A model generated the notes under the pieces. It did no database searches, was not told the DNA's origin, and worked only from the letters and a program-made list of their open reading frames with translations. From Hyphochytrium catenoides (lineage: Eukaryota; Protista; Hyphochytriomycota), in assembly GCA_900088475.1 (NCBI GenBank), contig FLMG01004328.1, positions 1 through 53,210 on the forward strand: a stretch of 53,210 bases of DNA. Direction: 5' to 3'. The stretch's first letter is position 1; each line of letters opens with the position of its first letter. The translations under genes and the position numbers were made by a program. Positions 1-53,210 of this stretch are shown piece after piece.

Positions 1-454
1 CGATAAATTACCTCATTATAATGAGTCAAAATCGGCTTAGGGATATGAAAGAGAGAGAGAGAGAGAGAGAGATGAAGCGGTACAGGTGGGACAGAGAGAT
101 ATGTCCAAAGGTACCTTGGAGCTTCTTTTTCTCTCCCTTCTAAGGAGATAACGCCCTTCTTCTTTACCGTTATCAAGGGAGATTGTGGCCTAACGAAGCC
201 AGCAGCCCACGCAAGAGAGAGGACATTGAGGATGAGAAGAGCGACGAGGAGGGAAACAGAATAGACCTATCTAAGAGGTACCTAGTACAAGGAGAAAGAG
301 GAGAGAGAGAAATAGAGAAAGAGAGAGAGAGAACGGAAGAGATGGTGTTCTTCCTTGTACGACCTAGCCACCAAGCCTACATAGAGAGAGCATTTAGGAT
401 GATGAGAGCGGACCGAGGGAGACAGAATAGGCTAAATAAAAGAGACAAGCTACG

Positions 455-494
<40 letters not shown>

Positions 495-2460
495 CAAGAA
501 AGAGAAAGAGGGAGAACGAGAAAGAGAAGGGAAGAGAGATGTTCGTTTCTATTTCCCCGCCACAATAACTGAAAAACAGAAAAGAGGGTCACCTAGAACA
601 CTTCGCAAGGGTTGTGGGGGCCCTTGACTGAGAAAGGACCAGGCTCAATTTCTTTAAGTAATGTACTTATAGACCACCAGAATTGACGGTTTGGTTTCGT
701 ATATTTTCCCTATAAATGAGCAGAAGCCACCTTCCTTACAACTTACAACCCATAAACTGTAAATATGCACATCCTCTCAAGTTCTAAATGTCGCTCATGT
801 CTGTACTTGATGTACTTGTAATTCTTAGCAAGACAGCAGCTCTATTGTTTATCAGGGGCTCACCCCTTGCTGACCATAATAAAAGGACACGACAAAGAGA
901 CGAGCCACTAGACCATCGTACTCGTAACGTAGTCTAAAGATCCAGAAGCGCGCCTTTTATAAACAGAAAGTGTCTGGTGGCTGATTCTTCTTCCTTCTTC
1001 AGCCTGCTGAAAAAAAGGTCTCAGAGAAGGGCATGTACTTTGGTTTCCATCTCTTCTTGACCAAGAAGGAGTGCCTTTTGTATAGAGGTGCTAAGCCTGA
1101 CTTCACGAACGGCCTGGGTTATAGTTAACGTTGTAGGGTGAGTCTGTAGAACCCTTACTACTAAAACAACAATCGTACGGTTGTTGTTGGTGAAGAGAGA
1201 CTTATAATAAAGTTATCCTTGGTTGTTGATGGTGGTAGCACAATCTGTCCTGTTTCCAATGTTGCTTGGCGCGCTATGATGAGGCGCCCAAGAAGGAAGA
1301 GAGGGAATTATACTTCAACCACTTATTGTAGATAATGGCCTTAAAATGAGCCTTTCAAAGTCGACGGGTCTTACCCTTTGCTGCTGAATCACCGTTTCTA
1401 GTAGAAGAGCTTGAGAAGAGGAGGAGATGCCAGTCTGCGATTTGCAATCTGGATGATAAAAGCTCATGATAATAATCTCTATTGTACTAGACCGATGACA
1501 GTGATGGTGAAGATCGAAGGTAGATACTACATAGCAGTGGTGTTTCGCTACACCGATCTTCCCGGGCCACTGCCTACTATGCAGGAGTCAAGGGGTATTC
1601 TTGCGGCTTTTCTAGTTCAGACTGGCAGAGGAGGAGGAGCGAAGACGACTTGCTGCATGACATCTTTACTTCTTATATAGTTCTACCTAAGCGCTAACAT
1701 CTTAAGAGACGGCCTGTAGAAGGTGATTGTCTCTCCTCACCGCTTCATCAATGGCATGAGAGATATAACCTCCACCTCTATCTGTTCATAATCATTAGCA
1801 GCAGAAGGCGGCGTGGGCTGCCGCAATGAGCTCTGCAACAGTAGCCTGTTAGGAGGATGGTGATAATGATCAATACAACTGAGTGGCAGGAGACTAAATA
1901 TCTCGAAAATATTGGGATTTTTTCGTGCTCTAGCTGATCAATCTAGCAGAATTTTATAAAGAGTTTAGACAATGCTGGGTGAAAAGGGTCACAACGAAGG
2001 GGATTAATCAGCTATTACTAAGGAAAATATAGGCACTTCCATTAATAATAATACGACAAAATAAGGCTCAAAGTACTCCAGGATTGGTGGCTATTGAACG
2101 CGAAAATAAACTTGTCCCAGTCGCTAACGACTATAATACTCCATTTGAAACACAAGGTATAAGTACTACACTGGTCTGTCTCCCGTAACGCCTGCCTATC
2201 CCTCCGTCGTCCTCCTCCGCCCCCCTCTCTCTGCCTCTCCGCTCTGTCTCGTTTCTTTATCATCAGAACCAGGTTTTCAGACAACCACCAGCTTTTCTCA
2301 GGTTTCTCAGCTCACCACAGTTTTGTATTTATGACCTGTATGCATCCTTCCTGGGATATCATGTCAGATTCTACCATTATCTAGAATAACACAATGTCCT
2401 GGGCTAGATGTAGGTCGGACGGGATGATGGGCCCACTGAGCGAGTTGAGTACACTTGAGC

Positions 2461-2473
2461 AGAGAGAGAGAGA

Positions 2474-2507
<34 letters not shown>

Positions 2508-2603
2508 AAGAGAGAGAGAGAGAGAGAGAGAGAGGGAGCGATTGAGCGGGAGGAGAGAGGAGAGAGAGGGGGAGAGAGAGGAGAGAGAGAGGGGAGAGAG
2601 GAG
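2461..2603. repeat. imperfect (AG)n microsatellite tract
   Basis: Long run of agagag with occasional aa/gg interruptions. It produces several ER- and SL-rich spurious ORFs. Confidence 0.95.
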
Positions 2604-3430
2604 AGCGCTGCACCACATCTGTCCACCAGATCGCAGCGATGTGGAGCAAGAACCGAGCCAAAGTGAGCGGAGAAGTGGGTTGAATGGTCTCTCCTCTTAG
2701 CCCAAAGTGGCCCTGGACCTGGTGTCTGGTCCCTCCTTTCCCCTAATTGTTGCCCCTTCGGTCTCTCCTCCTCTCTTCTTCCCTATCATTTAGACCTCCT
2801 CTTCCTCATTTGGTCTTTCTCTCTCTTTCTCTCTGTACCTTCGGTCTCCCCTCTGTCTCTTGCTTTCTTGCCCTCATCAGTCTTTCTTCCTGCTTTCTCT
2901 CTTATCCTCTTTCTCTCTCCTCTTCTTACTGTCCACCATTACCTTTCAGATCAGAGCATCCCAAAGTATCTTTCTCATGGCTTACCTCTCCCTCCCCTGG
3001 TATGTTTACGCTAGGACAGCGGTTAGAGTCTGGGTTAGAGAGGAAAAAGCAGTTGGGTCGTCTGTCCTCCGCAAGTCATTCTTTCTCTTACCTGTATCTC
3101 GCACTGCTTCCCTGCCATCCCGCACCCTCCTCCTCAGCAGCAGCCGCGCCAGCCCAAGCGGCGCAGCGAGAGAAAGAGAGAGAGAGAGAGGGTGAGAAGG
3201 AAGAGGAAGGAGAAGCTTGTGGTCAAACAGGGACAGCCACTATATCTCTTGTTAGCGCCTGCATCTTCGCCGTCGCTATCACGAAAGCTCAAACATTAAT
3301 TTTCATAAGTTATCTCTTGTCTAAGCCCTTGGCCTTGGTCGAGCTTTGTCTCTCTTTGTTCTCTCTCCTTTCCTCTTCGTGTTCGGAAGACGGATCTCTC
3401 TTCTCTGCCTGACACCGGGCATTAAAAACT

Positions 3431-5185
3431 ATGGCACGCGTTACTTTGGGAAGAAAGAGACAGCGTCAAGAAGGAGGAGACAGCACCAAACAGTCTCTCC
3501 CATCATTCCTCTCCTGCTCTTTCAACCACGGCCTACCTCGAAGGGCAGCTGCAATACTTCTCTCCGCGCTAACGGTCTCTTCTTTCTCATCATCGAGCTT
3601 CCATGATGTCCATGCCGCTACTTCCTCCCCTTCCCCTGCTTCTTCTTCTTCTCTTTATGCCAACGCCACCGCTTACTGGATTGACCCTGAGACACCTTCG
3701 TCGGTGAAGACAATCAAGGCAAGTACTGGGCAGAAGATGGTCTTGGTAGCCAGCGACGAGTTCAATAAGAATGGGCGGACCTTTAAGACAGGAGAAGACA
3801 AGATGTGGACGGCACTAGATACACCTGACGTTACCAATCAAGCCATAGATTATATTGGAGAAGATATGGCCACCACGGAGGGTGGAAGCCTTCGCTTGGC
3901 GCTAGTGAAGGAGAAGAGAGGAGGCAGAGAATTTGTTGGCTCTTCCATACAGTCATGGAACAAGTTCTGCTTCACAGGCGGGAGAGTAGAGGCCAGAGCT
4001 CAATGGCCAGCCGCGACAGGCACTTGGCCTGGCATCTGGATGATGGGAAACCTAGGACGTCCGCAATATGAAGATTCAAACCTAGGAGTCTGGCCTTTCA
4101 GTTATAATGTATGCGACAAGGCAGGAAGCAAGCCCACCGGGCAGAGAATCACAGCTTGTGACCCCAATCCTGGACCAGGACTGCATCCCAACCAAGGGAG
4201 AGGCGCTCCAGAGATCGATATCTTAGAGGCATGGGCCGATGACACCAAGTTCTTCTTCCCTTCTTCCCTGCAAGTGGCTCCATCTCTGCCTCTCTCTTTC
4301 AAACCATATGATGGGGAGATGCCCTCACAACCCTACGGAGGCCCGCAAAACTTCTCCTGGTACGGCGAAGGCGTGACGTATGGGAACGAAGTCAACACGT
4401 GGTATGGACACAATGAGAAAGGCTATTGGTCCAACGCAGTGGCAAATCTTAGGCGACTTAAAAAGGAAGAAAGAGACGCCTTTAACGTGTACGCCGTGGA
4501 GTGGAAACAAGGGGAAAAAGATGGTTATCTCAAGTTCTTCTTCAATGGAGAGTTGCTTCTCTCTCTCTCTTCAGCAGCGCTGAAAGGAAAGTGCGACTCC
4601 TACGGCGAGTGCGTAGGAGACAGAGACATCCCTAACGAGCCCATGGCCTTTGTCTTTACAATGGCTCTCGCTCCCAGCTGGGCGGGAGGAGAGAAAGGTC
4701 TCTCTGCTCTTCCCGCTTATTTCTTGGTAGACTATATTCGCTGGTACCAGGATCCTGCTAGGGTCAACATTGGCTGTGACCCTGCTGACTATCCAACCAG
4801 AGAGTATATTGAGGCAAATCCTAAGATGTATGGCCCGCCCGCTCTTCCGTCTCCGCCGCTCTTTGCCTCTTTCCACTATAATTTCACATCTCTCTCTCGT
4901 CCTGGCCTCTCTCCCGCCGCCTCCTCCTCAACCGCCGCTGTGAGCGATGGCAATGGCAAAGCTAGCAATACGACCACCGGCGGTGCGGAAGGAGAAGGAG
5001 ACAAAAAGAAAGGGAACTTCCTGACACGGATGCCGATGGCAGGGCAAGTCGGGCTGCTAGTTGGCGGGAGTATCTTTCTCAGCGGGATCCTGGCCGGCGT
5101 ACTCTTCTACATTTCAAAACGTCAGAAGGAGAAGGAAGGAGAGTGGGCCCAGTACACTGAGTCAGGGAGATACACAGTTCTTTAA
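3431..5185 (+). CDS. KRE6/SKN1-family beta-glucan synthesis-associated GH16 protein (putative beta-1,6-transglycosylase), type I membrane topology
   Basis: Intact 584-aa ORF with family motifs WIDPETP, LVASDEFNKNGRTF, QSWNKFCFTGG, WPGIWMMGNLGR, VWPFSYNVCD, GRGAPEIDILEA (GH16 ExDxxE at 4211-4228), IPNEPM, VDYIRWYQ and GCDPADYPT. N-terminal signal-like stretch and C-terminal transmembrane helix (GQVGLLVGGSIFLSGILAGVLFYI). Confidence 0.93.
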   Translation: MARVTLGRKRQRQEGGDSTKQSLPSFLSCSFNHGLPRRAAAILLSALTVSSFSSSSFHDVHAATSSPSPASSSSLYANATAYWIDPETPSSVKTIKASTGQKMVLVASDEFNKNGRTFKTGEDKMWTALDTPDVTNQAIDYIGEDMATTEGGSLRLALVKEKRGGREFVGSSIQSWNKFCFTGGRVEARAQWPAATGTWPGIWMMGNLGRPQYEDSNLGVWPFSYNVCDKAGSKPTGQRITACDPNPGPGLHPNQGRGAPEIDILEAWADDTKFFFPSSLQVAPSLPLSFKPYDGEMPSQPYGGPQNFSWYGEGVTYGNEVNTWYGHNEKGYWSNAVANLRRLKKEERDAFNVYAVEWKQGEKDGYLKFFFNGELLLSLSSAALKGKCDSYGECVGDRDIPNEPMAFVFTMALAPSWAGGEKGLSALPAYFLVDYIRWYQDPARVNIGCDPADYPTREYIEANPKMYGPPALPSPPLFASFHYNFTSLSRPGLSPAASSSTAAVSDGNGKASNTTTGGAEGEGDKKKGNFLTRMPMAGQVGLLVGGSIFLSGILAGVLFYISKRQKEKEGEWAQYTESGRYTVL

Positions 5186-5320
5186 AGAGAATAAAGAGAG
5201 AGAGAAAAGATAGAACCTTCTTTCGCCCTAACATTGATCAACTATTCCGTTTTGAGCTTTAACTGCTGGTCTTCGCACCCCGCTCTCCTGTTTCTCCCTC
5301 TCTTTGTGTCTGTTGCTCAC

Positions 5321-5361
<41 letters not shown>

Positions 5362-5618
5362 CTGTCGCTTGCTCTCTTTCTCTCCCTAAATATATTTACT
5401 CTTCCTTCTACGGTCCTTCCCTTCTCTGCTCTGGTCCTTTCTTCACTCCACTGTTTTCTCTTCACTTCTACTTCTTCCATATGCTCCCTCTACTCGTTGT
5501 CCATACTCTTCTTAAAAAGAAAAGATGGGTTCCTCGATTCTCTTTTTCGACGTGTATGGTCTTCCCATGGCCCTTGTGTCAGCACCTTTTTGAGCCAACT
5601 CTTCCTTTCTCTTGGATG

Positions 5619-5654
<36 letters not shown>

Positions 5655-6090
5655 GCGCGCGCGCTTTCTCTCTCTCTCGCTGTCTCTCCACGCCGGCTAT
5701 GTGACGTGTCTTGAGTGGACGATAAGGTTCATAGAGTTGGACATGTTCAACCAGCCCAGCAGTAAAACATATAAATGGCCCCAGGAACCTACCCTTTTTC
5801 CTCACAGACCAGCCAGGTTCTATCCTTTCGCGGCTCACACTACTTCTTGAGTGGGGCCACTGATGACCGTGGTGGTGCCTTAGCTTCTAACTCTATCTGC
5901 TGTTCTGACTGTACTGTCGCACTCCTGAGCAGTGCACATCTGTTTAGCTGAACAGTTTTCAGGACTCAGATACGAAGCGTCAGTACCACCACCGCGAACA
6001 TGCAACTTCTAGCGAAGTGGGCGATGGCTGGTGAGGAGATGGAGAGGCACAGAGGAATCCATTGGCCCAGACAACAGCGATCCGTAGAGG

Positions 6091-6106
6091 CTAACCCTAA
6101 CCCTAA
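6091..6106. repeat. short interstitial telomere-like (CCCTAA)n / telo-box-like motif
   Basis: ctaaccctaaccctaa is about 2.7 units of TTAGGG on the minus strand. Confidence 0.45.
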
Positions 6107-8615
6107 GCCCAAAGATAAGGGCGCCTAGGGCCCGGGCCCCGGGCACGATTGACGCATGATTGTTTGCCTGAGCGCCACCTTTGGCGGCGAGCTATCGACC
6201 ATGACACAGGTGGCAGTACGCACTGAGGAAGACATCAGAAATAGCAGCACGACGCGAGGAATGGGGCAACGCTATCCGAGTGGCATCCACACCTGATAGC
6301 TAGACAGCAGCTTGCATCACACGTGGTAGTTTCATCCTTGACCCAATGATGTAGCAGCACCAGAATGGAAGCCCTCTCATCTCAAGGAGAAAGCACTATA
6401 GAGCGACACCATAGGTGCGGGACGTGATGACATTCCAGACTCCAGACGCCAACTCCAGAGAAGAATAGCGTTCTGGATGCCAATGATTGATCAAGGACAT
6501 CACCAGGGTGATGAAGGGTTCCTTTTGCGGCGTCTTACTACTATTGGAGACCGCCATCTCGCAGTAGTAGTGAGGAGATCAGAGACTTTGCCAGGCAGAT
6601 TAGTCACTGGCTTCATGAGAGTGTCAAGTGAGAGAAGGAAGTGGATGGACACGCTGAATAGGAAGAGGAGACGTGGTGGATATGCAGCATGATGAGGGTG
6701 TTGGCTGCGTTCTGTCTGTTCCGATGCTAGTGAAGGAAGAGGTACGGGCTGAACTTGTCTGATCCTGCTGCTCCCTCTCCAATGGTTACTGCTGAGGACA
6801 TGATCTTTATGAGAGGAAGCTGAGGAGATGAAAAATCCCATAGCTCTTCCTTTCAGGTCAACGTTGTCACGAGAAGAGGCAAAAGGACCATACAAGAAGA
6901 AGACATCGCGAGGAGAAGAATAGCTCACTGTGATATAAACCTAGGGAAGGCAAGCTCATACTGCATTCCTGACCTGTCCACCTGGCACTCGTCCTTGGTC
7001 CTCTCATCGTCTGCTCATTGGTTCGGTTGCTGGAAGCTTCTTGCGTGACTACTTTTCTTCTGCTGCGATAAGGCCCAATCTTACAGAAGAAGACAAAGAA
7101 GGGCTAAGAGCTTTACCAGCCTCTTCTCTCGGCAGGAGAACCCACGACTACACAGGTTCGAACAAGATGGCCCACTATCACTCAGAGAAGCCAGGGTAAG
7201 AACGTAGACTTTATTTCTTGTCATCTTTGGACGTCCTCTTGTGTCTCGTTGCTTCCCACGGCTGCCAGAGGATTTCTAGTGCTGGCTAATGGATAGAAGG
7301 TCCCAGGTCCGAGTGGCATCTTCTCCATCTTGCCTACTTCCGATAGCTGTGACCGCTTACGCTTTCAATGAGAGCTATGCAACCACTGGCATGGGGCTGA
7401 TAGGCACACCAGGTACCATCAGCCTCATCTACTGCTTAACAATATCTATCATGAGCGTCACGTCTGACGATGCTGCTCCTTTAACCTAGCCCCTTCCTCA
7501 ATTTATCAAAGCGATGAGGTTTCTCCTGCTTGCTTCTTCCGTTCTCATCTGCCGTTCAAAGGCTTGTCAATCTTTGGCATGGGCGACAATAGCGGGACTT
7601 GTGCTAGGTAAGCATTGAAGATTGTTATAAAGCATTGGCTTATTCCAGAGAATCTCTGTCGTTCCATCCTCGGCCCGAGTGAGCTGAGAGCGGGCTGTTA
7701 TCGCTTGGTTTACCTCTATCCATGAGAGAGGACAGAAATCTCGGAGCTAGCATCTATCCGCTACACGTCTACGCCGGCAGCAGATGCACTGCTTTTCAAG
7801 AGGTGGCTAGAGGCTGCTAAAGGATGATGACGGATGGCAGGCTGTCTATCATCAATCCTTGCGTTCATAGCGAAATGTCTGTTGATAGCTGAAGAGGAAA
7901 AACATCCCTTTCAACAAGCCATCGGCGTTTTGCTCTCGTGTTGACATCGGGTGACCATGATGTCTGAGGCTAATGATAAGCTGTCTGCTGCTGTCTGTCT
8001 ACCCTTCACATCTGCTCATCATTCTGTCTCCTAACCCACTACGCGGCGGAAGAGCGTACCATCATTCGACGGCAGAAAGTGGGACGTGCTGCTGCTTGCT
8101 GCTTCTTCCCACATTTTTCATGATAACCGACGCAGAAGAGAGAGCGGTCCATCCTTTGACAAAGGGAAACGGTGTCTTTCTCTTGCTGTTTCCCTGCCGA
8201 AAGGACGTGCCTTTCATGGTATGGAGAAGCTCAAGAAAGATCAACTTGGGCGATGAGTGATAGATAATATATACACTTGAGGAGAGGATGGTGATGGGGT
8301 CAGCGCTTGTCTCTGATGATGGAATGTGACTCTTCCTTGCAGGCGAGCAAGGGAAGTGACAGACAGAGCTCAGGGTCTTGACAGCGCTCTTCTGGAAAGT
8401 CTTCAAGGATAGAGGAGAGTAAAGAGGGAGAGAGAGTAGAGAGAGAGAGAGAGAGTAAGAAAGAAAGAGAGAGAGAAACCAGTGTTGATGAGGAAGAGGA
8501 TCCAGATTTTGATGTTGATTGGCACAAGGGAGAGGATGCACACACAAAGGAGAGTCTTTGATAGAAGAGTACGCAGGGAGAGGAGAGAGATAAAGAGAGA
8601 AGAGAGAAGAGGAAG

Positions 8616-8648
<33 letters not shown>

Positions 8649-8707
8649 NNNNNNNNNNNNNNNNNNNNNNNNNNNNNNNNNNNNNNNNNNNNNNNNNNNN
8701 NNNNNNN
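8649..8707. other. assembly gap (59 N) inside an (AG)n microsatellite
   Basis: Run of n flanked on both sides by agagag. Confidence 0.99.
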
Positions 8708-8887
8708 GAGAGAGAGAGAGAGAGAGTTTGTGTCTTGTCCATCCTTTCACAACAAGGGGCACACTTACTGGCTCTCCTCCCACTGGGTGCGGTAACGCCT
8801 TCATCATATTACCCACCCACCCTTATATTATCTCCATGCAAAGCGGCCAACCTACCCGTCCGCGAGGCTTTCCAAACCATCCGTTAG

Positions 8888-8949
<62 letters not shown>

Positions 8950-9261
8950 CTTTCTATCTCTCTCCCCTCCTCTTCTCCCTCTTTCATTCTTTCGTCACTT
9001 CTCTCTCTCTCATCCTTTGTCATCAAAGTGTTGTCTCTCTCCCTCAATCCAGTCCTATTGGCAGTCTCCCTTCATATCTTTAGCCTTCCTTCATTCTCTC
9101 TTGTCCCTCTCACTCTTCCTCTCCATCTCACATTCTCTCTGTATCGATGGTACATTGAATCGCAATGGCCGTTGATAGAGAGAGAAATGGAGCCGACACA
9201 CTTGAAGAGAGACAGGGTCGGGAAATATGATAGCGATGGGCTGTAGAAGCTGTAGAGAGGA

Positions 9262-9310
<49 letters not shown>

Positions 9311-9647
9311 GCGGGAAGTGGACGGGAATTAGTGCTATTGCGGCCAAGATGGCAGGGGCTGGGTCAGGATCACTGTTCCACCTCTGCCCTCCTCTCTCTT
9401 TATAACCTATCCTCTTCGTTAGCTTCTCTCTCTCTCTCTCACCTCGAGCTTGATGGACGGAAGAGGATAAACATTGTGCTCTCTCTCTCTCTCTCTCTCT
9501 CCACTGTCTTTCCCTTCTCTCCGTCCGAGGTAACTGTTATCACCAGTGTGGCCCTTGGTCAACTGGTTCCTACTCTTCCTCTGTGACACAGATTGCTACA
9601 TCTTTCTGACCAACCGACAGTAGAACTGCACTGTCGCCCCTCTTCTG

Positions 9648-9678
<31 letters not shown>

Positions 9679-9791
9679 TAGTCTTTCTTTCTCTTCCTGT
9701 CTCGTCTCACGCTATCCATCTTTCTCTCTCTTCCCTCCCAGCTCCAGGTTATGGTATCTATACGGTATCGAGCGCCAGGATGGAGAGGAGC

Positions 9792-9830
<39 letters not shown>

Positions 9831-10027
9831 CATTCCATAATCTACCACGCTTTCTCGAGTCTTGAGCGCGTGCCGCTACGTCTCTCTCTCCGCTTGATTC
9901 ACAAGGAGAGAAGAGAAACAGACTGCTCTCGCTTCCCTGCAGAGACGGAAGCAACCGAGACCATTAGTAGAAAAAGAGACAGAGAGAAAGGGGCTACATC
10001 GTCTCTTCTCTTCTCTTAACTTCACAG

Positions 10028-11836
10028 ATGCTATCTCGCATTTCGGAGCTCTCTACTCCGCAAGAGGGAGGAAATGGCAGAGGAGGAGTGAGAGGACGAA
10101 GAGGCGTAGGCTCTCTCCTTCCCTCTTCTTCTCTCCAATCTCCTTCCTCCTCGGCTGCCTATGACGTCCTGGGAACCCCAAACTATCCTTTCGATGAAGA
10201 TTTGCTTTATGAAGATCCAGACGCGAATAATAGAGCTTCCAGATGGAGAAAAATCATCCGCAATCCCCGAGTTATCGGGGGTTTGGTCGCTCTTTGCGTG
10301 GTTGGCGCTATTATTGGGATCAGCGTGGCCATGCAGAAATCTGGCTCCTCCGTTGAGGACTCGAAAGAGACAGCGTTAAGCAACGGGGGAGAGACAGGGA
10401 GAAACTCTTTCTCTTCCTTCTGGAAATGTGAATATCCGGAAAACTCTGGCAATTGGAGCTCTGCCAACTGTGATCTGAAGACGACGCCCTGCCAGGCTGA
10501 CAGTCTCAGGCCCGCCAAGTGCTGCAAGCTTCCTTCAGAAGGTGCTAGTTCTGAAGATTGTCTGGAAGATGAGCTTCAGAACTGCGATCTGCAGAGCGCT
10601 CCAAATACATGTGAGAGCGGGCCGCGATGGTACTGCCAAAGAGAAGGAGTGGAAGAAGTGGTGCCGGTCTTTTCTCCTTCTTACTGCCCTTCGTTGAGCT
10701 CATCTTTTTCTTCTCCTACTTCTTGCAATGGCTCGGCCACCACGGAGAACTCTGTCAAGGCGCGTTGCTGCGATACCTCTCGCGCTGGCATTGTCTGTCT
10801 CGCTGGAGAAGAGAAAGGAGAGCTTCCTGATGGCGCTTGCCAAGAAGCAGGCCTCCCAAAGCCGACAATTCCATGTGAAGAGAAGACTGAGGGAGAAGAA
10901 GCAGGAGAGACAGGGAAGAAGAGTAGTAGTGGAGAAGAGGAAGAAGGCACGACAGCTCCTTCCGTCATAGTAGGAGAGACCAACAATTCTTCTCGTTCCT
11001 CTCTCTCTCCTACGACGGAGAACTCTCTCTCTTTTGTGACCACTGCTCCATCTTCTTCTTCTCCTCCTACGCCATCTCCTTCACCGGCTCCTACTCCGCG
11101 TCCTACTCCTTCTCCCACTCCTTCCCCAACACCTTCCCCTACGCCCTCTCCTCCTCCTCCGCCTCCTCCACCAGCCAACCCGCCGCCGCCGCTTCCAGCG
11201 CCCAGTCGGCCATCAAGCCCTGGGACCACGATCTTTAACTTCTGCGGAGGAGATACAGACATTTTCTTTGGCGCCACTTCGGAGCCGGTGCCCGCGGAGT
11301 GCCGCGATGGACGCTATTGCCCTAACTTTAACAATGCAAATCCAGCTTTCTGGGTCGCTCCTCGAGGTCGGGGCGGCAGTAACTTTGGCGCGAGGACGAT
11401 CGTAGAATTCTTCTGGTCGCAGACGCAGGCGCTGCCAAACTGGGACATTAGCCTTGTGAAAGGCTTCAACTTCCCTGCAAAGATAGAGTTCAATCTGCTG
11501 GATGGCTCTCCTGGCTCAGATCATCACGTCTCTGTCTGCACCAATGTGAACTGTCCAGACGCCTTCTGGATCTGTGATGACGCTGTGCAGACGCTGTTTA
11601 ACCCTAACTACACAGGGTTCAAGAGAGAAGGATACTTCACAATCACTTTCTGTCCCAATGGGGGAGAGAGAGACACCATTCCGCCACCGTCGCATGCTCT
11701 CTCTCCTCAGACGAGGTTTGTCCAGGGAGAGGCGCCATTCTATTGCAGTTGTCAGACCGCCGTGACGCCTTTGGATCAGATGGAGCCAAAGCCCAGGACG
11801 AGTCTCTCAGGAAAGGATTGTGGGCCCATTCAGTAA
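10028..11836 (+). CDS. type II membrane protein: cytosolic tail, TM helix, 2x 8-Cys repeat, Ser/Pro-rich stalk, small thaumatin-like (PR-5) domain
   Basis: Intact 602-aa ORF. TM at about aa 82-101 (VIGGLVALCVVGAIIGISVA). Thaumatin-like motifs in 11225-11656: IFNFC, TIVEF, WDISLVKGFNFP (canonical YDISLVDGFNxP), CPDAF..CDD and YFTITFCP. (PSPT)n/poly-Pro stalk. Confidence 0.85.
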   Translation: MLSRISELSTPQEGGNGRGGVRGRRGVGSLLPSSSLQSPSSSAAYDVLGTPNYPFDEDLLYEDPDANNRASRWRKIIRNPRVIGGLVALCVVGAIIGISVAMQKSGSSVEDSKETALSNGGETGRNSFSSFWKCEYPENSGNWSSANCDLKTTPCQADSLRPAKCCKLPSEGASSEDCLEDELQNCDLQSAPNTCESGPRWYCQREGVEEVVPVFSPSYCPSLSSSFSSPTSCNGSATTENSVKARCCDTSRAGIVCLAGEEKGELPDGACQEAGLPKPTIPCEEKTEGEEAGETGKKSSSGEEEEGTTAPSVIVGETNNSSRSSLSPTTENSLSFVTTAPSSSSPPTPSPSPAPTPRPTPSPTPSPTPSPTPSPPPPPPPPANPPPPLPAPSRPSSPGTTIFNFCGGDTDIFFGATSEPVPAECRDGRYCPNFNNANPAFWVAPRGRGGSNFGARTIVEFFWSQTQALPNWDISLVKGFNFPAKIEFNLLDGSPGSDHHVSVCTNVNCPDAFWICDDAVQTLFNPNYTGFKREGYFTITFCPNGGERDTIPPPSHALSPQTRFVQGEAPFYCSCQTAVTPLDQMEPKPRTSLSGKDCGPIQ

Positions 11837-12411
11837 TGAGAGAGAGAGAGAGAGACAGCAGATATAGAGAGGAGAGAGAGAGAAGAAAGGGCGCAGGAGG
11901 TTTTCTAGAGTTGGCGACAAAGAAAGAACGGTCTTCTTTCTCTCAGGGAATGAAAGAGGTTGGATTAGATGCCAGATGGTCATAGTTTGCTATCACCAGT
12001 AAATGAGGATTGCTGCTTTGCTCTGTTGCTTTTCAATAAAATCAAGAGAAGGCGAGAGAGAGAAATGAGTATCTGCCTCCCCAACAGCTATTGTCACTCC
12101 TCCTGTTCTCACCTTTGGGATGTGCATCATTTGTATCATGGGGGCAGAGAAGACACGGAGGAGGAAGAAAAGGGAGACTGTTTCTCCCTCTCTTCTCTGT
12201 TTCTCCTTCCTGTTACTACTTCATACCTACCAGGTATGAAGGCGAGGGTATGCGAAATCAGAAGAGGCCTCTTTCTCTCTCTCTTCTCTCTCCGTTTGGC
12301 CAATCTGCTATAAGGAAAGAGCTAATAGGAACAATGTCGCTCTGGTCATTATACCTTAGTGTCTATATGCTGGAAAAAGAGAAAGAAGAGAGAGAGGAGA
12401 AAGGCTTAGGC

Positions 12412-14118
12412 TTATTTGTCTTGCTTCTTCTTTTTCAGTTTTCTCTTTCTTTTCTTCTTGTGAGAGGAAGGCTTCACCTCCGTGGCCCCTGGTCCTTGTG
12501 TGAGGGCTGTGGAGAGTGCCGGCACCCGCGAGCAATCAACAGAAGACGACAGAGTTGCGGGAAAAGGAGAGAGAGAATCAAAAGGCAGCAATGAACGGGG
12601 AGAGAAAGAAGCCCCGGGAGGAGGAGAAGGGACTGCAGGAAAGGGAAAGAGAGACGGAGAGAGAGCTGCAGTAGGAAAGGCAGCGGACGGGAGGAGAGAA
12701 GCAAGGTAATGCTGCGATGGGGAGGGAAGAGGAGAAAAAAGGAAAGAAGATGGTGGCAGGGCTTCTTCTTCTGGGAGGCTCGGACTCTTCTCTTTCACTT
12801 TGGCGCCTACTATAGGAGCAGTATCTTCCTTTCCCGGCCTTGGGTTCTCTTCTGCTTCCACAGCGGGTGCCGCTCTGCGATTCCGATGGGAGAGAAGAAC
12901 AGGTGCAAAGAAAGAAGGGGAGGAAGAGGAGAGAGAAAGTGCGGAAGAAGAAGAAGAAAGAAGAGAATCTGCTCCTTTCCATGCTGGCTCTCCATGTCCT
13001 CCTACAGAAAATTGCGAGACCGAGACAGGACCAAGAGAGAGAAAGGTAGAGCTTGTTGAAGGAAAAGATGTAGAAGAGGAAGGGTAGCCAGCGGAAGCTA
13101 AGGGGAAAGAGAAAGAAGACGAGGGTGAGAAGGAAGGCGGCGCCAACGGAGTACCAAGGCCGGAAGAGAGGGACAGATTCCCTATTAGTGGCGCTGATTG
13201 AGGAGCAAACGATGAGAGAGCCAGCGACGAAGAGAGAGACTTCCTTTTGGGTTCTCTCTCTCTTTCTTCCTTCACCCGCAGTCCTTGTCTGTCCTCTCTC
13301 GCCTTCGTAGAAGAAGAGAGAAAGGCTTCCAATTTGCCATCCACTTCAAAGGAAAAGTGTGAGGCAACTGTCTCTCCTTCAGTCTCTCTTTTCTTCTTTG
13401 CGTCTCTCTCCTGCGGAGAGTTCAGGATCACCTCCAGAGCGGCCTTCGTGTCTTCATCGAGGAGAGAGCGAGGAGAGAGACGATAGGCATTCTCCATGAA
13501 CTTCTGTCGTTCAAGTCGTTGTTTCTCTTCTCTTTGCTGCTTGCCTGCAAGGCTAAAAGCTTCAATCTCTTCTTTCCCGTCGCCCGCTCGGTCTCTCTCC
13601 TCCACCACCAAACCGTACAGCAAATTGTCTTTGCTCTTCTCTTCTTCCTTTTTTGTCCTCTTGTCCTTTCCCTTTTCCCTTATCTTCTTCTTCGTGGAAG
13701 ACGACGTCACTCTTTCTTGCGTTATCGTCTTCTCTTCTCTCTTTCGCTTCTTGCGTCCTTTCGTGAGAGAGCTCTGGGGAAGGAGAGAGGCGCGGGAAGG
13801 AGGAGAAGGAGGAAGAAGGGCACTTGATGAAGAAGCTTCATCAGAGAGAAACGTGGGAGAGGAGAGAACAGTGGGAGAGAGTGAAGGGGAAGAGAGAGAG
13901 AGTCTGAAGTGTGCATAGCAGAGCTTCTTAGAGAACATCGTCCGACCGCACCCTTCCACTTCACACTGTTGCTTTGCAGCGCCGTGCTGGACACAGACGC
14001 CACCCCGACGCACCTGCAGAAGAAAGAACCAGACCGGGTAGAAATGTAGGTGAGAGACAGAGATAGACATGGAGAGAGAGACTGGAAGAGAGAGGCAGGA
14101 CGCGAGAAAAAAAAAGAG

Positions 14119-14154
<36 letters not shown>

Positions 14155-14352
14155 GAGAGGAGGGAGGGGAAAGGGGGTAGAAAGAAGAGACAAGAAAGAA
14201 GAGGGACCAAGATAGGGGGCTATAAAGAGACTAATATGGATAGAGACACATTTCAACAGGAACAAAGAAGGAAAGCGCTGCTTGCGATGACAAATGGGAG
14301 ACGACAACAGTCCAGACAAGAGACATAACTGTGTGTTCCGGGAGAGAGAGAA

Positions 14353-14383
<31 letters not shown>

Positions 14384-15097
14384 CACGAGAGGCAGTGACG
14401 TATAAAGTAACGAGAAAGAGAGAGAAAAGAAGCACACAAAAAAGAAGCGGTCCATACAGGCAGTTCCTACGACGTTCAGATATGATATGAGCCAGACAAG
14501 CGCCATATCTCCATAATTTTAATGGGGGAGCAAGAGAGATAAAGAGAAAGAGAGAGAGACAGACAGAAGACCTCCGACCTGTGCAGTGCAGCCTGAATGC
14601 GAACATTTCTTATTTCCTTTCCCTCCGTGGCGGACACAGAGCCCAGAGCGGCCTCGTGGCCACTTTGGACAGCCTTCAAAGCGACAGAGGCGGACAGGAC
14701 CGCGTCTCGCTTCTGCTGCCGTCGTGTCTTTCTCTTCCTCTTTCTCTCCTTGACTTTGCTCTCCAAGTGTGCTCTCTTCTCTCTCCTCTTCTTCGTCGAC
14801 TTTATCATCTCCTTTTCTAAGAAGAGCTCTAACTCCTCTTTGCTCTTCTCTATAAATATCTTCTTCGACTTCATCTTCTTCCTCCTGGTAGTTTTTCCTT
14901 CTCTCTTCTCTCTTTCTGTGTCTCTTTCTTTCTCCTTTGTCATATTTCTTCTTCTTCATTTTGGAGGCTTTCCCGACTTCGCTGTGCTGTGCAGCTGGAA
15001 GAAGATGCTGCTCAACGGAGGACGAAGAGGAGAGGGAGAAAGAAGAGAGAGCGGGAGAAGAAGGGAAGTGAAGAGACGAAGAGGACGGTCCTAACAT
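12412..15097 (-). CDS. WRKY19-type zinc-finger (C-x4-C-x9/10-C-x2-H) repeat protein, 2 exons: 15097-14579 and 14013-12412 (~706 aa)
   Basis: A phase-0 GT-AG intron joins KKCSHSGCTAQ to VRRGGVCVQHGA, rebuilding a complete finger between CRFEGCPKWPRGRSGLCVRHGG and CEVEGCGRTMFSKKLCYAH. Basic NLS-like runs are present. The start codon is uncertain and upstream exons are possible. Confidence 0.8.
14014..14578 (-). other. spliceosomal intron (565 bp, phase 0) of the zinc-finger gene
   Basis: Minus strand CAG|GTCGGA donor and ttcttctgcag|GTG acceptor. CT-rich interior. Splicing restores the finger motif. Confidence 0.8.
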
Positions 15098-16803
15098 CTA
15101 TCACTCTCGTTGAGACGAAAGAAAAATAGCTGCTTCTCTACAAAGAGATGAATGCTCTCTTTCCTCATTGCTTCTTTGCGGCCTCGCTAGCAGTGAAGAG
15201 GGAGAAGAGAGAAGAGAAGAGTGAGAAAAAAGATGGAGAAAGAGAGAAAGAGAGAGAGATCAGGGAACAGTGCGCCTCGTTCTAAGGAAGGTCTGCCCTC
15301 ACTGGCATTCTCTTCTATTGGGCCAGCATGTAACTTTGGGTTGTCGACAAGGGTAACAGAGAGAGAGGGATAGCCAGACAAGGAGAGAGGCAGAGAGGAG
15401 GAGAGAGACAGGAGGGAGAGAGGCTAAAGAGGGAGAGAGAGTCCTAGAAGGAGATTTATTTGGCTACGGAAGTGAAGGAGAGAGTACAGAGGAAACTCAT
15501 CGCCTGGCAGCAGAGATTAGATGATCTACGCCATAGAGTCTGACCTTAGAATGAGAGAGATGGAGAAGAGAAAACAGAGAGAGAAGCACGAACTAATAAG
15601 GAGAGGGCATTCCTGTTGTTTCTCTCTTTTCGCTGTGCAAGATTGCTTTTGTCTCTTTCTCTCTCTCTCTCCCTCTCTCCCTGGCCGCCTCTGCGAGCAT
15701 TTGCTGACGTTTTGAAGGAAAGGCAGAGACAAACCAACGGCGGACAGAGGTCGCCTGAGGCCGCTGAGGATATAAGATGGGCCGCCGCCTAGCCAACAAC
15801 GGCGAACTGTTCCCAGGACTCTCTCTCTTTCTGTTGGGCTTGCTTGCCCTGTTTTCCCTGGCTCCAAACCTTAGTAATTCTAATTGCTTGACCCTATTTC
15901 AAAGCAGAAAGAAGAGAGAGAGAGAGAGGAGAGATAAAGGGAAATGGAAAGAGCGCAGAGACAGAGAGAGAGTGAGAGAGAGAAAGAGAAAGAGAGAGAC
16001 AGCCTTTGGAGCAAGGCAGGCAGAGTGGGGAGCAGACCTGAACGGACATGATGTCAAGTCCTTTGCCTACACATCTGCGAGGAAACCCGTCCGGTACTGA
16101 GAGAAAGAGAAAGGGGAGAGAGAGAGAGAGAGAAAGAGAGAGCAAAAGGAGGAAAAAAGAGGGACAGTCACTAATCTCTCAGAGGCCATACAAGAAACAG
16201 GAGAGAAAGCGGATGCCCTGACAAACTCGCACCCCGCCATTTTTATTTGGCTGCCAACAAAGAGTACTTTGTGCACTTTCCTCTCGTTTCCTCTCTCTGC
16301 CTCTTTCTCTCTCTGTCTCTCTCTCTTTCCCCTCTTTTTCCTCTGTTCTTGGTTCTTTCTTTTTCCCTCCAACTCTCTTCTTCAACGGTCCCTTCCTTCC
16401 CATGGCATCATCATTAAGGGAGAGAGTGTCTGTCTCTTCGCTTTCTCTCTCTTCCATTCTCCCTTTGTAGCTGAACTGACGGTGCTCCGGGATACATAGT
16501 TCCGTGTCTCTTCCTTTCTTGTCTTCGTCGACTTCCTTCTTGGCCATCATCTCGTTCTTCTTTCTTTCCTTCCCACATCTGCGAGTGTCTCTCTTCTCTT
16601 TTCTCTTGCACGAGAGGGCAAGACTGATGATGGAAGGGAAGAGACAGGGGGTTGAGAGAGAGAAGAGAACGAGTTAGAAGAGAGAGAGAGAACAAGCAAG
16701 AAGAGAGAGAGACAACATGACATGAGGGGAAGACAACAAATGGTGTACGAGAGATCTACCACCTAAAGAGTGGTAGAGAGAGAGTGAAAGGGAGAGTCGG
16801 GAA

Positions 16804-16811
16804 AAGAGAGA

Positions 16812-16859
<48 letters not shown>
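16804..16859. repeat. (AG)n microsatellite
   Basis: Near-perfect AG run. Confidence 0.95.
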
Positions 16860-16867
<8 letters not shown>

Positions 16868-17256
16868 GTGATGGGCCAGCTGATGAGGGAGAAGGAAGCC
16901 GCAATGATTCGGGGACTTTGGTAGGAAAGGAAACGTGACAGACGGCTTGAGAACTACTATATTCTGAATAAAGTCAAACGGCAGGGGTAACCTTCACCAA
17001 TTTGGTCAGTGAACATTATGAATTAGTCCGTTTATTATGTCGCCCAAGGTCCCGACAGAGGGGACGTTAGCGGGAGAGGGCCAATGGGGGCTATCAAGAG
17101 CGGGTGGGAGCGTGATAGGGAAGCCTCAGCTCGTATCGCTATAGCTTAGCATGGTACAATGTTTTGTGTAAAACAGGATGGGTGGGACTTAGGTCCATCG
17201 ATCATTTAGGAGAATTGTCTGTCCACTGCCTTTTTTCTGTCGACAGTCGACTACCT

Positions 17257-17259
<3 letters not shown>

Positions 17260-17305
<46 letters not shown>
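17260..17305. repeat. (AG)n microsatellite followed by a purine-rich low-complexity tract to ~17480
   Basis: Perfect AG run. Confidence 0.95.
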
Positions 17306-17309
<4 letters not shown>

Positions 17310-17612
17310 AAGAGAGAGTATGACAGAAAGAAAGAGAGAGAATGAGAGAAAGATAGAGAGAAATAGAGGGAGGCAGGGAGGGAGAGAGAAGAGAGAGATA
17401 ACGATAGAGAGAGAGGGTAAGGGAGAGAGAAAGAGGTTGAGAGAAAGAGAGAGAGAGAAGAACGAAGAAATAGAGAAAAAGTGAGAAACGAGAGGCAACT
17501 GGAGCTGGAGCGGACACAAGCCCCAAGGACGATGTCAACCAAGAGAGTCATGATGTTTATGTTAGGAAGGTGGGACATCGGAATGATGGATTGTTCATTC
17601 AACTATAAAACA

Positions 17613-17643
<31 letters not shown>

Positions 17644-20600
17644 AAGAGAGGCGAGTAGTCAAGCTGGTCATCTGCAGGCCGTCATAGAAAGAGAAAGAAG
17701 AGAAAGAGGAAGAACAAGGACTTTGATTGTTAAATTGATGAAGACCTTGGAACCTGTCGCTAGCGCTTGACCAAGGAATCTAAGAAGAAGAGAGACACTT
17801 CAAGAGAGTGGCAACGGTCAACACCGTCTCTGTCTCTTCTTCTCTTCCATTTTCTTCGTTAGACCTTACATACACAGAGGCGTGAGGACCATAAAGAGAG
17901 AAGAAAGTGAGGGAGGAAAACGAGGGGAGAATGGCACTTCTGCGGTATGACAGGCAGACAAAGTGGTGGTGGTGGTGCTGCTAATGACAGAAAGAAGAGA
18001 CCCAAGACCAGGCGATAGATGGCACTGCTGCAGGCATTATCCCTCCTCCTCAGGGTCTGGAGCAGCTTCGGACAGCTTCTTGGCCTCTCTCTCTATTATC
18101 CTTTTCTCTCTCTCCTCATGTCCGTGTTGTTTCAAGAGGCCTTAGGTCCGCCCCTCCTTCCTCTTCTTTCGCTGCTGCTGCAGCTACTGCCGCCAGGATC
18201 AGGCTCTTGAAGACGTAGCTGGACTTTCATGCCCTTGTGCATAAGATAGCGACAGAATATGAGGAGGAATAATGCACATCAATGCATCCTCATCGACAAA
18301 GAGAGATCAAAGATGATAGCTCTGCTGCCCCCAGGCGGGTGGGCTTCTTACCATCTCTCTCTCTCTGTCTCTCTCTCTCTCTCTCCTTTCTCTGCTCTAT
18401 CCTTACTCTTCTCTCCTCTGTGTCATGATTATCCACACCCCGACGACCATCATGCATGCAACCCAAAAGTTTTGGTCCTTGCTCATTCTCCTTTCGAGGC
18501 ACACGCCGGGGAGGAGGAAAACATGACAGGGAGAATAAGGGCGGAGAGAGACAGAGGGGAAGAGGTAGTCTGAACAATGTGAGAGAGAAACGATTAAGCA
18601 AATTTAGATGGGTAGGAGAAAAACGCGAGTGTATGTCTGTGTGTTTGAGAGAGAGAGAGAGAGACAGAGAGAGAGAGAACTAGGAAAACGACGAGTTCCC
18701 AATAATAATGGAGGAAGAAGAGCATGACTAAGGGCAGAGCAGTCCCTTCCAGCAGGCAGCGTGGGTCTGAGCGGATTCTTCATCGTCAGCCCTGATTGTG
18801 GAGAGAATTCTCGCTATGCTGGCGTCATCACCATCTCTGCTGCTGACAACGGCTGAGGAAAAGCAGAAGAGACAGAAGCGGAGAAAGAAAAAGAACAGGA
18901 GGCAAGAGTCAGTTCTTGAAGTGTACCGCCTCGGCCGTCATCCCTCACTCTGTTTCTTCTTCCCACTTGTGTTTCTCCTCCTCATTTCCTCTCGGTTCTT
19001 GTTGACCATCTGACTCTTTCTCTCTCAGTCTGTCTCTCCCTCTTTTACGGCAGGTTGAGATTTCTTCCTCTCATGAAGGCTGCGCAGCGGGCCGTCTAAT
19101 ATTCTCTCTCTGTTAGTGCTGTCGTTCTTTTTTTCATCTTTCCTCTCCTTCCCTTCTCCTTAGACATAGACAATCTTCCAGTACAGAGCTCTTCAGTTCT
19201 TCAGCCTTAGTCACAAGAGGAGCAAGAAGAAGAAGAAAAAGGCAGGGGAAACAGTGGGAAGAGAGACGACAGAGATCGCGAGAGTAACATATCGCATAAT
19301 AATGCTCTAGGACAGGTCTCAACCTACCATTCAACATCAATCTCTGCCTGTCTTCACTTCCTCCTCGTCTGACGATAGATAACGATAGAGAGAACACGAG
19401 GGAGCTATGGGGATAATGAGGGAAATTGTTGGTGGGGAGGGAGAGAAGAACGCACGGAAAGCGTCGCCTCCTATTGAGGAGCGTGAGCTAGCGGTGGGAA
19501 AGGGAAGAGGGTCATCAGCCAGCATTAACCAATGAGGGAGAGCACAGGAAGCCTCTGCTGCTGATGGAGAGGGGAAGCCGTGACGCAGCGCAGGTCATGG
19601 AATCCTGCCCACTGGTGGCGCTTGACCTGATGGATAATAGGGCACACGTCATAGGTCCAGCTCACATCTTAGCTGATGGATAGAACTAGCTCATGCCGCA
19701 GTCTTCTCGAGGGCAAAAAGAGATAGCGCGATATTCGCACTCCAGCTCTGGGCTTGTACCACTCGATACGACTCTTCAAACAAGAATTTCTTCGGCCACC
19801 ATTTGAAGAAGTTGGCTCTGTCTCAATCTATAAGTGCTGCCGTCTCATGTTCAGCCATTGAGAGTTAGCATAAGAGCGAGGGAGAGGAAGAGAATAAGGG
19901 AGCGGCGAGGAGGAAAGGCTTGAGAAGTAGGACTGATGGGAAACTGGGAAGAGCAGAAACAGGAGTATGACGGCGGGAGAAGGAGCGCGATGATGCCAAT
20001 GTATAGTCATTTGCACTGTGCAATACCCTTCCCAAGAGGACGAGGAAGGAGGAGAAGCGGCTCGAACGACACCTGGATTGACGACGCCCCGTGGCGTCCG
20101 CTTGCCAGTGTCTGAAGCAGCTTTAGAGCCACGCCGCGTACTTGGTAGGCAAGGAAGAAGAAGAGCGCAATATCATCATGAATGAAGAGAAGAAAGCGCT
20201 AACAAGAGAAGACAGACACGTCTCCCATCATCACAGCTGCTTCTTCTCCAGCCCGAGCTTCATACATAGTAAACCGCCTCTCTCAGAGCTTTCCCCGCCC
20301 AAGCAACAACTTTGTCATCTGCCCGTTATGCTGCAATTATGCTATTTATCGCTTTGAACTCTCATCCACCACTGCTGCCTTTCCTCTGAGAGCCAGGTAG
20401 ACGGTTTAGTTCTCTGTTTGTCTCTTCTCTGCTGTGTGATATCCTTCCGTCCTCCTTCAATACTTTTTTATAGAATTTGGACTGCTCTCCGACTCCTCTG
20501 ATGCCTCCACCATCTGTCAATGCCTTGATCGTGGTGGCGCCACTTGGTGCTGCCTCTGCGGTTTGCGTCAGAAGAGCGAGCAGGCGCAACAACCTACTGG

Positions 20601-22239
20601 CGTTGTTCTTCTTCTTCTCCATACTGAGATGTGGAATGAGAGAGAGGGCAGTCCAAAATAAACTTCTATCATTTTATTCTGAGCTCCTTTCTATCCATCA
20701 TCCGACCTCCGAGAAGAGAACCTCATTGAGCCCGTAGCACCAGGAAGAGAAGGGAAATGACCAATAAGCCCGACCAACACTTAGGACAGAACAGATTTCA
20801 CGAGAGAAGCAATGAGGCTAGCCGCCCAAACAAAGAAAGAAGGGTAGGATGTTGAACAGAACGTGACAGAGGTCAAATCAACTTACCGGCTGGCGGCAGC
20901 AGCAGCGGGAGAGAGGAAACAGTACTGGAGAGAAAGAAGGTTGGCTGAAGATCAGCTGTGTCTCCCACATGCGCCCGATCAACCTGCAGCGAATGTTATT
21001 TGTGTACATATTGACAGGACAAAAAGGACCACAGGGCAGCCTGCCCCCAGCCGCAGAAGGGCCATCACAGCGAGAAAGCTGATAAGACTGAAAGACAGAA
21101 GCGAAGGCGGAGGCGAAGGGCTCAAAGGATTCCAGCGCTGAATGAAAGAGAAGCCGTGTAGAGTGATGGCCAAGAAGACAAGTTGCGGGAGAAGACAGAA
21201 CCAGCTACATCCCTCGCTCAGGACAAGCAAAAGAAGAAGAAGAAGTGAGAAAGAGGCAGGACCACAAGGAACGAGGCGGCGGCGCACTGTCCGTGCAACA
21301 AGGACAATTTTCTTGAGGATGACGTGGACGATGGAGGAGAAAGGCCGAGGCAAACTGGATCAGAGTAGAGGAGGGGAAGAGAGAAATTGTTTGGGAAGAT
21401 AGAGAGAAACATCGGGGATTTAGAACAAAGAGAGAGAGAGAGAGAGAGTAAAGAGAGGAGAGAAGAGAAGGAGAAGAGAGATAGATGCGGAGACGAGAGC
21501 TAAGTTAGAAACAAAATGAAGTTAGGCAGTAGGTCGAAGAGTAATGAAAGAAGAAAAGAGAAGACCAATCACACTTCCTTTTCACCTTCTTCACGCTCGC
21601 TGCGTCAGCAGCAACCAAGATCCAAGGCACAGTCGAGGAGCAAAGAAGATTCGTACAGTCATATGTGCCAGCAGAGTACTATGTGTCATTATCAGAGAGA
21701 TCAGAGTAAGAGGAGCTAGCGATCGGTATCGCCGCAGCAGCTGGGCTCACTTGATGACTCTGAGGAGGAGAGAGCTTCGGTGCTGTTGTCCATCCATTTG
21801 CCGTCCGTCCTTCTTCCATTGTTCCATGTCCTATCACCTCTATGCAGCTTATTTATTATTATGGAAGAGAAGGCCGGGAAGTGACCAGCGCGGCTTCTGT
21901 CGCTTCTTATGACGGGGAGTGGAGAAGGCAACAAGAAGGAAGAGCACATTATTAGTCTTAGACGGCAGTTGTTCTCAAGAGATGACAGCTGTCGTACACC
22001 TCCCCTATCCCGTCTCCATCAGCGCGGCAGGCGGGCGGGCGGCACCATGCATGCATTCAAGCCTATGTTGCCTCCATCTGTTGTTCTTTAATTGTCCTCC
22101 ACTCTTGCTTCTCGCCTCCTCTCCTTCCTTATCAACCTCTTCATCGACCAGAGACGGAATTCTTTGATGGAGCGCTGTTACCTTATCTTTGTACAGCGAT
22201 AGAGGCACCCATCGACATGGTTAACCTAGCAAGGAATAG

Positions 22240-22820
22240 ATGCGCCACGGCGGGTCATTTCAACCACAATGGCGGCGTCACTGGCTACTGCTAATCTTTT
22301 CATGGTTGTCTCCGTCCGTCTTCCTCTTGTTTATGCTTTCTTCGGCGGCAGGAAATCCCCAGCAGCCGCTCACAACTATAGAGCTGGACGACAGAGTAGA
22401 GACGAAGTACTTTGTAGAGACCTTTAGACTAACAAAAGAGGGCACCTGAGTGGACAGCAATTACTCCGCGGCGAGCGAGCGCAGCTGCTGTGACAATGCG
22501 GTTGACGTTTGAGCTACGATGGATGGCTGTCTTGATGCGCATAAGTGCTATTGCGCTGGACGGAAGTACCTGGTAGTAAAGAGAATAGATAACGGAAACA
22601 GGGCGGATCGCTGGACAGCCACGGCTCGACCGTGAGTGAGCCCAACTGCAGTGGCTGCGGCTATGATGATGCGTGGCTGATACGCCGTAGTTATCACCGA
22701 CTGACGTTTACCTTTGCCGTTTCTTTCTTTTGGGCACACGCAGAGGTATGGCGGGTCCGCCTCTTTCCAAATGATGGGCGGCATGACTCGCTGGAGGCCA
22801 CGTGGCGACTGGTTCCATGA
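22240..22820 (+). pseudogene. possible inactivated gene for a small secreted Cys-containing protein
   Basis: A signal-peptide-like start (WLLLIFSWLSPSVFLLFMLSSAAG) continues through two in-frame TGA codons (22447, 22510) as VDSNYSAASERSCCDNAVDV*ATMDGCLDAHKCYCAGRKYLVVKRID. After a frameshift it reads TVSEPNCSGCGYDDAWLIRRSYHRLTFTFAVSFFW...LEATWRLVP. No family recognised. Confidence 0.25.
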
Positions 22821-23877
22821 GGAGAGAAAAGGACATCAAGAAGAAAAGCCGGCGGTGTCCAAGGAAGAAGAGAGAAGCCAAGGTGACCGAAAGGTATAAG
22901 CAGCGTTCATTCTTCTATTAAACTTATAAGTGAAAGGGGCCACGCTCTTTCTGCTGCCTGGTTCTTCTCTGTATAGGCACTCGTCGCTGCTCAGGAGGCC
23001 CTCGTCTCATTGCCCTTATCATAAAGGCAACTGCAGCTGCTCTAAAGAGCCACTTCCTTCCCCTTTCTCCCACAAGGCAAGGTCCACAGAGACAAAGCAG
23101 TTCTCTCGTGATCTCTCATTGCAGAGCCAAGAAGATACACTGAAGGACGGGAGATGTGCAGATGGTTGGTCTGACAAAAGGCGCAGGACGCCGCCTATGC
23201 CCTAGGGCCAACCGCCAGCTGACCAATTGTAGGGTCATGGACTGTGGAGGCACAACGAAGGGACCGTAAAGAGTGATTTTTGGCGGGGTTCAACTGCTTC
23301 ACGGGAGCAGACTGAAGCTCCAAGACGGCAACTGCTCAAAGACTTTAGCTGCAGCTGCTTTCGAAGGCGAGCAAGCGTTCAGAGCTTCCTTTGTAGGTGT
23401 TGTTGTTCAAGAGGCCAGAAGTGAAGGACGCGGAGAGAAGAAATGAGACAGAGAAGAAAGGAGCTGAACTTTATCTGCAGCTGCAAACCGTTTGAGATCT
23501 CTTTACTCTAGCTTTTGCTGAATAGAGGGATAATAGAAGAGAAGCGCAGGAGAAAAGGAAAGGAAGAGGAAAGGCGTGATTCACCAGGAATTGTCCGGGG
23601 CCGAGGACTTGCCGCTATGGTACCGTAATCCTTGAGCCACCTTAGCTGAGCTTATGTAAAGCATGCCTTCCGCCTCGGAGGGACTGGGTAGGTGACTGAG
23701 TAAATAATGTGAGGCAAGGCACGTCAGATGGGCAAAGCTTCATTGTGATGCTGCTACGGTGGAAAAGCTTACCTCCGCTGCAGCTGTTACTACTGGCTCT
23801 CAAACCCGACAACGGTTCCAAAAGAACCACATTTGCTAACAGCTCGCTCTTCTCCCTGTTGCCTCCAAATCCATGCT

Positions 23878-24448
23878 GACGAGTCAGGGTGGAAGGAGGC
23901 CAAGGAGATCTGGATCCGTTTGTTTTCCACAATGGACCTCGCCACATCAGTGCAGGACCAAGGTCGTCGTAGAGAGAGGCAGACGGTAGTAGAAGCGGCT
24001 GAGTCCTAGGGTCAGGTGGAGGCGTTAGACAGAGTGTCGCAAGGAAGGTGAAAGTGTAGATGCGAGGTGAAAGAGAGGTGGGACCATCATCGTTACCCCT
24101 CTTTCAATACCTATTACATCGGCATCTTTGGGAGCAGCTGCAGCGAGCGAGAACGACGAGCAGGGTGGAAGGAGGCCAAGGAGATTTTGGATCCGCTCGT
24201 TTGCCACAATGGACCTCGCCACATCAGAGCAGGACCAAGGTCGTCGTAGAGAGAGGGAGAGGCAGACGGTAGTACGAGTAGTAGCGGTGGAATCCTAGGG
24301 TCAGGTGGAGGCGTTAGACATAGTCTCGCCAGGAAGGTGAAAGTGCAGATGCGAGGTGAAAGAGAGGTGGTGGGACCATCATCGTTATCTCTTGTTCACT
24401 CCCTACTACATCGGCATCTTTGACAGCAGCTGCAGCGAGCGAGAACGA
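23878..24448. repeat. diverged tandem duplication, 2 units (~277 bp at 23878-24154; ~294 bp at 24155-24448)
   Basis: Both units read cagggtggaaggaggccaaggagat...ccacaatggacctcgccacatcag...tcctagggtcaggtggaggcgttagaca...gcagctgcagcgagcgagaacga, with substitutions and short indels. Confidence 0.93.
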
Positions 24449-24836
24449 AGAGGAGCAAACTGTGACTCATCAAGCTCCACGCACCTTCGTTGTCTTTGCC
24501 ACGTTCTCTGGAGATGACCACCGATCGCTTCTCGGTCTGCGCCCTTATGTACGCGTCATATGGCCGCGCCATCGGTTCTCCCGTTGGTCAGCCTGGCCGC
24601 CGAAGACACCAGATGGACACAGTCATCACTGCACTTCTTTCTTGATGACCGGCAAATGAAGAAAGTGGTGATGACCAAGTGCACTTGTTGACAAGCTTTT
24701 TTCTTCTTCTTCTTCGCTGCTGTGGAAAACAAGGCAACGAAGAACAGGAAATGATAAATCCGGAAGCCCCTTTTCCTCCCACCGTTACCGAATAAATAAC
24801 ATAGAATCTAGACACTGTGATTGGCTCCAGTGCCCA

Positions 24837-25100
24837 TCAAATACTTAGATCTTTTATAAAATGAAATGGGTAGAGGTATTTTATCTGAGGCTTCCGTCTG
24901 GGAATCAAACCTTTTCGAATGTCCTGTGTATAGCTGTACATCTTCCTGTTTCTTGCTTCATTGTTTCTACGTCTTGGGGGGTATTCTGGCGAAACATTGT
25001 GCTGAATATTTATATCCTTAAAAAGTTTGGTCAAATCCTACCATTCACTATTCAAGGCATTATGAAAAGTATGATAAATTAGGAAAGATACATATTCTTC
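24837..25100 (-). mobile_element. possible highly degenerate LTR-retrotransposon integrase fragment in an AT-rich island
   Basis: The minus-strand peptide KLFKDINIQHNVSPEYPPRRRNNEARNRKMYSY resembles the integrase segment I-x-H-x-x-S-x-x-Y-H-P-Q-x-N-G-x-x-E-R-x-N-R-T-L. The surroundings are full of stops and no LTRs are visible. Confidence 0.22.
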
Positions 25101-25889
25101 TCACCACTCTACCAAGACAGAACAATCCAGAAACTTCCAACCTTCTATGGAACTTTAAAAACTAGGTCAAGACTGGAAGGCCACCTCTAGACCCCCTGAC
25201 CCTGGGCCAGTTCATTCATCTCGTCATTTTTAGCAGCCAGTAAAGCCTTACTCTGGCTTGAACACTCGCAGAACCACGGGCACTTCAAACATCGTTCTTC
25301 TAGAATGATCCTCCCCTTACTCGCACCTGACAATCGTGGGGGTCTTCATGCCTTTATTACTAGAACTACCGCGAAAGAGACAAGAGTATTTTTTTTCTTT
25401 GCTTTGATATGGACACAATCGTTCCCTGGTACGTCAACTTCTACTCTTGTTCTCGAAGGTTCTCCTTCTGGAAAAGTCGGGCAGCCCCGATCTCTCCATA
25501 ATACTCCTGCGCTCAGAAGCCTCCCCTTGAGAATGGAGGTCTTTATGCTTCGGTGAGCAGGATAGAGCTACTTCCTTGCTTTCCAGGCTCTCACTCCTTG
25601 CTATGGGTTTTTCCTTTATAAACTTTTGTTGTGAGATTATTGACATTTTCTGATAGCATCGACTAAACTACACTTTTGATTTTTTGCTGTCCCTTCGCTG
25701 TTGTGGGATAAGGGAGGCTTCCTCTATTTAGTCAAAAAATAAAAACCAGGAAAAAAAACGGCAAGCACTAAACCTTTATAAACCTCTATAAATGCTCAAT
25801 AAAATACCTCGAAAGGTCAGCCTTCCATCCTCCTTCTTCAATCCTTGAAAGTCAACCACTCTACATAGTCCCTCATTCCTATTCCTCTC

Positions 25890-25905
25890 TCTTCCTCTCT
25901 CTCCC

Positions 25906-25949
<44 letters not shown>

Positions 25950-26070
25950 TCTCTCTCTCTCAGTCTCTCTCTCAGTCTCTCTCCCTCTTTTTCACCCTTC
26001 TTCCTTCCCTCCCTCTCTCTCTCTCGGGCCCCCTCCCCCTCCCCTCTCTCTCTCTCTCTCTCTCTCCCCC
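25890..26070. repeat. (CT)n microsatellite / pyrimidine tract
   Basis: Long ctct runs with cagt and ccc interruptions. Confidence 0.9.
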
Positions 26071-26478
26071 CTCTTTCGTCTCATGTCTCTCCGTTCCTTG
26101 GTTCTCTCTTCTCTTTTTTGTACTCTCTAGAGTCTATAAGACTGTGATGTGAGGGGTCCTGGATGTAGGTCAGAGCTCTCACTTTTCTCTCTTCTCCTCC
26201 TGCTGATCTCCATCCGCTGCAGCTGCTCTGGGAGATAGGTAAGGCCCCACACTCCAGGCCGCCACAATACGTGAAGCAAATGCGAAGGAGAGAGAGAGGC
26301 GAGAGAAGAGAGAGAGACACAAGACAAAGGGGGACGGACAAAGACAGGGTTGACCATCGAGACAGACTAAGGGTAAATGTTTGGATAACCGATGGAGAGA
26401 TATTAGTGAAGAAGAGGAGGAATAATAACGCCAGTAAGCGATTTCTACGTAAGAGGTACTACCTCTAGATAGGCAGTT

Positions 26479-26492
26479 TCTCTTTCTCTCTT

Positions 26493-26539
<47 letters not shown>
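26479..26539. repeat. (CT)n microsatellite
   Basis: Near-perfect CT run. Confidence 0.95.
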
Positions 26540-26543
<4 letters not shown>

Positions 26544-27092
26544 CTGGTCGCGTTCACCATCAGAATGTCTTTCTCTCCGCTCTCGACACTGACCACAAAG
26601 GTGGTGGTGGTTATGTTATGTGGCTGTTCGCTGCTGCAGAGGCTGCTGTGACCCTTTCTTTCTCTCGCCCGTCCTTTTCTCTTTCCTCTCTCTCCTCCGT
26701 CACTCTTTCCTCCTCAACAGCGCCTCTCTCCTCCCTCACACTTCTCACTTTTCTCTCTGTCCCTGTCACCTGCCCGGTGCCAACGATCGACTGACTGTTG
26801 ACAAGCGGGAGGAGGACAAAGGAGCAGCAAAGTCAGAGGCGCCAATTGCTCCTCGCCTCTCTCTCCTTTCGTCTCAGAGGGTAAAAAGCTCAGTAGAGAC
26901 GACAAAGAAACAATGGTCAAGCCTCATCTCCTTTCGCCACTGAGACTGCCACCGCAAACATCGTGCCACAGAGCTAGTGGCGGCGAGTAAAAGACGGAGA
27001 AAGCAGTGACTAGAGAAGAGTCTCTATACCGCGGGAGCTCTGTCCTGACGGAGAGAGAAGGAGAACATCGGAACCCAGACAGAGCGTTTAGG

Positions 27093-29012
27093 ATGGAGAA
27101 TAGAAGAGCCTCGTGGAGGACAAGCGAGGAGGAAGAAGCAAGGAGAGAAGCGTCTCCTCTCTCTCCTGCCTTCGTGTATGCGTCTTCTACGTCTAGTCGG
27201 CCGTTCTTCCTTCAACAACCCCTTTCTCACCGGCGGCAAATGGGAGACACGATAGGTGGCGCTCGAGAGGACCAGTGGGAGAGAGAAGTTGACGAGGAGG
27301 AAGACAAGGGGCGGTACTCTCTCTTCTCTCCTCCCAGCTCACGCCAGATGTACTATAAGCCGTCGTCTCCCACCTACTACTTCTCTTCTTATGTCCCCCA
27401 CCAGCGGGACGGCGATCCTTCCTCGATCTCTTCCTACTTCTACTATAATGAGGAGAGAAAGAGGAGCACCAAGGAGGAAATGAGCGGAGGAGGAGGAGCG
27501 CCTTTCTCTTTCTCTCTTCCTAACTACCAGGAAGAGAAGCTCCGGCGGCCCTCTCTAGAAGAGGGAAGAAGAAGGGATGTAGACTATGATCATTCTCTCT
27601 TCTACCGCGCTGAAGGGAAAGAAGGCGGCCGAACCGGAGAAGGCAGAAGACTTGGCAGGCACGACAAGGATGGCACTTTTCGCCCTTCACCATGGGAATA
27701 TCGAGAGGATGGCTTCTCCTTACCGCCAACGACGTCTTCATCTTCCTCGTCTCCCTCTTCTCCCTCTTTCTTTGTCCAGCCACCACCCGCGGCGACGAAG
27801 ACAGAGGTCCACAGGAACACGGCTTACAAGCGGCCGCCACCGCTAGAGTATATAGAAGATGGCAGAGCACGACGAGATACATTGGGAGACGGGAAGAAGA
27901 GCGATAAAAGAAGAGAGAGAAAGGTCAATGACGAGAAGATCTACTATGAGGATGGCAGGCAGGAGGAGGACGGCATGGGAGGGATGGAAGATGGGATCCA
28001 AGAAGACGGGGTGCAGGAGGATGGAGCGGCAGAACATAAGCCTGCTAGAAGAAGAGACTCTCATCAAAGACAGAATGCTTCTATCCTCGAGGCACGAGGA
28101 CAAGAGGAACTGCTCGATGGAAAAGGAGAAGGGACGACGCCGCGGCGGCGGCGCCTTCGGTGTACGGCGGACCCGAACTGTGGGAAATACGCTGTAAACT
28201 CAGGCGTCTGCGTCCGCCACGGCGCTGTTGTCCCTCGCTGTGCTGTGGATGGCTGTACACGAGGAGCTGTGAGAGGAGGGATCTGTGTTGGCCACGGGGC
28301 AAAGGTGAAGCGCGCAAGGTGCACGTATCCCGGAGGATGCGGCAAGTACGCGCAGAGACAAGGGCTCTGTATGCGGCACGGGGCGCCGCTGCCGAAGAGA
28401 ACTAGAGACAGGGAAGCGAGAAGAAGAGGAGGGGCAATAGAAGATGATGATGAAGATGAACGAGGAGGAGAAGCAGGTGCTTCAGTGCCTTCAGGGCCGC
28501 GAGCGAGTCGCGGCACCGTTGTGGAAGACGGCCATGCAGAGGATGATGGACGGCTCTATGATGGAGAAGTAGGAAGAAGACGTGGCAATAGAGGAGGCAC
28601 CGACGGTGGTACGCTTCTTCTGCCGAAAGGGAGAGAAAAGGACGAGACAGAGGGGGAGGATGAAGGGATCTCTGACGTTACAGTCAGCGACCATTCAGAA
28701 AATGACAACGGCTCTGACGCTTCGCACTCGCCTCCGAGCGGGACACCGCGAGCTCCATCCTCTCACTTTGGAGTCTCTTCCTCTTTGTCTGGTGACTCGT
28801 CAGATGCTCTCCTGGCCCTCCCTGCACTGGAAACAGAGCCACCAGAGACGAAGAGCCAGCCGCCATCTCCCCTCTGTCTCGTAGAGGGCTGCGGAAGATT
28901 TGCGAAGACAGTGCAGCGGACGTGTTTGGAGCACGCAAGGAGTCCTTCCGCTCGTCATCTTGCATCTCTTTCACCTCGGCCTCTCTCCTCATCGGACCAG
29001 CTGGGCAGCTAA
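27093..29012 (+). CDS. WRKY19-type zinc-finger repeat protein (4 fingers), long disordered regions
   Basis: The open frame is 27006-29012, with the first ATG at 27093. Fingers are CTADPNCGKYAVNSGVCVRHGA, CAVDGCTRGAVRGGICVGHGA, CTYPGGCGKYAQRQGLCMRHGA and a distal CLVEGCGRFAKTVQRTCLEHA. There is no WRKYGQK domain. Confidence 0.85.
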   Translation: MENRRASWRTSEEEEARREASPLSPAFVYASSTSSRPFFLQQPLSHRRQMGDTIGGAREDQWEREVDEEEDKGRYSLFSPPSSRQMYYKPSSPTYYFSSYVPHQRDGDPSSISSYFYYNEERKRSTKEEMSGGGGAPFSFSLPNYQEEKLRRPSLEEGRRRDVDYDHSLFYRAEGKEGGRTGEGRRLGRHDKDGTFRPSPWEYREDGFSLPPTTSSSSSSPSSPSFFVQPPPAATKTEVHRNTAYKRPPPLEYIEDGRARRDTLGDGKKSDKRRERKVNDEKIYYEDGRQEEDGMGGMEDGIQEDGVQEDGAAEHKPARRRDSHQRQNASILEARGQEELLDGKGEGTTPRRRRLRCTADPNCGKYAVNSGVCVRHGAVVPRCAVDGCTRGAVRGGICVGHGAKVKRARCTYPGGCGKYAQRQGLCMRHGAPLPKRTRDREARRRGGAIEDDDEDERGGEAGASVPSGPRASRGTVVEDGHAEDDGRLYDGEVGRRRGNRGGTDGGTLLLPKGREKDETEGEDEGISDVTVSDHSENDNGSDASHSPPSGTPRAPSSHFGVSSSLSGDSSDALLALPALETEPPETKSQPPSPLCLVEGCGRFAKTVQRTCLEHARSPSARHLASLSPRPLSSSDQLGS

Positions 29013-30095
29013 GCTTCTTGTCAAACCGGCAGCACCGGCAGCAGCTAAGAATACGAGGGAAGAGGGTCTGGCGCTTGCTTTGCCAGTTGTAAGGTCTCAG
29101 TGTAGCTCTATGTTGAGGAAGGAGTAAGGTTGATCTCTATTGTCTAGAGGTAGTGACTCTATGTCTATATATGCATCTCCAGTCGTTGCTTCGTAGTAGA
29201 TCAGTACTCTGTGCTCTACGGAGGCCATTGCTGAAGAGGGACAAACCTCCATCAATTATGGGTACCGGTAGATCCTCCCCGTGCCTCTCCACTCGGTGTG
29301 CCGTGGGTCGCTGCAAGATCTTTAGTCCAAGATGCTCCTCTTGATGTCTTTGACGGCGGCCGGCCGCCGACACGAACTGCTACTAAGTTTTATCGCTTCT
29401 GTCTCGTTATAACATGGAGTCTGGTTGTGATGTGTCGGCATGATAAAGGAGTTTGGCTTTTCCTCCCCATACCTTCTCCCCCAGCTGTTTGTTGTCCTCA
29501 CTTCGCTCTTCTCCCTCCTGCCTTCGCCCCACCTTTTACTGTCTCTGCTCTCTTTCTCTCTCTCTTCCTGCTTTTTCTCTCTTATTTATCGCTCTCTCAT
29601 CACCGCTCTCTCACACAATGTCAGCTGTTGTCCTCTCTCTCTCTCCTCCCTTGTCACCTCCATTCTCTATTTGTCTCTGCTCTCTAATTCACTCTCTTCT
29701 CTCTCTTTTCTCTCTCTATCTCTCCTGATCACTCTCTCATCGCCCCTCTCACACACTGTTAACACTATATTATGGTCCGCTAGCAGTGGCACTCTTCATG
29801 ACTATAGTGGAGGTTCATTAGCAGTGCTCTTTATAAGTTGTAGGAGGCACACCCAGGCAGGGAGACACTAGAGCATTACGCTGAAGAGGAAGAAGAACCC
29901 TAAGACAGAGTTCCAAGAACGGGATGACGACGAGAACTGAGACGAAAGAGATAGGGACAAACAGATAGGGAACACCGAGGACTCCCAAATCTTAGGAGGA
30001 TCGCTGGGAGAGTCTAGCTAATATCAATGCGGATTAGAAGAAAGGCGATAAAGCCCTTTCATCTCCTCCCTGAGCCCGTAGGTCAGTGGAGGTGC

Positions 30096-30465
30096 TCACA
30101 GGAAAGTGACGGCTCCGTTGAACATATAGTAAGCGCCCACCACCTGGGTGCCGTTCTCCTTTATAGCCTGCGAGATGTCAGGGTCCGAATGTAGAGCGTC
30201 GACCTATCGAAAAGACATCCAAGAAGGAACGACAAAGGTTAGGACACAGAGAGAGGATGTCCACGGGAAGGGGAAGAGAAGAGATGACAATGGTATCCAT
30301 GCTCTAAGCCGGAGAAGATGTATGTCGGAGGAAGGACGCGTCGAAGGGAAGAAAAGCAACTTGTGCTGCTGAGATCAAGAAAAGAGACACATTGATGCAG
30401 AACGGGAGATAAGAGCGTGAGAGAGCTAAAATGGTATAACGATTGAAGGGGAGATAAAAGCAGGG

Positions 30466-30517
<52 letters not shown>

Positions 30518-32359
30518 AGAGGGAGAGAAAGAGAGAGGAGCCGTACCTGATACTCTACATTAGCGATGCATCCGCAGAGCACTGCTTCATCCATACCGGC
30601 CCCGTTCTGCAGCTTGGAGGCAGGGATGCCCTCCTCAATATTGGTAACAAGCTCTAGCAGGTCTCGCGGGAGAGTCGACCGCACCTTGTTGTCCTTCATG
30701 GCCTGGATGGTGGCAGAAACAGCCCCACAGCCCTGATGGCCCATAACCACGACCAGAGGCGTGTGCAGCTGAGGGTCAACGAGACAGAGGAAGTAGCGTG
30801 AGTGGCGAATTATGTGGCTGTGCTCGGTCTGCTCTCTCTCTCCCGCTCTCTCTCTCTCCATCCCCCCTGTTTCTCTCGTCGCATGAGCCTCTTCCCGTTG
30901 ATCTTACCTTGGTCAACGCATAAAGGATGCTTGCGCGGGCGTAGCTGCCTAGCACATTGCCGGCTAATCTAATAACAAACACGTCTCCCAGCCCTTGATC
31001 AAAGACAAGCTCAGGTGGCGCTCTGCTATCACTGCAAGAGATGATGATCGCGTGAGGACTCTGTCCTTGGTGCAGCTCAAGCTTCTTTAGCAAAAAGTTC
31101 TCAGGGTTCTGCGAAGAAGAAACTGAGAGTTCCTGACTCAAGAAGCGCTTATTGCCCTGCTTGAGCAGATCCAGCGCCTCTGTCGCCGTCTTCACTTTCA
31201 CCGTTTCTTCCGTCTTCTTCTTCTCTGCTTCCTTCTGCGTGGGACTTCGTCTCTCATTCCTCCTCTCTCTTCGGCCTACGGGGGAACCAGGAGAGGACGG
31301 AGAAGAAGAGGATGACGAGAAGAGAGGATGGCGGCTTTCGCCCTCGAAGTCATACCATTCGTTGACGTGATAACGCTCAGACATGTCTATAGAAGAGAGA
31401 CGCCGTCGAGAGTTGGACATCTCTTCCTCTTCGTCAGCATCTGCAGTCACGTCCGAGGAAGAAGAAGAGTGAGATGGTTGATGACCGTCAAAGAAACGAA
31501 ACTTGGACAGCTTCTCGGTTGCTCCTCGAGGGCCTAAGAGAGAAAAATCATGGTCGTCTGCCGGGTCAAGAGACAAAAGAGAAGAGAAGAAGGAACCTTT
31601 CTTGCCCATCCTCGTTCTTCTGCCTGCCCTTTGGTTCTCTAGGTAAACTTGAACACTCTCTTCGTGGTGCTGCCGCTGCTTATGCAGAAACTGGATCTGC
31701 TGCTGAAGACTATGCCGCTCTACTTCCAGGAGAGAGAGATGATGATGATGCTTCTGAAGGAAAGCTCGTGCTCTATCTACCTCCTTCTCTAGCAATGCCA
31801 GCTCTCTCTTCCTTTCTTCCCATTGTCTTCTATCCTCCTGCTCCTCCTCCAGCCGATTCAAGAGCTCTGGGACCATGAAGAAGCGCGCCTCTCCCACGAC
31901 ATCAGCCAGACTAACACCAAGCGCTCTGGCTCTCTCCACGACATTCGTCTGCCCATCATTTCGGATAAATTCCAGGAGAGTCTCGAACGCTCTAGGATTT
32001 CGATCAATGTGGAAGCAGCCAGAGTCATCTGCAGGCCATTCATCGCCACCTAGAGCGGCGAAGAGAGATGTGGGATACTTCCTCAGCTGCCTGACGGAGA
32101 TCTCAAATCTCTTTCCGCCTACGCTCATGCAGATCATCTCTCCTTCTGGATTGGTTCTTCCTTCTTCGCTGTCGTCATCTGGAGGAGGGAATGCAATGGC
32201 CCCTAAGAGCCTCTGTGCGACAGCGTGCAAGTGCTGCCTCCACCACTGAAGTTCCTCATCGCCTGCGGTGAGGATATCGGACGGATGAGGAGACAGCGTT
32301 GGAGCTGGTGGAGGAGAAGGAGGAGAAGAAGGGCGCCGCCGTCGGCCGTGCAGCGCCAT
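30096..32359 (-). CDS. KCTD-type BTB/POZ + coiled coil + beta-carbonic anhydrase fusion, 3 exons: 32359-30908, 30768-30547, 30203-30096 (~593 aa)
   Basis: BTB (T1/BTB_2 type): ICMSVGGKRFEISVRQLRKYPTSLFAAL...FHIDRNPRAFETLLEFIR...EARFFMVPEL. Beta-CA: ALDLLKQGNKRF, GQSPHAIIISCSDSRAPPELVFDQGLGDVFVIRLAGNV, YALTK|LHTPLVVVMGHQGCGAV, NVEYQ|VDAL...VVGAYYMFNGAVTFL*. The Zn ligands Cys, His, Cys and the Asp-Arg dyad are intact. Two phase-0 GT-AG introns. The start ATG is uncertain because it follows a CAG, so an upstream exon is possible. Confidence 0.9.
30204..30546 (-). other. intron 2 of the BTB-beta-CA gene (343 bp; contains a (CT)n tract at ~30468-30512)
   Basis: CAG|GTACGG donor and ttttcgatag|GTC acceptor. 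Splicing gives a canonical beta-CA C-terminus. Confidence 0.85.
30769..30907 (-). other. intron 1 of the BTB-beta-CA gene (139 bp)
   Basis: AAG|GTAAGA donor and gaccctcag|CTG acceptor. Splicing gives YALTK-LHTPLVVVMGHQGCG. Confidence 0.88.
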
Positions 32360-32783
32360 CTGTAGGTCCCACTTTGGGAACTCTTTTGACGGGTGTGACA
32401 AAGAAAAGTGAACGACGAAGAGAGAGGAAGAAGGAAGAAGATCAGCTTCTTTCCTATCCAGATCTTTTCTCTTTCTCCGTCTCCTTCCCCGACTTCCCAA
32501 GGATCCGGTCAAGATTGGTTGCCACCGGAGAAGGTTATGCTTTGCGCTCTCTTCGTCTCTCTCTCTTGCTTTCTTTAGCAGCGTTAGACCTTCAGCCTGC
32601 TACTAGCATGGGCACGGGTAGGAGGAAGCGGTGCTTCCTCGCACAAAAAATTGGGCCTGAGATCCTCCTTGCTATAGAGAAAGCGCTAGAATTATGATGA
32701 AGAGAGAAGTAAGTGTAAGACCGGAACTATTAGAGAAAAAGGAAGTGGAAGGCGTAAGGAGCATCGATTGTGACCAGTCTCTC

Positions 32784-32847
<64 letters not shown>

Positions 32848-33477
32848 ACACACACAGACAACACCCGACACGGTCCTCAAAGAGGATAATCCATAAATCA
32901 GGGATCTCCGATGAATCGGCAGGTCTCCGTTTCCTGCTGTCTCTCCCTTTCTGCCGCCATTCCCTCTTCTGCCAGAACCAGCGTGTCTCTTTCATGGTGA
33001 TAGCTCCATGTCCTCCTTCTATAGACTTTAGGCTTTCTGTTCTTTCCCATGACTCTAACATTTCTCTGCTCACCATAACCTTTCGTCACTTCTGATGATG
33101 ATGGATATCTCTCTCTCTCTTTCTTTCTCTCTCTCTTCCTCCTTCTTCCCCCTCTCTTTCTCGTTCCACTCTCTCTGTCCTCCCTCTTTTGCTTTTGTCT
33201 CTCTCTGTCTCTCGTCCCTGTGCGCCCCTGCCTCTCTCTCTATCATCATCATCAGAACAGCCAGGACTGCAAGCTTTTATAAAGAAGATCATGCAGATCA
33301 TGGTTTCTGGTAGAGGAAAGAGTTGAGAGATGATAACGGCCGTGCACCTGCAGGATCGCTTCTCTTGCTTCTCATGCAGCCGCTGATCAGAGTGATCATA
33401 TGACTCGGAACTGGCTCTCTCTCTCCTTCTATCCAGGTGTCTTTTCCCTTACTTGTACGACCTCCTTCCTCCGTTTG

Positions 33478-33745
33478 CTCTCTCTCTCTCTCAGTCTCAC
33501 TCTCTCTTTCTCTCTCTCTCAGTCTCACTCTCTCTTTCTCTCTCTCGTCCAGTGAGTCTCTCTCTCTCTGTTCTCTCTCTCTCAGTCTCTCTCTCTTTCC
33601 TCTTCTCTCAGTCAGATTCTCTTTTTTCTGTCTCTCTCTCAGTCACTCTCTCTCTCTTTCCTCTCTCTCTCGGTCGGTCTGTCTTTCTCTCTCTCTCCAC
33701 TTGTCTCTGACTCTCACACTCTCTTTCCTGTCTCTCTCTCTCTTT
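33478..33745. repeat. compound (CT)n tract punctuated by recurring CAGT units
   Basis: Repeated ctctctcagt(c) motifs embedded in CT runs. Confidence 0.85.
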
Positions 33746-36156
33746 CTGCCTCCATCGCTCTGCTTATTTCACTGGCTTTGCTATCCTAAAAGAACTCAAC
33801 CCGTGCGTACAGTCTGTGCTGGGCTGGCCGGGCGGGCACGTGCCCCTTCCGCCCTTCTTCCGCACTTATCGTGCCCACCGACCAGAAAGATCATGACGGA
33901 TTGTAGTTTGTTACAGGGAAGATAGTAACCTAAGTAGGTTTAGGCCGCTCACGCACCTTTAGTCAACATAAAGGGCGCACATATCTGCTTCTTGGCAAAT
34001 TGTCAGCATAATGACTATTATAGACGAGACCGGTGCACACTCCACTTTCCTGAGGACGTGCGCAGAAGCCTGTTCTACTCTATTATCTGAGAGTAGGGGG
34101 GACAAGGGGGAATTTGAGATGAATCTAGAACCAAATTACACCTTGCTAAAAGCCCCTTTCTTTAGAAAGGAGAACCGACGGTTCCTAGACCTAAATATAG
34201 TGGTGTCTTTTATTATGAGAGATGGAGCTAATAAACTGATTAGCATCACAAAGACGACTTACCCTGTCTTATTATAATTGGCATTGCATTTTAGAACTGA
34301 AGCAGCCATAATCTTATAGAGCGACCAATCAAGGGTGGATTTAGGGATTTAGACGCAGAGTAGCAAAAACCTTTTCCAGGTTTGGGTAAGGCTTTACATA
34401 AGAGAATGTTAGGAAATGTACTATATAATTTTAGGCGCAGGGTCTGCATTGGGTAGCGGGCACGTGTCTCCTGATTCGATCGCAGTCGGGGCCGCAGCAG
34501 ACCAGCAGAAGACAAAAGATCATCTTTCTTTTCCCTCGTGGTGGAGCTCTCAGATCTCTGTCTCTCTCTTCTTCTGGATGATCTCTGTCTTCCCGATAAC
34601 TAAGGATCGAGCCACACAATGAGGATGAGCAGCAAAGCGAGATAGTAGGTTCATACTCTCGCCTTGGTCCTCTATGGGCTGGGCTATAGCTGTCGGTCTG
34701 GGAAGGAAGAACGGCTCATCCCTCCTCCTCCTGCTTATCTGCCTCGCTCTGACACGGAGCATGCATGTAGGTTGAGGCTCTAACAGGTCTGCTTGCTTGT
34801 CGCGTATCTCCCTCAGGTTGCGCGGCGGGGAGAGCGGGAGTAGGAAAGATGGATGAGAGAAGGGTAAGAAAGGCACGCGCAGCTCGGTGTCCCCCTTTCT
34901 TCTCTTGATGAGTCTTCTGGTGAGCATCGCAGCCGATCGGCGGCACGCGCAGATAGTGTCGCGTGCCCTCTCAGTCTTCTCCGTACCTATCATGCTGGTT
35001 CCTGCCTTGCCTTGGCTTGCCATCCCACACCAAGCGCAAGCAGGAACGGTGAAGAAGAGCCAAAGTCGAGGGGAGAAGAAGAAAGAAGGCAAGGGAGGGA
35101 GAGAGAGAGACGGAACGACGAGATAGAATATCTCCTCTGCTTTGTTGCGACATTAGCCTACTATCTATAAGGGCTAGCTAAAGATCCTTCTTTGCACAGT
35201 ACTGCCTGCCCCCTTTTGTTCCACGGCCTCTCCCTCTGTCTAGAGAGTTCGCTCGCCTATCTTTTCCTCCCGATAAGCCACGCGCCTCCTGCACTAGAAA
35301 CTGAGTCTCTGCCGCTGGCTTCTTCTTCCTCATCGTTCACGTATTATTGTCAAAGACTCCATCTTGCTGCTGCGCGTGGCCGTTTTCAACTTACGACCAA
35401 AGCCAAGTGACCAGGATTGGCTTCCATTGTAGAACATGCGAGAGAAACCTACCGCGTCCTCGAGGAAGACACAGTCAGATCAATAGCCACCAGGGAACGG
35501 AAAGAAAAGACACTAGAGCAGGAGGGGAAGAGTGTGGGCAGCGAGAGACAACTAGTAGTGGCACAAAGGCACGAGTCGGTAGGATATGCGTACGGAACCT
35601 GAAGAACCCTCCGGAGGAGCATGAGACAATCAGTTGAACCGCCTGCTCGCTGTCCTTTCCCTCGTCTTCATCTAGTCGTCCCTGCCCGATTTCACTTTCT
35701 TGTGAGGACAGCTAGCCTAGTAGGAGGTAATCCATAATAGCAGCTAACCAAGAATCTATCATCATGGTACAGGCACTTGGATCCTCAAGACGGACTCTGT
35801 CTGTCCCTTCGCTTGGTGTCTCTTGTGAGATTTCCTCCCGCCGTAAAATATAAATCTATTCTTCTTAACGTGAGCTTGGTAGCGGGATGAGTTCAGTGTC
35901 AGCCGTTTAAAGCATCAATCAGTCACTTCTCAACTTTCTCCTGACCTATCATGCCCAGCTGCTCACTGCTTGGGCTAGACAAGAGGATTAGGACTGAACA
36001 GTCTCAAATTTAAGATTTTTCTTTTCTTAGCCTTCAGAATTCTATCCTCCTCCCTGCATTGTTTCTCATAAGCGGTGGTGTGGCCTGTCAAGAAGGAGAT
36101 ACTAAGCTGACCACATCCAGAAGATTGCCTGGTAGGGAAAAGGACGAAATAGCAGA

Positions 36157-37254
36157 ATGTCAGACTCTAAAGCATCCGCGATGGCTCCCGTCAACCTGCG
36201 AGAGCAAGGAGGACGAAAGGCTCCAACGATGAACCTTGCCACCCCTTCTTCCTCGTCTTCTCCCTCTCTCTTTTCCCTAAAGTCCGCAGCACAGCTAGGG
36301 GCTGACACTGTGGCTGCCGCTGTAGCCTCCCTCCTAGTCTCTCCGTTCATCACTGTCATCGATCGTGCCATCATAGAAAATGCATCAGGAAAGGTGCAGA
36401 TGTGGCCAGCAATTAGACAGTACGGAAGGAGCTTCTTCTCTTCTCCCTTGCGCTTCATGACCAGAAAAGAGTTTGGACTCGTCTTCGGTCTCTACTTCGC
36501 AACGTATGCGACCGCCAACTATGTTGATACAGTCTGTGAGAAACTCGAGAAGGACCCCATGGTGCCTAAGTTTATCGGCACATCCTTCGTCAATGTCGGT
36601 CTCGTCCTTGTCAAGGATCGGGCCTTCACAAGGATGTTCGGTGTGGGTCCTCCCAAACCGTTGCCGATGATAACCTATGGTCTCTTCGCCATCAGAGACT
36701 CGTTGACCAACGTTGCGTCCTTCTCTTGCCCGGCGCTGCTGAGCTCAAAGCTTCAAAACTCAATGGAATTGTCTAGCAAAACTTCAGATACTGCGGCGCA
36801 GCTCATCTCTCCGTCTGCTGTGCAGTTCATATCGACGCCGCTTCATCTCATTGGCGTAGAGTTCTATAACAATGCAAAGAGCAGTGTGGGCTCTCATCTC
36901 TCTCTCATTAGAAGAGAATATTGGCGCTCTCTTGCTGCCAGAGTCGGGCGCATCGGACCTGCTTTCGGATTTGGAGGCCTAGGAAACAATCATGTAAGGT
37001 CCAAGCTAAGACACGTCTTTGAGAACCTCGACGGCGCCTTCTTCTCCCCTTCTGCCAAACCTATCTGGTCTCCCTCTACTCCTGCAGCAGCAGTCGTGAG
37101 TCCCCCGCTCTCAGCTGTAGGCTCCAATGGGTTAGCTTCAGTGGCAGCATTGGCTGGTAGTGCGGCTCCCGGACGAAGGGCCTTAGGGTCAGGGATGGTG
37201 AAGACTCTTCAGTGTCTTTCAGCGGATGAACAAAGCTCGTCATCTATGCGGTGA
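36157..37254 (+). CDS. divergent mitochondrial-carrier-like membrane protein (family of S. pombe SPBC365.16-like proteins of fungi and protists)
   Basis: Intact 365-aa ORF with ASLLVSPFITVIDRAIIENASG, LYFATYATAN, KDRAFTRMFG, YGLFAIRDSLT..ASF, AQLISPSAVQFISTPLHLIG and RVGRIGPAFGFGGLGN. These match my recollection of this family. It has three paired hydrophobic segments with degenerate carrier-signature prolines. Confidence 0.75.
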   Translation: MSDSKASAMAPVNLREQGGRKAPTMNLATPSSSSSPSLFSLKSAAQLGADTVAAAVASLLVSPFITVIDRAIIENASGKVQMWPAIRQYGRSFFSSPLRFMTRKEFGLVFGLYFATYATANYVDTVCEKLEKDPMVPKFIGTSFVNVGLVLVKDRAFTRMFGVGPPKPLPMITYGLFAIRDSLTNVASFSCPALLSSKLQNSMELSSKTSDTAAQLISPSAVQFISTPLHLIGVEFYNNAKSSVGSHLSLIRREYWRSLAARVGRIGPAFGFGGLGNNHVRSKLRHVFENLDGAFFSPSAKPIWSPSTPAAAVVSPPLSAVGSNGLASVAALAGSAAPGRRALGSGMVKTLQCLSADEQSSSSMR

Positions 37255-38724
37255 ATGGACCACAGTGCCACTGACAAGCTACTACCCGAACTGGTCGGAA
37301 GAGTACTATATGTTACCGTGACCTGTTATCTCTATCTCTGTCCTGATCTCTCCATCTCTCTGTTTCTTCCTCTCCCTCAAGTTGCAGCCTACTAATCTGA
37401 GCTGAGCCTTCGTTCGGTGTCGTCTTCAAGAAGAGCGATAACGTGGTGGTCGTTGCATCTCCTCCTTCCTCTCCATACCTTTAAAGGTATTGTCGTCTTT
37501 GTACTATTAGCAGTAGTTAATGTGCCTCCTATGGCAGCGGTGATAAGTTGGCTCTATAGTTTCTGGTGAAGGCGTCAACCGGCCGCTTTATAATAGGAAA
37601 GGCTAAGTCTATAATAGAAGTTTACTATGAGAGACTGTGGCTGTCTGCCTCCGCGAAGAAGAAGCTTATCTGATAGACCGGCACCTCCTCGTGGCCGTGA
37701 CGGCGAATGATGAACGGCGGCTAATAATGAACAACAACTTCCTTCTTCTTCCTTCTTCTTCCCTGCTGGATCTCCACCTTTCTTTGAACTTAGGTTCACT
37801 GCTTTTCTTCCTTCTCCGTCATGCAGAACGCAGGCTGTGGGCACGTCTCCATATTTCGGGCCTCTCGCCATCATCTCTGGAAGAGAGAGGAGGAAGGACC
37901 AGCAGAGAGACGGAAAACGAGACCTTTCGAGCAGAAAGAGCCCTTCCTTCTTCTTGTCGTCTCCTTTGCTGTTCATTGTGCTTCATCCTCCTCCTCAACT
38001 AACATCAGCCATTCTGCCTCTTCTTCCGCTGCCATTGCCGGCGGTCCATCATGAAGCTTCATCCCTGCTGCTGCTGCTGCTGCTGCTGCACTTCCAGTTA
38101 CGAGTCAGTCTCCTCCAACAGCCACCGCCGCGCGCCGCCATCCACCATGACCTTTCGCCCGCCGTCTCATCTCTCCTGACCGCTCGCATGTCCTAAGAGA
38201 AGCAAGAAGAGAAGCAAGAAGATAACAGAGAGAGAGAGAGAGAAGAGAGAGGAGGGAGAGAGAGAGACATAGGTTATACAGGGAGAGATATTACAGAGAG
38301 AGAAGAGACAGAAGGAGAGAGACAGAGAGAGGGAGGAGGAAGAAAAGAGACAATCCACTCCTTGTGTCTTCCGCCTCTCCTCCTTGTCCCCCTTCTGCTT
38401 CCTCCCGTCGAGAATGTGCTCAAGGAGAGGATGGAAAACATTCACGGCCACGGAACTTTGGGCAGTAAGAACCTTCATTCCCACCCACTCTGGGCGCTGA
38501 TCTGTGTTTTATAGAACTTCAGCTTGGAATAAACTAACCCACCCGCCGTACAGAGTTCTTTTGGTTCCCGTTCTTTTCTCTTCTCAGTCTTCCCTCTCAC
38601 TCTTCTTCCCCCTCTCTTCTCTGTTTTCTCTCTCTCTCTTCTCTCTCTGTCTTCCCTCTCATTCAATTTTCTTCCCCTCTTTCTCTCTGCTTTCTCTCTC
38701 TCTTTTCTCTCTCAATCTTCTTTC

Positions 38725-38763
<39 letters not shown>

Positions 38764-39949
38764 CTCTGTCTCTCGCTCTCTCCCCCACCTCCTCCCTCTC
38801 CTGTCTCCCTCTTTGTCTTTCCAATAGTACTAGGAGAAACATTCTTAAGGACCAATACTTTGGGCCTTAGCGAGAAGAGAGAAGAGAGTCGTCTTTTGTG
38901 CCTGTCATTGAGCGTGATGGCGGCGCTGCGAGGAAGGATGGAAGGCAGACGGTGGGACAAGGAGAAAGGCCCCACATCTCTCCTCCTCTCTCCTCTTCCT
39001 CTTCCATATAGCAGATAAATCTTTCTCTTGCCTCTTTTCATTCCTCTTGACCTTTTTTCTTAGTCATGCTTCTCCTCTGTCTAGTGCAAACAACATCACA
39101 CACGAATCCTCTGTCTCGCTGAATTCTCTCTCTGTCTCCTCTTGCTGTTGGTGCATCAGTGCCTCACAAGACGGGGAACATCGTCGTGCCGAAGATCTGT
39201 CTTTTTACTCTTCTTTCTTGTCCTCCCCTGTCCTGCTAGGGGCACATCGTCTGGCCTGTGAGTGCACCGTCTCAAGGCCAGCGGCACCGCTTTCCTCGCT
39301 CTTCTGCCATAACAGAGAAGCGCCTTACAAAAGGGAGAGAGACTGACTCTGAGAGAGAAAAGAGACAGCTGAAGATGGAGGGAAAAAGAGAGGGGAAGAG
39401 AGAGAGAAAGAGAGAGAGAGGGGGAAGAGGTGTGAGAGAGAGAAGGGAAGTAATAAAGAAGAGTAAACCGAGGGACCAACAACACGGCAATTATCACAAT
39501 CAGAATTGCACTGGCACGTCAGTAGCGCTTCACTTTTGCTTCGCGGTCGCCCGCTCTTATAACGCTTCATAATCTAGGTCAACCAAACCTTCCTTCCCTG
39601 CCGTCGTGTCTCTCTGATCAACTCTCTTTCCGTCCTCCTCCTAGGTTTAGGTACTCTTCCTCCTCTCTCATCAACAGGCGACACAGATTGTAAGGAGCTA
39701 GCGCCTTTGAAGGATCCGAAGACGACGGAGAATTCAATCAAAACAGAAGCTTCATCATCACCAACGAAAGGTTCCTTCAGAAGCTTAAGCATTGACCAGT
39801 GCTCACTCGCCAGACAGAACATTGATTCTCAAGGCTTATTCATCAGACATCCCTCATTGGACTGTGCTTACTAGTAGGGCAGAGAAGAATCGTGTCAGCG
39901 GTGGTAGCACAGGCGGCGCTATCTATCACGGAAGAGCCCAAAGAACGAG

Positions 39950-41053
39950 ATGGGAAGAATGAGATTTCTTCCCTCTTATCGTGTGGTTCTCTTCCTGCTC
40001 TTTGCCCTCTCTCTTCAGAAGCACGGCTGTGAAGCAGAGGACAAGAGAAGAGCTGAGGAGGAACTTGCCGTGCAAGGCGTTGAGGAGATAGCCGCTGCGG
40101 TACCTGCAGTGCAATTACCCGTGAAAGGAGAGAAACAAGAAGGAGGAGGGCTTCTTCCATTTCTAGAAGGCGAGACGTTAGGCTACGAGGATTTACTGGT
40201 CAATCCCTCACTGTCTTTCCCTGCTCTTGCCGCTATGGCAGCAGGAGATGGTGGAGCAGGCGCGAGCTTATCAAGGAAGTTCTTCTTTATCAATGCCTGC
40301 TTCCGGCCCGTCGACCTCTATTTGGCCTACTACCCGTCCGATCCTTCCCTCGCGCCCGCGCCTACACCGACCAACGCTCCATCTAACGGAGAGCCTTCCC
40401 CTTCATCAGCGTCTCCTACTTCTCCTCCTGTGTCTGCTTCTCTCCGCGTTTACGACGCCTATTGGAAGCTCGCGGCCAACGAAAGCTTGGATCCTCCGCT
40501 TCCTCTCGGGGAAGTGGGCGGCAAGAGGCTTATTGAAGCTTCTGTCAATCTTACTGAAGCCTTCTTCTATGCGGAGACTGTCCCTAAAGAGTTTGTCTGG
40601 GCAGGTTCAACAAAGCAAGAAGGAGAAAAAGCAGGAAAGAATGTGACACTGCAAAATGGTGTCTCACTGTATATGAGGAAGATCCTTGCGGCTCCTCTCC
40701 TGCATTCCTCGGCTGATGGATCTCCTGCTTCACTCTCTCCATCCTTCCTAGACTTCTACGTAGAACTGCGCTGTGATCGGACGGCAGTCAACTCGTCCGC
40801 TCCAGGAGGCAATGGAACTAAAGAAGGAGAGGAGAACACGACGCAGCCCCCGTTTGTCTCTCCCCCTCGGGTTGATCCCGATAACTCTGGCACAATGAAG
40901 CCTGGACTGAATTTAACGCCTTCAGCACCGCCAGCAGCACCTCCATCCTCACCTGCCGCTTCGTCTGCCACAATGAACGTCCAGTGCGTAGGAGTCCTGA
41001 TTCTTGCGGTTGTGGTCTCTTCCATAATGGAGTCGCTCTTTTCTTTCTCATAG
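39950..41053 (+). CDS. secreted, probably GPI-anchored protein with a DUF1036-like domain
   Basis: Intact 367-aa ORF. Signal peptide (VVLFLLFALSLQKHGCEA). Core FINACFRPVDLYLAYY...YWKLAANE...FFYAET...VWAG...VELRC resembles the DUF1036 pattern. Several NxS/T sequons, a Pro/Ser stalk, then small residues (AASSA) and a terminal hydrophobic tail with no charged cytosolic tail. The CDS is well supported; the domain call is tentative. Confidence 0.7.
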   Translation: MGRMRFLPSYRVVLFLLFALSLQKHGCEAEDKRRAEEELAVQGVEEIAAAVPAVQLPVKGEKQEGGGLLPFLEGETLGYEDLLVNPSLSFPALAAMAAGDGGAGASLSRKFFFINACFRPVDLYLAYYPSDPSLAPAPTPTNAPSNGEPSPSSASPTSPPVSASLRVYDAYWKLAANESLDPPLPLGEVGGKRLIEASVNLTEAFFYAETVPKEFVWAGSTKQEGEKAGKNVTLQNGVSLYMRKILAAPLLHSSADGSPASLSPSFLDFYVELRCDRTAVNSSAPGGNGTKEGEENTTQPPFVSPPRVDPDNSGTMKPGLNLTPSAPPAAPPSSPAASSATMNVQCVGVLILAVVVSSIMESLFSFS

Positions 41054-44000
41054 TGATCTCTAATAAGAAAAGAGAGCCATGGAGGTGCAAGGATTTTTTC
41101 CTGCTGTTGAGGAGAAAGACTAAGGAGGGATTGATGCGGGCAAGTAGGAAGGAAGGATTATCATCATAGCACCATTCACAAAAAGCCCTGGGTGTAAAAT
41201 GACAGGCGGCGTGCATGGAGTATGCGGCATTATCTAATCAATAGACAAGTTTTCTGAACGAATAGCAGTCTGTTCACTATAGATAGAGGAGGTTCAGTCT
41301 GAGTTCTTGTCTGTTGTTGGAGCTGATTAGTTGCCCTGCTGGACTTTGAATGGGCAGCTCCAGCTGTTGTTGGTCTTTTATGGATACATTATCTTAGTGT
41401 GTACCTCTTGGCTTGCTGGACTTCTGCTGCTGTTGTTTTGAACCAAGTTGGGGTTCGTCTACCTTTCAAGGCCGGGCTTCTCCTTCCTGCAGGTTGGCTC
41501 ATTCATGAACAAGAGGCTGATATTCGCTCTCTCTTACTTGTCGATAGGAACCATTTAGGCTACTCTCCGAGGCTTTCTACTAGGCAACTCGTCCTCCTCT
41601 AGTACTTTTTTTGGCTGCGCTATGATATGTTATTACTCGTCAGCTTCAGTCAGACAAAGAGTCAGGCAACCAAGCAAACAGCTTTGCTAGAGCCCTGAAA
41701 GAACAGTTCTCTTCATCACCAAGTCTGCTGGAAGGGCATGATTTCTACGAGCTTCTTGCAGAAAAAAGAGATGGAAAGGCCAATGTGGGCTGATAGAGGA
41801 AGAGCGATATGAGAGCACGAGCGAGTAGACGGCTAGCAGGGTCGAGAGTGCTCTGAATCCAATAGGTCCGGCTTGCTGAAGGGAACTGGTAGAACTAGAG
41901 TTGCTCCATAGAAAGCGGTTGAGGAAAAAACTGCTTCTCCTTATTCCCTCCTCCTCTTGGCCATACCGTCTTTCCTTCTCGTTCTTCCAGTCAGCGCAGT
42001 CAGACCGCGTCTCATCATCAGCTCGCTAAAGGTAACGAAGTACCGGTTCCCAACTCTTCCGATCCTCAAGAAGCAATGCAGCAAGGTAATACGAGGCCGC
42101 TAATGATGAGAAGAAGGACTAACAGAGCCCAACAACACCATGACAGGGAAGGGGGAGTACAAGTCGAGGTTGCTTTATAACGTTCAAGTGGTGTGTGGAG
42201 CTGCTGGTGGCGTCTCGCTGAGCAGGCCATTGAACCCAGGTATTGGAAGGACAAGCCAGATGATGGGGCCAGAACTTCGGGGTTTTGCCGGAATCTGGCC
42301 CCACCAACGTGTGGGCAGATAGGCATGCTGCATGACTGAGGAGCCGCTCCTCCCCCCCGTGTGACTCTCCACAGAACGTGCTGTTCAAAAACCCTTTCCA
42401 CTCACAGCTTCAGCGATCTATCCCGCCGTCTGCTGGTTTCCCCAAAGGGAGAACAACTGCTGATTATGATGATGAAGCTCCAAGGTATCTTCTTGTCACC
42501 TGCAACCAAGGTATTCAAAAGTCCAGGAAGAAGCCAAGCGGCTGATGTTAGCAAGTTGATGCCAGATACTCTCTGCTGGCCTCACATCCGCACCTCTAGT
42601 GCGTTCTCCCGGCCCTGGTCATGCTGCTGGATAATTATCTGCCTTCTGTACTACTCCGTACTTCTTCTTGCCGCTTGCAAGCTTCTGGTAAGACAACTGC
42701 ACGACTAGTCTATCAACAGGGTGAGAGAGATTGCGAAGAGTTACCTGGTAAGGTGCTAGACCTCATCCTCCCTGCCCTTGTCCGGACACTCTTCGTTCTT
42801 TCTCGCTCCTCCATGCCAGTGATGGGAACGATATTCAATCCATTCTGACCATACCCTGATATCTATAAACGTGCTGAATACCTCCCTTACTCCACTGTCC
42901 AGGAGGAAAGATGTATAGGTGCTCGTTTAGTTGAAGCTTCGCACTTCAGGATTGGTCAGCACTTCTTGTGAGCTTTGCTTCAAGAGCAGTTGTTGGGTGC
43001 TGCTATTAGCTGCCGCACGCGTACAGTAGAAGGCGAACGCAACTCTTCTCCCCCCTCATCATTCTTCATCCAGGCGGCTGCTGCCCAGTCTAGTCAGAGA
43101 GGGAAAGACGGTACGAATGAAGCTCCAGAAACTGACGGTTTGACAACCATAGCCAAGGCAACCGGTGGATGTCTTCTTTCTTAGGAGGGTAAGTGCAAGA
43201 CAACAGCCCTTTGTGAGGAGGGTGTACCTGCAAATCGAATCACTTATGAACGCTAGCAATGGGCTCATTCCAGGTGGTGGTGGTCTTGCTTGGCCTGCTT
43301 CTTCCTTGACCGAGGGAGGTGCTGAGGCTCGGCGGGTGGCTGCATCTACCTACTACTTCTTCTGTCATCATGAGGAGTCTGTCCACGACGATTCAGACCA
43401 TAGTCCAAACCTGAGTTGGTCTTCTTTCTCTTTCTGTTCAGTGAGTGCACATCCAGAGCAGGACTTCAGCATGTTTGGTGTGATCAGTCAGAGTGTGAGT
43501 GAGGGGAAACCTTCGTATCGAAACATTTCAAGCCTCACTCTTCTCAGTCTAAGATTCTTAAGCAATCTTCCTCTCAAAATTGAAAAATTCCCTTGTGGGG
43601 GGGTTACAGCGCCATCCAAGTACAGTGACCAGGAGAGGGGGAGGAGGTTCCCAGTCTGCCCGTCTGTCTATTCTGTCTGTCTCGCCCGACTGTGGGGCTT
43701 TATCTTAGGGAAATAGTGTGGAGGGTGGCCGTCTCTCTAGTTATATATTGGACTGCAATGGACTTACTACAGGGGCCACGGCTGGAGGAGGATGACGCTT
43801 CTTCGTTCCTCTCAGCCTGTTTGCCCTTCAAGAGGAAGAGAGAGAGTACGGAGGATAAGCAAGCGCACGCAAGGCTGTGTATCTTCCTCCGAGACCAGAT
43901 ACTAAATATCCGTTCTCTATGTCATATTCTAGCTTGGCGCTGCTTTCATCTCTTCTCTGCTCGCTTTCCTTCTTCTGCTTGCTGCCTCATTCCCCTCCTC

Positions 44001-44762
44001 AATCTCTCTCGGCCAATCCTCTGCACTTCTTCGCCTTGTTCGTCCTGCAAGGCTTAAGAAGTGAGACCCGAGGTGCTATCTTAGCAGTATCTTGAGCTTT
44101 ATCTTCTAATGGTCTTGCAGCCAGAAGTGATGGTAGTACACTGGGCCCAAAGTGGTCAGCAAAGGTCAAGAGGAAGAGGACCGCTGAAAATTTTGAGCTC
44201 ATAAATGAAGAAGAACGCATCCTGGCAAGACGATCGTTCCTAGAAGGACGAAGGCCTCTCTCTTCTCTCTCTCTCTCTCTGTGTGTCATACATACTCTTT
44301 GCCTGACTACACTGGACACAAACTCTATCCCCTACTGGGAGACCTGAAGTTGTCCACTGTTCTTTTCTTTGTGCCTTCCTCGGACGTATACACTGGGCAG
44401 TCTGTTTCCGACGACACCTGCCTCCTCAAGACCGACTCTCTCTTTCTCGTTCTCCTGCCATAGAAGAACAAGAAGAGGTGTGAAGCGTTGCTGGCTAATG
44501 CCGCTAGGCCGAAGAAGCAGCACGCGATCCTGGTGATCGTCACGAGTCTCTCAAGTCCGCTGCTTATTGTCATTCTCAAATTTCCAGCCTTCAAGCCATC
44601 TGCCCAGGAGAAAACACACCTCTTTTCTCCAGCAGGGCCTCAAACCATCCTCCTTCCATCCCTTCAGGAAGAGGCCTTTCAACGATCCCTTTTCTTTTTA
44701 TTAGATAAACTATCGCAGGACATTGACTTTTTCTGCAGCCTCATCTCTACGACTTTCGAAGG

Positions 44763-46202
44763 ATGAAGCTCATTAATCTCATCAGTGCGCTTGGTTGCCT
44801 CGCTGCCTTCTACTGCTGTCCCACTGCAGTAGAGGCCCGCTTTGGCCAGGAACAGAATTCTGGCATCAACCAGCTGAATAACTGCGCTGCTGGAGCTCCG
44901 GGCCAAATCTCTGGCCAGCTTGCCACTTTCTCTGGGCAGAGTATCTCTACTCTGCTCGCTGCTGCGGGGGCATGCGCTCAGCAGGACCAAGCAGACAAGA
45001 TTATTGATTTTGTAAAGGCTAACAATCTGCCCCAGCAGTGCACGGACATTGCCGTCAAATTCCGCCAGGCCGAGAAGAATGTCAACCCCTTCGCGGTAAA
45101 GAACCCTTGCTCCCAAATTTGCGACCGCCTACCGAAGAATCCTGAACTCCTTGGATCTGTGCAAGCTTTTGACCCTGCGTGCAACTTGCAGCAGTTTTTC
45201 CAGGAAAACCCGGATCAGAAGGCCAACTTCGATCTGCAAAAGAATGGTGCTGCCGCTGGTGGGAACCAACAAGGAGGAGCTCCTCCGGCACCAGCGCCAC
45301 CACCTCAGGCTCCACCACCTCCACCGCCAGCTCAAGAGCTTCCAGACTGTGCTAATATCCAGCCTCCCAGCCCCCCAGCACCTCCTGCACCCGCACCTGC
45401 GCCAACTCAACAAGGTAATAATAATGGAGGTAACAACGGCGGTGCTGGTGCAGCAGTCCAGTGCAATGCCAAGCAGCTGGAGGTCATCGTGCAAGGTCGC
45501 GAAAACCGCTTCGGGTTCGATGGTCGACAGGTGGCTCTTAATCCGGCTATCCCTATGGAGAACATTTGCCAGCAAGTGAACGCCGCTTGCAAGCAGACCT
45601 GTGACGCTGCCAAAGCTGCTGCCATCGCAACGGGAATCAAGGGCTTCCAAGATACTGATCCCGTTAAGCTTAGGCAGATGGGAGAGCTTGCTGATCAGTT
45701 TAATGCTGCCCTGGGAAACAAGAGTAATTTTGCTGCGCTTGGTGGCGGTGGTAACGCCAACAACAATGGCGCTGCTGCTGGAGGAGCCAACAACAACAAC
45801 AATGGCGGTGCTGGTGGCAACAACGGCGGTGCGGGTGGCAACAATGGCGGTGCTGGTGCCAACAACGGTGGAGCAGTGCAGTGCAATGCTAAACAGCTAG
45901 AGGTCATTGTAAAGGGCCGCGAGAATCGCTTTGGGGTTGACGGCCAGCAGGTGGCTCTCAATCCTGCCATTCCTATTCAGCGCATCTGCCAACAGGTCAA
46001 TGCGGCCTGCAAGCAAACATGTGATGCTGCAGGAGCAGCTGCCGTTGCCAGCGGCATCAAGGGCTTTCAAGACACTGACCCTGTCAAACTGCAGCAGATG
46101 GGACAGCTTGCTGACCAATTCAATGCTGCTCTGGGCAACAAGAGCAACTTTGCTGCGCTTGGTGGCGGTGGCCAAAGAGCCCGCAATCTGAGGGCAATGT
46201 GA
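44763..46202 (+). CDS. secreted protein resembling an uncharacterised fungal family (N-terminal A-RFGQEQ domain plus two copies of a 4-Cys domain)
   Basis: Intact 479-aa ORF. The signal peptide ends VEA|RFGQEQ. Motifs include LATFSGQSISTLLAAAGACAQQDQADKI, AEKNVNPF, ICD..LPKNPELLG.V...DPA, and in the repeats ALNPAIP..ICQQVNAAC..TC..A.AAA...ADQFNAALG...NFAA. Pro-rich and Gly/Asn-rich linkers. Confidence 0.85.
   Translation: MKLINLISALGCLAAFYCCPTAVEARFGQEQNSGINQLNNCAAGAPGQISGQLATFSGQSISTLLAAAGACAQQDQADKIIDFVKANNLPQQCTDIAVKFRQAEKNVNPFAVKNPCSQICDRLPKNPELLGSVQAFDPACNLQQFFQENPDQKANFDLQKNGAAAGGNQQGGAPPAPAPPPQAPPPPPPAQELPDCANIQPPSPPAPPAPAPAPTQQGNNNGGNNGGAGAAVQCNAKQLEVIVQGRENRFGFDGRQVALNPAIPMENICQQVNAACKQTCDAAKAAAIATGIKGFQDTDPVKLRQMGELADQFNAALGNKSNFAALGGGGNANNNGAAAGGANNNNNGGAGGNNGGAGGNNGGAGANNGGAVQCNAKQLEVIVKGRENRFGVDGQQVALNPAIPIQRICQQVNAACKQTCDAAGAAAVASGIKGFQDTDPVKLQQMGQLADQFNAALGNKSNFAALGGGGQRARNLRAM
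45453..46172 (+). repeat. intragenic direct repeat: 45453-45752 and 45873-46172 (300 bp / 100 aa each)
   Basis: I count 11 amino-acid differences in 100 aa by eye, plus many third-position synonymous changes. Confidence 0.95.
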
Positions 46203-49200
46203 TCCCGGGACAAGATCGTTATCATCTCGTTGTCGTCTATCTAGCGCTGATTCCCAGGAGGCTGACCGTGGGGTTCAAAGGATGATGGTGGGCTGTAAAT
46301 GTTCGACGTGACTCTCGATTTGTGGTTAGGTAGATCGCTCTAATTCTCCCTCGTCCCTATCTTCTAGTAGCTTGCTAGATCATTTGACAGCAGCTGTTCC
46401 ATACTTCCGCCAGCTATTTTAAAGCTTGTCAGACATTAAGGACAGCTCATCTTGCTTAATTATTGACGAACTACATAGTCTTGGTCTGAATCTACCGGTG
46501 CTTTCCAACTCGGTTCTCTTTTTCTTGGTTAGGACATAGCTTTAGGCCAATTTCCCACTGCCTTCTTCTTCTGTAGAACTATACCCCGCCGTTGGATAAG
46601 ACACAACAATTTTCACACTGACGCGCTAACCTTAAGCCCCTCGGCCCTGTCGCTAGCATCGCCCCGCCTGAATGACTCAGATAAATGCAGCGCTGTCAGC
46701 AGATATTCTGCCTTCATGACAGGGCAGCAGTGGTGTGCTCTGAAAGATTAAAAGTGGGATGAGACCTCCCGATCTGATCGTGTTTGCTGCCGTGTAGTAG
46801 GTCATCAAGACTACTGCCTCTGCCCTGGCGCTATCTACGTGTTGTCTGCCGGAGCTGTTCCATAACGGTAGATCGTTGACTCACTGGACAATAACCGTGT
46901 CTTCTGCCCCGACGAAGCAATACACTGACCCTGGTCATAGAAACAAGCGGGCCTAAGATAGTAAGGGCAACGTAATAGTTGGTGATGTGGGTTAGGCTTG
47001 CCCGAGAGTGGCTACAAATTGCGTGGGCTGTCACAGCGTCCGAATCCGTCAGTCTATATCAAGCAGCGATAGCGGGCAACTGTTCAGTGGTCGCTGGTCA
47101 GATTCCACAGAGGGAGCCAGACAGGGGAAACAAGGAAGTGACAGTATGCGACCTATTGAGTCCCGGTGGTTCAGTCTGTAGAAGTGCGCTTCTTGCGAAA
47201 CTCCCCAGTTCGCAGCTCTTAACCGCGGAAAATTGGCGTCATGAGGACGGAACCGCTCTGGCGCCAACTTTTAGTCTGCATCTATCTATTCCTCTATTTC
47301 ATCACTACTATGTAACTGCCTCATTCATTCAGGCTTCACTTTTACTTCTGTCCGTCGAGTCTTCACCATCATCTGCCCTACAGACCTTACGGTTTTCAGG
47401 TTTTTAGCAGCGGTCGCTCGCTGTTCAAACCTTTTTGGGATTCTCTCCCCCTCGAATGCGCAACTTTCTCTAGTTGTTCCCTTTGCCTCTTCGTGGTGGT
47501 TCCTAACGAATGGTCGTTCTCTTGTATTTCATCTGCCTTTATCGATGTCTTGTCTATTCTCCGACTTGTACTCTGCTGCTAAAGATTGTTCTAGGACGTT
47601 GCGGCTGGCAGTTCTCGTCTCGTGGGCTTTTATGCTCAGAGATCTTTCTGCGACCCTACTTGACCTACTATATTTTTACACAGTCGTAGTAGGTTGGTCC
47701 TGCATCTTCTTCTTTCAATCACTTTTGCGGCACTGAAATCCTACGACTGCTAGAGAGCCTCCTAAGATTGCTGCCTTCGACTGTTCTCCACCATCTGCTT
47801 CTCCTATAGCACTGTCCCTTTCTCTTATGAGTTAACGGCGCAGGATTGTCCCTCGGCCTCCAGCAAGTAGCTTCCAGAGTGGGGATCATTTGAGGCTTTC
47901 TGTAAGAGAGGCGATTCTCAGTTAGAGGCAGCGAAGTCCATGAACTGCATGCGTCGTTGCGAGGTTTGGGAGCAGGAAATGTTGCAGACCATCGAAGCAA
48001 TATGGGGTGGCTGTAAAGGCTGCTGTCTGTATGATGAATTAGAGTCAGAGCTGCCCGCATGGCTGGTATACTCATCTGCTAAGTTTCTTTTCCTACACCT
48101 GGGACACAGCGGCCAGATGTCCGGATTGCTGTCGGAAGGCAAGTCTTTGAGGACGATATGTATCAAAGCGATACGATGAACACTCTCATGCTTATGCTCT
48201 ACGTCATTTGCATTCGTCTCTCTCTCTTTCTCGTTGTGTCCCTTCTCCTGCATCTTCTTGACTTCCTCTCTATTTGCCTCTTGCTCATCATTCTTCTGCA
48301 GTCTCTAATATCCTCGGCTGTCTTATCTGCTTGTGTAAGTGTCTCTGTTCTTTGATTTCTCCGCCCTCATAATATGCTATTCTCTCTCTTCTCCATCTTG
48401 CCCTTTCTTGGACCTCTCTCTCTCTCTCTCTCTCATCATAAAAAGCTCTCTTCTCTTCCCTTTCCCTCTTTCCGCTCTTTTGTGCTGCTTTTGTCCTGTC
48501 ACTTGCTTTAGCGCTTTCAAAACTATCCTCAACAAGGTTCTATCTTTGTACAATCTGGGGTATTGCATCATGGCTTTAGCACCTGTTTTTCTACGCCGCC
48601 TCCCGAGGTGCTGAGAGAAAGCTATGCAAGCTTTTTGCTGCACAAATAATTAGGCCAGGACTACTAGGGTGGGGAAACAGAAGAGATCACATCAGACCGC
48701 TGATAACGTTTGAGAGTTAAAGCGAGAGGGATGCAAATGTATGTGGCTTATTAGGGAGTACTCCGTGCCTTTCCTCACGATGCAATTTCGCTACAATCCG
48801 CCCGCGACCACTTTTTTCATTTGCATCACAAACTGCTGCAAGGTTGAGTGCCTCCCACCATATTCAACTTTCATCATTTTACTTAGGCAGCCGCAGGTTC
48901 CAGGTGGGAGCCTAGCCACGGGTCACCCCCAACTTTGCTTCGTGTTGACAGCGGAGCGGAGGTGAATGGCCGCAGCAAAAACGAACAGGAGGGAATCTAA
49001 AGTAGAGATTGAAACAACTCCTCAACGAAGCGCCTTCGCACAGATCGTTCAGTGTCTGTCTTTCTCCATATTTGTCTCCTCTCTCTCTCTGTTCCGCCTT
49101 GCTTTATTACTTGGACTCTCTTTCTCCTCTCCTTATTATTTTACTCTATAACTCTCTTTCCTCTTCAAGTTGGCTCTCTGCCTTCCCGGTTCGGTCGTCC

Positions 49201-49771
49201 CTGGCTTTCTTCGCTATCTGCTGCTGGGTCTTTTCCTCTTTCTCTCTTTTATCTCTCTCTCGCCATGACTGCCTTTCTTTTTACTCTTCCTCCTGCAGCA
49301 GGCCTCTTCTTGCTTCTCTTGCTCCTTCTCCCTAGTTGTTTCCTCTTTCAGTCGCTGGTCGCAGATTGATCGGCAGGGCAATAAGAGAGACACAGTCATT
49401 CAGTCATTGACACTTAATCATCAAATCTCTCTGTTATATGTTCATCTAGACAGAGCTAAAATTCATCAGTTTTCCCTCCACTATCTCCTGCTCCCGTCTG
49501 TCTGTCTCTCTTCCTGCTCTTCTGGTTCTCTCTCTCTCTCTCAGCAGCCACAGTCTCCTCCCTCACTTTCTTTTCTTACTCGTGTTGCTTGCTGTGTCTC
49601 TCCTCGTTTATTCTTCTTTGCGCATTCTCTTTTGTCCTTCTTTAATCTCACCTGCCTTTTCCTCCTCAGCCATGAACCTTCCTCTATCCTCTGCCTCTCG
49701 CTGCTACTCTCCTAACGGATTCCAACTGCACATACTATTCCTAACTCAGGCTCTGTCTCCTTGTATGGTAG

Positions 49772-50976
49772 CATGACATAGAGCCAAACAAGAGAAATCA
49801 TGTCACCATCGAGTGGCGCACCCTGGGAGCTTTAAAACCAACAGACAAGGAAACAATTCACGAGGTGGTAAATCTCATCTTTGTGTCTGCTGAAGCTGCG
49901 GGGCGCGACGACTTTCGAAGTTTTTGCAACAACTTGGCCGTGCGGGGATCTCTTGCACGAATCGTGCTTGAAGAGGCTCATGTCATTTTGCAATGGGCAG
50001 ACTTTAGAGCCTGCTTTGACCAGCTTGTGCTTCTACGACAGTGCCGGGTCCCCTTCCTCTTGCTTAGTGCTACTGTCCCGCCCTGTGTGGAGGCCGAGCT
50101 GGAGCGCTGGCTGCACAGTACATCTTTTGTCACCATACGAGCTATGACTGGTCACCAGGAGATCAAATACTATGTCACGTGGCTGGATAAACAGAAGCAG
50201 CGCGAGGATGAAGAGATCGCCATCGACGGCTATGATCAATATGCTGCTGAGAGCAGCCGTTACGAGGGCACTGGAGGAGGCTCAACAGTTTGCCTCATCT
50301 GAGGACCGCGGCATTATTTTCTGCCCGACAAAAGACCTCACTCGAAGAGTTTGCGCCCTGGGAAGAAAACAAGGGCTCAACGCATCTGTCTACCATTCGT
50401 CTATCACTCGGAACGAAGTCAGAGACGCCGAAACAGGCACTTTTACGGCTGCCAGAGAGTCTGCTTTGGAAGAGAGAAGCTCTCTCCCTGATAAGTCACA
50501 ACCTTCGTTGCATCAACTGTTTGTAAGGATTAAGTTTCAGAAACTTTTCAAGTTCTGTTACAGAGTTCAGAGGTACCAGGAACATTATCAGACGTGACCT
50601 CTGCCTCTGGTACTGTAGTTAGGCATAACTATAGGGATCCTAAGCCCTAGATAATGTCAGTGATCAATTTCCACCGGAATACACAAGTCGATTCTGTGGT
50701 GCCCACTACGTTCCACTGTAACAGTTCTCAATATTTTTCCCTAGCGACGAGGAGAGGAAAGCCCTTGAGCGAGCCAGGACGATACGGCAGCTAGCTTCAA
50801 AGATGGGCCAATGACGATTCAAGTACTTGGTCGCCACGAAAGCTCTGGGGCTAGGTGTCGATTCCCCGCGGGTCCAGAGCGTCTTTCATTGCGGGTATTC
50901 TAACTCCTTGGTGGATTATGCCCAGGTAGTTGGAAGAGGTGGAAGGGCCGGTGTGCCTTGTAAAGCTACTCGGTGA
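49772..50976 (+). pseudogene. truncated, frameshifted RecQ-family helicase of the telomere-linked helicase (TLH) type
   Basis: LIFVSAEAA (motif Ib), LARIVLEEAH (motif II, DEAH changed to EEAH) and LLLSATVPP (III). A frameshift near 50200-50240 leads to RGIIFCPTK (IV) and VYHS. At 50821-50976 it reads KYLVATKALGLGVDSPRVQSVFHCGYSNSLVDYAQVVGRGGRAG (V, VI). Walker A is missing and in-frame stops are present. Confidence 0.85.
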
Positions 50977-53210
50977 AAGGGCGAAAGAAGGCCGTCTGCC
51001 TAACAGTATTGTTGACCTCGGCTTGGGTCAGGAGCGGCCGAACGATCTTAGCACTCGCTACCTAAGGAGATTGGACATATTCTTTCCTAGCTCAAGATCA
51101 GGAACAAATGTTAGTTGGGCAGGCTTGGGCAGCAAATATTGACCCAACTTCAACAACAACAATCGAAGTGTTTCCACAATACACTTCAGCATAAAGGGCT
51201 GGAGCGGCCAAGCTTGACTCATCTTCTTAGGCTCCATCATGGGCGGACTGCTTGGAGGTCTATGACCGACATGATGGAGGTTGTTCCGGACAGCAATAGA
51301 GCTGAAGAGAGAGACAGAGGACAAATATTAAGTAGGGGCAACATGGGCACTCATCATATGCAGCAGCTACCTGAAGGTGTTGTGAGAGGAGTGAACGTTG
51401 CGCCGAACACCGTCGTGTGCTGAAGTTATTGGCAGCAGCATCTCTTGAAGATCTGTGGCGGCAAGCTGCAAGTATTCTGTCCTCCACCTCTCCTCGTCTT
51501 CGATCCCTCACTTTGTGGGAAGGCTCTCATCCATAGACTCAGAGGGAGTTTATGCACTAAGCTAAATACTGTACTCGAAGATACTTCAACAGGTGTCTCG
51601 TCTCACAAACAACAGAGACCGGCCAGTCATGTTCCCCAGAGAAGTCCTCTTAGACTGTCCAAGAATGACGGCTCATCACATGGAATTGTTGTCGTAACCG
51701 GAAGGAACAAGTTCCCTTGGAACAAGAGCTTAGGGTTACGACACTACTTTAGGGGAAGAGGGCTCCTAACATGTGGTAGGAAACGAGGGATGTCGATGAC
51801 TGAGCTCCATCATCATCCCCCATCTTAAGGCGGAAGGAGTATGTATCGGCTCGTGATATGGAAGATAAGAAACTATACCAGGAGAGAGCAAGATGGGAAA
51901 GTCATTCATTTCCTCAAAAACGGTCATGCAGGCTCAGCATTCGGCAATTAGATGGTGTGCGTCGTACGGAGGGCTATAAGAGGCAAAGAGAAGATTGAGG
52001 ATCATGGGTGAAAACAGGTACACATAGTAGAAACAAGACCAAAGAGAGCAGAGACGCACCAGCTTAACCAAATAAAGATGGAGGGCAGAGTACGTTTAGA
52101 AACAAAGACAGTCCAATCAGAGCTATACAAGGGGGTCGGGAGGTTTAAGATAACAGGAGGAGTCTGCAGGATATGCGGAAGCAATGCAGTCCGTCGAGGA
52201 GAGTAGTGTCCTTCTTGACACCAGCAAAGGAGGCTTGCAAGGAGCTTCTTTGAGAGATGAAAGATAATGGTCTAGGAGAGCTTGCAGCCTTTTGGTCACA
52301 GTTAATGGAAAGAATCTTTGATACTGCCTCGCTCCAAAGAAGATGAGGGAGTCACAAGGAGGATGACGAGCGATTTGACAAAGACCGATGATGACGACGC
52401 AGTCAGGAGTATTAAACTTGTAGCAGAAGCGATGATAGTGACGCGCAGCAGCGACGGTACGGCTTCCGTGGCTCAGACAGTGCTCTCCATCATCAAGCGG
52501 CCAAAGAACTGGATTTGGCGCTCCCTGGTACACTTGATGTACCATCATCCCCTCTTCCGCGACGAGCCTAATAGTCAGTCTACTTCTTTCTCTTCCTCCT
52601 GTGTCAATCAGTTGGGGTAGGAGGTTTGACTGAGCTCCAAAAGTTGGCCGTCTTTTTGAAAGAACGAAGACGTCCTCTCTCAAATAGCTTTGGGCAAAAA
52701 GTACTGGCTAACAAATAAGTAAAAGATTGCTTAGGAGCGGTCTTCCTTGTACGAAGCAAATGATGATGATGATGATGGGTTATTCCTAGTTGCCTCTCGC
52801 TGCGGCTCTCGCTTCTCCTCTCCTGATCTTCACTATCCCGTCCTGGTCTCTCTGATCTCTGAATAGAGGTTCTATTTATCCGTTCTCAAAATCATCCTGC
52901 CCTATGCTCCTCTCCCGTTACCTTCCCTGCACCACCTTCCTTGCTTTGTTGCTGCTATGCTCAGTCCTCAAATAGCAATGATTGGTGGGACGACCACGAC
53001 ATAGTACGCCTGTCCTGCTCTCTTCCTTTGGTCCCCTTCCTCCCTTGCTCTTTGGCAGGCTCTCTAGTTCTATCTGTCCGGCAGAGACTCTCTTCTTCTG
53101 CACCTGTTCTCTGTCTTCTCACTCTCCTTCATAGAGTTCTAAAGGCTCCCTTCTTCTTCTGCTTCTCTCTCTCCCACTCCCATCTCTCCCAGAAGCGCCC
53201 TCTTTGGTTA

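Follow-up and report, generated by a model that had tools for sequence, protein, structure and literature searches.

Layout of the locus and gene model

The window analyzed here is a 53,210-nucleotide stretch of DNA from Hyphochytrium catenoides (contig FLMG01004328.1), and its reverse strand carries a complete three-exon coding region in which a BTB domain of the T1/KCTD type is joined to a beta-class carbonic anhydrase (CA) (Table 1). The predicted protein has 593 amino acids (~66.5 kDa). An earlier note on this DNA, written from the letters alone, had described the BTB domain, a coiled coil, a Ser/acidic linker, and the enzyme, and all of these elements were found where it had placed them.

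Table 1. Features of the BTB-CA gene and its predicted protein (window coordinates)
Feature	Position	Strand	Extent	Content and basis
BTB-CA gene, complete coding region	30096..32359	-	3 exons, 593 codons + stop	Pfam matches; homology over both junctions
Exon 1	30908..32359	-	484 codons	ATG at 32359; N-terminus, BTB, coiled coil, linker, first CA half
Intron 1	30769..30907	-	139 nt	GT..AG, phase 0
Exon 2	30547..30768	-	74 codons	Middle part of CA with GHQGCG; Pro_CA E 4.8e-7
Intron 2	30204..30546	-	343 nt	GT..AG, phase 0; contains CT microsatellite
Exon 3	30096..30203	-	35 codons + TGA (30098-30096)	CA C-terminal strands VVGAYY..GAVTF
Pro/Arg/Ser-rich N-terminal region	32135..32359	-	residues 1-75	First 30 residues: 4 Arg, 1 acidic
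T1/KCTD-type BTB	31862..32128	-	residues 78-166	Pfam BTB_2, PDB sequence matches, AF2 model
Long helix / coiled coil	31610..31873	-	residues ~163-250	His-rich patch; AF2 and heptad register
Ser/acidic/Arg low-complexity linker	31190..31594	-	residues 256-390	Two RRxS-type motifs; in-frame Met333, Met345
Beta-CA first half	30908..31189	-	residues 391-484	Contains CSDSR; Pro_CA, Rv3588c match
CSDSR motif	31022..31036	-	starts at residue 442	Cys442, Asp444, Arg446
GHQGCG motif	30724..30741	-	starts at residue 494	His495, Cys498
VVGAYY motif		-	starts at residue 579	

The splice model rests on homology. A GT donor lies immediately after position 30908, and read-through of intron 1 would reach a stop at 30776. 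The best solved-structure match to the enzyme is Mycobacterium tuberculosis Rv3588c (CanB; PDB 2A5V/1YM3), with E values of 1.1e-14 for exon 1 and 3.9e-5 for exon 2, and the first junction is in register with it: exon 1 corresponds to residues 15-98 of chain 2a5v_A, and exon 2 takes up the alignment at residue 100 and carries it to residue 140. Exon 3 is short and gave no Pfam or PDB match alone. In an alignment with the homologues P0002, P0023, and P0073, both exon junctions were crossed with 0 gaps, so that the two canonical introns drawn in the earlier note are upheld. A search for RNA runs listed none. Reads of X2, X4, X5, and X7 over 29800-32700, all from DNA runs or runs of unknown type and thus uninformative on splicing, contained no splice joints.

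The locus is contiguous in the genome. Overlapping contigs of X2, an independent DNA sample, cover 29800-32700, and the poly-Ser stretch at 31300-31450 is crossed by individual reads from metagenomes. The X2 contigs break at low-complexity sequence, and none of them runs all the way from the BTB domain to the CA.

Two domains in one reading frame

The assignment of the N-terminal domain is based on both sequence and fold. Residues 78-166 match BTB_2 (PF02214) with an E value of 2e-10 and 41.3 bits, against a Pfam cut-off of 21.4, and sequence matches in the PDB include SHKBP1 (1.9e-8), KCTD9, and KCTD13. An AF2 model built from a 9-row alignment (pLDDT 88.8, pTM 0.79) superimposed on its best matches, KCTD9, SHKBP1, and KCTD5, with TM scores of 0.75-0.88 and an rmsd of 1.8-2.4, and the best 50 PDB fold matches listed were all T1/KCTD-type BTBs, comprising KCTD proteins, SHKBP1, a Kv channel, and two designed BTB fusions. 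A single-sequence AF2 run on the BTB domain plus coiled coil modeled the BTB poorly (TM ~0.4), and the alignment-based model was used instead. AF2 placed one helix of ~85 residues over 163-250 (pLDDT 90-95), within which a single heptad register (register 6) was sustained over residues ~174-243 with a hydrophobic fraction of 0.62-0.75 at the a and d positions.

Compared with human KCTD and SHKBP1 BTBs (5BXH KCTD9, 4CRH SHKBP1, 3DRZ KCTD5, 4UIJ KCTD13), the domain has the same T1-type fold at ~30% identity, and in both cases it is N-terminal. What follows it is different: the human proteins continue into a KCTD C-terminal domain, WD40 repeats, or pentapeptide repeats, whereas here the BTB is followed by the coiled coil, the linker, and the enzyme. 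No KCTD_C or related Pfam domain matched anywhere in the protein.

The linker between the two domains is disordered, and its reading frame is open. Codons 256-390 contain 0 stops in frame, against counts of 6 and 7 for the two alternative frames; the chance of finding none is 0.003-0.013 in the linker and 0.0006 over the 220 codons from 171 to 390. Codon log-odds in the linker were positive and best in frame 0, while at the coiled coil (codons 161-240) codon scores did not tell the frames apart. The second haplotype keeps the frame; the five allelic SNPs of the linker, at codons 367-386, comprise three nonsynonymous and two synonymous changes and no stop. Intron 2 differs strongly between the two haplotypes. 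A comparison of haplotypes as a test of selection was dropped, as the two also show no difference in intron 1 or the 5' flank.

The enzyme itself spans the splice junctions. Pro_CA (PF00484), with a cut-off of 25.7 bits, matched residues 437-483 of exon 1 (E 2.3e-12, 47.9 bits) and matched again on exon 2 (30.6 bits), and the domain is full to its C-terminal strands, the spliced model being gapless to the ends of P0002, P0023, and P0073. Cys442, Asp444, Arg446, His495, and Cys498 fall in invariant columns of an alignment of 11 homologues and Rv3588c. With Rv3588c it shares the CxDxR plus HxxC zinc site and an equal domain length, but the mycobacterial enzyme is a bacterial, single-domain protein of ~210 residues with no BTB, coiled coil, or linker. 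From its sequence, the C-terminal 200 residues can be classed as a complete, Rv3588c-like beta-CA that is most likely active. Three earlier descriptions are thereby confirmed, namely, a BTB and first CA half within one uninterrupted frame in exon 1, a coiled coil on which the AF2 helix and the heptad pattern agree, and a beta-CA with all zinc and dyad residues kept.

Relatives and the search for the same architecture

In the tree, the CA groups with the protist-like P0023, P0086, P0073, and P0002 with support of 0.98, a placement that makes it, as far as sequence can say, a member of a small protist subclade of Rv3588c-like beta-CAs. These sisters are protist metatranscriptome beta-CAs with 56-65% identity, and they have the ASILYA, NV.HQ, and GAVTF(F) C-terminal features in common with the CA described here. 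Several of the sister CAs carry N-terminal low-complexity extensions; none carries a BTB. P0002 and P0073 begin with a Met and, as the genes are called, leave no room for one, P0002 having only 54 nt of upstream sequence. No hidden BTB was found upstream of P0023 on its contig, where the sequence is AT rich with in-frame stops.

Broader searches returned no second example. An exhaustive protein search of 1.84 billion representatives gave no relative with both BTB and CA among the best 150, and word-index searches of protein databases gave none either. Of 84 metagenome loci, none held both domains; at the 80 loci found with a CA alignment query, no BTB lay within 3 kb, and a single-protein query found no loci. 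The 17 matches to the CA region alone included no PF02214, and the BTB region alone returned nothing at an E value of ≤0.01, a weak search, as a 40-bit domain cannot pass at such a database size. The BTB-CA protein itself was absent from the databases by word index, by representative search, and by exact look-up of the 527- and 578-amino-acid unspliced open reading frames. Literature searches on BTB or KCTD plus carbonic anhydrase recovered only papers on bromothymol blue, NPR1, and unrelated subjects.

The earlier note knew of no described BTB-beta-CA architecture, and none turned up in the literature or databases searched; as far as these searches reach, no orthologue keeps both domains, an outcome that figures among those listed in the note as counting against its idea. 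Judged by this distribution, the fusion appears to be lineage specific, an orphan architecture. As no relative in any of these searches keeps both domains, conservation cannot vouch for the function of the fusion.

Possible roles of the BTB-CA fusion

The location of the protein bears on what it could do. Hydropathy analysis found no hydrophobic N terminus and no transmembrane segment (maximum KD19 of 1.33; maximum KD of ~0 over the first 30 residues), in agreement with the missing signal peptide of the earlier note. By these sequence properties, the protein is probably soluble and cytosolic, and its Pro/Arg-rich N terminus may hold a mitochondrial presequence. Plastid proteins of stramenopiles require a signal peptide, in the form of an ER signal peptide plus a transit peptide, and the plastid- or pyrenoid-targeting feature of the CAs in stramenopile-algal carbon-concentrating mechanisms was absent from the first 30 residues and the hydropathy profile. 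Judged by a neighboring gene and by the history of the sequencing runs, the host is probably a non-photosynthetic, heterotrophic soil stramenopile. The carbon-concentrating role suggested in the earlier note is unlikely because there is no signal peptide and the host seems to be a heterotrophic stramenopile, and the gene has no bearing on algal carbon concentration.

T1/KCTD BTBs and beta-CAs belong to families that each oligomerize. The reading we prefer, to which we give an even chance (about 0.5), is an intact nuclear gene for an active CA that owes its assembly or docking to the BTB and coiled coil. The N-terminal module would consist of the T1/KCTD-type BTB and the ~85-residue coiled-coil helix, with the enzyme hanging on a linker of ~135 residues, and this module would set the place and the assembly state of the enzyme, either through self-association into higher-order particles or through docking onto a partner. 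The CA would carry out ordinary CO2/bicarbonate interconversion, and in an osmotrophic heterotroph this could supply bicarbonate to carboxylases or buffer pH and CO2. From the gene model and its domains, we infer expression as one protein, enzyme activity, oligomerization, localization, and a physiological role of this kind.

An unlikely alternative is that the BTB/coiled-coil part and the CA are made separately, as two products or as the result of a mis-joined model. Separate products could arise if the linker held an unseen intron or poly(A) site, or if a promoter within the gene gave transcripts translated from Met333 or Met345, and the open frame would then be incidental or the mark of a very young read-through. 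The two in-frame methionines do lie 45-60 residues before the CA fold, where a CA-only product could begin, and the related P0073 and P0086 have short N-terminal extensions free of any BTB. The lack of a relative with both domains, the excess of nonsynonymous over synonymous allelic changes in the linker (3 versus 2), and the ends of the X2 contigs within the low-complexity linker also fit this alternative. Against it stand the 220 codons without an in-frame stop (P ~0.0006), where the other frames have 4-7 stops per segment, and the fact that the BTB and CA share one frame. Codon usage in the linker is also best in frame 0, the frame is intact in both haplotypes, and independent single reads cross 31300-31450.

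Two other alternatives accept the fusion and differ in what the BTB does. In one, which we consider improbable and which corresponds to option (b) of the earlier note minus its carbon-concentrating role, a tetrameric or pentameric BTB, a coiled coil, and a dimeric or tetrameric beta-CA, with symmetries that do not match, would be combined on a flexible linker, and the protein would polymerize into a CA-rich mesh or puncta. Three potential self-association modules set apart by a disordered linker of ~135 residues are consistent with such a network, but the argument is purely geometric, and SHKBP1-type BTBs, the closest match, are not obligate pentamers. Nor does a signal peptide mark the protein for a plastid or pyrenoid, and the host is probably non-photosynthetic. 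In the other, which we hold to be less probable still, the BTB would recruit Cullin-3 (Cul3), with the CA replacing the KCTD C-terminal domain as a substrate-binding or CO2/bicarbonate-sensing end, and ubiquitination would respond to inorganic carbon or pH. KCTD adaptors carry their BTB at the N terminus and a second domain at the C terminus, a layout that the predicted protein shares, and the closest solved BTBs are Cul3-binding members of the KCTD family (SHKBP1, KCTD9, KCTD13/TNFAIP1/KCTD10, KCTD5, KCTD7). However, T1 domains that do not bind Cul3, such as those of Kv channels and KCTD1/15/16, match about equally well, and no sequence signature distinguishes binders from non-binders. The protein also lacks a KCTD C-terminal domain, and every catalytic residue of its CA is kept, as expected of an enzyme.

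The preferred reading, an active CA placed and assembled by its N-terminal module, stops short of the proposal that the BTB gives the CA a signaling or scaffolding job, be it as a Cul3-ligase sensor, through docking on a T1-bearing channel, or in a CA network. This proposal is a long shot, and we know of no CA with a job of such a kind. A soluble T1/KCTD BTB with a coiled coil ahead of a complete beta-CA would itself represent a new control of where a CA is placed and how it is assembled, and the gene would offer a natural test case of whether BTB-driven assembly or Cul3 recruitment can be coupled to inorganic-carbon chemistry. Its value is limited in that this orphan architecture has so far been seen only in one lineage, itself seemingly rich in BTB fusions, and the single protein is only predicted.

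Beta-CAs are mostly stand-alone enzymes. Other fusions do occur, among them Bestrophin_2-CA (P0007, a EukProt transcript), SulP/STAS-CA (P0008, P0009, and P0171-P0174), and tandem CA-CA proteins. Like the BTB-CA protein, these combine a CA with a second module, and they place the same kind of CA beside anion transport or multiply it. Their partners are membrane channels, transporters, or further CA copies, whereas the partner here is a soluble assembly domain. Fusions to other modules thus recur among kin of this CA clade, and a tethered CA is a recurrent theme that serves as a precedent for the preferred reading.

Gene model and domains

On the minus strand between 29800 and 32700, the ORF listing returned a single long open frame with its ATG at 32359, and the model of the BTB-CA gene was assembled after its exon borders had been set by motif search. 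The spliced product would have 593 residues (~66.5 kDa). Aligned with the M. tuberculosis beta-carbonic anhydrase (CA) Rv3588c (chain 2a5v_A), exon 1 runs up to residue 98 and exon 2 resumes at residue 100. Both junctions lie without gaps in a MAFFT alignment of the model with 11 homologues, where the model reaches the very C-terminus of its nearest CA kin, so that by homology the predicted splicing is correct and the two canonical introns of the earlier note do complete the enzyme.

Pfam matched Pro_CA to the last part of exon 1 (E 2.3e-12) as well as to exon 2 (E 4.8e-7), and the top solved-structure match of this half was again Rv3588c (2a5v, 1ym3; E 1.1e-14). Given the gapless junctions, the full C-terminus, and Cys442, Asp444, Arg446, His495, and Cys498 in columns invariant across the 11 homologues, the CA half is complete at the sequence level, as its description as catalytically complete had implied.

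The N-terminal half carries BTB_2 at residues 78-166 (Pfam E 2e-10; 41.3 bits, with the cut-off at 21.4), and by PDB sequence search its nearest solved structures are SHKBP1, KCTD9, KCTD13, KCTD10, and Kv4 T1 domains. A single-sequence AF2 model of residues 66-270 rendered the BTB poorly, leaving it weak in the fold search, and gave residues 163-250 as one confident helix, within which the heptad register is constant over ~174-243. A second AF2 model, of the BTB alone with the eight BTB repeats of database protein P0014 as its alignment, had a pLDDT of 88.8 and a pTM of 0.79 and superposed on KCTD9, SHKBP1, KCTD5, KCTD1, and KCTD17 with TM 0.75-0.88 and rmsd 1.8-2.4. The linker (residues 256-390) is rich in Ser, Glu, Arg, and Asp. 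Neither a signal peptide, whose absence had been noted earlier, nor a membrane segment was found in the protein. Residues 1-30 have many Arg, Pro, and Ser and just one acidic residue, so that the protein may have a mitochondrial presequence.

Features of the BTB-CA locus and its surroundings
Feature	Positions	Strand	Description
Exon 1	32359-30908	-	484 codons
Intron 1	30907-30769	-	139 nt, GT..AG, phase 0
Exon 2	30768-30547	-	74 codons
Intron 2	30546-30204	-	343 nt, GT..AG, phase 0; contains CT microsatellite
Exon 3	30203-30096	-	35 codons + TGA
Long CT/GA microsatellite	30456-30540		in intron 2
Long CT/GA microsatellite	32700-33900		in gene-poor stretch, ~3.6 kb, upstream of BTB-CA gene
Exon 1 haplotype differences	31173-31289 region		codons 367-386
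Intron 2 haplotype differences	30178-30455		23 substitutions + 14 gap letters in 275 nt
Poly-Ser stretch; metagenome match	31300-31450		X4-X7, single reads/contigs
Metagenome match	31614-31764		X4-X7, single reads/contigs
Metagenome match	32156-32408		X4-X7, single reads/contigs
Long ORF	3431-5185	+	SKN1/KRE6/Sbg1 beta-glucan-synthesis protein, Pfam E 4.7e-85
668-aa ORF	27006-29012	+	three WRKY19-type zinc fingers (PF24906, E 1.9e-13)
ORF	36157-37254	+	no Pfam match at E 0.01
ORF	10028-11836	+	no Pfam match at E 0.01
ORF	12412-14439	-	no Pfam match at E 0.01
ORF	39950-41053	+	no Pfam match at E 0.01

Relatives and other fusions

An exhaustive search of exon 1 against 1.84 billion representatives gave 8035 matches, the best 150 of which were beta-CAs, many of them tandem CA-CA proteins, plus one eight-BTB protein. 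When the N-terminal 385 residues were run by phmmer against all fetched proteins, BTB appeared only in this eight-BTB protein. A BTB-CA fusion would be expected at the top of the scores; among the proteins searched, none stood there. No BTB was found beside a CA in word-index searches with the whole exon, the BTB part, or the CA part, in two metagenome scans, or at any of their 84 loci when these were probed by tblastn with the N-terminal half, and the literature searched held no description of a BTB-CA or KCTD-CA architecture. Over this range, the claim that none has been described holds, and the search for orthologues yielded no relative with both domains in sequence collections or metagenome loci. 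The window's own protein was itself absent from the protein collections searched.

A FastTree of 120 CA domains grouped the BTB-CA protein with P0023, P0086, P0073, and P0002 (support 0.98). These four lie on short metatranscriptome contigs of probable protist origin and lack a BTB. In more distant kin, the CA is fused to a Bestrophin_2 anion channel, SulP transporters, or further CA copies in tandem double or triple CAs (P0007, a EukProt transcript; P0008; P0009; P0171-P0174; P0001; P0010-P0013), whereas the partner here is a BTB. Each domain taken singly is ordinary for its family, and the gene is a putative orphan fusion whose novelty would lie in a combination that these searches did not find elsewhere.

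The contig of P0023, the closest CA relative (L004, 1-252), has 29% GC. Immediately before the start called for P0023 it carries TAA/TAG-type stops in frame, a pattern compatible with a genetic code like that of ciliates; under such a code, P0023 may be longer than called.

A probable single coding unit and its possible role

Placing the BTB and the first CA half in one uninterrupted exon proved sound. From where the BTB ends to where the CA fold begins, 220 codons pass with no stop, while the remaining two frames hold 4-7 stops per segment; in first-order Markov simulations, a frame open over all 220 codons has P ~0.0006 and one open over just the linker 0.013. With seven long ORFs of the window as the training set, codon log-odds preferred frame 0 across linker codons 241-360 and did not discriminate between frames in the charged coiled coil. 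Logan contigs from X2, an independent DNA sample of the same organism, span the whole stretch as a chain of overlapping pieces, and the poly-Ser stretch is crossed by individual reads of unrelated metagenomes, making mis-assembly unlikely. The sequencing runs aligned here show no splice joints. Two haplotypes are visible in X2, and the organism is diploid and heterozygous. In exon 1 the second haplotype differs at only five sites (three nonsynonymous, two synonymous, no stops created). The two haplotypes do not differ in intron 1 or in the 5' flank.

We infer that BTB and CA are expressed as one protein. In-frame Met333 and Met345 may allow a putative CA-only product, but with the linker open and frame 0 favored there, it is unlikely that the domains are two separate products or that the linker hides an unseen feature. 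With a probability of about 0.5, we favor an active beta-CA whose BTB and coiled coil, acting through the linker, would determine how it assembles or bring it to a partner by docking. The long, flexible linker would possibly be phospho-regulated, and in a heterotroph the enzyme would supply bicarbonate and handle pH or CO2. Two earlier ideas seem less probable still: a network of BTB-CA proteins built on mismatched symmetries is doubtful, and a Cul3 adaptor with the CA as its sensing end more doubtful again. The proposed carbon-concentrating role is also unlikely, given the lack of a signal peptide and a host that is probably a non-algal, heterotrophic soil stramenopile.

Host and neighboring genes

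The nearest Atlas clusters of the SKN1/KRE6 protein are oomycete and diatom. The zinc finger ORF is convergent with the BTB-CA gene, and the ORFs in the gene-poor stretch upstream are low-complexity artefacts. Fragments of exon 1 at 99-100% identity occur in soil, rhizosphere, and bovine metagenomes (2023-2025) and one unlabelled 2025 run (X4-X7); they reflect trace amounts of the organism itself or of a very close relative, or else a contaminant.
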